A stretch of DNA of 64,000 nt from Flavobacteriales bacterium. GTDB lineage: Bacteria; Bacteroidota; Bacteroidia; NS11-12g; UBA955. Location: the NCBI GenBank assembly GCA_947463095.1, contig CANHRE010000005.1, forward strand, positions 1,120 through 65,119. The letters are read 5' to 3'. The notes below the pieces were generated by a model that did no database searches, was not told the origin of the DNA, and worked only from the letters and a program-made list of their open reading frames with translations. How positions within the stretch are numbered: position 1 is the stretch's first letter; each line of letters opens with the position of its first letter. The position numbers and the translations under genes are program-made. Of the stretch, positions 1 through 64,000 are shown one piece after another.

Positions 1-1020
1 GCCGCTGCGGTAATAATCGCCTCGGGGCATAATATCATATAAATTATCAATATTCAGCCAGATCAGATAAAACAGGGTGGCCCCGGCCAGCAACTGGTTC
101 AGCGTGGTGCGCCGGTATAAATCCTGCACTTCCTGCATATTTCCTTCTTTCATGTGGGAAGAAATAATCGGTGCACTCACCTGCAGCAACGTGCGTTTGG
201 GAATCTCGACGAGCATGGCCAGGTAGAAGCCGATGCTGTAAATCGCGGTATCCGACAATTGCTTCATGGAGGTGATCATCATGAAGTCCAGCTTCGATAT
301 GATGAGTCCTGTAACACCGCCGAGAAACAGAAAACCGGTAAAGCGCAGCATCTCTTTGCGCAGTTCAGGATGTTCCCGCAGGAAGTTCAGGTCGGGAATA
401 AGATGGATGGGGGTAAGCCGCGACAGGAACAGAATATTGCCCGCCACCGCGAGGCCATAGGCCGCCACCATCAGCCACAGGGCGGTTTGAAAATCAATCC
501 ATCCCCTGAAAAAGGCAAAACCCGCAGCAATCAGGCATACACGGATGAATATTTCCCGCAGGAAGTTGGGCACCGCAATGCGCCCGTGGTTGGCAGATGC
601 CGATTCGGTTACCACCTGAAACAAGCTGAACAACACCAGCAGAATCAGCATGGGGTACAAGGCTTCCAGCTTCTGCGCATCCATGCGGAACAGTGCCAAC
701 AAAGGGTCTCGGAAAAACAGCAAGCCGGCGAGTACCAGCAGGTAGCCGGTGGCCGGCAGCACAAATACCCAGAAGAAAAAACCGTGGTTGCGCCGGTCCT
801 CTGTTTTGAAATAGGGAAAGAAGCGGTTGATGCTGTAATGGGTACCCATCAGGGCGAAGGTGGATAATACCGCTGCAGCTTCCAGCAGAAAGCGCACCGC
901 ACCCAGGTCCGTAGGTTCAAAGAACAGCGGGAACAGCAGAAACAGGCTCAAAAAACCAAGCAGGGTTCCGATATAATTGGAAGCTGTGGCCTTGATGCTC
1001 TGCCGGATGATGACGCCCAT
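1..1020 (-). CDS. Polysaccharide biosynthesis flippase (Wzx/MATE-like), 3' part outside window
   Basis: Not in ORF track because it runs off the edge. Reverse complement from 1020 reads MGVIIRQSIKATASNYIGTLLGFLSLFLLFPLFFEPTDLGAVRFLLE..., a hydrophobic multi-TM Wzx-type N-terminus. TAATTTTG -7 box at 1028-1035 (minus). Confidence 0.8.
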   Translation of the reverse strand, partial: MGVIIRQSIKATASNYIGTLLGFLSLFLLFPLFFEPTDLGAVRFLLEAAAVLSTFALMGTHYSINRFFPYFKTEDRRNHGFFFWVFVLPATGYLLVLAGLLFFRDPLLALFRMDAQKLEALYPMLILLVLFSLFQVVTESASANHGRIAVPNFLREIFIRVCLIAAGFAFFRGWIDFQTALWLMVAAYGLAVAGNILFLSRLTPIHLIPDLNFLREHPELRKEMLRFTGFLFLGGVTGLIISKLDFMMITSMKQLSDTAIYSIGFYLAMLVEIPKRTLLQVSAPIISSHMKEGNMQEVQDLYRRTTLNQLLAGATLFYLIWLNIDNLYDIMPRGDYYRSG

Positions 1021-1125
1021 CGTGGGGCAAAATTACCCTAAACAGCGGCGGAATCGGTTATCATGAATTTGTTTGTTCCTCTGTAACATTTCCCGACGAA
1101 AAAAGCGTCACTCGTTGACCCTTCC

Positions 1126-1133
1126 TATCTTTG
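1126..1133 (+). promoter_or_regulatory. Bacteroidota sigmaA -7 promoter box TATCTTTG
   Basis: Exact TAnnTTTG match upstream of the glycosyltransferase; implies the true start is GTG at 1155. Confidence 0.6.
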
Positions 1134-1154
1134 TCCGGTACAAGGCACGCCAAG

Positions 1155-2267
1155 GTGAAGCTGATTAAGTTTTCGTCATTGTCCGGACAGATCGCCGGAA
1201 TCCTGGAGCAGGAGCTGGACACAGCTTGCGATTACCGCGAAGGCCAGCGCCGCATTTATGCGCATGCCGTGGATTTTGCAGATTTTTACAAGAAGCACCT
1301 GGAGGCCGAACAACAATGTGAAACGGAAGAGGTGCTGCTGAGTTCTGCCGGCCTGCGCAAGCGCTGGTACGCGGCACATCCATCCTGCAAAGAAGGCGAT
1401 ACCCTGCAATACGCCTTGGATCAGATTGCCGAGTTTAAACCCGATGTGGTTTTTGACCAGGCCAGGGTGCTGCTGCCCGTCATCGGCGACCTGAAGAAGA
1501 AGTTCCCTTTTATTCGCTGCACTGCCACCTGGGATGGCTGGATTGCCTCTGAACCGGCCCGCATGCATGGATATGACCTGTATTTCACCTGCGTGCCGGA
1601 AATTCTGGAGAAGCAAGTAGCTGTGGGCCACCGCTGTACCATCAATCCATTTGGTTTTGAAACGAGCATCCTCAACCACATTCAGGTTCCGGAATCACGC
1701 ACCAACCGGGTGTGTTTTGTGGGCTCCCTTTCTTCGGGCATCCACAACCTCCGCAACCGCGTGTTAAATGAATTGCGCAAGGAGGATGTGCTCGACTGGT
1801 GGATCGGCAACATCGGTCAGGGTTTGTTCACGCGTTCCAAGTTGCGCGAGCTGGCTTATGGCAACTTCCGGGCTTTCCGGAATAATTTTCCCTTCGAACG
1901 GGATAACCGCGGGAAGTTGTACGGGCTGGAGATGTATCAGACAATGGCCCGCTATCAGATGACCATCAACATCCACGGCGATCAGGTGCGCAACATCGGC
2001 AACATGCGCCTCACGGAAGCCGGCGGCGTAGGCACCTGTCAGTTGATTGACTGGAAACCCAATGCGGCGGAGTACTTCAAGCCCGATGAAGAGGCCGTGT
2101 TCTTCCGAACGGTGGATGAATTGAAAAGCAAGGTGCGCTACCTGCTGGATCATCCGGAAGAAACAAGGAACATAGGCTTGGCCGCGCAGAAGCGCATCCT
2201 CCGGGAATTCTCTTTCGCCGCGCATGTGTCGCGGTTTATGAAAGAAGTGAAGGGTTTTTTGGGGTGA
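1155..2267 (+). CDS. Glycosyltransferase, CgeB / Glyco_trans_1_2 family
   Basis: C-terminal LYGLEMYQ...INIH...NMRLTEAGGVG...F.PDEE...H motif typical of CgeB-like GT4 enzymes; divergent from the flippase. Confidence 0.8.
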   Translation: MKLIKFSSLSGQIAGILEQELDTACDYREGQRRIYAHAVDFADFYKKHLEAEQQCETEEVLLSSAGLRKRWYAAHPSCKEGDTLQYALDQIAEFKPDVVFDQARVLLPVIGDLKKKFPFIRCTATWDGWIASEPARMHGYDLYFTCVPEILEKQVAVGHRCTINPFGFETSILNHIQVPESRTNRVCFVGSLSSGIHNLRNRVLNELRKEDVLDWWIGNIGQGLFTRSKLRELAYGNFRAFRNNFPFERDNRGKLYGLEMYQTMARYQMTINIHGDQVRNIGNMRLTEAGGVGTCQLIDWKPNAAEYFKPDEEAVFFRTVDELKSKVRYLLDHPEETRNIGLAAQKRILREFSFAAHVSRFMKEVKGFLG

Positions 2268-2276
2268 CGATACAAG

Positions 2277-2522
2277 TCATACCAGGCTAAGCGCAGCAAA
2301 TGTTATGGTGCGCCTAAAAAAGCCTGTCATGGTGAGCCGCCTGCCCCGCCCGAGCAAAGCGAGCGGCGGGGAACCACAACTTGCCCCGCCCGTAGTTCGT
2401 AGTTCGACGGGCTCACCATGACATTTTTTTATCATTCTGAACTTGCCGAAGTACGACCATGGTTCAAGCGCCTCCCCTACCAATGTGCTACGCAGCCCGC
2501 TAGGGGGCAGGCACCATGACAG
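2277..2522. repeat. Cluster of REP-like palindromic elements between convergent genes
   Basis: Perfect 14-bp inverted repeat TGTCATGGTGAGCC (2325-2338) / GGCTCACCATGACA (2410-2423), plus degenerate copies TGTTATGGTGCGCCT (2301), TCATTCTGAACTTGCCGAAG (about 2432) and AGGCACCATGACA (about 2509-2521). Confidence 0.7.
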
Positions 2523-2545
2523 CATGTTCCCGATGGCTGATTGGC

Positions 2546-4000
2546 CTACAACTCCTTGCGCAGCCTGGCCACGGAGATATTCAGCTGTTCGCGGTATTTA
2601 GCCACGGTGCGCCGGGCAATATGGTATCCGCGTTGTTTCAGCAGTTCCATCAGCGCCTCGTCGGTGAGGGGTTTTGATTTGTCTTCCGCCTCGATGGCAT
2701 CTTTCAGGATCTTCTTGATTTCGCGGTTGGACACTTCGTCGCCGTCTTCGGTGGCAATGCCTTCGCTGAAGAAGAACTTGAGTGGGATGATGCCAAAATC
2801 GGTTTCCACGTATTTGCTGTTGGCCACGCGGCTGATGGTGCTGATGTCCAGCGATACCTTTTCGGCTATGTCCTTCAGAATCATGGGCTTCAGCTTGGCT
2901 TCATCGCCGTCTTGGAAGTACTCATGCTGCCGCGCCACTATGGCCTGCATGGTGCTGAGCAGGGTATGCTGCCGTTGCTTCACCGAGTCAATAAACCAAC
3001 GTGCGCCCTCCAGCTTCTGCTTGATGTATTGCACGGCATCTTTCATGGTGCGGTCCTTTTCAGGGGCGGCTTCGTAGGCGCGCAAGGTTTCGGCATAGGC
3101 CGGGCTAAGCCGCAGCTCGGGGGCATTCCGGGAATTCAGCAGCACTTCCAGTCGTCCTTCATCGTTGCGCACGATGAAATCGGGCACGATATACAGGGTT
3201 TTGGAGGCCCCGCCCTGGGTCATGCCGGGCTTGGGCGTAAGCTTGGTGATTTCTTTTATGGCGTCGCGGAGCTGGTCGTCGTTGATTTTCAGGGAACGCT
3301 TGATCTTCTCGTAATGCTTTTTCCCGAAGGCTTCCATATGGTCGGCAATGATGCGCTCGGCCAGAGAAAGCGCCGGGTTGTCGCCATAATCCTTCTTATA
3401 CAATTGCAGCAACAGGCATTCCTGCAGGTCGCGTGCGGCGATGCCGGGCGGGTCGAAGTTCTGTATCTTGATGAGGATGCGCTCCAGGTAATCTTCCGTG
3501 GTGGTGATGTTCTCTGAAAAAGCCAGATCGTTCACGATGGCACGCAGCTCCCGGCGCAGGTAACCGTCCTCGTCAATGCTGTTGATGAGGTGTATGGCGA
3601 GCGTAAGGTCTTCTTCCTTTGGAAAGGTGGCCCGGGCCTGCTCCACCAGGTAGTCCTGGAAGCTGTATGTATTGGCGATGGGCATTTCCCGCTGCTCCTC
3701 GTCACCGTAGTCTTCATTCAGGCGGAAGCCCCCGTCATCGTCGTTGTAACGTAGCAGTTCGTCTATATCTACATCGCGAGAAAAAGGTTCTTCCTCGGGA
3801 ACAAGGTCGTCTTCAGCATTAGAAAAGGGATCTTCTTCCTCATTCTTTCCCGTTTCCAAGGCAGGATTGTCCAGCAACTCCTGATCTAACTTCTCTTCAA
3901 AATCAAGTGTGTTGAGCTGTAAAAGCTTGATGAACTGAATCTGCTGCGGACTTAAGCGCTGCAGCATCTTCTGGCTCATATGCTGTTTCATGTAACTCAT
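2546..4000 (-). CDS. rpoN: RNA polymerase sigma-54 factor
   Basis: Gln/Leu-rich region I, DPPGIAARDLQECL, HTH DISTISRVANSKY and RpoN box ARRTVAKYRE. Confidence 0.98.
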   Translation of the reverse strand: MSYMKQHMSQKMLQRLSPQQIQFIKLLQLNTLDFEEKLDQELLDNPALETGKNEEEDPFSNAEDDLVPEEEPFSRDVDIDELLRYNDDDGGFRLNEDYGDEEQREMPIANTYSFQDYLVEQARATFPKEEDLTLAIHLINSIDEDGYLRRELRAIVNDLAFSENITTTEDYLERILIKIQNFDPPGIAARDLQECLLLQLYKKDYGDNPALSLAERIIADHMEAFGKKHYEKIKRSLKINDDQLRDAIKEITKLTPKPGMTQGGASKTLYIVPDFIVRNDEGRLEVLLNSRNAPELRLSPAYAETLRAYEAAPEKDRTMKDAVQYIKQKLEGARWFIDSVKQRQHTLLSTMQAIVARQHEYFQDGDEAKLKPMILKDIAEKVSLDISTISRVANSKYVETDFGIIPLKFFFSEGIATEDGDEVSNREIKKILKDAIEAEDKSKPLTDEALMELLKQRGYHIARRTVAKYREQLNISVARLRKEL

Positions 4001-4035
4001 ATACCCTTCCTCAACCTAATTGTTAATCCTCACAC

Positions 4036-4043
4036 TAAATTTG
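4036..4043 (+). promoter_or_regulatory. sigmaA -7 box TAAATTTG for asnS
   Basis: TAnnTTTG consensus 34 nt upstream of the asnS ATG. Confidence 0.55.
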
Positions 4044-4077
4044 CTGCCGGGTTTTTTCAAAACCTGATTACAGGCAA

Positions 4078-5592
4078 ATGTACATAAAAGATTTAGCAGC
4101 AGCGGCGGAACAAACGACCACCATCAAAGGCTGGGTGACCAATAAGCGCGAAAGCAAAGGCATCGTGTTTTTGGTGTTGCGCGACGGAACGGGCTTCTGT
4201 CAGTGTGTGGTGGCCCAGGATACCTGCGGTGAGGAGGTTTTTGAACGTGCCCGCAGCCTCAGCATGGAAAGCAGCGTAGCCCTTACCGGAATGGTGGTGC
4301 GTGATGAAAAGCAAATGGGCGGCGTGGAACTTCAGGCTAGCAACGTGGAAGTGTTTCAGGTTGCCGAGGAATATCCCATCTCTAAGAAAGAGCACGGGGT
4401 TGACTTCCTGATGGATCATCGCCACCTGTGGTTGCGCAGCAGCCGTCAGTGGGCCATCATGCGCATCCGCAATACCGTTATTTACAGCATCCACAAATAT
4501 TTCCAGGAGCAAGGCTTTCTGCAGATGGATGCGCCCATCTTCACCGGCAATGCCTGCGAAGGTACCAGCAACCTGTTTGAAACGGATTTTTACGGCGACC
4601 CTGCCTACCTGAGCCAAAGCGGTCAGCTATACGGTGAAGCCATGGCCATGGCCTTTGGCCGTATCTACACCTTCGGTCCTACCTTCCGCGCTGAAAAAAG
4701 CAAGACCCGCCGCCACCTCAGCGAGTTCTGGATGATAGAGCCGGAGATGGCCTTCTATGACATCTTCCAAAATATGGACGTGATTGAAGGCATGCTGCAT
4801 ACCGTGATTCGCGAGGTGCTGCACACCAACAGGCACGAACTGGAAATGATTGGCCGCGACACCGCCATCCTGGAGAGCAGCCTGAAGCAGTTCCCCCGCA
4901 TGACCTATGACGAGGCTGTGCGCATCATCCGCGGCGAGCAGGATGTGAACGGGGTGAACAGCATCACCTCGCTGCGCGAAGCCTTGACAGAAGCACAGGA
5001 GCGCCACGACGCTGTGTTGAATGATATCGAAACACGCGAAGCCAAAATTGCAAGTCCCGGCATGAAGAAGGGCGAGATAGGCTTCCACCAGAATAAAATC
5101 CAGGAGCTGCGCAACGAACTGCGCGACCTGGAAGAGGACCTGCGCAATATTCCGCAGTGGATAGAAAGCGCCGAAAACTTCCGCTATGGAAATGACTTTG
5201 GCGGCAGCGACGAAACGGTCCTCACCAGGCTGTTCGATGTGCCCGTGATGGTGTACGACTGGCCGCACGAAGTGAAGGCTTTCTACCTGAAACGCAGCGC
5301 CCAGGATTCGTCGAAGGCCCGTGGCGTAGATGTGTTGGCTCCCGAAGGATACGGTGAGATTGTGGGTGGCGGCGAGCGCGAAACGGATCTGCATCTGCTG
5401 CAGGAGAAAATCCGTGAACACCAACTGCCCATGGAAGCCTTTGAATGGTACCTCGACCTGCGCCGCTTCGGCAGTGTGCCCCACAGCGGCTTCGGACTAG
5501 GACTGGAACGTCTGGTAACCTGGGTGTGCAAGTTGAAGCATGTTCGCGAATCCATCCCCTTTGGACGCATGTACGGCCGTTTGCTCCCCTAA
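4078..5592 (+). CDS. asnS: Asparagine--tRNA ligase with a helical insertion
   Basis: OB-fold N-terminus, YLSQSGQLY, motif 2 FRAEKSKTRRHLSEFWMIEPE, motif 3 PHSGFGLGLER. Confidence 0.97.
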   Translation: MYIKDLAAAAEQTTTIKGWVTNKRESKGIVFLVLRDGTGFCQCVVAQDTCGEEVFERARSLSMESSVALTGMVVRDEKQMGGVELQASNVEVFQVAEEYPISKKEHGVDFLMDHRHLWLRSSRQWAIMRIRNTVIYSIHKYFQEQGFLQMDAPIFTGNACEGTSNLFETDFYGDPAYLSQSGQLYGEAMAMAFGRIYTFGPTFRAEKSKTRRHLSEFWMIEPEMAFYDIFQNMDVIEGMLHTVIREVLHTNRHELEMIGRDTAILESSLKQFPRMTYDEAVRIIRGEQDVNGVNSITSLREALTEAQERHDAVLNDIETREAKIASPGMKKGEIGFHQNKIQELRNELRDLEEDLRNIPQWIESAENFRYGNDFGGSDETVLTRLFDVPVMVYDWPHEVKAFYLKRSAQDSSKARGVDVLAPEGYGEIVGGGERETDLHLLQEKIREHQLPMEAFEWYLDLRRFGSVPHSGFGLGLERLVTWVCKLKHVRESIPFGRMYGRLLP

Positions 5593-5617
5593 GCAGCAGC
5601 CGGGTGCCCCTTTTACT

Positions 5618-5625
5618 TATCTTTG
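5618..5625 (+). promoter_or_regulatory. sigmaA -7 box TATCTTTG
   Basis: Consensus match 10 nt upstream of ATG 5636. Confidence 0.55.
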
Positions 5626-5635
5626 CCTACTGTAT

Positions 5636-7645
5636 ATGAAAGTATATATCTCTGTGTTCACCCTGGTGCTCCTCGGCATGCAGGCTGTTCAAGCCCAGAA
5701 TCCGACCGACACCTTATTCACCTTCGGCCCTCATGTGGTCAGCGTAGAGGAGTTTGAACGAGGCTTCCTGAAAAACAAAGACCTCAGCAACCAAAAACCT
5801 GATGCAGCAGAAGTGGATGACTACCTCAGGCTCTACCAGCGCTTCAAACTGAAGGTCCAGGATGCCTATGACCTGAAGCTGGACACCATCCCGCAATTCA
5901 TCCAGGAACTCAACGGCTACCGCCGCCAGCTGGCTAAGCCCTACCTGAGCGACCGCGAAGTAACTGACCAGCTGATGAAGGAAGGCTACGAGCGCATGCA
6001 ATGGGAAGTGAGTACCGCTCATATCCTCGTCCTCTCCCGCCAGGATGACTTACCCGAAGATACCCTCAAGGCCTGGAATAAAATACAGGCCATCGCCGCT
6101 GAACTGGCTAAAAATCCCGAGAAGTTCAACGACATCGCCTTCGAAAAAAGTGAAGACCCCAGCGCTAAAGAAAACCGCGGTGAACTGGGATATTTTACCG
6201 CTTTCCAGTTTGTGTACCCCTACGAAACGGTGGCCTTCAGCACTCCCGCCGGTCAGATCAGCAGGGTGTTCCGCACCAGCTACGGCTACCACATCCTGAA
6301 AGTACTGGACCGCCGCCCGAATGCCGGTGAGATGAAGGTGGCTCACCTGATGCTGCGCCTGTCGCCCAATGCCAACGGCGATGAACTGCAGCAGAAGAAA
6401 TCCAAGATGGATGAAATTTATGCCGAAATCCGCAAGGGTACCCCCTTCGAAGAACTGGTGGCCCGCTGGAGCGAGGATTATTCCACCAAATCCATGAACG
6501 GGGAAATGGATTACTTCTATGCCACCGCCCACCTGAATGGTGAACTTACCCCTGAGTTTACAGAAGCAGCCTTCTCCCTGAAAAACAACGGAGATGTTTG
6601 TGTGCCCTTCCGTACCCCATACGGCTTCCACATCCTGAAACGCCTTGACCTGAAGCCGCTTCCCTCGTATGAGGAAATGAAGCCTGTGCTGAAACAGAAC
6701 ATCTCCAGCGACAGCCGTTCCTACAAAAGCACGCAGGCCATGATTGCCAAAATCAAGCAGGAGTACGGATTTATGGAATATCCCGAAAACCTGAAAACAT
6801 TCAGCAACACATTGGATACCAGCCTCCTCAAGGCCATGTACCTGAAGGGCTCCGGTCCGGCATACAGCCTGCCGCTGTTCCGCCTGGGCAACGAAGATTT
6901 TAGCGCCGACCGCTTTGCAGGATTCCTGGTGGCCATGCAGCGTCCTTCCAAGCTGAAGCAAGTGGCTGCCGTGCTCAATACCTACTACAAAAATTGGGTG
7001 GATGCCAGCTGCATCGATTTCCTGGACCGCCACCTCTATGAGAAATATCCTGAATTTGCAGCCCTCTATCAGGAATACCGCGAAGGCATCCTGCTGTTCA
7101 ACCTGGCTCAGGATAAGGTATGGAATAAAGCCATCCGCGATACAACCGGGCTGGATGCATATTTTAAAGTCAATGCTTCCCGCTACTCCTGGGAAGACCG
7201 GTTCCACGTGAGCATCTACAATGCCCGCACCGAAAGCATCATGAAGTCGGTAGCTAAGATGATCAAGAAAAAAATCAGCGATGATTCCATCTACCGTTAC
7301 CATACCAAAGAAAGCCTGCTAAACCTGAGCATCCAGGACGGTAAGTTCGAATGGAAAGACAGCAATGCTTTTGTGCAGGAACTGTTCGCAGCAGGCAGCA
7401 AATACCGCAACAAGAAGAATTATACCTGGATGATGGGACAGCGTGGCAACGACCAATGGCTGGTAATCCGCATCCACCAGTTCCTGCCCGCTGGCTCCAA
7501 GTCGCTTGACGAAACCCGCGGCCCCGTGATCAGCGATTATCAGACAGTGCTTGAAGATGCCTGGGTGGATGAGGTTGCCCAACGCTATCCGCTTGTCGTG
7601 AATGAACGCGCGTTCCAACAGCTTAAGGAGCGCCTTACCCGGTAA
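5636..7645 (+). CDS. Periplasmic parvulin-type peptidyl-prolyl isomerase (SurA/PpiD-like, two rotamase domains)
   Basis: Signal peptide MKVYISVFTLVLLGMQAVQA; two parvulin signatures (AHIL...SEDPSA...GELG...RTSYGYHILK and AHLM...SEDYST...RTPYGFHILK). Start moved to 5636. Confidence 0.9.
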   Translation: MKVYISVFTLVLLGMQAVQAQNPTDTLFTFGPHVVSVEEFERGFLKNKDLSNQKPDAAEVDDYLRLYQRFKLKVQDAYDLKLDTIPQFIQELNGYRRQLAKPYLSDREVTDQLMKEGYERMQWEVSTAHILVLSRQDDLPEDTLKAWNKIQAIAAELAKNPEKFNDIAFEKSEDPSAKENRGELGYFTAFQFVYPYETVAFSTPAGQISRVFRTSYGYHILKVLDRRPNAGEMKVAHLMLRLSPNANGDELQQKKSKMDEIYAEIRKGTPFEELVARWSEDYSTKSMNGEMDYFYATAHLNGELTPEFTEAAFSLKNNGDVCVPFRTPYGFHILKRLDLKPLPSYEEMKPVLKQNISSDSRSYKSTQAMIAKIKQEYGFMEYPENLKTFSNTLDTSLLKAMYLKGSGPAYSLPLFRLGNEDFSADRFAGFLVAMQRPSKLKQVAAVLNTYYKNWVDASCIDFLDRHLYEKYPEFAALYQEYREGILLFNLAQDKVWNKAIRDTTGLDAYFKVNASRYSWEDRFHVSIYNARTESIMKSVAKMIKKKISDDSIYRYHTKESLLNLSIQDGKFEWKDSNAFVQELFAAGSKYRNKKNYTWMMGQRGNDQWLVIRIHQFLPAGSKSLDETRGPVISDYQTVLEDAWVDEVAQRYPLVVNERAFQQLKERLTR

Positions 7646-7669
7646 CATCTGCCGCATCTGAACCGTTTT

Positions 7670-9031
7670 ATGCGTATGAAGCCCCTGTTGTCTGTGATTG
7701 CCATCCTATTGAGCATCAGCTCATTACAGGCACAAAAAGAACGTTATGTGGATGGCATCCTGGCAGTGGTGGGCGAAAAAATTATAACCTACAGCGACTA
7801 CCTCACCGAATACGATCAGGTGAGTAAGCAAACCGGTCCCGGAAGGGATGGCGAATGTTTCGTGTTCGAACAACTGCTCATCCGCAAGCTGCTGATGAAC
7901 CAGGCCGAGCTGGACAGCCTGCCCGTAGATGAAAACCGCGTGGATGCGGAAATAGAAAACAAGCTGCGTTACTACGCCCGACAGTTGGGCAGCGAAAAGA
8001 AACTGGAAGAATTTCTGGGGAAGTCGCTGTCGGAATACAAACGCGACATCCGTCCGCGGGTGAAGGAGCAGATGCTTTCCCGCGACATGGAGAACAAGGT
8101 GCTGGAAAATGTAAAAATCAGCCCGCGTGAGGTTCAGGAATACTATGCCTCTATTCCCCGCGACAGCCTGCCGCTGATAGGTGCCGAAGTGGAAGTTGCC
8201 GAACTGATTGTGGTACCCAAGGTTTCTTCGGAAGCTAAGGCCTATGCCAAAGAAAAAGCCGAAGAACTGCGCGGCCGGATCCTCAGGGGAGCTTCTTTCG
8301 ACAAGCTGGCCTCTGCATACAGTGAAGACCCCGGTTCTGCCCTGCAGGGTGGCCTGCTGCCTGAATTTGGTCGCGGCGATATGGTTCCGGAGTTTGAACG
8401 CGCCGCCTTCCGCCTCAAAGCAGACAGCGTAAGCAGGGTTATAGAAAGCCCCTACGGTTACCACATCATCAAGTTGATCAGCCGTCGGGGTGAACGCATC
8501 ATCTGCAGGCATATCCTTGTGCGTGCGCAAATCACCTCTGAAGACCTGCTGCAGGCAAAAAGACGCGTGGACAGTGCCTACAGCCTGCTCATGATGGACA
8601 GTCTTTCCTGGTGCAATGCCGTAAAGCGTTTTGGCGACCAGGAATCCGGCAGGAAAGGAGAGTGCGGCTTTTATTCTGATGAAAACACCGGCGTGCAGAA
8701 GGTGGCCGTAGATGCCCTGGAAAAAGACTTGGTGAAAATCATTCAGGATATGCCCGCCGGAACCTATGGCGAACCCCAGCTGAATGTTTTTCCGGATGGC
8801 GCCCGCGCCTATCGTCTGGTGTATCTGAAATCGGAAACCAAGCCGCACACGGCCAACATGATTCAGGATTACCCTAAAATACAACAGGCAGCGCTGCAAC
8901 AGAAAAAGGACGATGCCCTGAATGCCTGGGTGCGTAAAACACGCCTCAAAACCTATGTTAGCGTGAGCCAGGATTTCGAAAACTGCCCGGTAGTGGCTGA
9001 ATGGACCCGCAACAACAGCAACGAACAATGA
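7670..9031 (+). CDS. surA: SurA-like chaperone / peptidyl-prolyl isomerase
   Basis: VDGILAVVGEKII SurA N-domain; SEDPGSA...GGLL...MVPEFERAAF...SPYGYHIIK rotamase domain. Confidence 0.88.
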   Translation: MRMKPLLSVIAILLSISSLQAQKERYVDGILAVVGEKIITYSDYLTEYDQVSKQTGPGRDGECFVFEQLLIRKLLMNQAELDSLPVDENRVDAEIENKLRYYARQLGSEKKLEEFLGKSLSEYKRDIRPRVKEQMLSRDMENKVLENVKISPREVQEYYASIPRDSLPLIGAEVEVAELIVVPKVSSEAKAYAKEKAEELRGRILRGASFDKLASAYSEDPGSALQGGLLPEFGRGDMVPEFERAAFRLKADSVSRVIESPYGYHIIKLISRRGERIICRHILVRAQITSEDLLQAKRRVDSAYSLLMMDSLSWCNAVKRFGDQESGRKGECGFYSDENTGVQKVAVDALEKDLVKIIQDMPAGTYGEPQLNVFPDGARAYRLVYLKSETKPHTANMIQDYPKIQQAALQQKKDDALNAWVRKTRLKTYVSVSQDFENCPVVAEWTRNNSNEQ

Positions 9032-9984
9032 ACGACGATGTGCAACTGGCTGAACGTTTCCGCGAATCGTTTCAGCGTCTGAAGGCGGAAACCGGCAAGG
9101 TAATTATTGGCCAGGAAGCCGTGGTGGAAGGGGTGCTCAGCGCCATCTTCTGCAATGGCCATGTGCTGCTGGTGGGTGTGCCCGGTCTGGCAAAAACACT
9201 GCTGGTGAAAACGGTGTCCCAGTCGCTGGACCTCAGCTTTAGCCGCATCCAGTTCACCCCTGACCTGATGCCCGGTGACATCACCGGCCACGAAATCTTG
9301 GACGAAGCCCGCCAGTTTCGCTTCGAGAAGGGTCCCGTATTCGCCAACATCGTGCTGGCCGACGAAATCAACAGAACCTCTCCCAAAACGCAGGCAGCCC
9401 TGCTGGAAGCCATGCAGGAACACAATGTGACCGTTTCCGGCAAACTGCACCGCCTGCCCGACCCTTTCTTCGTGTTGGCCACGCAGAACCCTATAGAGCA
9501 GGAGGGAACCTACCCGCTGCCCGAAGCACAGTTAGACCGCTTCATGTTCAACATCAGCCTGGGCTATCCCAGCTTTGAAGATGAGGTACGCGTAATCCGC
9601 AATACCACTGGTGATACGCAGCAGCAGGCCCAGCCCGTGCTGAACGACCGCGATATCATCGCCTACCAGCAGCTGGTGCGCCGTGTGCCCATCACCGATC
9701 ACGTGCTGGAATACGCCGTGAAACTGGTGAGCGCAACCCGCCCTGATTCGGCACACAGCACACCGCGCATCCGCGAGTTTGTAAACTTCGGTGCCGGTCC
9801 GCGCGCAGGTCAGTTCCTGGTGCTGGGCGCCAAATGTCATGCCCTGGCCAACGGTAAATACGCCCCCGATGAAGAAGATGTGCGTGCTGTGGCCCTCAAC
9901 GTGTTGCGCCACCGCATTGTGCGCAACTACCGCGCAGAAGCCGAAGGGCTCAGCACCGACGACCTGATCAAAGGTCTGTTGTAA
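9028..9984 (+). CDS. MoxR-family AAA+ ATPase
   Basis: Walker A GVPGLAKT, RIQFTPDLMPGDI, Walker B LADEINR, ATQNPIEQEGTYPLPEAQLDRF; ATGA overlap with the surA stop. Confidence 0.95.
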   Translation: MNDDVQLAERFRESFQRLKAETGKVIIGQEAVVEGVLSAIFCNGHVLLVGVPGLAKTLLVKTVSQSLDLSFSRIQFTPDLMPGDITGHEILDEARQFRFEKGPVFANIVLADEINRTSPKTQAALLEAMQEHNVTVSGKLHRLPDPFFVLATQNPIEQEGTYPLPEAQLDRFMFNISLGYPSFEDEVRVIRNTTGDTQQQAQPVLNDRDIIAYQQLVRRVPITDHVLEYAVKLVSATRPDSAHSTPRIREFVNFGAGPRAGQFLVLGAKCHALANGKYAPDEEDVRAVALNVLRHRIVRNYRAEAEGLSTDDLIKGLL

Positions 9985-10060
9985 GCGAACGCTTACGTTC
10001 CCTTTAGAAAAAAAATCCTTTTCCCCATTTACCCGGAGCTCACTTCCTGTATCAAGGAAC

Positions 10061-10894
10061 ATGGCTACCGTGTTTCCCTCGTTGCGCCAACAGGACCCCC
10101 GCAACTTCCAGTTGCTCTACCTTGGCCTGTTCCTGAGCTATGGCATTGCCTTTCTGGGCTGGCACCGCGACTGGTTTCAAACGCTGGTGCTCTGGTGCTC
10201 CTGCCTGGGCACCCAATACCTGTTCTGCCGGCTGTATGGCAAGAGCCTCGATGCCCTGAAAAGCGCCATGATTACCGCGCTGGGACTCACCCTGCTCCTG
10301 CGGGCAGGTTCCCCCTGGGTCTATGCCGGAGCAGGAAGCCTGGCCATAGCCTCCAAGTTCCTCATTCGCTTCCGCGGGAAGCACCTGTTTAACCCCGCCA
10401 ACCTGGCCCTGGTGGTGTGGGTGCTGCTGCTCAAACAAGCCTGGGTGTCACCAGGGCAATGGGGAAGCAGCGCCATACTCATCTATTTCATCGGGGCCGC
10501 CGGCATGATGGTGCTTTTTCGCTCTTCCCGCGTGGATACCGCCTTCAGTTTTCTGGGCGTGCTCTTCGTGCTGGAAGCCACGCGAAACTGTCTGTACCTG
10601 GGCTGGCCCGCCGATTACCTGTTCCACCGCTTCTCCAATGGCAGCCTGCTGCTGTTCAGCTTCTTCATGATTACCGACCCGATGACCACGCCCGACCGAC
10701 GCGCAGCACGTATGCTCTGGGCCGCCCTCACCGCGCTAATCACCTTCCTGCTGGGCAACTTCATGTACCTGCAGAATGCCCCTGTGCCCGCGCTCTTCAT
10801 CATGAGCCTGTGCACCCCGCTGTTTGACAGCCTCTGGAAAGCAGAACGCTTTCAATGGCTACCACGTAAAACATCCAATTACCAGACCATATGA
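10061..10894 (+). CDS. Stand-alone NqrB/RnfD-family membrane protein
   Basis: Multi-TM with NqrB/RnfD motifs KHLFNPA and FFMITDPMTTP; only 277 aa; no other nqr/rnf subunits nearby. Confidence 0.8.
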   Translation: MATVFPSLRQQDPRNFQLLYLGLFLSYGIAFLGWHRDWFQTLVLWCSCLGTQYLFCRLYGKSLDALKSAMITALGLTLLLRAGSPWVYAGAGSLAIASKFLIRFRGKHLFNPANLALVVWVLLLKQAWVSPGQWGSSAILIYFIGAAGMMVLFRSSRVDTAFSFLGVLFVLEATRNCLYLGWPADYLFHRFSNGSLLLFSFFMITDPMTTPDRRAARMLWAALTALITFLLGNFMYLQNAPVPALFIMSLCTPLFDSLWKAERFQWLPRKTSNYQTI

Positions 10895-12354
10895 ACATCC
10901 TGAAAAAACTCCTGCTGCCGGTCGTTTTGACCTGCCTGAGCGCGGTTGAAACCCAAGCCTTCTGCGGCTTCTATGTGGCCAAAGCCGGCGCCTCCCTGTA
11001 CAACGAAAAGAGCGAAGTAATCATGGTCCGCGACGGACAGCGCACGGTCATCACCATGAGCAACGACTTCAAAGGCGCTGCCACCGACTTTGCCATGGTG
11101 GTTCCCGTGCCCCATGTGCTGAAAGAACAGGACATCCGCGTGGTCGACCGCGGCCTGTTCGATCGCTTCGATGCTTACTCCTCTCCGCGCCTCGTGGAAT
11201 ACTTTGATCCCGCACCTTGCGGCTACCGGGAAGTGTCGGTGGTTACCAAGCGGATGATGCGCAGCGCCAATGAATCCACGGATGATGTACGCGAGCAATT
11301 GTCGGAGGTAGACTATGGTGTGCACATTGAAGCCAGCTATACCGTGGGTGAGTACGACATTCTGATTCTTTCTGCGGAAGAAAGCAACGGGCTCAAGACC
11401 TGGCTCATCAAAAACGGCTATAAGATTCCGGAGTCGGCCAACGAGGTGCTGCAACCCTATATCAACAGCGGCATGAAGTTCTTTGTGGTGAAGGTGAACC
11501 TGGAAGCGGCTGCGCAAACTGGTTACCAATACCTCAGGCCCATACAGATCAGCATGAATACCGATAAGTTCATGCTGCCCATCCGACTGGGCATGGCCAA
11601 CAGCAAGGGCGAGCAGGACCTAATCATCTACGCCATCACCCGCGGCGGCGCCGTGGAAACCACCAATTACCGCAACCTGCGCATGGTTACCGGAAGAACC
11701 GTGCCCACCTTCGTGAAGACCCATTTCGACCGCTTCTATACCGACCTGTTTGCCCGGCAGCATGGCAATGAAGGGCGCAATGCCGTGTTCACCGAATACG
11801 CCTGGGACGTCACCCCGAACTGGGGCATCAAGTGCGATCCCTGTGTTGGCAATCCCCCGCAGTACAACGACCTGATCAGCGCCGGGGTGGACTGGCTGGA
11901 CATGAGCAACCCGCAGGGTGGCAACGGCGCCTTCTTCACCCGCATGCACGTGCGCTACGGCAGGGCGCAGTTCCCGCAGGACCTGATGTTCAACACCACC
12001 TCCAACCGGGAATCCTATCAGGCGCGTTACATAATCAACTGGCCTGCCGGCGGCGACATGAGCTGTCCGGAAGCCCGCAAGTACCTGAGTGGTCTGCCCA
12101 ACCGCCGCCGCATGGAGCTGATGGAACTGGGCGCCCTCACCGGCTGGGACATCAGCCTGTACAAGCAATACGAACAGGATGGCATGGATCCCGGCATCCG
12201 TGAAGGCGAACAAAAAGGCATGTTGCCCATCCGCTACAACAAGCGCAATGATCCACCGGCCGGCGGTCAGGGCCCGGTATGGTTCCTGTTGGCCGGAATC
12301 CTGGCCACGGGCCTGCTGCTGGCCTTGCCCGTGCTGAAAAGAGCGCATCCTTAA
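10891..12354 (+). CDS. DUF2330-domain exported protein with C-terminal membrane anchor
   Basis: Signal peptide then FCGFYVAKA, FAMVVPVP, APRL-like SPRLVEY, L.TWL..NGY.IP, FTRMH; C-terminal TM helix plus basic tail; ATGA-coupled to the upstream gene. Confidence 0.8.
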   Translation: MNILKKLLLPVVLTCLSAVETQAFCGFYVAKAGASLYNEKSEVIMVRDGQRTVITMSNDFKGAATDFAMVVPVPHVLKEQDIRVVDRGLFDRFDAYSSPRLVEYFDPAPCGYREVSVVTKRMMRSANESTDDVREQLSEVDYGVHIEASYTVGEYDILILSAEESNGLKTWLIKNGYKIPESANEVLQPYINSGMKFFVVKVNLEAAAQTGYQYLRPIQISMNTDKFMLPIRLGMANSKGEQDLIIYAITRGGAVETTNYRNLRMVTGRTVPTFVKTHFDRFYTDLFARQHGNEGRNAVFTEYAWDVTPNWGIKCDPCVGNPPQYNDLISAGVDWLDMSNPQGGNGAFFTRMHVRYGRAQFPQDLMFNTTSNRESYQARYIINWPAGGDMSCPEARKYLSGLPNRRRMELMELGALTGWDISLYKQYEQDGMDPGIREGEQKGMLPIRYNKRNDPPAGGQGPVWFLLAGILATGLLLALPVLKRAHP

Positions 12355-12405
12355 TACCATAAACCACCATCACAAAGCGCTAAACGGCATAAACTTCATT
12401 CAAAT

Positions 12406-12439
12406 CAACAAAGACAGGGCGAAAGCCCTGTCTTTGTTG
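12406..12439 (+). terminator. Rho-independent terminator (possibly bidirectional)
   Basis: Perfect 15-bp stem CAACAAAGACAGGGC-GAAA-GCCCTGTCTTTGTTG after the DUF2330 gene. Confidence 0.85.
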
Positions 12440-12485
12440 TATGGCAGAGAACGTAAACCACGGTACGCATAAAACTTTTAATACC

Positions 12486-12666
12486 TGGCATCCTGAGCCC
12501 GCCTGTCATCCTGAGCCTGTCCTTTAGACTTGCAGAAGGTTACTTAGCGGATAAAACACATCACCCAGAGAGGATTATCTGAAAGACAATAATTTTTAAT
12601 ATTGTCATGAGTAAGCTAAACAGCCGAACTACGAACCACCAAGGGTATGGAAAATCTTATGGTTCG
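12486..12666. repeat. Truncated and degenerate REP-like copies
   Basis: Tandem TGGCATCCTGAGCCCG / TGTCATCCTGAGCCTGTC (12486-12521). TGTCATGAGTAAGCT...CGAACTACGAAC, whose 12625-12636 part is the exact reverse complement of 2395-2406. Confidence 0.6.
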
Positions 12667-12703
12667 ATTCCTACAAGTATGGGCAATCTGCTCTGGAACC
12701 AGA

Positions 12704-12731
12704 TCCATTTTCCATTATCAATTATCCATTC
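12704..12731. repeat. Short tandem heptamer repeat (TCCATTN x4)
   Basis: TCCATTT TCCATTA TCAATTA TCCATTC. Confidence 0.55.
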
Positions 12732-13296
12732 TTACCCATTCTCAAAAAAAACTCAAAAATATTCCCCACCTAACTACCTCATAACAAAACACTTAACCCC
12801 AAACCCGCCCCCAAACTGCGCAAAATTAGCCACGCCAAACTTGTTATTGTACATCATAACCCTATACATTTATCTTCCCTCCATGTTGCACTTATACCCT
12901 TATCCTGCAAACATCTTTTTGCCGCTTGATGCCGATTGCGATGCGGGGAATCCACAAGATTATATAAAAAACCAAGGGCCATACCGGCTTCTGGCTTATG
13001 CTGCCAACGGAAAGGATTGTTTTGCGGGTAGGGTGCTGGTTGAACAAAGGGAAAGAAAACTAGACCGTTACAACAGAATACGGGAAATAGGGGTAGGGAA
13101 ACTAGGCCTTTAAGTAAGTTATAAGCAAGGCTATGAAGACCACGCGAACAGCGGAAATCCACAGGCTGAAAAGAGACAGAAACCCACCTAAACCAACACA
13201 GGTTTGTCTGACAGACCATTTTAGAACTCTTGAAAAGTAAACTGACTTGGAGGTAAAACGAAGACTTGTTGCACAAAAAAAAATAATATCAAAAAA

Positions 13297-13782
13297 ATGA
13301 AACATATCACAAATATTAGTTTGCTAGTGGCGTTATATTTCACTGGCAGCAGCAACGTGTTAGCTGACAAAATCAAGAAACACCGAGATCAATTACGGTC
13401 AGGTTATGACAAAGTAGAATCAAAGGAAATCTATATGGTTGGTGCTAATGGGGCCATGGAACACGTTCGAACAGATGTATGGTGCACAGGTGGTGGTTCA
13501 CAGAAATTTAGAGCTTCTAGTATAGCGCATCCTTACCCCCTCAATGAACTTGACATCTTTGGGAACGAATACACTGTAGCTGAGAAAGCAATCGCAGAAA
13601 GTGTTCTAATTGATGGTGACACACAAATTGAAGGTGGTTCGACTTCAGGTACTACCACTCAAACTGTTCAATTTGTAAACACATCAACAGGTCTATCATA
13701 TTATAGAACATTCTCTTACGTATGGATAACTAATTCAAACGGAGCTGTTAATAGCTCGCTTGTCATTTCTGAACGGTTTTAA
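13297..13782 (+). CDS. Hypothetical secreted protein A (paralog of 13797-14279)
   Basis: Signal peptide MKHITNISLLVALYFTGSSNVLA; A-rich translation initiation region; aligns by eye with the next ORF. Confidence 0.75.
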   Translation: MKHITNISLLVALYFTGSSNVLADKIKKHRDQLRSGYDKVESKEIYMVGANGAMEHVRTDVWCTGGGSQKFRASSIAHPYPLNELDIFGNEYTVAEKAIAESVLIDGDTQIEGGSTSGTTTQTVQFVNTSTGLSYYRTFSYVWITNSNGAVNSSLVISERF

Positions 13783-13796
13783 TTAAATTTATATTT

Positions 13797-14279
13797 ATGA
13801 AATATAAAATAATATCAATTGCCATATTGGCTTTTATGGCTTTCGATTGCTCAGCCTATGTACTGATAATTAAAAAAATCAAAGTAGGCGGTGATGGTAG
13901 TGGTAATTACGATTACGTGAACAGAACTGTAACTGATAACACTATTGATATCGAAGGAATACCAAGACTTCAATCACGAACGATTTCAATATTTTGTGCT
14001 GGAATTGGTGGAAACGCTTGTCCAAATAATATAGCTTATATTGGAGGCGGAAATGAAGAACAACCCGTAATCTCGGAACTCTTTACATTGGAAGCAATAA
14101 ATGCCGCACAGATGCTGCTCAACAATGCTGAGGTCCAAAGTTCCTCTGGGCAAGTAAGTGGCAACAACCGTGGTACTATTGTTACTCCAGACGGCAGGCA
14201 GTACCTTTATTATATATCTTGTAATACAGATGTTTCGGGTATTAAACATATTAATATGATATTTCAGGATGCTTCATAA
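13797..14279 (+). CDS. Hypothetical secreted protein B
   Basis: Signal peptide MKYKIISIAILAFMAFDCSA; CAGIGGNAC loop; 14-nt gap from ORF A. Confidence 0.75.
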   Translation: MKYKIISIAILAFMAFDCSAYVLIIKKIKVGGDGSGNYDYVNRTVTDNTIDIEGIPRLQSRTISIFCAGIGGNACPNNIAYIGGGNEEQPVISELFTLEAINAAQMLLNNAEVQSSSGQVSGNNRGTIVTPDGRQYLYYISCNTDVSGIKHINMIFQDAS

Positions 14280-15483
14280 CATCAACATCTATTTAAGTTT
14301 CACTAATGTCAGAAGGAAGATTATAACAATCTTTTTTCTGATTTACCATTGTAGTGTTGTTTACTCGCAAAATTCATCCTTTCATCTCGATTCCGTGCTG
14401 TATTTTGACGAAATCCCAGTAACGTACAGCGAGGTTTCAAGGATTGTTTCATCAAAATCATACGGAGACATATTTTACATAGCTTTTATCCGTGATAACA
14501 ATTTTCACCTATATACGTATAATCATTCGAAAAAGCTTCTTAAAAAAGATAATTTCAAATTAAACAGCAAACTGGCCATTGGTATGAAACCTTATGATTT
14601 TGTTGTTACTGATAATGATGTATATGTACTTTTGGATAAAAAGATACATTGTCTATCAAAGGCCAAGATGAAGGAAGTATATTCGTTTTACTGCGGAAGA
14701 GCAGAGTATTTGTTTTTGTCGCAGGAGCATATCATTGCTGGATTTTATTATAATTATCATCCGGATGACAGCCCTTATAAGGCAGGTCTCAGAAAGTTTA
14801 ATTTACAGGGTATTCAAGAAGACAGTGTCTTTTTGGACCTTCCATTTCCGGAATACACGCACTATCTTCCTAGAAACCTAATATCGTATAATGGTAAAAA
14901 ATTTGTGTTTCCGTCCTTTTGGGGGTTAAACTTCCTCTTTGTGGACAAGGACTTTAGACACATTGACACCCTCTTTTTGGCTGTTGACAAATATGACAGT
15001 ACCTGGGTTTTCCCTTCTCAGGCTCTTAGTAAATCCATAGCTGAAAATATGGACAATCTCTCTTTATATTGGGGTCTACTTGATAATGCTAATTCATCTA
15101 AAGTTTCAAGAATTGAATTTGTAGAATTCACTGATTCTAATAATCTTTTGGTGCGTTGGTTCAGCCCCAACCCAAAGAGAGGGTATTCAGACAGATTTTC
15201 AATGAATCTAAAGAATATTGCAGGCTCCTGGAAACCTCAGGAAGCCGTTTCATATTTAGAGACACCCATACCATTTAATACAAGTCTAAATATCTATGCA
15301 GGTGGTATGCCTTTGCTTTCACACAACTTTTTGACGAGTTATTCCCCAAAACATATTTATCAAATAAAGATTGATATTCCATATGTTGAAAGTTTAACGT
15401 ATAAAGAATATTATCAACGAAGGATGGAAAAGGAAAAGGTATTAGATCCAATTATATCCCTATGGGTGTTCAAATATGACTAA
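14269..15483 (+). CDS. Hypothetical exported protein, putative beta-propeller
   Basis: N-terminal signal-like segment; repeated short beta-strand patterns (YDFVVTDNDVYVLLD, LRKFNLQG, FLFVDKDF); overlaps neighbours on both sides. The fold is inferred. Confidence 0.65.
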   Translation: MLHNINIYLSFTNVRRKIITIFFLIYHCSVVYSQNSSFHLDSVLYFDEIPVTYSEVSRIVSSKSYGDIFYIAFIRDNNFHLYTYNHSKKLLKKDNFKLNSKLAIGMKPYDFVVTDNDVYVLLDKKIHCLSKAKMKEVYSFYCGRAEYLFLSQEHIIAGFYYNYHPDDSPYKAGLRKFNLQGIQEDSVFLDLPFPEYTHYLPRNLISYNGKKFVFPSFWGLNFLFVDKDFRHIDTLFLAVDKYDSTWVFPSQALSKSIAENMDNLSLYWGLLDNANSSKVSRIEFVEFTDSNNLLVRWFSPNPKRGYSDRFSMNLKNIAGSWKPQEAVSYLETPIPFNTSLNIYAGGMPLLSHNFLTSYSPKHIYQIKIDIPYVESLTYKEYYQRRMEKEKVLDPIISLWVFKYD

Positions 15484-15997
15484 ACGTTCCTTTATAATAT
15501 GCCTACTCACATTCACTGGGTGTACGAATCTAAAACTGGCAACCCCTCCCATTGGTAGCCCTCAGTTACAGGTTTGCAATTTAGATAATGATACGACTGA
15601 AGTAACGCTTGTTGGGAAAGTTTCAGTTCTAGTGTTTATTAAAGAACCCAGTTGTACAGGCTGCAAGGAATATTTAGCGAAATACCTGAATACGCTCAAT
15701 AAGAAATACCATCAATATATTATTATCGGCAAGTCACAAAGTATCTTGGACAAGAAAAGCTACCGTAGCTATCTTGATTTGAGATTTAAAAACTCTTTAG
15801 GAATATACTATTCTATGAGTGAAAGCTCTATAACTATTCGCTTAAACCACAAGGATTACATTTTCGACACAAGAATAAACCCATTTGTAATGGTTATTTC
15901 AGAAAAGGGCAGCTCTGTTGATATTTACAACTACCAAGAAGTTTTCGAAAATGTGTTTGTAAAAGAATCGTTTAAGAAATCTATGAACGGATATTAG
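15476..15997 (+). CDS. Thioredoxin-fold-like lipoprotein with CxxC
   Basis: Lipobox-like FTGC at residues 13-16; VLVFIKEPSCTGCKE motif; later NPFVMVI cis-Pro-like strand. Confidence 0.65.
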   Translation: MTKRSFIICLLTFTGCTNLKLATPPIGSPQLQVCNLDNDTTEVTLVGKVSVLVFIKEPSCTGCKEYLAKYLNTLNKKYHQYIIIGKSQSILDKKSYRSYLDLRFKNSLGIYYSMSESSITIRLNHKDYIFDTRINPFVMVISEKGSSVDIYNYQEVFENVFVKESFKKSMNGY

Positions 15998-16109
15998 CTT
16001 AGAAATAAGGATGAGACACATAAAAAACGAACCGTCAACCTTTAGCTGAATCTGAGGACTGGCATTGCCCATACCGCTCAAACAACGCATCGCTTCCTGA
16101 ACAAACCAA

Positions 16110-16158
16110 AAAGAACCCGGGCCGTCCTGCTCTACTGTGGGGCGGCTTCGTGTTCTTT
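16110..16158 (+). terminator. Hairpin closing the islet transcript
   Basis: AAAGAAC...GGGCCGTCCTGC-loop-GTGGGGCGGCTT...GTTCTTT; the G-U pairs fit the + strand. Confidence 0.45.
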
Positions 16159-16196
16159 AGAAGGCATCGGCGTATTCTGACTAACTTGCCTGTCTG

Positions 16197-16526
16197 ATGA
16201 TGCCCGCACTCCGACTGCACTACCTGTACCGTGATGATGCCGACAGGTTGACGCATGGCAGCTTCGATTTCAGCAATCCGGAACAACTGGGCGTGAAGCA
16301 GGCCATGGGTATGCTGGAGCCGCTGTTGATCGGTGAGGTGTTTATCATTCCCAACAGGGTAGGGCTGCCGGCGTTGGATCCTGTTGACAGTGGGGAAGAC
16401 GACGACTACCACGAGGTGGAATCGCTGGAAGTTATTGAGCTGGAATCAGCCCAGGGGCCTATATTCCATGAATTCATCGAGAAGCTGCGCCGCTTTAAAC
16501 AGCAAAATCCTGAAGAATACTGGTAG
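16197..16526 (+). CDS. Hypothetical acidic protein (YLYRD...F.NP...DxxHE pattern)
   Basis: Host-like codon usage; TAACTTGC promoter-like box just upstream; function unknown. Confidence 0.65.
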   Translation: MMPALRLHYLYRDDADRLTHGSFDFSNPEQLGVKQAMGMLEPLLIGEVFIIPNRVGLPALDPVDSGEDDDYHEVESLEVIELESAQGPIFHEFIEKLRRFKQQNPEEYW

Positions 16527-16576
16527 GCGCGGCCTTCAGGTTAGTCTGCCCGGGGTGTATCTTTACCCCTCAAATC

Positions 16577-19366
16577 ATGTCTGACAAGAAACTCTTCCTG
16601 CTGGATGGCATGGCGCTGATTTACCGCGCATTTTTTGCCTTCAGCCAGAATCCGCGCATCACCAGCACAGGCATCAACGCCAGTGCCATGTTCGGATTCA
16701 CAAATACCCTGCTGGATGTGCTGAATAAGCAGAAACCCACCCATCTGGCCGTGGTTTTTGATACCGATGCGCCCACGGCGCGCCATGAAGAATACGAGCA
16801 TTATAAAGCCCACCGGGAGGAGATGCCAGAAGATCTGAGGGCCAGCCTGCCGTATGTATTCCGCATCATCGAAGGCTTCGGCATTCCCATCATCACCAGA
16901 GACGGCTACGAGGCCGACGACATCATCGGCACCCTGGCCTGGCAGGCCGCCGATCGGGGCTTTGAAGTGTATATGATGACACCCGACAAAGATTTCGGGC
17001 AGCTGGTGCGCGACAAGGTATTTATTTTCAAGCCCGCACGCATGGGCAATGAGTTCGAAATCATGGGTCCTGCGGAAGTATGCAAACGCTGGGATATCGC
17101 CCGCGTGGATCAGGTAGTGGAAATGCTGGGACTCATGGGCGACAAGGTGGATAACATCCCCGGCATTCCCGGTGTGGGCGAGAAAACCGCGCAGAAGCTG
17201 CTCGCGCAGTACGGCAGTATGGAGGGAATCTATGAACATCTGAACCAGCTTCAGGGTAAGCTGAAAGAGAAGTTCGAACAACACCGGGAGCTGGCCTTCC
17301 TGAGCCGTCGCCTGGCAACCATTGATACGCAGGTGCCGGTGCAGCTGGAAGAGTTTGACATCACGGTTGACCCGGTGCGTCCCGAGTTGAAGGAAGTATT
17401 TGAAGAACTCGAATTCCGCACCCTCATCAAGAAGGTATTTGGCGGCGAGGAAGCCCGCCCGGCGGCATCACTGCAAACTTCCCTCTTCGATGCGCCCGCA
17501 GGGCCTTCCGCAGCAAGCATGGCCCCTGTCGAAGAAGCAGATCCGCCCGCGGAGCTGCACAACATTGAAGACACAGACCATCACTATGAAATCTGCTCCG
17601 GCGACGATGCCTGTAAAGCGCTGGCCGCCCGCCTGGAACAAGCGGAACAGTTCTGCTTCGATACAGAAACTACCGGCCTGGATGTGCACAGCGCGGACAT
17701 TGTAGGTCTGGCCATCAGCACCGAAGCCCACAAAGGCTGGTATATCGCCTTCGGAAACGACCAACAGGAAAACCGACGCATCCTGCATCTGTTCAAGGCT
17801 GCCCTGGAAGGCCCCGCCCTGAAAATCGGGCAAAACCTGAAATACGATATCCTTATCCTGCGCCGCTACGACATAAAAGTTCAAGGTCCCTTATTCGACA
17901 CCATGCTTGCGCATTATCTGGTGGAACCCGACAAGCGTCACAACATGGACATGCTGGCCGAACACTACCTGCATTACCGTCCCGTAAGCATCGAAACGCT
18001 CATTGGTAAAAAAGGAAAGAACCAGCTCAGCATGGCGGATGTGCCCGTAGAGAAAGTAAAAGAATACGCTGTGGAAGATGCCGATATCACCCTGCAACTG
18101 CATGGGGTTTTGCATCAGGAACTAAAGGAGGGCAAAGTGGAACAGGTGTTCCGGGATGTAGAAGTGCCGCTGATTCAGGTGCTGGCCGATATGGAACAGG
18201 AAGGCATCCGCGTGGATACCAATTTCCTGAATGAATACAGCCGTCAGCTGGAGGTGGAAGCCAAAAACATCGAACAGGAAATCTATGCACTGGCGGAAGT
18301 GCGCTTCAACATAGGCAGTCCGCGGCAGGTGGGTGAGGTGCTTTTCGATAAGTTGAAGCTGAGCGACAAGGCCAAGACCACCAAGACAGGGCAGTATCAA
18401 ACCGACGAAGAAACGCTGCTGGGACTGGCTTCAGCGCACCCCATCGTGCAGAAAATCCTTGATTACCGTCAGTTGCAGAAGTTGAAGAGCACCTATGTGG
18501 ACGCCCTGCCCACGATGGTCAATCCCCAAACCGGGCGGGTGCATACCAGCTTCAACCAGGCGGTGGCGGCCACGGGGCGCTTGAGCAGCAACAACCCGAA
18601 CCTGCAGAACATCCCCATCCGCACAGACCTGGGCAAGGAAGTGCGCAAGGCGTTCATCCCCCGCGATGAACATCATACCCTGCTCAGCTGTGACTACTCG
18701 CAGATAGAGCTGCGCGTGATTGCCAGCATGAGCGGTGATGAAGCCATGATGGAGGCCTTCAGGCAGGGTGTGGACATCCATACGGCAACGGCGGCGAAGG
18801 TGTTCGGCGTGCCGCTGGAACAGGTGGACAAGGAAATGCGCCGACAGGCCAAAACGGTAAACTTCGGCATCATTTACGGCATCAGCGCTTTCGGACTCAG
18901 CCAGCGCATCGGCATCTCCAGGAAAGACGCCAAGGATTTGATAGACAACTACTTCCGCGAATTTCCGGGCATACGCCGTTATATGGACGAAACTATGGAT
19001 TTTGCGCGCAGCCACGAATATGTGGAGACCCTGCTGGGCCGCAGGCGCTACATCCGCGACATCAACAGCCGGAACATGACCGTGCGGGGCTTCGCCGAAA
19101 GGAATGCCATCAACGCCCCGATCCAGGGTTCCGCAGCAGATATGATTAAACTGGCCATGATAGTCATCCAAAAGATGCTGAAGGAAGAAGGATTCCAGAC
19201 CCGCATGATCCTGCAGGTACATGACGAATTGCTGTTTGACGTTCCCAAGGAAGAACTGGAACGTGTCACGCCGCGCATCCTGCAGCACATGGAAGAAGCC
19301 CTGCCCCTGAAGGTGCCCGTGCTGGTTGAATCCGGGCACGGCGGTAACTGGCTGGAAGCGCATTGA
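16577..19366 (+). CDS. polA: DNA polymerase I
   Basis: 5'-3' exonuclease (LLDGMALIYRAFFA, EADDIIGTLA), 3'-5' exonuclease (FDTETTG), polymerase motifs DYSQIELR, AKTVNFGIIYG and LQVHDEL. Confidence 0.99.
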   Translation: MSDKKLFLLDGMALIYRAFFAFSQNPRITSTGINASAMFGFTNTLLDVLNKQKPTHLAVVFDTDAPTARHEEYEHYKAHREEMPEDLRASLPYVFRIIEGFGIPIITRDGYEADDIIGTLAWQAADRGFEVYMMTPDKDFGQLVRDKVFIFKPARMGNEFEIMGPAEVCKRWDIARVDQVVEMLGLMGDKVDNIPGIPGVGEKTAQKLLAQYGSMEGIYEHLNQLQGKLKEKFEQHRELAFLSRRLATIDTQVPVQLEEFDITVDPVRPELKEVFEELEFRTLIKKVFGGEEARPAASLQTSLFDAPAGPSAASMAPVEEADPPAELHNIEDTDHHYEICSGDDACKALAARLEQAEQFCFDTETTGLDVHSADIVGLAISTEAHKGWYIAFGNDQQENRRILHLFKAALEGPALKIGQNLKYDILILRRYDIKVQGPLFDTMLAHYLVEPDKRHNMDMLAEHYLHYRPVSIETLIGKKGKNQLSMADVPVEKVKEYAVEDADITLQLHGVLHQELKEGKVEQVFRDVEVPLIQVLADMEQEGIRVDTNFLNEYSRQLEVEAKNIEQEIYALAEVRFNIGSPRQVGEVLFDKLKLSDKAKTTKTGQYQTDEETLLGLASAHPIVQKILDYRQLQKLKSTYVDALPTMVNPQTGRVHTSFNQAVAATGRLSSNNPNLQNIPIRTDLGKEVRKAFIPRDEHHTLLSCDYSQIELRVIASMSGDEAMMEAFRQGVDIHTATAAKVFGVPLEQVDKEMRRQAKTVNFGIIYGISAFGLSQRIGISRKDAKDLIDNYFREFPGIRRYMDETMDFARSHEYVETLLGRRRYIRDINSRNMTVRGFAERNAINAPIQGSAADMIKLAMIVIQKMLKEEGFQTRMILQVHDELLFDVPKEELERVTPRILQHMEEALPLKVPVLVESGHGGNWLEAH

Positions 19367-19547
19367 TGCAGGGCCTGGGTTCCCTGCAGTGTTGGAAGTC
19401 TGACGGGAACTACCGGCAGGTTCATCAATTGCTCACTTAGAAGGCTTTCCTTATGGGCAATAATGTCCAGAGAAGACGCGAGCTTCCCTTGAACATGCAG
19501 GTTTAAAAAGCCATTTGGTACAGGGTGCTGAACACCATTCGTTCAGT

Positions 19548-21119
19548 TTAATCGGCTGCCACCTGTATCCGCAGCATTTTATCTCCCACCTGAAGCAGGT
19601 AAATGCCTGGGGAGCAGGCCCGCAGATCAACTGGCATTTCCGCAGGCTGGTGCAGCAGCGCGCGGCCGTTCAGGTCATAGATGTGCAGGAGTTCACCCGG
19701 GGCACTTCCTGTTACGAAGAGCACCCGGTTTGCGGGATTAGGATACACCAGCAGTGATCCCTGTGACGAGGTATGTTGAACGCCAGTGGATTGGCAGGTA
19801 GTAGCACCGCCGGTAAGGCTTTCCAGTTCGCTGCACAGGTATTGATAATGCTTTGCCGCTGTTACATCCAGTGGCGTCGCGAGCAGGTTTTTTCCTTCTC
19901 CGGGGTCTTTGGCCAGATGGTAGAACTCCTCCTTCCCATTGTCAAAGCGCAACAGTTTATAGGATTGGTCTTTAATGCATTTTCCATCGCCTGAATAGGC
20001 AGGAACCTGAAACAGTTCGCTGAAGGCCCAGGGACGTATGGAATCCTTTGCAGCGCTGATGATGGGCCACAGGCTGCGACCGTCGGTAGTCAGTCCTGCC
20101 GGTAATTTATCGTTCAGCCCCAACAGACCCGGTATGGTTTCAAACAAATCTACCGACTGCACCAGGGCGTCGGAAGTTCTTCCTGGCTGCCGTACTGATG
20201 GGCCGGAGATGATTAAAGGCACATGAATGCCATACTCGTAGATGCTGCCTTTTACCCTGGAAGTATCGGCTGTCTGGGCTGTTTGCTTGGTGTTGCCATT
20301 GTCGCCAATAAAGATGAAGTCTGTGCTGTCCAGGCGGTTCATGCTGCGCAGCGTATCCATGAGGCGTCCTATTTCGTGGTCCATGGCCTGAATCATGGCT
20401 TTGAAATAAGATTTGGGCCGGGCCTTGATGTCCTGGGCTGTGCCGCTCAGGGTGGTGTAGCTGTGCAAGCCTGCCGGGGGAAGGTGATAGGGCGAATGAG
20501 GGGCGTTAAAGGCAAGCCAGAGGAACACCGGCTTCTTTCCCTGGGTGCGCAGCCAGCTGATGGCATTGTTCACCTGCTCGGTGGTGGCGTAGGTGGTTAC
20601 AGTGCTGTTTACCCCATTGGTATTCTTGGTCCAGTTGGTATAGCTGTTCAATTGCCCGATGAAAGGCCCTTCGTAGTGCTCATAGCCGAAGAAGTTGGGC
20701 ATTTTCAGGTTGCTTTGAGGCATTGGGTTGTTCAGGTGCCATTTCCCGATCTGTGCCCTTCCAATACCGGGTTTGGCATTGCGGATGCGCTGGGGGAGGG
20801 TAAACTCACTGCTGTCCATTTGTCCGCTGCCGGCGGCTACTACAGCCCCGATACCGGTGCGGAATGCATAGCGTCCGGTGAATAGGGTAGACCGGGTAGC
20901 AGAACAATACGGGTTGGCGGTGAATTGATGGAACAGGACACCCTTCTTGAGCAGGGCGCGGATGTTGGGCACCGCCACGGTATCACCGTGGTCAGGGTAG
21001 AAGCCTAAATAATCCGGGCTGAGGTCGTCGGCGATAATCAGCACCACACTGCGCTGTGAGAATAGGGCGGCGGCTCCTTGCGCGAGGCAAATGAACAGCA
21101 GCAGGGTAAGTTTTTTCAT
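19548..21119 (-). CDS. Sulfatase with T9SS type A C-terminal sorting domain
   Basis: IIADDL, CSATRSTLFTG, GKWHL, APHSP, GDNG, KGSIYEYGIHVP; CTD VYPNPA...IYDLNG...GIYLL. Confidence 0.93.
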   Translation of the reverse strand: MKKLTLLLFICLAQGAAALFSQRSVVLIIADDLSPDYLGFYPDHGDTVAVPNIRALLKKGVLFHQFTANPYCSATRSTLFTGRYAFRTGIGAVVAAGSGQMDSSEFTLPQRIRNAKPGIGRAQIGKWHLNNPMPQSNLKMPNFFGYEHYEGPFIGQLNSYTNWTKNTNGVNSTVTTYATTEQVNNAISWLRTQGKKPVFLWLAFNAPHSPYHLPPAGLHSYTTLSGTAQDIKARPKSYFKAMIQAMDHEIGRLMDTLRSMNRLDSTDFIFIGDNGNTKQTAQTADTSRVKGSIYEYGIHVPLIISGPSVRQPGRTSDALVQSVDLFETIPGLLGLNDKLPAGLTTDGRSLWPIISAAKDSIRPWAFSELFQVPAYSGDGKCIKDQSYKLLRFDNGKEEFYHLAKDPGEGKNLLATPLDVTAAKHYQYLCSELESLTGGATTCQSTGVQHTSSQGSLLVYPNPANRVLFVTGSAPGELLHIYDLNGRALLHQPAEMPVDLRACSPGIYLLQVGDKMLRIQVAAD

Positions 21120-21137
21120 GGCTTCTTAAGAAAGACG

Positions 21138-21164
21138 TTAGATGCTACAGGATGCGAAAAGTTC
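21138..21164 (-). promoter_or_regulatory. ECF (sigmaE-like) promoter
   Basis: Minus strand reads GAACTT-N16-TCTAA, ending 18 nt upstream of the sulfatase ATG. Confidence 0.5.
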
Positions 21165-21200
21165 AATGGCGACCGAACTTATTTCGGTCCAGCGACAGGG

Positions 21201-22220
21201 TTAGAGCCTGCGGATGACCGCACAGGCTTTTTCGATCATTGCCGGAGTAACATCCAGGTGTGTTACCAGACGGATTTGGCTGGGACCGGTGGTGGCCACC
21301 CTAATGCCTTGTTGCAGGAGCTTTTGTGCAATGTCTGCGGCGGTATGCGGGGTTTTGATGTTGAAGATGACGATGTTGGTTTCCACAGGCATCACGGATT
21401 CCACGTAGCGGCATTCATGTAGTGCTTTTTCCAGTATTGAGGCGTGGCGGTGGTCTTCTTCCAGCCTGAGCACCTGGTGTTTCAGTGCATAGAGTCCTGC
21501 GGCGGCAAGGAAGCCGGCCTGTCGCATGCCTCCGCCCATCACCTTGCGGCAGCGTCTGGCTTCTTTGATGAATCCGGAAGTGCCCAGCAGCAAACTGCCC
21601 ACGGGGGCGCCTAATCCTTTGCTCAGGCAAACGGAGATGGAGTTGAAGATGCTGCCCAGTTGCGCGGCGTTCTGTCCTGTGGCCTGCAGGGCGTTAAAAA
21701 TTCGGGCACCATCCAGGTGCAGGGGCAGCTGGTGTCGGTAACAAAGCGCACGGATGGACTCCAGCGTGTTCATGTTGTAACAACTCCCGCCGCCGCGGTT
21801 GGCCGTATGCTCCAGACTTACCAGCGCGGTTCTGGCGCGGTGCACATCATCAGGGTTTATAGCCTCTTCAACCTGCGCAGCCGATATTCTGCCACGGTCG
21901 CCGGGGAGCAGCCTGGGCTGCACACCACTGTTGCGCGCCATGCCGCCACCCTCATATACATAAATGTGCGAGAGGGCTTCGCAGATAACCTCATCACCAG
22001 GGCGTGTATGTACCATGATGGCAATCTGGTTGGTCATGGTGCCACTGGGACAGAACAGCGCTTCTTCCATGCCGAACAGGTTTGCGGTATAGGTTTGCAG
22101 TTCATTGACCGTTGGATCTTCTCCAAACACATCGTCGCCTACATGGGCGTTCATCATTGCCTGAAGCATGCCCGGTGTAGGACGTGTGAAGGTATCGCTG
22201 CGTAATTCTATCAAGTCCAT
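21201..22220 (-). CDS. ltaE: Low-specificity L-threonine aldolase
   Basis: LRSDT, GDDVFGEDPT, PSGTMTNQ, HLDGARIFNA, CLSKGLGAPVGS (PLP lysine). Start moved to MDLIELRSD. Confidence 0.95.
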   Translation of the reverse strand: MDLIELRSDTFTRPTPGMLQAMMNAHVGDDVFGEDPTVNELQTYTANLFGMEEALFCPSGTMTNQIAIMVHTRPGDEVICEALSHIYVYEGGGMARNSGVQPRLLPGDRGRISAAQVEEAINPDDVHRARTALVSLEHTANRGGGSCYNMNTLESIRALCYRHQLPLHLDGARIFNALQATGQNAAQLGSIFNSISVCLSKGLGAPVGSLLLGTSGFIKEARRCRKVMGGGMRQAGFLAAAGLYALKHQVLRLEEDHRHASILEKALHECRYVESVMPVETNIVIFNIKTPHTAADIAQKLLQQGIRVATTGPSQIRLVTHLDVTPAMIEKACAVIRRL

Positions 22221-22334
22221 TGCTGCCTGCAATATGCGCCATTTCCTTAAAAAGCGCGAATACAAGCCATTACGGGACCTGACATATTTTTTTCAATTGA
22301 TAGTGTAAAACATACACTAAGTGAAATTATTCTC

Positions 22335-22448
22335 TATGTTTGTGAACAGCAGGGCAATTTATCCCTGCTTTGAATACAGGCTTTTTTCCCTCTGGGGTTC
22401 TTCATACCAACTTGACCAAGGTCCCGGAAACGGGACTTTGGTGTTTTT
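22335..22448 (+). ncRNA. Candidate intergenic small RNA (about 100 nt; span includes its promoter box)
   Basis: TATGTTTG -7 box at 22335-22342; 5' hairpin AGCAGGG/CCCTGCT; terminator ACCAAGGTCCCG-GAAA-CGGGACTTTGGT followed by GTTTTT, all on + while both flanking genes are on -. Confidence 0.6.
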
Positions 22449-23049
22449 AGGGATTCTGATTCGGGGCTGCTTCTTCCAAAAAGCGACGGTGCAGCGCAGT
22501 AACCTGATCGATGATTGATTGAGTTCCGTCGTTGTGAATCAGTGCGTCGGCGCGCTTGGCCACTTCGTCCTGCGGCATTTGAGATTGAATGCGGCGAAGC
22601 ACTTCTTCGCGGGCCATGCCGTCGCGTTGCATCACACGCTGCACGCGCAATTCCAAGGGCGCTACCACGGCCACCACCCGTTGTACTTGTTTATAGCTGC
22701 CAGATTCGAACATGATGGCTGCTTCTTTAATAACGTAGGGTGCCTGTTGCATTGCGCACCAGCGTTCAAAGTCACGGAACACAGCAGGGTGCACCAAGCT
22801 GTTCAGCAGATCCAGTTTTTCGGGATGGCCGAACACCGCATTAGCCAAGAAACGGCGGTTTGGTTCTGTGCCGGAATAGCTTTCGGGGCCGAAGGCATCC
22901 TTCACGGCCTGAATAAGTTCGGGGTCTTCGCGCATGAGCCTTTTGGCCGCCACGTCGGCAGCATAAACCGGGATGCCCAAATGGGCAAATACCGAGCAAA
23001 CGGTGGATTTACCGCTGCCTATTCCGCCGGTGATGCCAACGCGCAGCAA
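22447..23049 (-). CDS. coaE: Dephospho-CoA kinase
   Basis: VGITGGIGSGKST P-loop, LVHPAV, RVMQRDG, SQMPQ. Confidence 0.97.
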   Translation of the reverse strand: MLRVGITGGIGSGKSTVCSVFAHLGIPVYAADVAAKRLMREDPELIQAVKDAFGPESYSGTEPNRRFLANAVFGHPEKLDLLNSLVHPAVFRDFERWCAMQQAPYVIKEAAIMFESGSYKQVQRVVAVVAPLELRVQRVMQRDGMAREEVLRRIQSQMPQDEVAKRADALIHNDGTQSIIDQVTALHRRFLEEAAPNQNP

Positions 23050-23053
23050 GGCA

Positions 23054-23398
23054 TCAGGCCGATTGCTCTTCGGTTTTTTCGGCTTTGCCGGAATTTGAAT
23101 CGGGATAGGAGCTTTTGGTCATCTCGAAGCTCACGGCCGCCTTTTCAAACTTGATGCGGTTTCCGCTTTCGGTTTCCAGCGTAAGGGTTTGATCCTGAAG
23201 GGACACCACTTTGCCATGCATGCCTCCTGTGGTTACCACATGGTCGCCTTTTTTAATCTCTGACAGGAAGTTGCGCTGTTTTTTCTGTTTGCGCATTTGC
23301 GGCATAATCATGAACACGTAAAAAACGGCCATGATCAGGATGAGGGGCAACATCTGCGACCATCCGCCGCTTTGTGCCTGTAAAACTATATGGTTCAT
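23054..23398 (-). CDS. yajC: Preprotein translocase subunit YajC
   Basis: FYVFMIMPQ...IKKGDHVVTTGGMHGKV. Confidence 0.97.
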   Translation of the reverse strand: MNHIVLQAQSGGWSQMLPLILIMAVFYVFMIMPQMRKQKKQRNFLSEIKKGDHVVTTGGMHGKVVSLQDQTLTLETESGNRIKFEKAAVSFEMTKSSYPDSNSGKAEKTEEQSA

Positions 23399-23403
23399 TG
23401 GTT

Positions 23404-23868
23404 TTATTTCTTAACAACCAGCGCGCGGAAGGTGAGCTTCGTGGTTTCCACGGTGGAATTCTGGAAGAATACATCCACGAACTTGGTGTTTTCTATACCA
23501 TTGGGTTCGCCTCTTCCCGTGGAGTTGAATACGGTTTCTACGTAACCTTCGCCACCGGGGGGTATCACATCCCTGGACCAGTTAGGGGAAGTGCAACCGC
23601 AGGCGGCCTGTACGTCTGAAATCACCAGGTCGCCTTTGCCTACGTTAGTGAACTTGAACTTGTGGCGCACAGATTCACCATCGGTAATCTTGCCAAAGTC
23701 GTGGTATTCCGAATCGAACTTCGCCCAGCCCCGGGTGCTTGTATCGCCCTGCGGCTTGTTGGCCGTAGCGCTGTTGTTGTCAATTTTGTCGGCGCTGATT
23801 TTACCGCCACCGGTGCAGGCTGCCACGAGGGCTGCCGACAGGATGAATATGCTGGTGCTGTATTTCAT
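23404..23868 (-). CDS. DUF1573-domain lipoprotein
   Basis: Lipobox VAAC; HDFG...FKFTNVG...ACGCTSP...IPPG motif; conserved position between nusB and yajC. Confidence 0.9.
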   Translation of the reverse strand: MKYSTSIFILSAALVAACTGGGKISADKIDNNSATANKPQGDTSTRGWAKFDSEYHDFGKITDGESVRHKFKFTNVGKGDLVISDVQAACGCTSPNWSRDVIPPGGEGYVETVFNSTGRGEPNGIENTKFVDVFFQNSTVETTKLTFRALVVKK

Positions 23869-23918
23869 AAATTCTTCCTCACGCAAATTTAACCGAAAAA
23901 GCCATACCCTCAGGTGGT

Positions 23919-24854
23919 TCAGTTTTCACGCAGGCCCCGGCCGGTTTTGTGCATCAGGCCTTCATCCTGCAGGCTGATGCGCAGCTTGTCCAGGATGCCG
24001 TTGATGAATCGGCTGCTGTTGGGCGTTGAATATTCCTTGGCTATTTCCAGGTATTCATTAATGCTCACCTTAGGCGGGATGTGCGGAAAGTGGAGAAATT
24101 CCGCAATGGCCATTTTCATGATGACCATGTCAACAAGTGCGATGCGTTCGGTATCCCAGTTGCTGGAAGCCTGTTTGATGTGCCGTTCAAATTCCTCCTC
24201 ATGGGTGCAAACCAGGGTGAACAGTTCACAGGAAAATTCGATTTCGTCATCGGTTTTGCGCATGGTTGCCGCCAGGGTAACCTGCTGTTCTTTTGCTGCT
24301 TCCAGCGTTTTATACACCACGCGCCAAAGCTGTTGTTCATCGTCGTACCAGGAAGGATAATGTTCTTCCATCAGATCGTTGAAGAACTCATTGGCGTTCA
24401 TCAGGTAATCGAACAATTGCAGCAGGAACTCGCGCTGCATGGAAAAGTCCGGCTTGTCAAACACCAGGTAATCGCGCACAAACTCCTGTTCTTTCAGATC
24501 ATTCCATAAATGGTCGAAGGATTCCGCCGCCTGATCCCAGTTAAAGGAGCGTACCCGACCGCTTTTGCTAACGGTTTCGTCCAGCAGTCCGGCGAGTGCA
24601 TTGTTGTTCAGTGCCATACATTCCCGAATACGTTCCTTGTCGGGAAAGAATTTCTGACGTTCCATATCGGCGATGCTGTTCAGAAAATCTCTGAATGCGG
24701 CCGGAAACTGCAATAAAAACAGGTAATAAGCTTCGAACCGGAACAGCTGCTGCAGCAATTGCTCCTTTCCCCTCTGCACCTGGTCAGACTCCTGTTGCTT
24801 GTAACTGTACAAAGCCTGCAGCGTCTTGATCCTGATCAACCTCCTGGAAAGCAT
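23919..24854 (-). CDS. nusB: Transcription antitermination factor NusB (long Bacteroidota form)
   Basis: MLSRRLIRIKTLQALY; WDTERIA; PPKVSINEYLEIAKEYSTPNSSRFINGILD. Confidence 0.96.
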   Translation of the reverse strand: MLSRRLIRIKTLQALYSYKQQESDQVQRGKEQLLQQLFRFEAYYLFLLQFPAAFRDFLNSIADMERQKFFPDKERIRECMALNNNALAGLLDETVSKSGRVRSFNWDQAAESFDHLWNDLKEQEFVRDYLVFDKPDFSMQREFLLQLFDYLMNANEFFNDLMEEHYPSWYDDEQQLWRVVYKTLEAAKEQQVTLAATMRKTDDEIEFSCELFTLVCTHEEEFERHIKQASSNWDTERIALVDMVIMKMAIAEFLHFPHIPPKVSINEYLEIAKEYSTPNSSRFINGILDKLRISLQDEGLMHKTGRGLREN

Positions 24855-24916
24855 AGAACTTTAACGGGACAAAGGTATGGGTTGAAGTGGGCTCTTATCA
24901 AATAGAATTCAGCAAC

Positions 24917-25384
24917 TTAGGTCAAAGTGCTGATGTGCAGGTGCCGCTCGCTGAGTGTAAAGGCATCTCCTGCTTTCAATCCCCGAAGTTTCTGGCCCAG
25001 GGGGCTCAGCGCCGAAACCACCAGTACGGTATGACCTTCCAACTCCAGCTTACCAATGCCGGTGGCCAGCAATATCAGCTGTCCTTCTGCTTCCAACAAA
25101 ACACCCGGTTCCACGCGCAGCGGGTTCTTTGCCGGCTTCTGCAGGTGATAAAACTTCAGTTCCTTTTTGGCCTGTTCCAATATGGTGGCATAGCGTTCCC
25201 GGTCCAGATTGCCCATGGCCCTTCCGGTTTCATATTTGTCGCCGGCGGAGCTCTTCTCTTCGGCAAGTGAAGCCTCGGCCGCACGTTCCATTGCTGCCAG
25301 TGCCTCTTCGATGCGCTGCTGCACCCTGGCCATACAGGCCTCCCAAATACGTTCTTTCAGCAGTTGCATTGTTTTTTCTTTCAT
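24917..25384 (-). CDS. GreA/GreB-like protein (Bacteroidota KSSAGDKYET family)
   Basis: Coiled coil, then KSSAGDKYETGRAM, second helix, then VSALSPLGQKLRGLKAGD resembling the Gre C-terminal domain. Confidence 0.7.
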   Translation of the reverse strand: MKEKTMQLLKERIWEACMARVQQRIEEALAAMERAAEASLAEEKSSAGDKYETGRAMGNLDRERYATILEQAKKELKFYHLQKPAKNPLRVEPGVLLEAEGQLILLATGIGKLELEGHTVLVVSALSPLGQKLRGLKAGDAFTLSERHLHISTLT

Positions 25385-25395
25385 AAGTTTATGCA

Positions 25396-26241
25396 TCAGG
25401 GTTTGATGAAGGCAGCACAGCACCAGCCTTCACGGTCCTGGGCACTGATAAAGTTCAGTCCGTTTTCAGCGAAGCGCTGCCTGATGTCGTCGAGGTCTGG
25501 GGTGAAAAAGCCACTCACCAACAGCATGGCGCCGTTTTTCATGGTGCGCACATAGGCTGCCACATCGTGCATGATGATGCTTTTCTGGATGTTGGCAATA
25601 AATACATCGAAGTGGTTGGAATAGGCGTTTAATGCCGCGGCATCGCCGAGCAGCACTTCAATGGCTTCGGCCTGGTTGAGGGCCAGATGCTCTTTGGTGT
25701 TTTCTACGCTCCAGGGGTCAAAGTCGATGGCCAGCACCGAGGCAGCTCCCAGCTTAAATGTGAGCATAGCCAGGATGCCCGTTCCGCATCCCATATCGCA
25801 AACGGCTTTTCCTGTTACATCCAGCTGAAGCAGTTGTTCGGCCACCAAAGCGGTGGTGGGATGATGACCGGTGCCGAAACTCATCTTAGGATCTACAGTA
25901 AGTTCCAGCATGGAAGCATCGGGTGCATGAGGATGAAAAGAACCTCGAATCCACAGCGTTCCTGCAAGCAGCAACGGCTGATAGTAGTGTTTTTCCCATT
26001 CTTCATTCCAGTTGCGGTCAGCCAGTTCGCTGCGCTGCGCAGGTCCTTCCGTCCAGTTGGCAACCTCCTCCAGGGCCTCATCCATCCAGGGTCCCAGATC
26101 TTCGGCAGCCACGTAGGCTATCACCTGATTTCCGCTGAACTCAAACCCGCTGAAGGCATAGCCGGACAACAAGCCGGAAACTATTTCAGCATTGGCCTCG
26201 AAAGGCGGTTTCAGGTTCAGGCGCAGGCAGGTAAATGACAT
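25396..26241 (-). CDS. prmA: Ribosomal protein L11 methyltransferase
   Basis: NWNEEWE, PKMSFGTGHHPTT, DMGCGTGILA, FIANI, VSGFF. Confidence 0.96.
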   Translation of the reverse strand: MSFTCLRLNLKPPFEANAEIVSGLLSGYAFSGFEFSGNQVIAYVAAEDLGPWMDEALEEVANWTEGPAQRSELADRNWNEEWEKHYYQPLLLAGTLWIRGSFHPHAPDASMLELTVDPKMSFGTGHHPTTALVAEQLLQLDVTGKAVCDMGCGTGILAMLTFKLGAASVLAIDFDPWSVENTKEHLALNQAEAIEVLLGDAAALNAYSNHFDVFIANIQKSIIMHDVAAYVRTMKNGAMLLVSGFFTPDLDDIRQRFAENGLNFISAQDREGWCCAAFIKP

Positions 26242-26278
26242 GATGCAAAGAAAAGCAGGCCGGCCCGCATTGCGGTAT

Positions 26279-26315
26279 AAAAACAACAAAGCCGGACAAA
26301 AGCCCGGCCTTGTTG
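26279..26315 (-). terminator. Rho-independent terminator
   Basis: Minus strand CAACAAGGCCGGGC-TTTT-GTCCGGCTTTGTTG followed by TTTTT. Confidence 0.8.
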
Positions 26316-26439
26316 CGCTATGAAAACTAAATCTACCCGCACATTAGAACGGCCTCACAGTATAAATGTTTTAGCGGACAAGAAGTATTCTATCGAACGT
26401 TGGTCGAACAAAGCATTCTGCTCCACTTGAAAGGGGCGT

Positions 26440-27546
26440 TCAGCGAAATGGGTTGCTGTATGCTTTGTTGGTAAGCAGGCTGCTGTCCGTCATGGTTTTC
26501 AGGAACGCAATCAGAGCGCTTTTCTGTGCAGCGGTAAGTTGCAGGTGCAGGTTACCGTGGTTCAGCTGCGGGCTCAGGTTGGGCGCATTGAACTTCAGGT
26601 TGTCGCTGTAGTGGTCAATTACCTGTTCCAAGGTAGTGAAGCGGCCATCGTGCATGTACGGGGCAGTATATACCAGGTTGCGCAGGGAAGGTGATTTGAA
26701 TTTACCCAGATCTGAAGCTTTACCGGTGATGTTGCCATATCCTTTATCGGTAAGCACATCATCCAGGCCATTGCTTACAATGCCGATGGAAGGGTCGATA
26801 GCCTGGGCGTGCACTCCACCGTGGCAGTGGAAGCAATCGGCACCGATAGCAGGGCGTGTTGTGCTGTCGGGTGTTCCGTTAAACAGCAGGAAACCATCGC
26901 GTTCCTGGGGGGAAAAGGCATTCAGGTTTCTGGGGAAGAACTGATCGAATTTGCTGTTGGCAGAAACGATGGTCATGAGGAACTGCTCCATGGCCAGCGA
27001 CATATGGTGCAGGTTGGGTTCTTCGCCGAAGGCTTTGCGGAAGGCTATTTGATAGCGGTCCAGTTTCCGGAGTTTTTCCTCCAGGCGAATTACATTCATC
27101 GCCATTTCGCGGTGGTCTTGGATGGGTTCAAATACCAGGTCGCGGAGGCGGCGCTGGCGAGCATCCCAGAAAAAGGTGCGCTGCCATGCCAGGTTGTATA
27201 ATGGCGGAGCATTTCGGGTGCCCTGTAAACCAAACACGCCTTTACTCAGCGTTTTCGGGTCACCAAAAGCGAATTCCTGCCTGTGGCATGAGGCGCAGGA
27301 AATGCTGGAATCCAAACTCAGCACAGGATCGTAAAACAGCATCCTGCCCAGATAAATACCCTCTTCCGTAAGCGGGTTGTCTTTGGGAATCAGGGGCATG
27401 CCGAAGCTCGCCGGAAATACATCCGATGGTTTTACAGGCGTAGCTAGGAAAGAGCTTTTTACCGGCAGCGGCGCTTCCCGTTTGCAGGAATACACCCCGA
27501 AGGCCAGCAATACCGGCAACAGTAGGATGTAGTGCTGCTTCCTCAT
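26440..27546 (-). CDS. Di-heme cytochrome c peroxidase/MauG-family lipoprotein (MbnH-like)
   Basis: Two CxxCH (CASCH, CFHCH), LGRMLFYD, RNAPP, FKSPSLRN, TAPYMHDG; lipobox VYSC; coupled to the mbnP-like gene. Confidence 0.92.
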   Translation of the reverse strand: MRKQHYILLLPVLLAFGVYSCKREAPLPVKSSFLATPVKPSDVFPASFGMPLIPKDNPLTEEGIYLGRMLFYDPVLSLDSSISCASCHRQEFAFGDPKTLSKGVFGLQGTRNAPPLYNLAWQRTFFWDARQRRLRDLVFEPIQDHREMAMNVIRLEEKLRKLDRYQIAFRKAFGEEPNLHHMSLAMEQFLMTIVSANSKFDQFFPRNLNAFSPQERDGFLLFNGTPDSTTRPAIGADCFHCHGGVHAQAIDPSIGIVSNGLDDVLTDKGYGNITGKASDLGKFKSPSLRNLVYTAPYMHDGRFTTLEQVIDHYSDNLKFNAPNLSPQLNHGNLHLQLTAAQKSALIAFLKTMTDSSLLTNKAYSNPFR

Positions 27547-28319
27547 TCCAGGGTTACATTGGTGAAGATGTCTTCCATGTTGGTGAACAGCTTATCCATC
27601 AGGCTGACTTCAGCGCCTGTGGAATGAGAAAAGCTGCCATCCTTCACAAAATTGATGGCGTAGGGATTCTTGAAATATTCTTCTGCATCAGTGCGCACCA
27701 CCAGCGAATGGTTACCCGGAACCTTGGTAAAGGGGAAGAGCAGATCGATGGTACGCACATAGCGCATGGTAGCCATGTGGAAGCTGAAGGCCGACTTCTG
27801 TGTGCTGTTTTTGGGGATGTAATTGCCGTCCACCATGGAGAAGATGTATCCTCCTGCCCATCCCCAGTGCATGCCATTGTTCAGCGGGCTAAGGGGGTGG
27901 TCGGCAGGCCATTGTGCGGGGTCGCCGTGGTTGGTGGCTGAATCCAGGCCAACAGTGAGAGAAATGCCTTTGTAGCTGCCGATGGGTACTTCGAAATATG
28001 GGGTGCTGGTAGCGCCGGCCTTGAAATCGGCATAGGCATAGCCATCACCCAGCTTCAACCGGCTTCCATCTTCACGAATCAGAGATGCATTGGAAAACAG
28101 CAGCTTGAACTGGTCAAAGATGAGTGTTTCGCCGTCGGCCTTCACAAAATCCGGATTGCCGAAGGATAGAAGCTTGGAGCCAAATACACCCTCAAAGCGC
28201 AGGGTTAGCTTAGAAGCATCTGCAGGTGCCGGTGGATTTTCAGGTTCACAGGAAGAAAGGGTCAGCAGCGCAGCAACTGCTCCCAGGCTGTATATTGATT
28301 TCATGAAGGTGTTCATCAT
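27543..28319 (-). CDS. MbnP-family copper-binding lipoprotein
   Basis: Lipobox LSSC; GLDSATNHGDP and MHWGWAGGYIF (WxW) motif; adjacent to the di-heme enzyme. Confidence 0.85.
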   Translation of the reverse strand: MMNTFMKSIYSLGAVAALLTLSSCEPENPPAPADASKLTLRFEGVFGSKLLSFGNPDFVKADGETLIFDQFKLLFSNASLIREDGSRLKLGDGYAYADFKAGATSTPYFEVPIGSYKGISLTVGLDSATNHGDPAQWPADHPLSPLNNGMHWGWAGGYIFSMVDGNYIPKNSTQKSAFSFHMATMRYVRTIDLLFPFTKVPGNHSLVVRTDAEEYFKNPYAINFVKDGSFSHSTGAEVSLMDKLFTNMEDIFTNVTLE

Positions 28320-28326
28320 ATATTAA

Positions 28327-30261
28327 TTACTGTATTTCAAATTTAGTGAAATAAACCCCACCTGATGCAGTAACCCGCATCACATAAATCCCATTGCTGA
28401 AGGCACGCAGGTCCAGTTCGGTACCGTAGAGGCCATCGGGCAATTCTTTACTGAGCAGTTGCCGGCCTGAAAGGTCGCATAGTTCCACCAGGCTGATGCG
28501 CTGATTTTTGGAATAAACCTGCACAGCGGCTCTGCCCGGATTGGGATACACTTGTATGCTTCCGCTGCCGCCCAGGTTGGCGTTTCGTCCGGTGATGACC
28601 GATTGTGCCAGCAGCCACTGATCCGGGTCGAAGAGGGCATCTTCCACCTGGGTATTCAGGATAAACTCGAAGCTTTCGTCGCCGTCGCGTGGGGTGAGCA
28701 CCAGCAATGTATCGGAGGGCAGGCCTTTGAACAGCACCGGAATCTTCAGGTCAAAATACTGCACCGACGGGTGACTGGTACTTTGTTTTACCTGCACCTT
28801 GAGGCGGTTTCCGGTCATCAGCCAGTCGATGTTGAATGTGGGATAGCCTTCACCAATATACCAGTCGTTGAAGAAAGGGGTTAAATCCTGGCCCGACACA
28901 TCTTCCAGATAGTTCTGGAAATCGAGGGTGCGGGCAAAGCCATATCGCCTTGCCGGAGACGCCAGGTAGTTGCGCACGCCGGCGAAGAACAGGCTGTCGC
29001 CCAGTTGCCAGCGCAACATATGGTACACCAGCGCGCCTTTGTTGTAGGTTAACCTGCCGTCAAAAAGCCTGCCGATGTTTTGAGTATCGGTGGGGAATAC
29101 CGAACCGCCGGGCTGACTCATCACATACTTCTGCATGTCCTCCAGGCGGGCGCGAAAGGCAGAGCGGTTTTTCAGAAATTCGTAACACAGGGCATTGGCA
29201 TAGGTAGCCCAGCCTTCATTCAGCCAAAGGTCTTCCCAGCTTCCGCAGGTAACGGCATCACCGAACCACATGTGGGCCAGTTCATGGGCAATCAGGTCAA
29301 AGGAAAAGTTCACCATGAAACTCATGGTTTGGTGTTCCATGCCTCCGCCCCAGGTAAATTGGGCATGGCCGTATTTTTCATTCATGAAGGGATACTCCCC
29401 GAACAGACTGTCAAAAAGGCGCAGCATGGGCAGGGTTTGTAACGCTTCTACACGCGCTGATGAAAAGCTCTGGGGGAATACATAGTTCAGTACTGGTAGT
29501 GAGTCCACCCGGTTGTGGAAGTGAGCATGGTCGGTGAAGGGAACATAGTTGCTCACCGCAATGGCTACCAGGTATGGTGCAATTGGATAGCGGTGTTTCC
29601 AGTGAAACAATACCGTGCTGTCGTTCAGTAAACGCTCATCCACGAGCAAACCATTGGAAGCTGCCCTCAGCCCCTTTGCTGTGCTTACCAGAATATCCAC
29701 GGAGTCGAGCTTGTCATCGAGGGTGCTTTTACAGGGCCACCAATAGGGTGCGCCGTAGGGCTGGGAAAGGGTATGGATGATGTTGCCCGTTTGGTGCCTG
29801 TCGCGCACATAATAGCCGAAGCCGCTACCCCGCGATGGATTTCCGGAGTAATGCACGCTGAAGGAATCATAGGCGCCGGCCTGAAGGTTGCGGTTCATCA
29901 ACACAAACAACTGATGGTTGCGGTGATCCCAGCGAAGGGTATCGGAGCCATGGGTAACTTTGAACACCTGAAGTTCATCGCGCAGGTCCACCCTTACTGT
30001 GTCCATGTTGCGCATGGTCCGGAAACAGATTTGCACCACCCCTTGCAGGCGGTCGGATACATTTGGATTTACCTTCAGGTGCAGGGTTTGATGGTGCACG
30101 GAATAGCCGTAATCTGTGCCGCTGTTGCTGCGCAGGGTGCGCGATTGTGTGAATCCTCGCTGCTCGGATTTTATCAACTCCTCACCAGTGAGCAGTTGCC
30201 CCCATAGGATGCTGTGCCCCGGCAGCATGAATAAGGTAAGGAAGAAAAATGCGCGCATCAT
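28327..30261 (-). CDS. M1 family aminopeptidase with T9SS CTD
   Basis: GGMEH, HELAHMWFGD...WLNEG, YNKGA; CTD VYPNPG...DLSGR...GIYVM. Confidence 0.95.
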   Translation of the reverse strand: MMRAFFFLTLFMLPGHSILWGQLLTGEELIKSEQRGFTQSRTLRSNSGTDYGYSVHHQTLHLKVNPNVSDRLQGVVQICFRTMRNMDTVRVDLRDELQVFKVTHGSDTLRWDHRNHQLFVLMNRNLQAGAYDSFSVHYSGNPSRGSGFGYYVRDRHQTGNIIHTLSQPYGAPYWWPCKSTLDDKLDSVDILVSTAKGLRAASNGLLVDERLLNDSTVLFHWKHRYPIAPYLVAIAVSNYVPFTDHAHFHNRVDSLPVLNYVFPQSFSSARVEALQTLPMLRLFDSLFGEYPFMNEKYGHAQFTWGGGMEHQTMSFMVNFSFDLIAHELAHMWFGDAVTCGSWEDLWLNEGWATYANALCYEFLKNRSAFRARLEDMQKYVMSQPGGSVFPTDTQNIGRLFDGRLTYNKGALVYHMLRWQLGDSLFFAGVRNYLASPARRYGFARTLDFQNYLEDVSGQDLTPFFNDWYIGEGYPTFNIDWLMTGNRLKVQVKQSTSHPSVQYFDLKIPVLFKGLPSDTLLVLTPRDGDESFEFILNTQVEDALFDPDQWLLAQSVITGRNANLGGSGSIQVYPNPGRAAVQVYSKNQRISLVELCDLSGRQLLSKELPDGLYGTELDLRAFSNGIYVMRVTASGGVYFTKFEIQ

Positions 30262-30345
30262 ACAAAGGTAGCCTTGTTAGGGTTTCTCCAAGAAACACCT
30301 ACAGACGACTTTCGTTTGTCGTTTGTCTGTTCTTCTTTTGAAGTT

Positions 30346-30714
30346 ATGACCATGACCCCGCTGCAAATCAGGGCAAAAGAAAACCTGCACATTGTATTCT
30401 GGCTGTTTAAAGATTTCTGCTGGCTGATGCTGTACAAGCCACTGGGCATGGTAATGGTGCTTCCCACCGTGTTTCTGGCTTTTTACCTCAGCTGGAAAAG
30501 TCGCCACCTGCGCAGCGAACTGTTTCACAACCTGGCAGTAACAAGTTGGATACTTGGAAACTCGATTTGGATGGCCGGGGAGTTTTTCTTCAACGACAGC
30601 ACAAGGCCCATAGCATCTGTATTCTTCTATGCCGGCATAGGTTTCGTGTTGTATTTCTACCTCACGGAATGGTTAAACAACTCAGGCGTTAAGAACGGGT
30701 CAGAACCGCAGTAG
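30346..30714 (+). CDS. Small hypothetical membrane protein
   Basis: Four hydrophobic segments; ENLHIVFWLFKD and HNLAV..WI.GNSIWM motifs. Confidence 0.7.
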   Translation: MTMTPLQIRAKENLHIVFWLFKDFCWLMLYKPLGMVMVLPTVFLAFYLSWKSRHLRSELFHNLAVTSWILGNSIWMAGEFFFNDSTRPIASVFFYAGIGFVLYFYLTEWLNNSGVKNGSEPQ

Positions 30715-32034
30715 TTTTTCGCGAACGGCAATATTGCCATTTTCGTCGCGCAGCTCGGCATAGTAGGTTCCGCGGCTGAAGCGGCTGAGGTCCAGTCGCT
30801 GACTCATCTGTATGCAGGGTTCCGCGTCCAGTATCAGTCGGCCGTTCATGTCGGTAAGTGTCAGGAAGTACCTGTGTTTGCCAAGCAGGGCGGGTTCTAT
30901 TTCAACGGTGATGATGCCATCCACGCTGGGGTTGGGGAACATACGGATGCCGCTGATGAAGGTGTCGCTGGAAATTTCCGCCTGATAGAGGCTGCTGCGG
31001 AACGTCACCAGGCAGAAGCGCATGATGTTCATCTGCTTCTTGCTGAACATGGTCTGGCAGGTGTGCGCGCTGTAATCCATATAGTTCTCTACCTGGTCGG
31101 GTTCATCGCCGGCCCCGGTATTGCAGGTGTTGCGCGATTTGTTGCAGTCGAAACTGCTTTGGGAAGCACAAAGTGGGGTATCGTCAATGCCATCATCTAC
31201 CGCACAGCCGCTCACGCCGTTTGGCGGGTCTCCCCAAACATGGCGCAAGCCCAGGAAATGCCCAACTTCATGCACTGCGGTACGTCCGTTGCGGCTGCTG
31301 GCAAGCGAACCAGTAGCTCTGGGGTTGTTGATGCCCACAATTTTGTAGTGAAGGGCCACCCCCTCATGCTCTGGGCTGGGAGGGAAAGAGCCTGAATTCC
31401 AGTTGGGTGCATCAACGGGAGGATAGGCGTAACCAAGCAGCGCATCTATGTTCTGAACGCTCAGGTCGCAAACCCAGATGTTTAGGTATTTAGCAGTATT
31501 CCAGGCATCGGTGCCGCCGCGGCTGCTGAACTTCATGTCGTCGTTGAGGTTAAACGACCCGAAGGTAGCTTTGGTGGTGGAAACGCGGTTGATACCGTTG
31601 GTTGCCTTCCCCGAAGGGTCTTTGGCAGCCAGCACAAACTGGATTTTTGTATCCGCTGCGCGGGGTCTGAATAAAGTGCGGATGCTCGTGGTATCGGCAT
31701 TTCTCTTGCGGAAATCCCTGTTCAGGGCAAACAGCTGACTGTAAATCAGCGAGTCGGGAATATTCTCGGCGTTGTTGTTGTACAGCACATGGAATACCAC
31801 CGGGATGGTGAACACCGTATCAGCAACAATATTTTTGCGAAGGCTGACGCCATTGGCGTAATCGGAAGCCATGCGGTACACACGGTCCATCTGTTCCCTG
31901 AAGCCCGGATGTTGCTGTTCCAATTGCTTTTGGTATTCCACTTGTCCGCAAGGTTCAGCAGTCTGCTGCTGTGCGTTCAGGGATGTAGTATGAAGAAGCA
32001 GGGCTCCGGAGATAAGCAGTAATGTTGTTTTCAA
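30700..32034 (-). CDS. M43 (pappalysin/ulilysin-like) zinc metalloprotease with T9SS CTD
   Basis: Cys-switch CG in the prodomain, IPVVFHV, HEVGHFLGLRH, Met-turn NYMDY; CTD MFPNPS. Confidence 0.93.
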   Translation of the reverse strand: MKTTLLLISGALLLHTTSLNAQQQTAEPCGQVEYQKQLEQQHPGFREQMDRVYRMASDYANGVSLRKNIVADTVFTIPVVFHVLYNNNAENIPDSLIYSQLFALNRDFRKRNADTTSIRTLFRPRAADTKIQFVLAAKDPSGKATNGINRVSTTKATFGSFNLNDDMKFSSRGGTDAWNTAKYLNIWVCDLSVQNIDALLGYAYPPVDAPNWNSGSFPPSPEHEGVALHYKIVGINNPRATGSLASSRNGRTAVHEVGHFLGLRHVWGDPPNGVSGCAVDDGIDDTPLCASQSSFDCNKSRNTCNTGAGDEPDQVENYMDYSAHTCQTMFSKKQMNIMRFCLVTFRSSLYQAEISSDTFISGIRMFPNPSVDGIITVEIEPALLGKHRYFLTLTDMNGRLILDAEPCIQMSQRLDLSRFSRGTYYAELRDENGNIAVREKLLRF

Positions 32035-32195
32035 AGGGGAGGCTTAGTTACAAATTTAGGGAAAGTGGTAGATTTTATCCTGAAAAGCGTTTGGAATCTG
32101 ACAATTGACCGAACACCAACATGGGGATGCTTCTTCAGGATGAACACAATTCTATCTTCCGAGCCCGGGTGCGCCAAAGGCTGTGTCCGGATTTG

Positions 32196-32978
32196 TTATC
32201 TGCCCATGAAGTTCGGCTTTCGCTTCTCGTTGAAGGCGGTAACACCTTCACGGTAGTCTTCGCTGCGGCCGGCAATTTCCTGGCATTGTGCCTCGTATTC
32301 CAGCATCTCGTTCAGGTCGGAGTAGGAGCTGCGGTTCAGCATCTTCTTCATCAGTCCGATGGCCTTGGTCGGGGCGGACGCGTAGTACGCCGCCAGTTCA
32401 TTTACGGTCTGGTCCAGGGCTTCGGGCGCCACCACACGGTTCACCATGCCCCATTCCAATGCCTTGGCGGCGCTCACTTTAGAGCCCATGGTGGCCAGTT
32501 CAAAGGCGCGTTGCGTTCCTACCACCCTGGGCAGAAAATAAGAAGAGCCACTGTCCAGCACCAGCCCTACGTGCACAAACACTTCAATAAGGGAAGCCTG
32601 TTCCGAGGCCACAATCAGGTCGCAGGCCAGGGCCAGGGAGCAACCTGCACCTGCTGCCACCCCGTTCAGGCGGCAGATGATGGGCTTGGGCATCTCGCGC
32701 ATGGCCCTGATGATGGGATTGTAGCGCTTATATAATGATTCACTCAGCGAACGTTGCCCGCTGTTGGCAATGGCCTTCAGGTCCTGTCCGCTGCAAAAAG
32801 CTTTTCCAGCCCCGGTCAGCACCACTACGCGCACCTGTTCGTCGCGGGTGGCCTGCTTCAACGCATCCTGCAGCTCATAGCTCTGCGCGTCGTTGAAGGC
32901 ATTAAAAACTTCTTCGCGGTTCAGGGTGATGCGGGCTATGCCCCCTTCAACTTCGTAGCGTATGCAGGTAAATTCCAT
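32196..32978 (-). CDS. Enoyl-CoA hydratase/isomerase (PaaG-like)
   Basis: ITLNR, AFCSGQDL, NGVAAGAG, GLVLDSG, EGVTAFNEKRKP. Confidence 0.92.
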   Translation of the reverse strand: MEFTCIRYEVEGGIARITLNREEVFNAFNDAQSYELQDALKQATRDEQVRVVVLTGAGKAFCSGQDLKAIANSGQRSLSESLYKRYNPIIRAMREMPKPIICRLNGVAAGAGCSLALACDLIVASEQASLIEVFVHVGLVLDSGSSYFLPRVVGTQRAFELATMGSKVSAAKALEWGMVNRVVAPEALDQTVNELAAYYASAPTKAIGLMKKMLNRSSYSDLNEMLEYEAQCQEIAGRSEDYREGVTAFNEKRKPNFMGR

Positions 32979-33027
32979 GGTGTAATGCTTGATGGGGCGA
33001 ATATAAATGGTCGGAACTGCATACGCT

Positions 33028-33636
33028 TCAGCGCATCCATATCAAAACGGGGAGGGCGGCCATGGCTCCGCACAGCGTTCCACTGAGCAACTCGGCCGGG
33101 CTGTGCGCTTTTAAGACCGCTCTGGAGGCTACAATCAACAGAAACAAAATACACATTGGGAACATCATTCCCGAAAAAGGCGGTATAAAGGATAAATACA
33201 TCAACAGGGCACTGCCTGCCGCCGCGTGGGCACTGGCCTTATTCCACCGCAAATTTACCTGCCATAAAAGAAGCGCACTGAAGGTGTTGAGCCAAAGCAA
33301 TCCATATACATGACTTTGAGTTCCAAAGGCAGGCAGCAATTGCATCATGGCGGCAAAGCTGAAAAACCAAAGCAAGGAGGTTAGATACACCACATGGCGT
33401 TCCTCACGCAGGGAGAGTAGAAGGCTATGCACCCTGCCCTGTTTTTTTAACAGAAGCAACAACAGCGAGGGAACCACGAACATTCCCGTGCACAGCAGAA
33501 GCTGCGTCATCGCATCAAAGGGCATACCCTGTGAGGCCTGCTCCAGAAACAATAGGGCAGCGGGCAGCAGCCATCCCAGCAACAACGGGTGAAACAAGCC
33601 ACTAACCAGCCAGGCCATTGCCTGCAGTAAAATCAT
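33028..33636 (-). CDS. Membrane protein, PAP2-like
   Basis: S.LFHP, ER, KASAHA and SRAVLKAHS motifs within multiple TM segments. Confidence 0.6.
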   Translation of the reverse strand: MILLQAMAWLVSGLFHPLLLGWLLPAALLFLEQASQGMPFDAMTQLLLCTGMFVVPSLLLLLLKKQGRVHSLLLSLREERHVVYLTSLLWFFSFAAMMQLLPAFGTQSHVYGLLWLNTFSALLLWQVNLRWNKASAHAAAGSALLMYLSFIPPFSGMMFPMCILFLLIVASRAVLKAHSPAELLSGTLCGAMAALPVLIWMR

Positions 33637-33708
33637 GTCGGCAATTTAAGCAGGAGCGCTGCCTGGTGATGCAGTTTTTAGCGGTGGGATTGGCTAATTT
33701 CGCGAGGT

Positions 33709-36033
33709 ATGAAAGTTGCCTATAACTGGCTGCGCTCCCTGGCTGATTTCAAGGCTTCACCGGCCGATCTTGATGCATTGCTCACCCGTGCGGGCCTCGA
33801 GGTGGAACATACCGAAACCTGGCAGTCGGTTCGGGGTGGCTTGCGTGGATTGATGATCGGGAAGGTGCTGGACGTAAAACCTCACCCCAACGCTGACAGG
33901 CTGCGCTGCACGCTGGTGGATATAGGTTCCGGCGATCCCCTGCCCATTGTTTGCGGTGCCGCCAATGTGGCCGCCGGACAAAAAGTGGTGGTGGCCGTAG
34001 TTGGTGCCACATTGCATCCGTTGAACGGGAATCCTTTCGACATCAAAGAAGCCAAAATCCGCGGTGAACGGAGTTGCGGCATGATTTGCGCCGAAGACGA
34101 AATAGGGTTGGGCAGTTCGCATGAAGGCATCATGGTGCTGCCTGATGAGGCGCCCGTTGGCCGTGCATTTGCCGAATACCACGGGGTGGCAGAAGATGTG
34201 GTGCTCGACATCGGGTTGACGCCCAACCGCGGCGATGCGGCTTCACACCGCGGCATCATCCGCGAGCTGAAGGCCCATATCCCGGTTTCCGAAGTAAACA
34301 TCACCCTGCCAGAGCCTTCAGGCAGCAGTGTGCTGAACGTTTCGGTGGAATCACCTGAGCTGTGTTCGGTTTATATGGCCCTGCCCATCAGCGGCATCAA
34401 CGTAAACCCTTCGCCGCAATGGTTGAAAAACAGGCTGCTGAGCATCGGTATCAACCCCATCAACAACATTGTGGATGCCACCAACTTCGTGCTGCACGAA
34501 ACCGGACAACCCATCCACGCCTTCAACAGGAATAAAATCCACAACAACACGCTGAACGTGCGTTTGGCTGAAGCAGGGGAAGTGCTTACTACCCTGGACA
34601 AGCAGGAGCGAAAGATGAAGGGCGGCGAATTGGTTATTGCCGACGAACAGAAGCTGCTGGCCCTGGCCGGGGTATTCGGCGGGCTGGATTCCGGCGTAGC
34701 CAATGATACTTCATCCATTGTGCTGGAAAGCGCCTGTTTCGATCCCGGACTGGTGCGCAAAACGGCGCGTACCCACGGGCTGTCTACCGACGCATCCTTT
34801 CGCTTTGAGCGGGGCACCGATCCGGAGGCCTGCCGCGAAGCCCTGCTGCGCACCGCAGCAATCATCCTGGACATCGCCGGTGGAAGCATCGAAGGGTCTC
34901 CCGCTGTTTTCGAACAGAAGCCAGAGCGGAAGCAGGTGCAATTGCGCACCTCATACTTGCGCAAAATTTCCGGCGGCGATATTTCCGGCGCCAGGGTGTT
35001 GGAAATCCTGCAGCAGCTGGGCATGCAGCCCAACGCAACCGCTGAGGGTATCGGGGTAACAATTCCCTCCTGGAGGCATGACCTGAGCCTGGAAATAGAT
35101 TTGGTGGAAGAGGTGCTGCGTGTTTACGGCTACGATGAAATTCCCATGCCGGGGAAAATGCAACTGTCGCTCAGCTCCGGAGGCTCAGGCCTGAAGCGCG
35201 ATGCCGAGCGCAGGATGCGGGAGTTCCTCACTGCCCACGGTTTTCATGAGATGATGAGCAACAGCCTTACCGCCTCGGCGCATTACCCGGAGGCGCTGCA
35301 TCCCAGGCTGGTACGGTTGAACAACCCGCTGAGCAGCGACCTGGATGTGATGCGTCAAACGCTGATTTATCAGGGATTGGAGGCCGTGGCCTACAACCGC
35401 AACAGGCAAAGCAACAGAATTCGTTTGTTTGAGTTGGGTAAGGTATATGAACGCACAGCCGAAGGCAGCAGTGAGCGTTGGGAGCTGATGATGCTGAGCG
35501 CGGGTGAGCGCTGGCCGGAAACCTGGGAACTGAAGCAGATGCCCGGAGGACCCTATGACTTGAAGACGGCGGCTCAGGGTTTGTTGCGCAAGCTGGGGGT
35601 GCCGGAAATGAATATAGCAATTCAGGCTCCTGAGCGCAGGCTGCTGGAGCGCTTCGGAATCAACCAGCCCGTATACATCGCGGTTTTTGACTGGGAAGCA
35701 CTGATAGCACAGATCAAGCAACAGCGCTTCACCCTGAAGGAGCCATCACGTTTCCCGCTGATGCGCCGCGACCTGAGCATGGTATTGCCACCGGGCTGTT
35801 CATTCGAGCGGGTGGAAACGCTGATACGCGCACATGTCAGTCCTATTATGCAGGAGTATCGCTTGTTCGATGTGTATGAAGGCAAGCCACTGGAGCCGGG
35901 ACAAAAATCTTTTGCCATCTCGTTCCAGTTTGGCTTGGATGAGCGCACCCTCACCGACCAGGAGTGTGACCAGGTGATGCAGCAGTACATGGAATTGTTT
36001 GAACAAGAGTTGCAGGCACAAATCAGGCGCTGA
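33709..36033 (+). CDS. pheT: Phenylalanine--tRNA ligase beta subunit
   Basis: HPNADRL, IVCGAAN, LTPNRGD, TDASFRFERG, DLVEEVLRVYGY, SRFP..RRDLS. Confidence 0.99.
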   Translation: MKVAYNWLRSLADFKASPADLDALLTRAGLEVEHTETWQSVRGGLRGLMIGKVLDVKPHPNADRLRCTLVDIGSGDPLPIVCGAANVAAGQKVVVAVVGATLHPLNGNPFDIKEAKIRGERSCGMICAEDEIGLGSSHEGIMVLPDEAPVGRAFAEYHGVAEDVVLDIGLTPNRGDAASHRGIIRELKAHIPVSEVNITLPEPSGSSVLNVSVESPELCSVYMALPISGINVNPSPQWLKNRLLSIGINPINNIVDATNFVLHETGQPIHAFNRNKIHNNTLNVRLAEAGEVLTTLDKQERKMKGGELVIADEQKLLALAGVFGGLDSGVANDTSSIVLESACFDPGLVRKTARTHGLSTDASFRFERGTDPEACREALLRTAAIILDIAGGSIEGSPAVFEQKPERKQVQLRTSYLRKISGGDISGARVLEILQQLGMQPNATAEGIGVTIPSWRHDLSLEIDLVEEVLRVYGYDEIPMPGKMQLSLSSGGSGLKRDAERRMREFLTAHGFHEMMSNSLTASAHYPEALHPRLVRLNNPLSSDLDVMRQTLIYQGLEAVAYNRNRQSNRIRLFELGKVYERTAEGSSERWELMMLSAGERWPETWELKQMPGGPYDLKTAAQGLLRKLGVPEMNIAIQAPERRLLERFGINQPVYIAVFDWEALIAQIKQQRFTLKEPSRFPLMRRDLSMVLPPGCSFERVETLIRAHVSPIMQEYRLFDVYEGKPLEPGQKSFAISFQFGLDERTLTDQECDQVMQQYMELFEQELQAQIRR

Positions 36034-36323
36034 TGGAACAACTGCAGGAACGGCTGGAACGTATTGGCAGGCAGATAGAAGGTATGCTTGCGGAACGCGG
36101 TCGCCTGCAGCGCGAATTGGAACAGGCGCGACAGCGTATTTGGGATCTGGAAACCCAGGCCGAACAATTTCAGGAAGAACGAAACCGGCAGGAAGAATCA
36201 ATTAAAATGCTTAAACTTGCAAAGGTTTTACAACCGGAAGGTATTGACCGAAAAGATATAAAATTGAAGGTCAACGAACTGGTACGGGAAATAGACCGAT
36301 GTATCGACATGCTCAACGCATAA
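36033..36323 (+). CDS. Coiled-coil protein (ZapB-like)
   Basis: Heptad-rich, C-terminal KLKVNELVREIDRCI; lies between pheT and zapA. Confidence 0.75.
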   Translation: MEQLQERLERIGRQIEGMLAERGRLQRELEQARQRIWDLETQAEQFQEERNRQEESIKMLKLAKVLQPEGIDRKDIKLKVNELVREIDRCIDMLNA

Positions 36324-36326
36324 GAT

Positions 36327-36617
36327 ATGGAACCCGATGATTACATACCCATCCGAATTGTCCTGGCAGAAAGGCCCTATGTGCTGAAAATACGCAGGAA
36401 AGAAGAGGAGTATGTTCGCCGCGCAGCAATGCTCATGCAGCGAAATCTGCAAGAGATAAAATCACAATATTCCGTTAAAGATGATCAGGATGCTTTGGCC
36501 CTGGTTACCCTTGATGTGGCCACAGATATGGCCCGACTCAACGTCCGCAAAGACCAACACAATGATTCATTAGAGCGGGTAGTCAGTCACATGGAAAAGC
36601 TGCTCAACATCGCCTGA
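36327..36617 (+). CDS. zapA: Cell division protein ZapA
   Basis: IRIVLAERPYVLKI...EEEYVRRAA...DDQDALAL; synteny. Confidence 0.85.
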   Translation: MEPDDYIPIRIVLAERPYVLKIRRKEEEYVRRAAMLMQRNLQEIKSQYSVKDDQDALALVTLDVATDMARLNVRKDQHNDSLERVVSHMEKLLNIA

Positions 36618-36673
36618 ACCATATTTAGCTCGGCTGTCGTTACGTCCTATATCAACTAAAAAGGAGTAACGAA

Positions 36674-38221
36674 ATGAATGTACAAATCATCTTATTTGCC
36701 GCCATCGGTCTCATTGCCGGTGGTGGGTTGGGATTTTTAATTTCCAACCTGTTGCAAACGAAAAAAAGCGAAAACCAAGCCCAACAAATTGTTCGCGAAG
36801 CCACACAACAGGCTGAGAACATCAAGAAAGACCGCATCCTGGAAGCCAAGGAGAAATTCCTTCAGCTGAAGGCAGAACACGAAAAAGAAGTGAACCGCCG
36901 CAATCAGGAACTTGTTTCATCAGAAAACCGACTGAAGCAAAAGGAACAAAGCCTGGATCAGCGCATCCAGAGTGCGAAATCCAGAGAGGAAGAAGCCGAG
37001 AAGCTGAAAAATAAGCTGAACCAACAGAATGATGTGCTGGCCGTGAAGCGCCAGGAACTGGAAACCCAGCGTGAACAGCAAATCAAAGCGCTCGAAAAGA
37101 TTGCAGGCCTCACTCAGGAGGATGCGAAAGAGCAGATGCTGGAAACCATCCGTGCAACCGCCCAAACCGAAGCCCTCCAGGTGGCCAAGAATATTCTGGA
37201 CGAAGCCAAGGTGAGTGCCACGCGTGATGCCAAGCGTATCGTGCTTCAAACCATCCAGCGTACCGCTGCTGAAGAAGCCATTGACAATACGGTTACAGCG
37301 GTTGCCATTGAGAACGACGAAATCAAGGGCCGTATTATCGGTCGCGAAGGCAGAAACATCAAGGCATTTGAAGCCGCTACCGGCGTGGAAATCGTGATTG
37401 ACGACACCCCGGAAATGGTGATGCTGAGCTGTTTCGACAGCGTGCGCCGGGAGGTAGCCCGCCTGGCCCTGCAGCGCCTCATCGCCGACGGCCGTGTGCA
37501 CCCTGCCCGCATCGAAGAGGTGGTTGAAAAAACCCGCCGCGAAATTGAGGAAGAGGTACTGGCCTGGGGTGAACGCACCGTGATTGACTTGGGCATCAGC
37601 GGCCTGCACCCCGAGCTGATTCGCTATGTGGGGCGTATGCGCTTCCGCGCTTCTTACGGACAGAATCTGCTGAAGCACAGCCGTGAAGTAGCACGCCTTT
37701 GCGCCACCATGGCTGCCGAAATGGGCCTCAACCCCAAAATGGCTAAACGCGCCGGACTGCTTCACGACATTGGCAAAGTGCCAGACTTCGACGAGGAAAC
37801 CCCGCACGCGCTGCTCAGCATGAAGCTGTGTGAGAAATACGGTGAACATGCCGACATCTGCAACGCCGTAGGCGCGCACCACGATGAAATTGAAATGAAA
37901 ACGCTCATCGCACCTATTGTGCAGGCTTGTGATGCCATCAGTGGATCACGTCCGGGTGCACGCCGTGCCGATGAATCGTATATGAAGCGCATCAGCGAAA
38001 TGGAAACCATGGCACTGGGGTATCCGGGTGTGGAGAGTTCCTTCGCCATCCAGGCCGGTCGAGAGTTGCGTGTAATCCTCAACGCCGACAAGGTTACGGA
38101 TGAACAGGCCGATACCATTGCCTTCGACCTATCGCAGCGCATTACCAAGGAGATGAAGTTCCCTGGTCAGATTAAAATTACCGTTATTCGGGAAAAGCGC
38201 TCCGTAGGTTTCGCTAAATAA
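36674..38221 (+). CDS. rny: Ribonuclease Y
   Basis: N-terminal TM, coiled coil, KH (KGRIIGREGRNI), HD (GLLHDIGK), AIQAGRE. Confidence 0.98.
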   Translation: MNVQIILFAAIGLIAGGGLGFLISNLLQTKKSENQAQQIVREATQQAENIKKDRILEAKEKFLQLKAEHEKEVNRRNQELVSSENRLKQKEQSLDQRIQSAKSREEEAEKLKNKLNQQNDVLAVKRQELETQREQQIKALEKIAGLTQEDAKEQMLETIRATAQTEALQVAKNILDEAKVSATRDAKRIVLQTIQRTAAEEAIDNTVTAVAIENDEIKGRIIGREGRNIKAFEAATGVEIVIDDTPEMVMLSCFDSVRREVARLALQRLIADGRVHPARIEEVVEKTRREIEEEVLAWGERTVIDLGISGLHPELIRYVGRMRFRASYGQNLLKHSREVARLCATMAAEMGLNPKMAKRAGLLHDIGKVPDFDEETPHALLSMKLCEKYGEHADICNAVGAHHDEIEMKTLIAPIVQACDAISGSRPGARRADESYMKRISEMETMALGYPGVESSFAIQAGRELRVILNADKVTDEQADTIAFDLSQRITKEMKFPGQIKITVIREKRSVGFAK

Positions 38222-38228
38222 GCGGCTG

Positions 38229-39101
38229 ATGGAACGGCTGCTGGTGTACTGGAATCCTAAGGCAGGCGGCGGTAAATCCGTCCGTGTGCACCGTCTGGTA
38301 TGCAGCATCCTCGAAGCGGAACATCTTACGTATACCTCAACAGAACGGGCTGCAGATGCAGCCCGTTTTGCTGAGGAAGGTCCCTGCACCATCATCGCCA
38401 TTGGCGGCGACGGAACCTTTAACTTCCTGATCAATCACCTGCCACTGCGCGAGGATGTAATCCTGCTGCCCATTTCCGCCGGTTCCGGCAACGACCTGGC
38501 GCGCATGCTGCATGAGTCCATGAACCCGCGCAGTCAGCTGCTGGCAGCCCTGCGCAAACCTCAATTACGCAGCCTGGATGTATGGTCTGTAAACAAGCGA
38601 TTGTTTCTGGAAGCATGCGGTATGGGTTTCGACGGCATGGTGGCCTCTAAAGCCGCTGCGCTGGCCCGTTGGTTCCCTTCCCCTTTGCGTTACAGCCTCA
38701 CCGTTGCCCGGCGCATCTTCACCGCTAAATCCTTTCCTGCACGTGTGGTGGCCGATGGAACAGAAGTATGGAATGGTCCCTTGTTTATGGCGTCAATAGG
38801 CAATGGAATTTTTGCGGGCGGCGGCTATAAACTGTGGCCACAGGCCCAGGTTGACGACGGGAAGATGGATGTACTCCTGGTCGGAAAAATCAACCTCGTC
38901 CAGCGCCTGTTGTACGTAATGCTGGTGCGCAGCGGCGCCCATGTAAGGCTGCGCGTTACCCGGTACTTCACCGCAAAGAACTTTGAACTGCACAGCAGCC
39001 AGCCTTTGCAGGTCCATACCGACGGAGAACCGATGGAAGGACAGCAGTTCAGGCTGCAACACCAAGGACGTATTGGATGCATAGTTACGCGGACATTTTA
39101 A
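38229..39101 (+). CDS. Diacylglycerol/lipid kinase family (YegS/DgkB-like)
   Basis: NPKAG, GGDGT, GSGNDLAR, GFDG, TDGE. Confidence 0.9.
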   Translation: MERLLVYWNPKAGGGKSVRVHRLVCSILEAEHLTYTSTERAADAARFAEEGPCTIIAIGGDGTFNFLINHLPLREDVILLPISAGSGNDLARMLHESMNPRSQLLAALRKPQLRSLDVWSVNKRLFLEACGMGFDGMVASKAAALARWFPSPLRYSLTVARRIFTAKSFPARVVADGTEVWNGPLFMASIGNGIFAGGGYKLWPQAQVDDGKMDVLLVGKINLVQRLLYVMLVRSGAHVRLRVTRYFTAKNFELHSSQPLQVHTDGEPMEGQQFRLQHQGRIGCIVTRTF

Positions 39102-39280
39102 CACCTCGAAAGAATCCGAAGTCCTTTTGAAGCTGTTGAAGTGCTGCAAAGGTCAGTGAGCAGGTTTGAATCCTCTGGGGCTGATTATTTGCCTAGGAAC
39201 CTTGGCACTGCGACAACTTTCTTGCGGTATGAGGGAGTGAACTGTTCCATTCAATGATCAAATTCTTAATTTGCTGCATC

Positions 39281-39733
39281 ATGCAATACGACTATTTCGA
39301 ACGCATTGATCCTGAGCGTCATGATGCTTTTCTTTCTCTGTACCAAGCGGTGAAGGAGCACCTGCCTGAAGGATTTATGGAACACGAAGGTCCTTACGGC
39401 ATCAACTTCTCTGTGCCGCTGGAAACCTATCCCCAGGGATACCACTGTGACCCTAAACAACCCTTGCCATTTATCACCCTTGCCGCGCAGAAGAGCCATT
39501 TAGCCCTTTATCACATGGGCGTTTATGCCCAAAAAGACCTTCTGGACTGGTTTACCACTGCATATCAGGAGCAGTATAAGCGCAAACCCGATATGGGGAA
39601 GAGTTGCATTCGCATGAAAAAATACAACGATTTGCCCCTGGAACTCATCGGAACATTATGCAGTAAAATGACTCCCGAAGCATGGATTGCCTGCTATGAA
39701 GCCGCATTTAGAAGTGGTGGTGGCAATAAATAA
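39281..39733 (+). CDS. DUF1801-domain protein
   Basis: VPLETYPQGYHC...LPF...QK.H.ALYH...DMGKSCIR. Confidence 0.85.
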   Translation: MQYDYFERIDPERHDAFLSLYQAVKEHLPEGFMEHEGPYGINFSVPLETYPQGYHCDPKQPLPFITLAAQKSHLALYHMGVYAQKDLLDWFTTAYQEQYKRKPDMGKSCIRMKKYNDLPLELIGTLCSKMTPEAWIACYEAAFRSGGGNK

Positions 39734-39860
39734 ACGAACCTGCTCGTCGCCAGACCTGTCCAATTTGTGTGGTTGGGATAATTCTGGTATGCTCGGCGGC
39801 CTGTTCCCGTGGACCGTTGCTATGAACAATGCGCAACCTGCTGAAGGTTGCGAAGTTCAT

Positions 39861-40415
39861 TCAAGGCTGCTGCTCGCCCTCAAGGTTGTCGCACAGCGCA
39901 GCAGGCGGCACCGAAACTGTTGAAGGTGCTGTTGCCGGAGCGCTTTTGCCTTTTTTCGCAGCAGGAGCAGTTTGAGGAGCGGCGGGCGCCGGAACAGCGG
40001 CAGCGGTTGCCTGTGCCGGTTTTCCGGGGGTATAGGTGTTTTTTTCGCGCAGCTCAAGCAGGATTTCAAAAGTGCTTTTGCCCAAACATTCCCGGAGGGC
40101 GGCTTCACGTAGTTCCACAGCCCTCTGCTGTGCCTTCAGACGGGTATTGGCATCCCATGCTGCACAGAGTGCGAAGGAATCCAAAAAGGCGCTGTTCAGG
40201 TTCAACAGGCATTCAATGCGTGAACTTTCCAGTCCAGAGATGTTGTTGTACATCCATTCCACATTCAGTTTGGCGCGGGCTTCCGTACCTAGCTTAACCA
40301 TTGCAGATTCCGGAGTAGCCACCACAGGAGGTGCGGCCATAGGAACCACGTCATCCTGGCAATATGCCCAGGCGGGAGCCAACATCAGTAAGGCGGTGAG
40401 AAGCATTTTATTCAT
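39861..40415 (-). CDS. Hypothetical secreted protein with Ala/Pro-rich tail
   Basis: Signal peptide MNKMLLTALLMLAPAWAYC; helical core; low-complexity C-terminus. Start moved to 40415. Confidence 0.6.
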   Translation of the reverse strand: MNKMLLTALLMLAPAWAYCQDDVVPMAAPPVVATPESAMVKLGTEARAKLNVEWMYNNISGLESSRIECLLNLNSAFLDSFALCAAWDANTRLKAQQRAVELREAALRECLGKSTFEILLELREKNTYTPGKPAQATAAAVPAPAAPQTAPAAKKGKSAPATAPSTVSVPPAALCDNLEGEQQP

Positions 40416-40516
40416 AAAGCAATAATAAGGGAAAGTTCCTAAACGACGGAAGCCTGCAGCCCCAAGGAACGGCGGTAACGTGCGAAGAACCTGCTTCAGA
40501 AACCGGTCAGGAGTGT

Positions 40517-41413
40517 TCAGCTTGCCAGCATGAAGCGAAGCGGGATAGGCAGCCGTGCACGCCAAAACTGCTCGTTGTGGCCGGTGCCAGGGAAGAATCG
40601 GCTTTGCCATTGGCCAGGTAACAGTTGCCGTACTAAAATTTGATTGGCTTTTTGCTGCCAGAGAGGATATAAGCGGTCAAGTTGCTGGTCGCCGCAGTCG
40701 AAGTAAATGCGCGAGCCATATTTCTGCAGGGTTTTAGATCTGCTTTTCAGGTAGGAGAGAAAGGATTCCGGTATTTCCGGATAGGCGTATCTGATGCTTC
40801 CCGGCCAATGAGTTGAAAGGCAGGCCGCTGCACCAAAAACCTGCGGATATTCGCAGAGCGCATACATGGAAATCAATCCGCCAAAGCTGGATCCTGCAAT
40901 CATGGTATGTTTCCTGTCGGCGAGGGTTCTGAAGCGGCGGTCAATATCCGGTTTCAGGATGTTGACAATGAACTGAAGGTATTGGTTTGAAATGGGAGGT
41001 CCGCCAAACTCCGCGCTGATGCTGTCGCGGATGGACCTGGGAAGGGCGTCATAGCAGGCCTGCGGGCCATATTCCCTGCGCCGTTGCGGACTGTTCCAGA
41101 TGCCCACCACAATGCAGGGCGGCAACATGGAGTCGAGGAATACCTCATCAACACCCCATTCTTTTCCGCCATAGGAAAGACGACCGTCAAATAGATTTTG
41201 CCCATCGTGCATATACAATACGGGGAAATGCTGCTGTGGATTTTGTTCATATTGTGGAGGCAGCCATACATCTATAGGTCGCGGAGGTAGATTTACGGTA
41301 TGGCAACTGTCAATCCGGATGAGTTTCCCTCCGGAAGGAATGGGCAACGCCTGACCATACAAACCTGTACTTCCGATGAAAAAAAGGATCATAAAGAGAA
41401 CACATACGCACAT
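40517..41413 (-). CDS. Alpha/beta hydrolase esterase (IroE/Fes-like)
   Basis: VWLPP, PVLYMHDGQNLF, GSSFGG nucleophile elbow, GHNE..W; start uncertain. Confidence 0.9.
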   Translation of the reverse strand: MCVCVLFMILFFIGSTGLYGQALPIPSGGKLIRIDSCHTVNLPPRPIDVWLPPQYEQNPQQHFPVLYMHDGQNLFDGRLSYGGKEWGVDEVFLDSMLPPCIVVGIWNSPQRRREYGPQACYDALPRSIRDSISAEFGGPPISNQYLQFIVNILKPDIDRRFRTLADRKHTMIAGSSFGGLISMYALCEYPQVFGAAACLSTHWPGSIRYAYPEIPESFLSYLKSRSKTLQKYGSRIYFDCGDQQLDRLYPLWQQKANQILVRQLLPGQWQSRFFPGTGHNEQFWRARLPIPLRFMLAS

Positions 41414-41512
41414 GTTTAATCGTAAGATCGTAAAAGAGGGCATGTTGATCATCATAGCGTAATGTGTTGGATATTCATTCGAATTTCGTTACAATTGAAA
41501 TTATTCAACGCA

Positions 41513-43774
41513 ATGAACTACAAACTTCCTACCCTTTTTGCTGCATTTGCAGTTTTAACCAACTTGGTGGCACAGGCGCCGAACGGGTTCAACTATCAGG
41601 CAGCCTTGCGGAACAATTCCGGCACGGCACTGGCCAATCAAAGCGTCAGCCTGCGCTTCACCATACGCGACGGCGGTGTTGCCGGAACCATTCTTTTCCA
41701 GGAAACGCATAATAAAACCACCAATGCGCAAGGAATGGTTTCCTGTATTGTTGGAGCGGGAAGCCTAACCCAAGGGGGCTATCCAACAGGGATACAATGG
41801 GGTACTGGTGTAAAATTTCTTCAGGTGGAGGCTGACCCTGCGGGCGGCTCGGCATATTCAGAAATCAGCAATGCGCAGGTGATGGCTGTTCCCTACAGCA
41901 ACTTTGCGGGAACGGCGGGTGCTTTATCGCCTTCGGCCAGCATCACACCTGCGCAGATTCAATCGGGTGGCGCGAGCAACGGCCAGGTGCTGAAGTGGAA
42001 CGGCAGCGCATGGGTGCCGGGAAGTGCAGGCGGCAGTTCCGGTACGGTGCCGCTCACCCAGCTGGAGCAGGGTTCGGCTACAAACGGCCAGATTATTCGC
42101 TGGAACGGCACCAACTGGGTTCCCTCTAATGACGGTCCCAACAGCCTGGCGCCTTCACAACTAACCCAAGACGGAGCATCCAACGGGCAATATTTGAAAT
42201 GGAACGGTACGAACTGGGTGCCTGCTTCGGTGAGCATCAGCAGTCTGGCACCATCTCAACTTACACAGGAGGGCGCCACCAACGGACAGGTGTTGAAATG
42301 GAATGGCACCAATTGGGTTCCTTCAACCGATAACAATACCGTATTGACCGGAGGCACCGGAATTACCATCAGCAGCGGTGCCATCAACAGTGTATGGACC
42401 AGCAACGGCAACAATATCCACAACAACAATACCGGCAATGTGGGCATTGGAACTACGTCGCCTGCTTCGGTGCTGGATGTTTACCAGTCAACCGGAAATG
42501 CAGAAATACGCGCAAATTCAGGTTCATCAAGCGGTTATGCAGGCGTTAAGCTCGGCGGCTCTGGTGCTGCGGTTGACCTGTTTCGTTACGGCGCATCAGC
42601 AACCGGAACTGTATTGGGCTGGCCGGGTAAAAATCTTGGTATCCTGAACAACAGCAATACAGGTTCACTGATGCTGAATGCCGCTGATTCCCTCGGTTTT
42701 GCCACTGCTGCCACGGAGCACATGCGCATTACCTCCCGAGGCGTAGCGATTGGTGGCACCTATCCTTTGGGTAAACTACATGTAAAGGGCAATGGACGCG
42801 GAATCATTGATATTCCCCAATCTGCATATTTTTTCAGCACCCCCATTTACGGTGTAGGTGATACTACAGCAACAGGTACGGCCATGCCCGGAATTCTTGG
42901 CTATGGACGAGGCTCTTCCTCCTTTAATGCAGGTGTTGCCGGCGTTGCTGGTAATTCAGGCACCTTTAATGTTGGCGGTCTGTTTGAATCCACGGCCCCC
43001 GGTATTGTCGGGAAAAGGAATTACGGTATTTATAACTCGGTTACCAGCGGGTATGTGTTCGGCGTGGGTATGTTCACCGGGTTTACGGCAACTACCAATT
43101 CCACCAACGGAAACTATGGATTGTATACCGCAATCTCCGGAACTGCTGCTGCCACAAGTATGGCTGGTTACTTTGACGCCTCGCCAACGAATTCTGCAAG
43201 CAGCAATTACGGCATCTATGCTTCGGCTGCTAATGGTGGAACCAACTATGCCGGTTATTTCAGCGGGAATGTTACCGTAGTAGGAACCCTCAGTAAATCA
43301 GGTGGTACCTTCCAAATTGATCATCCGCAGGATCCTGAAAATAAATACCTCATCCACAGTTTTGTGGAAAGTCCGGACATGATGAACATTTACAACGGAA
43401 ACATCACTACCGATGCTCAGGGCTATGCTACCGTGCAGATGCCTGATTACTTTCAGTCGCTGAACATGGAGTTCCGCTACCAGCTTACCGTAATGGGCGC
43501 TGATTTTGCACAGGCTATCGTTGCAGAGAAAATCACAGACAACCATTTTAAAATCCGCACAGACAAGCCCAATACCGAAGTAAGCTGGCAGGTTACCGGC
43601 GTGCGTAATGACCCCTGGGCACAGGCCAACAGGTTTATACCAGAGCGCGCCAAGGAACCCAACGCCAAGGGTAAATACCTGCATCCGGAATTGTACGGAC
43701 AGCCGGCAAGCAAGGGAATTCACTACCAGAATAATAGTGGCATTGCTGCTCCGGCAGTGAAAACAGGTCGATGA
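41513..43774 (+). CDS. Secreted fibrillar / phage tail-fibre-like protein
   Basis: Signal peptide, QAPNGFNYQAALRN N-domain, four GQVLKWNG..WVP repeats, GNVGIGT repeat, Gly-rich beta repeats, C-terminal FQIDHP.DPENKYL.HS.VES domain. Confidence 0.75.
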   Translation: MNYKLPTLFAAFAVLTNLVAQAPNGFNYQAALRNNSGTALANQSVSLRFTIRDGGVAGTILFQETHNKTTNAQGMVSCIVGAGSLTQGGYPTGIQWGTGVKFLQVEADPAGGSAYSEISNAQVMAVPYSNFAGTAGALSPSASITPAQIQSGGASNGQVLKWNGSAWVPGSAGGSSGTVPLTQLEQGSATNGQIIRWNGTNWVPSNDGPNSLAPSQLTQDGASNGQYLKWNGTNWVPASVSISSLAPSQLTQEGATNGQVLKWNGTNWVPSTDNNTVLTGGTGITISSGAINSVWTSNGNNIHNNNTGNVGIGTTSPASVLDVYQSTGNAEIRANSGSSSGYAGVKLGGSGAAVDLFRYGASATGTVLGWPGKNLGILNNSNTGSLMLNAADSLGFATAATEHMRITSRGVAIGGTYPLGKLHVKGNGRGIIDIPQSAYFFSTPIYGVGDTTATGTAMPGILGYGRGSSSFNAGVAGVAGNSGTFNVGGLFESTAPGIVGKRNYGIYNSVTSGYVFGVGMFTGFTATTNSTNGNYGLYTAISGTAAATSMAGYFDASPTNSASSNYGIYASAANGGTNYAGYFSGNVTVVGTLSKSGGTFQIDHPQDPENKYLIHSFVESPDMMNIYNGNITTDAQGYATVQMPDYFQSLNMEFRYQLTVMGADFAQAIVAEKITDNHFKIRTDKPNTEVSWQVTGVRNDPWAQANRFIPERAKEPNAKGKYLHPELYGQPASKGIHYQNNSGIAAPAVKTGR
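41941..42332 (+). repeat. Four intragenic ~33-aa repeats (xQLxQxGAxNGQxLKWNGxxWVP)
   Basis: Directly visible in the translation and DNA. Confidence 0.9.
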
Positions 43775-44247
43775 TGAAGCACTTAACCGTCATAGTGGCC
43801 TTGTTATTTCAGGCATCACTGTTACATGCCCAGGTGCTTGAACGGCATATCATTGCACCCGGTGGAGCATCATTCAGCGGGGCATTCGCAGCAGATTGGA
43901 CCATGGGTGAAACTGTGGTACAGTCTGCTGTGTTGAATGGAACACAGATTCAGCAGGGATACCAACAGCCTTTGCCTGCCTCCGGATCCGGAGTAATCCG
44001 TTTTTCCGACAGGGGTGTGCTTATGTATCCGAATCCCGGCAGCAACCTTCTGTTTCTTGAGTGCAAGGGAATTCCTTTTAACTGCAGCGTGGAAGTGTTC
44101 AACATAACGGGGGAAAGGCTGTACCAACGTTCATGGAACACCGGCATGCCCTGTAAACTAGATCTGGGCAGTGTGCCTCCCGGCAGCTACCAGGTTAGGA
44201 TTACAAGCGAAATAACCAGATTTTCCGCTACCTGGATAAAGGTCTGA
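43771..44247 (+). CDS. Small T9SS type A CTD protein
   Basis: Signal peptide, short WTMGE...QQGYQQP domain, then CTD MYPNPG...FNITG...GSY; ATGA-coupled to the fibre gene. Confidence 0.85.
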   Translation: MMKHLTVIVALLFQASLLHAQVLERHIIAPGGASFSGAFAADWTMGETVVQSAVLNGTQIQQGYQQPLPASGSGVIRFSDRGVLMYPNPGSNLLFLECKGIPFNCSVEVFNITGERLYQRSWNTGMPCKLDLGSVPPGSYQVRITSEITRFSATWIKV

Positions 44248-44289
44248 ACAGCGGGCCTTGGAGTAGAATGCCGGCCATGCGCGGGGATT

Positions 44290-44712
44290 TTACAGTTGGC
44301 CGGAGTTGCGCTTCTTCATCAGTGAATCAATCAGCGCAGCCTGGCTGTTCAGCAGGTTGTGCAGTGTTTTGATTTGCTCCACCAGCATCCTTCTTTCCTC
44401 TTCGTTCAGAGCATAGTTGTGCACAATGCCGTTGGGCGCAGAGCTGTTCATGGTGTTGATATTGAATACAATGCTGTCGTCGTATTTCAGGATATCCAAA
44501 GCCGAAATATCCAGTACGCGTGCTATCTTTTCAAGCCGGTCCAGTGATAAAGAAGATTCTCCACGCTCAATCTTCCCATAACCGTTGGTGCTTAATCCCA
44601 ATTCCCGCGCTACGGATTCCTGCTTTTTCCCTTTTAGTTCCCGTATGCGTTTGAGTCTATCTCCAATTTTAACATAAGCGATTTGTTTTAGAAGTTCATC
44701 TTGAGTTTCCAT
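44290..44712 (-). CDS. XRE-family HTH transcriptional regulator
   Basis: IGDRLKRIRELKG.KQESVA.ELGLS..GYGKIERG; C-terminal coiled coil; TATATTTG -7 box at 44718-44725. Confidence 0.92.
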   Translation of the reverse strand: METQDELLKQIAYVKIGDRLKRIRELKGKKQESVARELGLSTNGYGKIERGESSLSLDRLEKIARVLDISALDILKYDDSIVFNINTMNSSAPNGIVHNYALNEEERRMLVEQIKTLHNLLNSQAALIDSLMKKRNSGQL

Positions 44713-44852
44713 AAACACAAATATATTCTTCGTGCTGCAATGAACAATTCAAAAAACAACCCTGGGTGTAGGTGAACTACACTTTTAGGGAGGATTTCCC
44801 TGAAAATCAACGGATTAGAAACGTCGCTGTTCGTTGGACCAAGGGGGCAGCA

Positions 44853-47561
44853 TCAGTAAGCCAGTACCGGGCTGAGCCAGCGTTCGGCTTCTTCCATGGT
44901 CCAGCCTTTGCGGGCGGCATAATCCTGAACCTGATCCTTGCCGATTTTCCCCAAGCCGAAATAGCGTGCTTCGGGATGGGCGAAATACCAGCCACTAACG
45001 GCCGCTGCGGGCATCATGGCCATGCTTTCGGTGAGTTGAATGCCACATACTTCTTCGGCTTTCAGCAGGGAGAACAGGGTCGCTTTTTCCGTATGTTCCG
45101 GGCAGGCCGGGTATCCTGGAGCGGGGCGAATGCCGCGGTAACGTTCCCTAATCAGCTCTTGGTTGTTGAGCTGTTCAGCGGGGGCATAGGCCCAGAACTC
45201 CCTGCGTACGCGCCGGTGCAGGGTTTCCGCGAAACTTTCTGCGAGGCGGTCGGCCAGGGCCTTTACCAGGATGCTGTGGTAATCGTCGTGTTCGGCTTCA
45301 TACACAGCCACCAGCTTGTCCAGTCCTATTCCTGCCGTTACGGCAAAGCCTCCCAGGTAATCGCCCTCGGGAGCCATAAAGTCGGCCAGGCTCAGGTTGG
45401 GAACGCCGTTGCTCATTTTTCGCTGTTGGCGCAGGAAGTGGAAGTCGGCAAGTTTTTGATCGGGATGTTGCGGGTTGAAAACAGCCACATCTTCGCCCTG
45501 GCGTTGCGCAGGCAGGATAAAGAAACAGCCGTTGGCCTGCAGCTTCTTGCCGGCGATAAGTTCATCCAGCACTCGGTTAGCGTCGTCAAACAGCTTGCGT
45601 GCTTCATCACCCACCACCGGGTCTTGCAGTATTTCAGGGTATTTTCCGGCCAGTTCCCAGGTTTGGAAAAAGGGCGTCCAGTCTATGGTTTCGCGCAACT
45701 CTTCCAGGGGGTAGTTGTTCAACACCATTGTACCCGTAAAAGCGGGAACGGCTCGGTTTTGATCGCTGAAGTCTGCATTCAGCTGCATTTTTTTAGCCTC
45801 TTCAAAGCTCAGCAGGTTTTTATCTTCCTGTCGGCGGGCATGTTCTTCGGCGAGTTTGGTATATTCAGCTTTGATGTTGCCGGAGAAAGCCGCTTGCTGT
45901 TCATCGCTGAGCAGGCTGCCAGCCACGGGTACACTGCGGCTGGCGTCGAGCACATGCACTACGGAGCCGCTGTATTTCGGAGCAATTTTCACGGCGGTAT
46001 GCACCCTGCTGGTGGTAGCCCCACCGATGAGCAGTGGTTGTTTCATCCCCCAACGTTCCATCTCAGAAGCCACATAGACCATTTCGTCCAGGCTGGGGGT
46101 AATCAGTCCGCTGAGTCCAATCAGGTCGGCGCCCCAGTCGCGGGCCTCCTGAAGGATGCGCTCGGCAGGCACCATCACGCCGATGTCTTTTATTTCATAG
46201 TTGTTGCAGGCCAGCACCACACCCACGATGTTTTTGCCGATATCGTGCACATCGCCTTTTACCGTTGCCATCAGGATTTTACCTTTCCCTTTGCTGACCG
46301 TGCCGGTTTCGGCCATAGCGGCATCTTTGGCGGCCTGCAGGAAGGGTTCCAGGTAGGCTACCGCTTTTTTCATCACGCGGGCACTTTTCACCACCTGGGG
46401 AAGGAACATTTTACCTTCTCCGAACAGGTCGCCCACCACGTTCATTCCAGCCATCAAAGGACCTTCAATCACCTGCAGGGGAGCGCCATATTGCCGGCGC
46501 GCCTCTTCAGTATCTGTTTCAACAAAGGCGTCAATACCTTTAATCAGCGCATGTTTCAGGCGTTCTTCTACCGGAAGGCTGCGCCATACGAGGTCTTCCG
46601 TTTTCTCTTCTTTCTTCCCCTTGAAGGAATCGGCCATGCCCACCAGGCGTTCGGTGGCATCGGGTTTGCGGTTCAGAAGTACATCTTCAACCGCTTCGAG
46701 CAGGTTTTTAGGAATGGCTTCGTAAACCTCAATCATGCCAGCATTTACAATGCCCATATCAAGACCTGCGCGGATGGCGTGATACAGAAATGCACTGTGC
46801 ATAGCCTCGCGCACGATGTCGTTGCCGCGGAAGCTGAAGGAGATATTGGAAACCCCTCCGGAAACCCGGGCATAGGGAAGGTTTTGCTTGATCCAGGCCG
46901 TAGCGCGGATGAAGTCTACCGCGTAGTTGTTGTGCTCATCTATGCCTGTTGCAACGGTGAGGATGTTGGGGTCGAAGATGATATCCCAGGCTGGAAAATG
47001 CAGCTGTTCGGTGAGTATTTTATAGCTGCGCGTGCAAATTTCCACGCGGCGTTCGAAGCTGTCGGCCTGACCTTGTTCATCGAAGGCCATCACCACCACG
47101 GCAGCACCGTATCGGCGAACCAGGGTAGCACGACGGATAAATTCCGCCTCGCCATCTTTCAGGCTGATGGAATTGACAATGCCCTTGCCTTGCAGGCACT
47201 TCAAGCCGGCTTCCAACACCTCCCATTTGGAGCTGTCCACCATCACCGGAACCCTGCTGATATCCGGCTCGGCGGCCAGCAGGTTCAAAAAGATGGTCAT
47301 GGCCTGAACACCGTCCAGCATGCCCTCGTCCATGTTCACGTCCAGCACCTGGGCGCCGTTGTCCACCTGTTGTCTGGCCACATCCAGTGCAGCATTGTAG
47401 TCGCCGGCCAGAATCAGCTTGGCAAACTTCCTGCTGCCGGTAACATTGGTGCGCTCACCAATATTCACAAAATTGGTTTGCGGCGTCAGCACGAATGGTT
47501 CCAAACCGCTCAAACGCAGATATGGGAGGATAAGGTTGTTTTCTGAAGAAGTAGATTCCAT
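44853..47561 (-). CDS. metH: Methionine synthase (pterin, cobalamin-binding and reactivation modules; no homocysteine domain)
   Basis: [22 protein letters not shown]12 motif, [20 protein letters not shown]; begins at the folate domain. Confidence 0.97.
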
Positions 47562-47664
47562 GCCTAAGCGGCAAAGTTCGGTAATGCGCGGCAATGTTTG
47601 CTATTCCAGTATTACGGCCCGGCTTTCGTACTTTCGCAGTCAACTTTTTGACACTATTTGCATT

Positions 47665-49245
47665 ATGAGCTGTTCCTCATGTGGTACTAAAGGAGGCGGC
47701 TGTTCGCCCAAAGGATGTCGCAACAACGGCACCTGCGGCACGGATGGCTGCAATAAATTGAATGTTTACGACTGGCTGAAGGACATGGAGCTTCCCGAAG
47801 ATTATGTGCCCTTCAACATCGTTGAAGTGCGCTTTAAGGGAAGCCGCAAGGAGTTTTACCGGAATGTAGGTCAACTGCCGTTGTACGCCGGCGATTATGT
47901 GCTGGTGGAAGCCGCGCATGGCTTTGATATCGGCATGGTCTCGCTGAAAGGTGAACTGGTACGCCTCCAACTGAAAAAGTACGGTGTAGAGGAAAATCAT
48001 CCGGAGATGCGCAACATTACGCGTGTTCCGGGCGAGCGTGAGTTGCAGCGCTTTCAGGAGTTAAAGGATCTGGAAAACGAAACCCTGGAGACGGCCCGTG
48101 GCATCAGCATGGAGCTGAAACTGGCCATGAAGATCAGCGACATGGAGTACCAGGCCGATGGCAAAAAGGCTACTTTTTTTTATACTGCCGAGCAGCGGGT
48201 AGATTTCAGGGAACTCATTCGACGCTATGCTGAAACCTTCAAGGTGAAAATAGAGATGCGGCATATTGGCTATCGTCAAGAGGCCTCGCGCTTGGGCGGT
48301 GTAGGTTCCTGCGGAAGAGAATTGTGCTGCAGCACCTGGCTTACCGACTTCCGTCAGGTGAATGTAACAGCGGCGCGCTATCAAAACCTGAGCATCAATA
48401 CGCTGAAGCTCAGCGGGCAGTGCGGAAGGCTGAAATGCTGTCTGAACTTTGAGCTTGACAATTACATGGAAGCCTTGAGTGAGTTTCCCAAGGCCAAAAC
48501 CATACGCCTGGATACCGTAAATGGACAGGCCTTATCACAAAAAACCGATGTGCTGAAGCGCATGATCTGGTTCTGTTATGAAGAAGATCAGAACTGGGTG
48601 GCACTTCCGGTGCAAAAGGTGCGCGAGCTGATGGATGCAAATGGACGTGGCGAGAAGGTTGCTGCGCTGAGTGATCTGGCACCTGCCGCGGCCGTCCTGG
48701 AGCGTGTTAGTGCAGCCGGTGATGACCGCGGTGCCGAAGATGATGATGCAGCGCTCGAAAAAGCCGTGCGCGAGCAACTTTCCCGCAAGGAAAAAGACAA
48801 GAGAAACCAGAAAGGCCGGGGAGGAGATCGCCAGGGACGGCGGGATGTCAGGTCGGACAGAAATGTAAAGCCGGATAACAATCAGCCTCCACGGGATAAT
48901 AACCAGCCGCGCCGCGACAACAGGCCACCGCGCGACAACAGGCCGGAAAGGAATGCAAGAACGGATGGCAATCAGCCACCGCGCGACAATCAGCCACGCC
49001 GCGACAACAGGCCACCGCGCGACAACAGGCCGGATAGGAATGCAAGAACGGATGGCAATCAGCCACCGCGCGACAATCAGCCTCCACGGGATAACCAGCC
49101 TCGCCGTGACAACAGGCCACCGCGCGACAACAGGCCACCGCGCGACAATCAGCCGCGAAGGGACAACCGGCCGGACAGAAATATAAAAGGGGGCAACAAC
49201 CAGCCTCCTCTGGACAATCAACCACCCAAAACGCCTGAATCATGA
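47665..49245 (+). CDS. ricT: PSP1/RicT (YaaT) Fe-S regulatory protein with repetitive C-terminal tail
   Basis: Cys-rich N-terminus, RVDFRELI, GSCGRELCC, KLSGQCGRLKCCL. Start moved to MSCSSCG. Confidence 0.9.
   Translation: MSCSSCGTKGGGCSPKGCRNNGTCGTDGCNKLNVYDWLKDMELPEDYVPFNIVEVRFKGSRKEFYRNVGQLPLYAGDYVLVEAAHGFDIGMVSLKGELVRLQLKKYGVEENHPEMRNITRVPGERELQRFQELKDLENETLETARGISMELKLAMKISDMEYQADGKKATFFYTAEQRVDFRELIRRYAETFKVKIEMRHIGYRQEASRLGGVGSCGRELCCSTWLTDFRQVNVTAARYQNLSINTLKLSGQCGRLKCCLNFELDNYMEALSEFPKAKTIRLDTVNGQALSQKTDVLKRMIWFCYEEDQNWVALPVQKVRELMDANGRGEKVAALSDLAPAAAVLERVSAAGDDRGAEDDDAALEKAVREQLSRKEKDKRNQKGRGGDRQGRRDVRSDRNVKPDNNQPPRDNNQPRRDNRPPRDNRPERNARTDGNQPPRDNQPRRDNRPPRDNRPDRNARTDGNQPPRDNQPPRDNQPRRDNRPPRDNRPPRDNQPRRDNRPDRNIKGGNNQPPLDNQPPKTPES
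48870..49225 (+). repeat. Coding tandem repeats: 18-bp (NQPPRD/NRPPRD) units nested in an 87-bp duplication
   Basis: GAATGCAAGAACGGATGGCAATCAGCCACCGCGCGACAATCAG occurs at 48951 and 49038; many CCGCGCGACAA units. Confidence 0.92.
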
Positions 49246-49997
49246 GCCGCGGAGCGGTAGTCATCAGCGGGTCGGGCAGCGGTATAGGCAGGGCCATGGC
49301 GCTGCAACTTGCCGAAGAGGGCTGGCAATGCCTGCTGCTGGGCCGCCGTGAGGAAGCCTTGCAGGAAACGCTGGCCTTACTCACTGGCACTGGCCATGCA
49401 CTGGCCAGCGGAGATGTGCGCGACAGGGTCGTGATGCAGCAGATAGCGGCAAGATGGTCAGGTATACCTATCAGAGCCTTGGTAGCCAATGCCGGGCTGG
49501 GTGGTGAGAACCACTACGGCGAAGACGACCGCTGGGAAGACATCATCAGCACCAACCTCACTGGTTCCTATGAATTTGTGCAGGCTTTCCTGCCGCACCT
49601 GTGCTCGGATGCTACTTCACCTGCGCACATCCTGTTCACCAGCAGTGTGCTTGCCCGTCTTGGCGTAGCCGGATATACCGCCTATTGCGCCAGCAAGGCA
49701 GGCCTATTGGGTCTTATGCGCAGCTGGGCTGTGGAACTGGCTCCACGCAACATCCTGGTGAATGCCATCTGTCCGGGTTGGGTGGAAACGGATATGTCGC
49801 GCGCGGGTTTGGAAGGGTTGGCTGAGCATCTGGGCATTACGGTGGAAGCTTTTCACGACATAGCCATGAAATCAGTACCGCTGGGTCGTATGAGCAAACC
49901 TGAAGAAATTGCCGAACTCACAGCATACCTGTTGAAACAACGCAGCATCACAGGGCAAACGCTGGACATCAATGGCGGCAGCGTAATGAACAGCTGA
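49242..49997 (+). CDS. SDR-family oxidoreductase
   Basis: SGSGSGIG, ANAG, YCASK (YxxxK), NAICPGWVET; ATGA-coupled to ricT. Confidence 0.93.
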   Translation: MSRGAVVISGSGSGIGRAMALQLAEEGWQCLLLGRREEALQETLALLTGTGHALASGDVRDRVVMQQIAARWSGIPIRALVANAGLGGENHYGEDDRWEDIISTNLTGSYEFVQAFLPHLCSDATSPAHILFTSSVLARLGVAGYTAYCASKAGLLGLMRSWAVELAPRNILVNAICPGWVETDMSRAGLEGLAEHLGITVEAFHDIAMKSVPLGRMSKPEEIAELTAYLLKQRSITGQTLDINGGSVMNS

Positions 49998-50032
49998 TAT
50001 GATGCTGCATGTAATGAAAAGGGAAAGCAGCG

Positions 50033-51760
50033 ATGAAGTTCCGGTATATTGTGTTTCTTGGTATCATCTTATGCACCCGGAACGCAGCAACGCAGAATCC
50101 GTCCGGCAGTGCAGACAGCATACTTATGCTGCAATACCCCGCTCGCATTATGGGGATGGTTCGCTGGTTCCAGGGCGAACTCCGGAATGCAGATGGAAGC
50201 TTTAAGGCTGCCGATCTGGCCGGACGAAAGGCGGTAATTACCCGGTTTCAGCAGGTCGCGATACGCGCGGGCGATCCTAAAGCAGCCTTGTTTGCCCGTG
50301 TAACCCTGCACTCCCATGTGCTGCTGGATACTTCTGCACCTGTTTCTGCAGCAATACGGAATGCCGACCACATTGCATCAATGGCCAGGAGGCTTGACTT
50401 TCCCTACGCGGAAGCCCAGGCTTACCAGGAATTGTCTTTTTTCTTCGGAAGGAAGCAACAGGCTGTAAGGCAGATTTATTACGCACTGAAGTCTTTTGAT
50501 ATATATCAACCGCTTTCAGTGGATCACTATCCATTCAAGAAATACGCCCTTTACAGCCTTGCCCTCGCATACCATAGGCTCTCCAATCACACCGAAGCGA
50601 AAAAATATGCTCTGCTGGCAACGCGCACCGATGGCGGCAACAAATGGGATGACTTGTACCTGAAACACCTGATGGGCGTTATTTACAGAGAAGAGTCTTC
50701 CTGGCAGGAAGCCCGGAAATGCTTTCAAGAAAACTATCAGCGTTCATTGATGCTGGGTTCTTCGAAATGGCTTGCCATTTCCTCCGGGCATTTGGGCATT
50801 ATATATGCCCGAACAGGGCAAAGAGCCTTGGCTTTTGATTTTTTGCACCGTGCGGCAGACAGTTGTTCCGCCCTTGGCATTTTGGACAATGCCGTTATGT
50901 TCAGGTTGGAAATGGCAAGATTTCTTGAGGAAGAAGGTGATTACGTGGCTTTGGACAAGTTACTGAAGTCAGGATTGAAGGAAGACCTACTGCGCGCAGG
51001 TACCCATGCCCAGATGGCTGAGTATTTCAGGCGTGCATCACAGCTGGCCAGGTCCGAAGGAAACTTGTCTGCTGCGCTTATCTGCAGGGATTCTCTGGAA
51101 TTCTACATGGCTTTGGCCGAACACGAAAAAAACCTTCTTGCCATCGCCCAGGTGCATGTACAATTGGGGCAAGAACGATTTAGCAGCATGCTGCAAATTG
51201 AACGATTGAGCAGCAAGAACAGGCAACTCCGGTGGATGCTGCTCTCGGGTCTGGCTATGGCGGCCCTGATACTCCTTGTTTACTCCCAGCAACGAAAGAA
51301 GAAAAGTGCGGAGCGGCGTGCCTCTTTTGCCGAACTGGAAAGGGAAAAGGTACACCTTGAACTGAAAAAGGCGCGCTTGCGCCTGGATGAGTTTATGCTA
51401 ACCCTTCAGCATAAGAATATAGAGATTGATCAACTCCGACAGGAAAGGATGGGGTATTTGCATCGGCAAGTAATCCCTGCTGAAGCCCCAATGGATGAAG
51501 CATTGCGGCGTAACCCGATTATTACGGAACAGGATTGGCAGAAATTCATGGAATTGTTTGAGGGTACCTATCCGGGCTACCTGCGTGAGTTAAAACTCAT
51601 TGTTCCCGATATTACGGCTGCAGAACTTCGCTTCCTGGCGTTAAGCCGCCTGCAACTCAGCACCCGTGAAATGGCGGCCTTGCTGGGTGTAGGAGAATCT
51701 GCCGTCAGGTCTGTGAAATCGAGGTTGCGCAAGAAATTACCTCCGGGCGCCGTGGACTGA
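50033..51760 (+). CDS. Membrane-anchored TPR sensor / LuxR-type HTH regulator
   Basis: Signal peptide, TPR-like helices, one TM, coiled coil, C-terminal ITAAELR...LSTREMAALLGVG..AVRSVKSRLRKK. Confidence 0.85.
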   Translation: MKFRYIVFLGIILCTRNAATQNPSGSADSILMLQYPARIMGMVRWFQGELRNADGSFKAADLAGRKAVITRFQQVAIRAGDPKAALFARVTLHSHVLLDTSAPVSAAIRNADHIASMARRLDFPYAEAQAYQELSFFFGRKQQAVRQIYYALKSFDIYQPLSVDHYPFKKYALYSLALAYHRLSNHTEAKKYALLATRTDGGNKWDDLYLKHLMGVIYREESSWQEARKCFQENYQRSLMLGSSKWLAISSGHLGIIYARTGQRALAFDFLHRAADSCSALGILDNAVMFRLEMARFLEEEGDYVALDKLLKSGLKEDLLRAGTHAQMAEYFRRASQLARSEGNLSAALICRDSLEFYMALAEHEKNLLAIAQVHVQLGQERFSSMLQIERLSSKNRQLRWMLLSGLAMAALILLVYSQQRKKKSAERRASFAELEREKVHLELKKARLRLDEFMLTLQHKNIEIDQLRQERMGYLHRQVIPAEAPMDEALRRNPIITEQDWQKFMELFEGTYPGYLRELKLIVPDITAAELRFLALSRLQLSTREMAALLGVGESAVRSVKSRLRKKLPPGAVD

Positions 51761-51767
51761 GTGTTTG

Positions 51768-51826
51768 TTGCAACGATTTTGCAACGGCCCGACGGCGCAA
51801 CACTGCGCATATTTCCCCCATCTTTG
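51768..51826 (+). promoter_or_regulatory. Direct-repeat operator plus non-consensus -7 box
   Basis: TTGCAACG at 51768 and 51779 (11-bp period), GCAAC at 51797, CATCTTTG at 51819-51826. Confidence 0.55.
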
Positions 51827-51830
51827 ACTT

Positions 51831-54800
51831 ATGAAATCTTTGACCTGCACATTCCTCTTTGCCTTGCTGGGATTAACGGCAGATTTACCCGCACAGCCAC
51901 CAGCCGGGTCGGTGCCGGCGAAGCCGAACATCATATATTACGCCGGAGGCAGTTGCACCTTCTATGATATCAACAACAATGTGCTGCTCTCGGTAAATGC
52001 TGCCGAGGCAAGCTGGTCCGCTTCGCCGGCGAGGGCAGCCTGGGTAGTGGTAAATCCGACCAGCGGAGGGTATTATGAGTTTCCCAACTATTCCGCGAAT
52101 GCGCCTACCTGCAACCTGCGGCAATACCTGCAGCCTTTCTGGAAAAGCGATACCATATTCAACGAGCTGGTGCTGCTGAATGGGGTGAACGCTAAGGCAA
52201 GCCTGATGTATAAACCTACAAAAGTCCTTTCCGTTACCAATTACGATTTCTCGCAGGTTTATCAGGCAGGAACGGATTATGCTGTTAGCGGCAGGGTCAT
52301 CACCCAGCTGAGTACCGCCGTTTCCGCCACCGTAGAGCTGAAAGTAGGCCAGAACAAACTGCTGAATACCAAACCCACATCATGGACCTGCGTTACCTAT
52401 ATCCCTGACCGCAGCGACTGGCGCAGCGATGCCCTGCTGGCTTCAAAAGGAAACCTGCTGCCTAAAACCCTTGCAAAGCTGAAGGCCAAACAATCGTTGG
52501 TGGTGCAGGCCTACGGGATGAGCATCACCGCCGGTCTGAACGTGAGCGGCTTTGCGGGCGATACCAAGAATTTCCCTGTGACCAAGCCTTATATGCACAG
52601 TTATGTGGATTTGTTCTGTGATGAACTGAGCAGGAAATACGGCTCTTCCATTACCAACATCAACGGATCCTGTGGGGGCAAAACTGCTGCCTGGGTGGAT
52701 CAGTACTGTCAGGCCATGGTGAACCCCAATAAGCCCGACCTGGTGCTGCTGGATATGGGCATGAATGACATCTGGGGAACAGCAGCGGCATCCTTCCGCA
52801 GCAGTATGGCCTCCGCCATCCAGAAAATAAAAGCCGATTGTCCGGACGCTGAGTTTATCCTGATTGGCAACATGCTGCCCGACGTAAACGGCACCGGCGC
52901 GCCATCCACCGGCGCCACCGCCATGTACGGCTTCCTTACAGAACTCAAGGGTCTTGAAGCAAACGGTGTCGCCCTTTTTGACATGACCACCCTTAGCGAT
53001 ACCATATACCGTAGAAAGGGCGTTGTTCACTGCACTTCCAATGCGCTGCACCCCAATGATTATCTGGCACGCTGGTATGCCCATGGCCTGATGCAGTTGA
53101 TACAGGAACCCGCCGCAGCAACGGCAAAAACCTATTACGTGAACACCACAGGCAACAATACCGACGGCCTGAGCATTGCCACTGCCTGGACATCGCTCGA
53201 TAAAGTAAACACAGCCGTTTTCAACCCCGGCGACCGCGTGTTGTTTGAAGGAGGAAAAACCTTCACCGGCAATATTGTGCTGGATCAGGCCGATGGCAAC
53301 AGTGCGGCCAATCCTATTCTTTTTGGCACTTATGGAAGCGGAAAGACTACCATTAAAACAACGTTAACCTCCCTGTGTGGGTTCAAGGCCTCCAATACTC
53401 AGGGCATTGTGCTTCAGAACCTGATCTTCACCGGACCGGGCACCGGTACCCAGAAGAATATAGACGGCATTCAATTCTATACCAATAAAAGCTCCGGTTA
53501 CCTCAGCAACATACAGCTGAAGCAGGTTGAAGTGAGCGGATTTGGTTTCTGCGGTATCCAGTTTATGTCGGAATGGAACAATACCGTGAAAGGCGGATTC
53601 CGCGATGTTTGGCTCGACAGCTGCTCTGTGCACCACTGTCGTGAAAACGGAATCGTATCCATCGGATATGATGACCAATCGCTTCAATATTATCAGCATT
53701 TTAATTTCCGCATCACCAACACTAAAGTATACAACATCACCGGCTATGCTGCGTCTATGCACAAGGGCAGCGGCATCGTGCTTTCTCAGGTTGACTCGGT
53801 GTTGATTGAGCGCTGCGAGGCATATGAAAACGGCAGTGGCAATACAGCCTGCGGCGGTCCCGGGGGAATTTGGGTATGGTCGGCCAACAGAGTAAGAATC
53901 CAGTTCTGCGAAAGCCACCATAACCGTTCAGGCAGCGGTGCCGGATGTGATGGGCTTGGTTTTGACCTTGACGGAGGTGTAACCAACTCCATCCTGCAAT
54001 ACAATTATGCCCACGATAATGACGGAGCCGGATACCTGCTTGGCAATTTTCGCGGAGCCCGACCCTGGGGGAACAACATTGTCCGATACAACATCAGCGT
54101 GAACGATGCGCGAACTAATATGAGTCCCATTACCTTGTTCACCGCGCCGGGCACCACTTGGGATGGTTTGCAGTTTTACCACAATACCGTGCATGTAACA
54201 CCCGCCGCAGGTAACAAAACTCCTGAATTCTCGGTGTTCCAGATGACCGATTTCGGCAGCAGCATGGCTAATGTGGCTTGCTACAACAACATATTGTCTT
54301 CCACCGGTGGAATCAGGATGATTCATGTGCCGGCCACCTTCACGGGGCAGAATCCGAAGTTCATGGGCAACCTTTATTGGGGTTCAGGATCGGCAGCCAG
54401 TTTTTTCTACGGAAGCGCCCGCGCCTCGCTGGCAGATTTCCGTGCAGCAGGTGTATATTGTGAAAAGAACGGCGCAGTGAATACGGGGATGGAAGGCGAC
54501 CCTATGCTGAGCAATGTTTCCAAACAACCGCCTACGGTGGCTCCGTTGGCCCCGCAAACGCTGGATGCGTTCAGGCTTCAGGCCGGTAGCCCTGCGCTGA
54601 ATGCTGCCCTGGACCTGAAGCAGTTTTCTGGCATACAGGCTGGCTCCCGCGATTTCTTCGGAAATCAGATTCCACAGGGAAGTGCCGCTGATATTGGCGC
54701 ACATGAGTTGCCACAAGGTTTGGGTACAGCGCACATGGCCCGCCTCAATTCCTGTTTTCAGGTATTTCCCAATCCTGCAGGAACCATGATAAACCTGGAC

Positions 54801-54983
54801 TTCAAGGGCCCGCTTCATGCCCGGGAAGGAAATGTGCTGCTGGCCGATGCTTCCGGAAGAACCATCGCCGTCTATCCTGCAGGAACCCGCAGTATAGATA
54901 TACAGAAACTGAATCCCGGTATCTACCTGTTTATCATTCCTCTGGATGGAATTGCACAGCGGATTTCATGGATGAAGTTATAA
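51831..54983 (+). CDS. SGNH/GDSL esterase fused to right-handed beta-helix domain, with T9SS CTD
   Basis: YGMSITAG, GMND, HPND blocks; TYYV...G...AW..L..VN beta-helix cap, DGLGFDLDGG, NDGAG, DIGAHE; CTD VFPNPA. Confidence 0.82.
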   Translation: MKSLTCTFLFALLGLTADLPAQPPAGSVPAKPNIIYYAGGSCTFYDINNNVLLSVNAAEASWSASPARAAWVVVNPTSGGYYEFPNYSANAPTCNLRQYLQPFWKSDTIFNELVLLNGVNAKASLMYKPTKVLSVTNYDFSQVYQAGTDYAVSGRVITQLSTAVSATVELKVGQNKLLNTKPTSWTCVTYIPDRSDWRSDALLASKGNLLPKTLAKLKAKQSLVVQAYGMSITAGLNVSGFAGDTKNFPVTKPYMHSYVDLFCDELSRKYGSSITNINGSCGGKTAAWVDQYCQAMVNPNKPDLVLLDMGMNDIWGTAAASFRSSMASAIQKIKADCPDAEFILIGNMLPDVNGTGAPSTGATAMYGFLTELKGLEANGVALFDMTTLSDTIYRRKGVVHCTSNALHPNDYLARWYAHGLMQLIQEPAAATAKTYYVNTTGNNTDGLSIATAWTSLDKVNTAVFNPGDRVLFEGGKTFTGNIVLDQADGNSAANPILFGTYGSGKTTIKTTLTSLCGFKASNTQGIVLQNLIFTGPGTGTQKNIDGIQFYTNKSSGYLSNIQLKQVEVSGFGFCGIQFMSEWNNTVKGGFRDVWLDSCSVHHCRENGIVSIGYDDQSLQYYQHFNFRITNTKVYNITGYAASMHKGSGIVLSQVDSVLIERCEAYENGSGNTACGGPGGIWVWSANRVRIQFCESHHNRSGSGAGCDGLGFDLDGGVTNSILQYNYAHDNDGAGYLLGNFRGARPWGNNIVRYNISVNDARTNMSPITLFTAPGTTWDGLQFYHNTVHVTPAAGNKTPEFSVFQMTDFGSSMANVACYNNILSSTGGIRMIHVPATFTGQNPKFMGNLYWGSGSAASFFYGSARASLADFRAAGVYCEKNGAVNTGMEGDPMLSNVSKQPPTVAPLAPQTLDAFRLQAGSPALNAALDLKQFSGIQAGSRDFFGNQIPQGSAADIGAHELPQGLGTAHMARLNSCFQVFPNPAGTMINLDFKGPLHAREGNVLLADASGRTIAVYPAGTRSIDIQKLNPGIYLFIIPLDGIAQRISWMKL

Positions 54984-55055
54984 ATCAGGCCTGAACCGTT
55001 TTTATGCCGCATTAAACTTATGTATCTGCGGTGCTTCTAATTGATTAACTTGCGT

Positions 55056-56618
55056 ATGATGAACCTGAAAAAGTTCCTGCCGGTTCTGAGCCTCAGCTTA
55101 TTACCGGCTGATCCCCTCGCGGCACATAATCCCACCTGGACTGATGGTATTGCCTGCATCATCTATTCGCATTGCACCAGCTGCCACAACCCGAAAGGGA
55201 TAGCACCCTTTTCGCTTGCCACCTATAACGATGTATATCAGAACCGCTACGCCGTAGCGGCTTCGGTTCAGGCGGGCAGCATGCCGCCCTTTCCGCCTTC
55301 GCAGAAAAAACAGCGCTATGCGCATGCCAACACGCTCAGCAATCATGAAGTGAAGGAAATTGCCGACTGGGTGAACAACTTCGCTCCGCTGGGTGATGCC
55401 AACGCCATCCCAACCCCCCCGGCATATAATTCCGGTTACAGCCTGTCAAACCCCGACAAGGTGTTGAAAATCCCCACCTACACGGTGAACACCACCAAAG
55501 ACTTGTATCGCTGCTTTGTGCTTCCCTTGAACAACAACAGCGCACAGTTCATCCGGCAGATTGAAGTAGTTCCCGGAAGCCGCGACATCGTGCACCACGC
55601 CCTCATATTTCAGGATACGTCCGGCAAACCTTTAAGTCTGGATAATGCCGACCCGCTGCCCGGTTATACTGCCTTCGGAGGCACGGGGTCGTCCAGTTCC
55701 GTGTTAATCACGGGTTATACACCCGGTCAGGGTTTGTTTGAATACCCGCAGGGCTTCGGCGCCAGGGTAAATGCCAAATCCTATATCATCATCCAAATAC
55801 ATTATCCCGGCGGCATCAGCAATAGAAAGGACAGCACCCAGGTGCGCATTAAATACGGAACGGGTACGCCCAGGAATATATCCACGGCACCGATACTGAA
55901 CCATTCCGTCTCGCTTAAAAATGGGCCTTTGAGCATCCCACCCAACGTGGTCAAGACCTTTTATGCGGAGTATAAAATCAATGTCAATGTTACGGTCACG
56001 GGTGTATTCCCGCACATGCACCTGATTGGACGCAGCATCAAGGCGTATTTCCTGAGCCCTTCCCGCGATACCACCTGGCTGGTGGATGTGCCACAATGGG
56101 ATTTCCACTGGCAAGGTTTTTATTCCTTCCGGAAGCCCATCCTGGTTCCCGCAGGAAGCACCCTGTATGGTGAAGCTACGTACGACAATACCGTAAACAA
56201 TCCGAATAACCCGAACAGTCCGCCCATCACCGTAAATCAGGGCGAGGGAACCGCCGATGAAATGTTCTTGGTCTATTTTAATTATACAGGCTATGTTCCC
56301 GGAGATACGAACATCATCATCGATACAGCGTCCCATCTGGCCCATCATGCATCCTGTTTTAATACCTCGGGAAATGAGGAATTATATACCGATGAAATCA
56401 CCCTGGCACCCAATCCCGTGCGCGACTGCCTGACGGTGCGCGGACTGGAAGGAAACTTCAATGCCTGCCTGTATTCAGGGGAGGGCAGGGTTGTGCTTCA
56501 GCGCAACATGAGCGGCGCAGTTCCTTTGGATGTCAGCGCTTTGCCTGCCGGTGTTTATTACCTCCGCATACAATCTGCTAACATCGGGGTGCGTTATGTC
56601 AAGGTGCAGAAGGAATAG
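55056..56618 (+). CDS. c-type heme + copper type II (PHM/DBH-like) monooxygenase with T9SS CTD
   Basis: CTSCH...MPP heme domain; VHHA and QIHY, PHMH, WDFHWQ, DEM; CTD LAPNPV. Confidence 0.8.
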   Translation: MMNLKKFLPVLSLSLLPADPLAAHNPTWTDGIACIIYSHCTSCHNPKGIAPFSLATYNDVYQNRYAVAASVQAGSMPPFPPSQKKQRYAHANTLSNHEVKEIADWVNNFAPLGDANAIPTPPAYNSGYSLSNPDKVLKIPTYTVNTTKDLYRCFVLPLNNNSAQFIRQIEVVPGSRDIVHHALIFQDTSGKPLSLDNADPLPGYTAFGGTGSSSSVLITGYTPGQGLFEYPQGFGARVNAKSYIIIQIHYPGGISNRKDSTQVRIKYGTGTPRNISTAPILNHSVSLKNGPLSIPPNVVKTFYAEYKINVNVTVTGVFPHMHLIGRSIKAYFLSPSRDTTWLVDVPQWDFHWQGFYSFRKPILVPAGSTLYGEATYDNTVNNPNNPNSPPITVNQGEGTADEMFLVYFNYTGYVPGDTNIIIDTASHLAHHASCFNTSGNEELYTDEITLAPNPVRDCLTVRGLEGNFNACLYSGEGRVVLQRNMSGAVPLDVSALPAGVYYLRIQSANIGVRYVKVQKE

Positions 56619-56648
56619 GGTCACATCCTGGTTTACAGCGCGCTGGCA

Positions 56649-57272
56649 GTGTTTTTATTGCAATTGAAGCATACTCAAATCCTATTGTGCGCAGCTCTTT
56701 TATCTGGCTGCTCGGAGCAACCTTGGCGTCAGGGGGAGTTGCGAAAACAGGAAGTTGTGGTGGTATGTGTCCAGCCGTTCAGCGACCTGCCCGCAGCAGA
56801 AATTCAAGCCGTTACCCGCTACCTGCGTGCCTGCTTTTCGGAGGTAAAAGTGCTGAAACCTGTTCAACTTCCAGCCTCGGCGTTCTTCAGGCCACGCGGC
56901 CGTTATCGTGCAGAAAAGCTGCTTCAGTTTCTCAATGAACGCACCCCGCCGGGCAATCTTACCATCGGGCTGACAGCAAAGGATATCAGCACCAACAAGG
57001 GCTCAAACCCGGATTACGGCATCATGGGGCTCGGTTTTTGTCCGGGGAAGGCTTGTATTGCCTCCGGCTTCAGACTAAAAGGACAGAACAGATTGGAAAA
57101 ATTCTGTAAAGTGGCCATACATGAACTGGGCCATACGCAGGGGCTGCCGCACTGCCCTGTTACATCCTGCCTGATGCGCGATGCAGAAGGGAAGGATTAC
57201 CTCAATGAAGAAACCGGATTCTGTACAAAGTGCAAGGCTGTTTTGTTGAAGAAAGGGTGGATGTTAAACTAA
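56649..57272 (+). CDS. Archaemetzincin-like (M54) Zn protease, lipoprotein
   Basis: HELGHTQGLPHC...CLM...FCTKC; lipobox LSGC. Confidence 0.88.
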   Translation: MFLLQLKHTQILLCAALLSGCSEQPWRQGELRKQEVVVVCVQPFSDLPAAEIQAVTRYLRACFSEVKVLKPVQLPASAFFRPRGRYRAEKLLQFLNERTPPGNLTIGLTAKDISTNKGSNPDYGIMGLGFCPGKACIASGFRLKGQNRLEKFCKVAIHELGHTQGLPHCPVTSCLMRDAEGKDYLNEETGFCTKCKAVLLKKGWMLN

Positions 57273-57354
57273 CGCTACCGCCCATAACAGCCTTCAGAAG
57301 CGGTTGTGGCAAATCGACATTCATTAAGGAATCAATATCTTGCGCCGTCAGGAT

Positions 57355-58854
57355 ATGAACTTTAGAAACCACCTCTATGCATTATTGATGTTGCTTCCTG
57401 CAGCGGCTGAAGCACAGAACACCTGCCGTGAAGTAGTGGGTTATTACGCCGGCTGGCAATGGTACGACCGGAGCAAGCTGATGAATCCTAAATCGCTGCC
57501 GTATGGGAAATACTCCATATTGAACTATGCCTTTTTCCAGCCACAACCCGACGGAAGGTTGAAGATATCAGATCCCTGGGGCGACAAGAATCAACTGCTT
57601 GGTCCCATCAACTGGGCCACCGCACCGGCCGGTTATGATACACAATACGATTTTGGAAACCCCACTTACCACCTGTCCGGACAGCGCCTGAGTGATTACG
57701 CGCACAAAGGAGGCTGCAAGCTGCTGGCATCCATTGGCGGCTGGACCTATTCTGCCAATTTTCCCGCCATTGCTGCAAGTGCCCCGGCAAGAGCAAACTT
57801 CGCCCACGACTGCGCAACGATGGTGGCCTTGTATGGTATGGACGGTGTGGACGTAGACTGGGAATATCCTTCCGGCAATACCGAAAAGCAGAATTTCACT
57901 GTTCTGCTGCGACAGGTGCGCGATTCGCTGAACGCATTGGAGACCAGGCTGAGCCGCAAGCTGATGCTGACCATTGCCGTGGGCGCCGCGCCGGCGCGCA
58001 TGCTCGATGTAGACTGGAGCCAGGTTACCGGCCTGGTGGACATGGTGAACCTGATGAGCTATGACTTTTACGGCTCCTGGGATAAATTCAACAGCCACAA
58101 TGCACCGCTTTATCCGGCGAAGTTTGGTGCACAAGCGGGTTTTAGCTGTTCCGAAGCAGTGAATAACATACTGGCAAAGGGTGTTCCGGCCAACAAACTG
58201 ACCATGGGCGTGGCCTTCTACGGGCGCTCCCAAACAAGCGCTGCGAAGCCTGCCCTCTATCAGGCAAGTACCGGAAATGCAGATTTGGTCACGTTCGCTG
58301 CCGACGAGGGAACCCCCATGTATTATAATGTGCTGAAAGCCATGTCAGGCTTTGATTATTTTTGGGATACTGCCGCCGCAGTGCCTTATCTGATTGGCAA
58401 GCAGGCAACAACCTTCGTTTCCTTTGACGATGAAAAATCGATGGAGCAGAAAGCCATGTTTGTAAACAGCAAAAACCTGCGCGGGGTGATTGTATGGGAA
58501 ATATCCGGCGACATGGTAGAAAGTACGGTTACACCGGGCACCCTCGAACGCACACCTTTGATGGATAAGTTGAATACGGTGTTCTGCAGCGGAAGCACGC
58601 CGGTACAGCATGCAGAAACACATGCTGTTGCCGTTTATCCGAATCCCGCCGCCGATGGCGTGGTTTATTTCCGCGGATTACATCAGGAACAGGTTGTATG
58701 TGCTGTATATAATGTCCGTGGTGCCCTGGTGAAACAGGCCGAGCTGCACAGAAGCAGAGGCTATGAACTCAACCTGTCAGACTTCGCCAGCGGATTTTAC
58801 CTGGTTCAATTAAAAAATGACACCAGAGAAATCATGCTGAAGGTGTTGCGATAA
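57355..58854 (+). CDS. GH18 chitinase with T9SS CTD
   Basis: SIGGW, DGVDVDWEYP catalytic motif, MSYDF, FYGR, IVWE; CTD VYPNPA. Confidence 0.95.
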   Translation: MNFRNHLYALLMLLPAAAEAQNTCREVVGYYAGWQWYDRSKLMNPKSLPYGKYSILNYAFFQPQPDGRLKISDPWGDKNQLLGPINWATAPAGYDTQYDFGNPTYHLSGQRLSDYAHKGGCKLLASIGGWTYSANFPAIAASAPARANFAHDCATMVALYGMDGVDVDWEYPSGNTEKQNFTVLLRQVRDSLNALETRLSRKLMLTIAVGAAPARMLDVDWSQVTGLVDMVNLMSYDFYGSWDKFNSHNAPLYPAKFGAQAGFSCSEAVNNILAKGVPANKLTMGVAFYGRSQTSAAKPALYQASTGNADLVTFAADEGTPMYYNVLKAMSGFDYFWDTAAAVPYLIGKQATTFVSFDDEKSMEQKAMFVNSKNLRGVIVWEISGDMVESTVTPGTLERTPLMDKLNTVFCSGSTPVQHAETHAVAVYPNPAADGVVYFRGLHQEQVVCAVYNVRGALVKQAELHRSRGYELNLSDFASGFYLVQLKNDTREIMLKVLR

Positions 58855-58918
58855 CCACCGTTAAATCATCTGCCTGATAGAAATGGTACCCGCCGCAACA
58901 CTTACCACTTATCCCTTT

Positions 58919-59398
58919 TTAATCGTCATGCTCTTCCGTTCCCGGCACTGCTGTGGCGCCGGAACGGATTTCTGTATGCCTGATTTCTCCACCGCTGCTG
59001 CCTGTTTTCTGACCCATAAAGAGTGAGGCTCCGGCTGCCAAAAACACGCCTATATAAGTCAGCCTGCTGACAGGGTTCTTCCTGCGCTCCATCCAGAAGG
59101 TTGCCAGGGCCAGCACGCCGGTAAGAATAGACACAATCAAAAACACCTTGCCTTCATCTTCGTGGTGGTGGATATGCTGGTCGCTGATGCCAGCTATGCC
59201 TTCGGCAACTTCCTCCGCACCCTCACCGGTCAGGTAGGCCGGAACAGCGGTAATGGCCGTGAGCACAAACAAGGCTAAGGCCGTGTGTTTCACCGTAGAA
59301 TTATTCAGTAAAAAGCCTGCAAGCAGGACCAGCGTGGCGAATACCATACCCACAATGGGCAAGTGGTTCAGCATTAAATGAATATGTGCTCCGTTCAT
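58919..59398 (-). CDS. His-rich membrane protein (DUF2231-like, possible heme b binding)
   Basis: HIHLMLNHLPI, TGEGAE, HHHE, GGEIRHTE; four TMs. Confidence 0.65.
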   Translation of the reverse strand: MNGAHIHLMLNHLPIVGMVFATLVLLAGFLLNNSTVKHTALALFVLTAITAVPAYLTGEGAEEVAEGIAGISDQHIHHHEDEGKVFLIVSILTGVLALATFWMERRKNPVSRLTYIGVFLAAGASLFMGQKTGSSGGEIRHTEIRSGATAVPGTEEHDD

Positions 59399-59445
59399 AT
59401 TTATGGAATTTCGCAGCAAGTTAAATAGTGGAATTGTTTCAGGTG

Positions 59446-59459
59446 CTGATGTAAATCAG
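59446..59459. promoter_or_regulatory. CRP/FNR-family-like palindromic site
   Basis: CTGAT-GTAA-ATCAG centred between divergent TAACTTGC boxes at 59416-59423 (-) and 59483-59490 (+). Confidence 0.65.
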
Positions 59460-59494
59460 ATGCTGCTATGCCATTGCTGATTTAACTTGCTGAG

Positions 59495-61972
59495 GTGGCC
59501 ACATACCCGGGTTTGAGTGAAGCTGAAGCGTCACGTCGTTTGAAACAAGATGGCTTGAATGAATTGCCTGCCTCACAGCCCAAAACGCTGTGGCGTATTG
59601 CCGCAGAAGCCTTAAAAGAGCCCATGTTTCTGCTCTTGATAGCCTGTGGCGTGTTGTACATGACCCTGGGTGATTATCGGGAGGGTCTGCTTATGCTGGC
59701 CGGAATGCTGATCATCATTGGCATCACCTTCATTCAATACCGGCGCACGGAACGCGCCCTGGAAGCGCTGCGCAGCCTGGCCTCACCGAGGGCCTTGGTG
59801 TGGCGCGATGGGTACAGCAAACGCATACCAGGCAATCAGGTGGTTTGTGGCGATGTGTTGGAGTTGCATGAGGGCGACCGCATTCCTGCCGATGCGCTGT
59901 TGCTGGAATCTGAAGGCCTGATGGTGGATGAATCGCTGCTCACGGGTGAATCGGTGCCCGTTGAGAAAAACGGTACCGGTCCCGAACAAGGCATGCTGTT
60001 CAGCAGCACCCTCATTGTTGCGGGCAGGGGCATTGCACGGGTTACAGAAACCGGCGCAGCTACGCGCTTTGGCAGTATTGGCGCTTCCCTGAACGCCATC
60101 AGGCCGGAGCCCACGCACCTGCAGATAGAACTAAAAAAGCTCATCCGCGTGCTGGGACTTGCAGGATTGGGAATTTGCCTGATGCTGGTGTTGCTGTTCT
60201 ACATCGGAGGCACCCCCTTTATCGCGTCGTTGCTGCATGGTCTGGCAGCGGCTATGGCCATCCTGCCCGAGGAATTTCCGGTGGTGATGACCGTATTTCT
60301 GGCCCTTGGCGCCTGGCGGCTTTCACATTCGCAGGTACTTACCCGTAAGCCAGCCGCCATTGAAACCTTGGGTGCCGCAACCATATTGTGTACCGATAAA
60401 ACCGGAACCATTACCCTGAACAAGATGAGTCTTCGCAGCCTGTTCCCGGGTGGACATGTCTGCAATGTTCGAGACCCGGAGGCGGCAACCCTGCTGCACG
60501 CCCTGTGGATGGCCACCCCGGCATCTTCGTCTGATCCCATGGAACATGCCATCCACCAGGCCTGGCTGGAGTTACATGGAGCGTCAGAGGTGCATCCGGA
60601 ACCGGTAAGGGTGTATCCGCTGAACCACGGAACTCCTGCCATGTCGCATGTGTTTCAGGATGGCTCGGGATTCCGCATCTATACCAAAGGCGCCCCTGAA
60701 CTGCTGCTGAACCTATGCGCGATGGAAGATGCACAGCGACAAAGCTGGGAGGCGGCACTGGCTTCCATGGCTTCTGAAGGCCTGAGGGTAATCGCCGTAG
60801 CCACGGCGCTCCTGAAGTCAGGAACGCTGCCCGACGATCAGCGCAGCTTCGCATTTCAACTGCTGGGCCTTGCCGGACTGAAAGACCCCGTGAGGCCTGA
60901 AGTGCCGAGGGCTGTCGATGATTGTATCCGCGCCGGCATCCGTGTGCTGATGATCACCGGCGATTACCCCCTCACCGCGTCTATGATTGCCAAAGATGCC
61001 GGCATACCAGGCTGGCAACAGGTGCTGAGCGGTATAGAGATTGAAGCCATGAGTGAAGAACAGCTCCGCGAGCGCCTGAAATCTGTTTCGGTATGTGCGC
61101 GGGTGGTGCCCGGGCAGAAGTTGCGCATCGTAGAAGCCCTGAAGGCCGATGGTGAAGTGGTGGCCATGACCGGCGACGGAGTGAACGACGCACCGGCGCT
61201 TAAGTCAGCACATATTGGCGTGGCCATGGGCGGCAAAGGAACCGATGTTGCCCGCGAAGCAGCTTCGCTGGTGCTCCTCGACGACAACTTCGCATCCATC
61301 GTGGCGGCGGTGCGCCTGGGCAGGCGCATCTATGACAACCTCAGCAAAGCCATGTCCTACATCCTGGCCATCCACCTGCCCATCATTGTGCTGACCATGC
61401 TGCCTGCCTTTATGGTTGATGCACCGGTATTGCTGCTTCCGCTGCACATTGTGTTTATGGAACTGATCATTGATCCGGTATGCTCTGTAGCATTTGAGTC
61501 GGAACAGGAGGAGCCGAACATCATGCAGCGCCCGCCGCGTAATACCCAAAGACGGTTCTTCGGTGCCGGAGAAATAGGGATCAGCCTGTTGCAGGGTACG
61601 CTGCTGCTGCTGGCCGTGCTCTGCGTATATGGGTATAACATCATGCAGGGGTACAGCGAAGGCATCCTGCGCGCCACCACGTTCAGCGCCCTGATTATGG
61701 GCAATATGCTGCTGATCCTCTCCGCCTTGTCGCGCAGCAGAAGCGCCTGGAAGGTGCTGGCAGAAAGGAACAAAGCCTTGTGGCTGATATTCGGCGTTGC
61801 AGGCGGTATGCTCTCCGCTATGCTGCTGGTTCCAGGCATCGGAAACCTCTTTGCACTGGAAAAACCCGACTTCCACCACTTCGTCCCCGTGCTGATGGTG
61901 CTCTCCCTGATGCTGTTCCTGCTGGAAATGATTAAACTCATGAACAAATACAACAGGCGTGCATTCACGTAA
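59495..61972 (+). CDS. Cation-translocating P-type ATPase (P2-like)
   Basis: DESLLTGES, LPEEFP, DKTGT, KGAPE, MITGD, TGDGVNDAP. Confidence 0.96.
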   Translation: MATYPGLSEAEASRRLKQDGLNELPASQPKTLWRIAAEALKEPMFLLLIACGVLYMTLGDYREGLLMLAGMLIIIGITFIQYRRTERALEALRSLASPRALVWRDGYSKRIPGNQVVCGDVLELHEGDRIPADALLLESEGLMVDESLLTGESVPVEKNGTGPEQGMLFSSTLIVAGRGIARVTETGAATRFGSIGASLNAIRPEPTHLQIELKKLIRVLGLAGLGICLMLVLLFYIGGTPFIASLLHGLAAAMAILPEEFPVVMTVFLALGAWRLSHSQVLTRKPAAIETLGAATILCTDKTGTITLNKMSLRSLFPGGHVCNVRDPEAATLLHALWMATPASSSDPMEHAIHQAWLELHGASEVHPEPVRVYPLNHGTPAMSHVFQDGSGFRIYTKGAPELLLNLCAMEDAQRQSWEAALASMASEGLRVIAVATALLKSGTLPDDQRSFAFQLLGLAGLKDPVRPEVPRAVDDCIRAGIRVLMITGDYPLTASMIAKDAGIPGWQQVLSGIEIEAMSEEQLRERLKSVSVCARVVPGQKLRIVEALKADGEVVAMTGDGVNDAPALKSAHIGVAMGGKGTDVAREAASLVLLDDNFASIVAAVRLGRRIYDNLSKAMSYILAIHLPIIVLTMLPAFMVDAPVLLLPLHIVFMELIIDPVCSVAFESEQEEPNIMQRPPRNTQRRFFGAGEIGISLLQGTLLLLAVLCVYGYNIMQGYSEGILRATTFSALIMGNMLLILSALSRSRSAWKVLAERNKALWLIFGVAGGMLSAMLLVPGIGNLFALEKPDFHHFVPVLMVLSLMLFLLEMIKLMNKYNRRAFT

Positions 61973-61999
61973 TCTGCTTTCACTGAATTTTGCAGAGAG

Positions 62000-62554
62000 A
62001 TGAAGATCCGTGAATTTTCTGAAGTACAGCGCATGCGTGTCTGGTGGGTATGGGGAATGCTGGGGGTGCTGATGCTGATGTATCTGTATGCTGCTTTGCG
62101 GCAGTGGTATGGGCCGGGGAGCTGGAGCAACAACCGCACACCCGAGTGGATGCTGGGGGTGATATTGCTGTTTTTACTTCTTATTCCGGCATTTGTGTTT
62201 ATCATGAAGCTGGAATCACGACTGCACGCCACGGGTGTGGAGTTTCGGTTTTTTCCGCTGCAACGGAAGTGGAAGAAATTCCCATGGGCTGAGGTAGAAC
62301 GCGCCTGGGTACGCAAGTACAGGCCTATCTCAGAGTATGGAGGCTGGGGCATGCGAGGGCTGCCCGGAGCCAACAGCCGGGCCTACTCCATGAGTGGCGA
62401 TTACGGCATACAATTGTTGTTAAAAAATGGCAAGAGCATCCTGCTGGGAACACAAAATGCACTCGAGGCAGAACAAGCGTTGCAGCATTTATCGGAGCTT
62501 GCCGGTTTTATTCCGGAAGCGCCTCCTGAGTTAAATACTAAAAACGAAAAGTAA
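62000..62554 (+). CDS. Hypothetical membrane protein (DUF6141-like)
   Basis: F.E.QR, two TMs, YRPISEYGGWGMR, G..GIQL.LKNG..ILLGTQ. Confidence 0.75.
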   Translation: MKIREFSEVQRMRVWWVWGMLGVLMLMYLYAALRQWYGPGSWSNNRTPEWMLGVILLFLLLIPAFVFIMKLESRLHATGVEFRFFPLQRKWKKFPWAEVERAWVRKYRPISEYGGWGMRGLPGANSRAYSMSGDYGIQLLLKNGKSILLGTQNALEAEQALQHLSELAGFIPEAPPELNTKNEK

Positions 62555-63455
62555 GCCCTTCTTCAGCTACGGCAGTGGTGGGGAACACCTCCTGCGCTTC
62601 AGCCAGCAGGCCATCGGTGCTGCGGTAGCGTGCAGAGAAGTGACCGATGAGCAGTTGCTTTACTTCAGCCGCCTGAGCCAGCATAGCGGCCTGCCTGGCG
62701 GTGGTATGAAAGGTGCTCACTGCGCGGTCCAGCAAGTCGTGCATGAACGTGGCTTCATGGTACAGCAGGTCAACACCGCGGATGCTGTCGGCAAGGTCCG
62801 GCAGGTAGATGGTGTCGCTGAGGTAGGCATAGCTGCGCGGAGCCCTGCCGGGCCGGGTAAGCAGATTGTTCGGGATGATGATGCCATCAGGCTTTGTAAA
62901 GTCCATGCCTTGCAGCAGTGCTTCGTAGGAAGCCATCGGCACGGCGTGCAGGTCGCAGGTTTCGCGGTTCAGGTGACGCGCCGCTGTTTTTTCGCGGAAG
63001 ATGAAGCCCGTGCAGGGGATCCGGTGTTCCAAAGGAATGCTGTGCACGCTGCAATCTTGTTTGTCAAGCAGCAGTTCAGGGACTTGCGGGTTGGTAATCA
63101 GGTAGCTAACGGTGAATTTCAATTCTACGTTGGAAGCGTTGAGCATCTGTTCCATCAGGGCCTGCAGCCCCTCAGGTCCGGCGATGAGCAAGGCTTCGCT
63201 TCGCCCGCCCAGGTTCATGGTGCTCAGCAAGCCGGGCAGGCCGTAAAAATGGTCGCCGTGGAGATGGCTGATCAGGATGTAGCGGATGCGGGAAAAACGG
63301 ATGCCGTGCAGCAATAACTGGCGCTGCGTACCCTCTCCGCAGTCAACAAGAAAATGCGAACCGTCCAGGCTTACAAACTGCGCCGAATGATGCCTGGTTT
63401 TGGTAGGCGAGGCAGAGCTGGAGCCGAGGATGGTAACTTCAAACGGCGGATTCAT
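62538..63455 (-). CDS. rnz: Ribonuclease Z
   Basis: LGSSSASP, DCGEGTQ, HLHGDH, SDT, HEATF, HFSARY. Confidence 0.97.
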   Translation of the reverse strand: MNPPFEVTILGSSSASPTKTRHHSAQFVSLDGSHFLVDCGEGTQRQLLLHGIRFSRIRYILISHLHGDHFYGLPGLLSTMNLGGRSEALLIAGPEGLQALMEQMLNASNVELKFTVSYLITNPQVPELLLDKQDCSVHSIPLEHRIPCTGFIFREKTAARHLNRETCDLHAVPMASYEALLQGMDFTKPDGIIIPNNLLTRPGRAPRSYAYLSDTIYLPDLADSIRGVDLLYHEATFMHDLLDRAVSTFHTTARQAAMLAQAAEVKQLLIGHFSARYRSTDGLLAEAQEVFPTTAVAEEGLTFRF

Positions 63456-63826
63456 CCTTCCTGATCGTCGAAGCTTCTCAACAGGTCTTGTTCTATTTGT
63501 TCCATGTACACATAATCTGCAGCTTCGTCATCTGAAGGAATGCAGTGCAGGCCAATCATTTCCATCTGCGGTATGAGCGTCTCGCTGAGTTCACTGATCA
63601 CGATGATGCCTGCCTGTTGACGGTTTCGGTTATATAATTCCTTCACATGAAACAATTCCTCATCGCTTATGTGCTCAATGCTGGAACAGTTGATGACCAG
63701 ATTGGGGTTGTTGCTGGCGGCTTCCACCAGTTGTTGTACAAAGTGGCTGTTGTCGTGAAACTCGAACCGGGGCGAGGTCATGCGTACATAGACGTAGTGG
63801 TCGTGAACTTCAAGGGTATGGCTCAT
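63452..63826 (-). CDS. Degenerate STAS-like protein
   Basis: NLVINCSSIEHI...DEAADYVYMEQIEQDL; ATGA-coupled to rnz as in other Bacteroidota. Start moved to MSHTLEV. Confidence 0.7.
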   Translation of the reverse strand: MSHTLEVHDHYVYVRMTSPRFEFHDNSHFVQQLVEAASNNPNLVINCSSIEHISDEELFHVKELYNRNRQQAGIIVISELSETLIPQMEMIGLHCIPSDDEAADYVYMEQIEQDLLRSFDDQEG

Positions 63827-63923
63827 AACTGCTGAAGGATGAATACACAAAATACAACAATAGCAGCCGCAAACCCCCAATGGGAAGCATTATTTTTTCT
63901 TGTGAATTCACAAAAACGGCTTT

Positions 63924-64000
63924 CTAGCCAACAGGATGCATCACGGATTTTACCGCTTCCAGCACTTCATCAAGGCTTGCGCGACTGATACAGGGCGAAT
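63924..64000 (-). CDS. 3' end of an unidentified gene entering from the right edge
   Basis: Open frame ...SPCISRASLDEVLEAVKSVMHPVG-stop; too short to identify. Confidence 0.3.
   Translation of the reverse strand, partial: SPCISRASLDEVLEAVKSVMHPVG

Follow-up and report, generated by a model that had tools for sequence, protein, structure and literature searches.

Background

The recombinase-associated gene clusters known as rAID-1 occur in gut Bacteroidales, and their layout, as given in the part of the preprint available to us (bioRxiv 10.1101/471110), comprises at least two co-directional genes with a GC content of at most 41% behind a conserved sequence that follows the gene for a XerD-like tyrosine recombinase. 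The loci of the bacteroidetocins (class IIf bacteriocins) encode their own thiol oxidoreductase, which is required for toxin activity and which, according to the portion of that paper at hand, is needed since general disulfide machinery is absent from Bacteroides (PMC6671954). In animals and plants, respectively, NHLRC2 (PMC6107167) and SOQ1 (bioRxiv 10.1101/2021.03.16.435614) fuse a thioredoxin-like domain to a six-bladed NHL propeller; SOQ1 resides in the thylakoid lumen, an extracytoplasmic-type compartment, and acts on a protein target (bioRxiv 10.1101/2021.03.16.435614). Both proteins are important, though their mechanism is unclear. A literature search found no paper on a module of Bacteroidota that combines a propeller, a thioredoxin and a small Cys protein.

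Here, we describe a locus from an uncultured freshwater member of the Flavobacteriales (genome G000) in which one predicted operon joins small exported Cys proteins to a six-bladed propeller and to a thioredoxin-fold protein with a CxxC. Throughout, "the window" denotes the whole stretch of 64,000 nucleotides that was analysed. We tentatively favor the reading that the locus is a mobile envelope module, with the propeller and the thioredoxin-like protein maturing or holding a disulfide-looped pair of small proteins, and we would put it somewhat below an even chance.

A low-GC island with four exported genes

The four genes lie on the forward strand in the same orientation and coincide exactly with open reading frames at the coordinates given in the original prediction: A (13297–13782; 161 aa, an exported protein), B (13797–14279; 160 aa, exported, a profile-level paralog of A), C (14269–15483; 404 aa, a predicted exported six-bladed beta-propeller), and D (15476–15997; 173 aa, a putative thioredoxin-fold lipoprotein). 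They are as tightly packed as had been claimed, with a gap of 14 nt between A and B followed by overlaps of 11 nt between B and C and 8 nt between C and D, and they alone make up the coding content of the island in which they lie. The export signals that had been read in all four products recur among homologues, with a hydrophobic segment at the N-terminus in 11/11 sequences of A, 11/11 of B, 10/11 of C, and 9/9 of D, the single C homologue without one being a gene call that is short at its N-terminus.

The composition of the genes is foreign to their surroundings, as had likewise been proposed. Their GC content (A 0.395, B 0.369, C 0.345, D 0.349; GC3 across the four 0.28–0.38) contrasts with that of the flanking DUF2330 gene (0.58, GC3 0.77) and polA (0.56, GC3 0.70), and the island as a whole has a GC content of 0.375 versus 0.536 in the remainder of the window. 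Comparison with empty sites in congeners, together with GC content, delimits this island to ~3.75 kb (12330–16083), and the congener chosen determines whether its right edge is placed at 16083 or 16174. In five of the seven same-genus genomes (G001, G002, G003, G005, G007) the two flanks lie only 13–95 bp apart on one contig, so that ~3.75 kb has been inserted here, and the island is horizontally acquired cargo.

Contigs from two sequencing runs, one of which belongs to an independent study, span the island into polA. On the left side, contigs break at a short repeat (12503–12541) and are joined by overlap only. The read depth of the island is ~0.8 of that of the flank in two runs, and in the independent study the genes are the same apart from scattered substitutions. 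The hairpin that had been noted downstream of D exists (16119–16148, forward strand; 12 pairs, terminator-like), but it probably belongs to the native DNA and not to the island, because its segment is shared with the congener G001. Neither tRNA genes nor Rfam matches were found in the window.

Distribution and co-inheritance of the cassette

The gene order of small protein(s), C and D recurs in 12 cassettes from 10 genomes (two cassettes each in G036 and G030, and one each in G000, G063, G041, G019, G490, G246, G524, and G446). Homologues of C are absent from all seven same-genus genomes and occur in 11 of 191 genomes of the order and in 4 of 401 genomes sampled across the class. The contexts of the cassettes vary, e.g., gcvP, a large serine recombinase and hsdR in G036 and nth in G019, and the constant order within differing flanks agrees with the proposal of a self-contained, syntenic and horizontally moved cassette. 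A loss of synteny elsewhere and the assignment of the reading frames to known, unrelated families had been named beforehand as findings that would speak against this proposal; the homologues proved to be syntenic, and HMM searches mapped none of the frames to such a family. The cassette is real and rare, and it matches no named family. Searches of Pfam and NCBIfam with A to D returned noise only (DUF6334 0.13, DUF4891 0.14, EzrA 0.12), PADLOC gave no match, and the best PHROGs hit (0.011) was a functionally uncharacterized family. Among PDB sequences, the A, B, and C profiles found nothing below E 0.7, so that these three have no detectable sequence relative in curated libraries or the PDB, and D has a weak PDB profile match only.

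The pairwise identities of A, B, C, and D correlate (r 0.82–0.97) over eight cassettes that are related to each other, which makes the coefficients descriptive only. The closest relatives of the cassette proteins are full length at 75–79% identity, and the set is kept as a unit down to about 20–30% identity. Judged from sequence comparison, the proteins travel together between genomes as one unit. Damaged copies also occur: G041 and one of the two cassettes in each of G030 and G036 (G030b, G036b) have a truncated or split A, and C is split in the other G030 cassette (G030a) and contains eight stops in G008. In G018 and G132, C stands without the rest of the cassette. A scan of metagenome contigs with the C alignment yielded no confirmed locus.

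The leader and a probable integrase hot spot

Upstream of A, the long non-coding stretch of the original prediction was recovered at 12355–13296 (942 nt). Its left part (12355–13045) includes a hairpin (12406–12439) and a tandem 16-nt repeat (12484–12517) at which public contigs branch; a 168-aa open reading frame at 12607–13113 has no Pfam match. The right part is a leader of about 255 bp (13046–13296, forward strand) that is shared with a second low-GC cargo locus in G000, on contig C27, at 83% identity over 260 nt, the similarity extending to the start codon of a 558-aa gene that is unrelated. The first ~80 nt of the leader consist of two 29-nt direct repeats that recur directly after integrase stop codons, and this 80-nt core is also present on contigs C14, C33, and C111 of G000 as well as in G001 and G006. 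On C27, C33, and C14 and in G006 the leader follows fragments of XerD-like integrases. At the cassette locus it stands without a recombinase, no integrase remnant was detected by tblastn in 12300–13300, and the leader was not found upstream of A in the cassettes of other genomes examined in that comparison. The cargo behind the leader-linked integrases is mixed and includes PLD-like, PFL-like, and T9SS-tailed proteins. By its layout, the locus points to an rAID-like hot spot of integrases whose loci have a leader in common, in a lake lineage that is uncultured.

A structured RNA in the leader was considered and found unconvincing, with two sequences and two compensatory pairs only. Sigma-70-like promoter sites occur at chance level (14 seen vs 10.7 expected). 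The Bacteroidota promoter motif is TTTG...TAnnTTTG, and no forward-strand site of this kind was found upstream of A.

This setting could also be read as interbacterial-defence cargo, i.e., four exported, periplasmic immunity-type proteins that neutralize toxins and were captured by an rAID-like integrase platform. We consider this explanation unlikely, even if the layout matches that of rAID-1 in the available part of its description (bioRxiv 10.1101/471110), the same leader follows integrase fragments on C27, C33, and C14, and all four products carry export signals. Orphan immunity arrays are made up of independent genes, whereas the present set is fixed, diverges together, and is also found beside a serine recombinase or without any recombinase. 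Moreover, a dedicated CxxC enzyme is unexpected for an immunity gene, neither Pfam nor PADLOC gave a match, and the genes behind these integrases are of mixed kinds.

Small proteins A and B

The claim that A and B are paralogs holds at the profile level only (hhalign 98.1%, E 9.9e-14, 150 columns). A direct BLASTP comparison of the two is not significant (E 5.8), and B of the window matches the A gene of another genome (tblastn 1e-6). In A, cleavage is predicted after residue 23 and a KKHRDxLRFGY motif is conserved; in B, the loop is C67-x7-C75 and precedes a Pro. Among homologues, 6/7 sequences of A and 8/8 of B have the C-x7-C pair, and outside D these loop pairs are the only conserved Cys residues of the cassette, C having none. 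In A of this genome, Phe71 (codon TTT) replaces the second loop Cys and leaves the protein with one Cys, and no variant is listed at this codon in two full-coverage runs; either a disulfide is dispensable for A or the copy in this genome is decaying. The structural model of A corresponds to no known fold, but it is weak (pLDDT 65.8), and we therefore claim no new fold for it. Its best structure match reached Z 5.5 (VIA), with pilin-like and PAS-like helix-plus-sheet matches in the noise range, and Foldseek gave a best E of 3.8e-3 at TM 0.22 against the PDB and TM values of at most 0.30 against BFVD.

The lost loop Cys of A, together with the missing integrase, the frequent gene breaks in relatives and the island depth of about 0.8 in both runs, could indicate that the cassette is an inert, decaying passenger in this genome that is intact by chance after a recent insertion. 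We regard this as improbable, since none of the four frames is interrupted and their stops and starts overlap, the closest relatives are full length too, and the copy in the independent study differs by scattered substitutions only.

The thioredoxin-like protein D

The CTGC motif that had been picked out in D is invariant as C60-T-G-C63 in 9/9 D sequences, as is Pro136. Cys16 occupies the lipobox position, where 6/9 D sequences have a Cys. The D profile has weak PDB matches to 3tdg_A (E 0.035, at the CxxC) and to the putative thioredoxin 2l5o (E 0.76), and the structural neighbors of its model, which was taken from the Atlas database, are TlpA/Redoxin clusters (TM 0.54–0.58 over about 125–135 residues). 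On this modeled structure, D has a thioredoxin fold in which the CxxC comes after a beta strand and a conserved Pro lies further downstream. None of the nine D sequences matched the thioredoxin-type families in Pfam and NCBIfam (PF08534, PF00578) at E ≤ 1, and since no Pfam or NCBIfam threshold was reached, the chemistry of C and D is read from their folds.

From the conserved residues, D plausibly introduces the disulfide loop into A and B. Neither DsbB nor VKOR was found in G000 (95.7% completeness) and the cassette contains no re-oxidizing partner, so D could instead act as a reductase or an isomerase, or have no connection with A and B.

The propeller C

The original suggestion of a beta-propeller agrees with the AlphaFold2 (AF2) model of C, which has six blades (pLDDT 83.9, pTM 0.81), and with the fold search. 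C has a signal peptide followed by Gln34, and most homologues lack a lipobox. The top structural match is 3s9j_A (DUF4221; Z 17.2, rmsd 4.2, 298/362 residues aligned), which stands 2.3 Z above the next entry; NHL domains reach Z 14.8–14.9, and 4raa (BF0058) aligns over 318 residues at Z 14.5. The model thus points to a fold shared with the solved DUF4221 member 3s9j. An hmmscan at E ≤ 1 gave no DUF4221 (PF13970) match for C, and no Pfam model matched C or 29 of 30 scanned relatives, the lone exception (P0070) being DUF5128 below threshold (20.5 bits vs a cut-off of 22.9). Atlas feature neighbors of C include clusters of the DUF5128/TolB_like type (0.88–0.91), and the corresponding models (PF17170, PF15869) matched neither C nor anything in G000, with the control found in three genomes. 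No paper on DUF4221 was found in the literature search.

One Atlas cluster of 548 aa (66 members) is a structural neighbor of both C and D and, going by the models, may be a C-D fusion; among 46 representatives of the C family, no such fusion of about 550 aa was found.

Many aromatic, His, and Glu residues of C are invariant, e.g., in the GFYYNYHP and PFPEYTHYLP motifs, as might befit a heteromeric periplasmic enzyme in which A and B sit on the propeller C and D serves as an assembly factor. Methylamine dehydrogenase has a light chain, a propeller heavy chain and the thioredoxin-like MauD, and the cassette offers parts of the same kind in its small exported proteins with Cys, its propeller and its TlpA-like protein. 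An enzyme of this type is nonetheless a poor candidate, about as improbable as a decaying passenger: no cofactor-maturation genes or electron acceptor occur in or beside the cassettes examined, NCBIfam gave no match to MauD or a dehydrogenase, and the flanks differ in every genome and hence provide no metabolic context. Least probable of all is surface capture or adhesion by C as a ligand-binding propeller like the BtuG/XusB lipoproteins, assisted in binding by A and B, for although BT2095, BT1954, and XusB propeller lipoproteins are among the Foldseek matches of C, their TM values are low (0.33–0.40), most C homologues lack a lipobox, and no TonB-dependent transporter adjoins the cassettes examined.

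Proposed function

In the preferred reading, a mobile envelope module, the four genes would form one functional unit outside the cytoplasm. The cassette would have been captured behind a sequence that normally follows a XerD-like integrase gene, at an rAID-1- or integron-like hot spot whose integrase was then lost. A and B would be Sec-exported paralogous alpha/beta proteins with one C-x7-C disulfide loop each. D would be a lipid-anchored, TlpA-like thiol-disulfide oxidoreductase that forms or shuffles the A/B disulfide, and the soluble, exported propeller C would provide, together with D, a protein-binding platform that holds A and B. The product would be the matured A/B pair, most likely a secreted or envelope-bound factor for interactions with other microbes. 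Which protein acts on which, and to what biological end, we infer from the gene set and the predicted folds.

A bolder version, which we think has only a small chance of being correct, holds that A and B represent a new family of Sec-exported, disulfide-stapled two-component effectors (a toxin or a signal acting between bacteria) that fold via a split bacterial NHLRC2/SOQ1-like machine, and that the unit is swappable cargo of XerD-type gene-capture platforms. If it were true, rAID/integron-like acquisition would extend from gut Bacteroidales to freshwater Bacteroidia, and the module of Cys protein, propeller and thioredoxin would gain its first testable substrate pair. As large, alignable candidate substrates with a single disulfide, A and B would offer a simple system to probe the thioredoxin-propeller pair.

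Comparison with known systems

C resembles DUF4221 and BF0058 proteins in being an exported Bacteroidota protein of about 360–400 aa, but its profile finds neither chain by sequence; 3s9j (BVU_1028) and 4raa are Bacteroides propellers from structural genomics with PDB titles that assign no function.

Like rAID-1, the locus has co-directional low-GC genes (four, at 0.345–0.395). One leader is repeated at several loci of a single genome, where it follows fragments of XerD-like integrases, and it precedes the cassette without a recombinase. It differs in that the interval 12300–13300 holds no recombinase or remnant, with fragments only elsewhere in G000, in its freshwater rather than gut Bacteroidales host lineage, and in its cargo, which is a fixed four-gene operon and not an immunity array.

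With the bacteroidetocins, as far as they are covered by the part of the source available, the cassette shares a thiol oxidoreductase adjoining an exported Cys-containing product in a Bacteroidota locus. Bacteroidetocins measure 42 aa and carry a GG leader, and their loci also encode an ABC exporter of the C39 type and a protein with 5 TM segments. The cassette has no GG-leader peptide, C39 peptidase ABC transporter or 5-TM protein, and instead encodes products of about 140 aa with Sec signal peptides, alongside a propeller and without a transporter.

The pairing of D and C would mirror NHLRC2 and SOQ1, in each of which a TlpA-like thioredoxin fold and a six-bladed NHL-like propeller are joined in a single protein. 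In contrast to those fusions, C and D are separate, overlapping genes without detectable sequence similarity to them, and the pair is accompanied by one or two small Cys-loop proteins.

Organization, insertion and spread of the cassette

The four plus-strand genes of the cassette (13297-15997) encode two small exported proteins, A (161 aa) and B (160 aa), the putative propeller C (404 aa) and the putative CxxC lipoprotein D (173 aa), with a gap of 14 nt between A and B and overlaps of 11 nt (B/C) and 8 nt (C/D). A signal-peptide-like N-terminal hydrophobic segment was present in 11 of 11 family members for both A and B, 10 of 11 for C and all nine for D. The genes have a GC content of 0.35-0.40 and a GC3 of 0.28-0.38, against a GC3 of 0.77 for the flanking DUF2330 gene (identified by Pfam, 1.8e-71) and 0.70 for polA. 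Between the low-GC island that carries the cassette (12330..16083) and polA lies an ORF of 109 aa (16197-16526) whose composition is native (GC3 0.66) and for which neither Pfam nor NCBIfam gave a match; part of this stretch can be aligned in congeners.

A 6-kb query spanning the locus was compared with seven same-genus genomes, with the left flank ending at position 12329 and the right one beginning at 16083 or 16174. In five of these genomes (G001, G002, G003, G005 and G007) a single contig carries both flanks at a distance of 13-95 bp, which gives an island size of about 3.75 kb; in G004 and G006 they lie on separate contigs. Homologues of C were found in none of the seven congeners, in 11 of the 191 genomes of the order (the window's own genome, G000, counted) and in four of the 401 sampled genomes of the class. 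The junction between island and polA is bridged by public contigs of two runs, a possible source run and one from an independent study, the latter contig covering 15252-16785 with 14 differences. On the left, public contigs stop in a short repeat (12503-12541) from which other paths diverge, and this join is therefore based on overlap and flank synteny. A tandem 16-nt repeat at 12484-12517 (two copies, 94% alike) coincides with the point at which contigs from three public runs end or diverge, and is probably a member of a dispersed repeat family. The runs containing the island are labelled as freshwater or lake metagenomes.

The order small protein(s)-C-D was found in 12 cassettes from 10 genomes (G000, G036 and G030 with two each, G063, G041, G019, G490, G246, G524 and G446), with different flanking genes in each; the cassette is a conserved unit. 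Between pairs of cassettes, the sequence identities of A, B, C and D covary (eight cassettes, r 0.82-0.97), a descriptive measure only because the cassettes are related to one another. In G246 a LytTR regulator precedes the A-like and B-like genes, and in G524 and G446 an XRE-type regulator precedes the sole small protein of the cassette, which has a Cys loop. Among divergent variants in the fetched loci (L077 865-1263; L079 747-1073; L078 303-2043; L005 1414-1480), the upstream position is taken either by an XRE-type HTH gene or by a gene with a LytTR domain accompanied by one for a multi-pass membrane protein, and in G018 an HTH-like stretch opens the C ORF. The families are small: counting the window's own, C formed 12 clusters among 5.8 billion and A formed seven, and B formed nine without the window's own full-length sequence (best, a 147-aa call at 98% identity); a second search returned 46 C representatives at E<=1e-3 among 1.84 billion. 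Decay is common, with A truncated or split in G041 and in one cassette each of G030 and G036 (G030b, G036b), C split in the other G030 cassette (G030a), eight stops in C of G008, and C standing without the rest of the cassette in G018 and G132; all genomes being representatives or MAGs, some of these breaks may be assembly errors.

Predicted products

Direct BLASTP of A against B was not significant, and a profile-profile alignment joined them over 150 columns (probability 98.1%, E 9.9e-14). Both carry a strand-C-x-G-x-G-x3-C loop, whose Cys pair is present in six of seven A and eight of eight B sequences, the exception being Phe71 in the A of G000. In A, a strongly conserved KKHRDxLRFGY motif directly follows the signal peptide. 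The mediocre AF2 model of A (pLDDT 65.8) combines a beta-hairpin and the Cys loop with a long helix and a three-stranded sheet, and fold searches with this weak model gave no convincing match.

C is predicted to adopt a propeller fold, six-bladed in the model (pLDDT 83.9, pTM 0.81), and not to be a lipoprotein; Gln usually follows its predicted cleavage site. Its top structural match was the DUF4221 structure 3s9j (Z 17.2), followed by NHL domains (Z 14.8-14.9) and BF0058 (4raa, Z 14.5), and its neighbours in the Atlas, a structure and protein-cluster resource, are consistent with this assignment. At the sequence level, C fell outside DUF4221, NHL, BF0058 and the other propeller families that it resembles structurally. 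A Pfam scan of 30 of the 46 C representatives, which excluded short fragments, P0008 and some near-full-length sequences, left 29 without a match and gave one sub-threshold match to DUF5128.

Two features of D are invariant, the CxxC and a Pro further along the sequence, and in six of nine sequences the lipobox position is occupied by Cys. The D profile matched 3tdg_A weakly, exactly at the CxxC (E 0.035), and the Atlas model of D, on which a thioredoxin-like assignment is based, resembles TlpA/Redoxin proteins (TM 0.54-0.58). C and D share a structural neighbour, an unnamed Atlas cluster of 548 aa, which hints at a candidate fused form. Judged by sequence, the C and D families lie outside the named Pfam models.

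A local integrase-associated platform

The leader upstream of A (13046-13296, 255 nt before A) has 83% identity to DNA upstream of an unrelated set of low-GC genes on contig C27 in G000. That set has three ORFs, one lipoprotein-like and 558 aa long and the others small, all three without a Pfam match. The 558-aa ORF (L036, 1677-3350, minus strand) is the first gene of this set and has an HExxH-type motif. A tyrosine-integrase fragment is present on C27 (Phage_integrase, 2.3e-11) and on contigs C33 and C14 (tblastn matches), its stop codon only a few bases from the start of the first ~80 nt of the leader. This element (13046-13130) contains two 29-nt direct repeats, occurs also on C27, C33, C14 and C111 of G000 and in L056 (1044-1130), and is placed directly 3' of XerD-like integrase stop codons, before low-GC cargo. 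The XerD-like integrases of G000 are mostly reduced to fragments; full-length relatives have 344-393 aa with Phage_integrase and Phage_int_SAM_4. The cargo behind them is co-directional and includes four uncharacterised exported ORFs in G018, genes of PLD-like, DUF2278 and PFL-like type in G121, and a T9SS-tailed protein directly behind the 80-nt core in G006. Also among the G121 cargo, adjoining the PLD-like and DUF2278 genes, is a 1342-aa ORF (L066, 4957-8982) with a Dyp-type peroxidase C-terminal domain and a pyruvate-formate-lyase-like domain.

No integrase remnant was detectable at the window's own locus. The leader was not found in the cassette loci of other genomes fetched at the time of the check, and is therefore part of the local platform, not of the cassette; in G036 the cassette lies behind a large serine recombinase and a type I restriction R gene instead. 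A small leader hairpin at 13201-13217 (7-bp stem, 3-nt loop), which has the same sequence in the C27 copy, is a candidate operator or recombination site.

Proposed mechanism and comparison with known systems

Outside the CxxC of D, conserved Cys occur only as pairs in the loops of A and B, with none in C. In the simplest and most likely scheme, A and B would be exported, D would form or correct their single disulfide, and C would act as a protein-binding partner, either for D or for A/B. The scheme is supported by NHLRC2 and SOQ1, in which a thioredoxin is fused to a six-bladed propeller (PMC6107167; bioRxiv 10.1101/2021.03.16.435614), and by Bacteroidota loci in which exported toxins with Cys have their own thiol oxidoreductase next to them (PMC6671954). 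In G000, one DSBA-family match and no DsbB or VKOR were found, which fits the need for a private enzyme and supports the scheme, yet leaves D without an evident re-oxidation route. For the role of the A/B products we tentatively place antagonism or protection between microbes first, as hinted by the mobility, patchy distribution and frequent loss of the cassette, by the LytTR or XRE regulators of some variants, and by recombinase contexts, including those resembling rAID-1, the recombinase-associated gene clusters of gut Bacteroidales.

Literature searches on NVEALA, on DUF4221 and on a propeller with thioredoxin in Bacteroid taxa found nothing relevant. Distinctive features of the present cassette are large paralogous A and B with one disulfide and the predicted non-lipoprotein propeller C. 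The rAID-1 clusters combine a XerD-like recombinase, a conserved post-stop sequence and co-directional low-GC genes (bioRxiv 10.1101/471110). Outside the window's own locus, XerD-like integrases, mostly fragments in G000, are likewise followed by the ~80-nt element and by low-GC cargo in the same orientation, a gene-capture layout like that of rAID-1 or integrons in a freshwater lineage of Bacteroidia.
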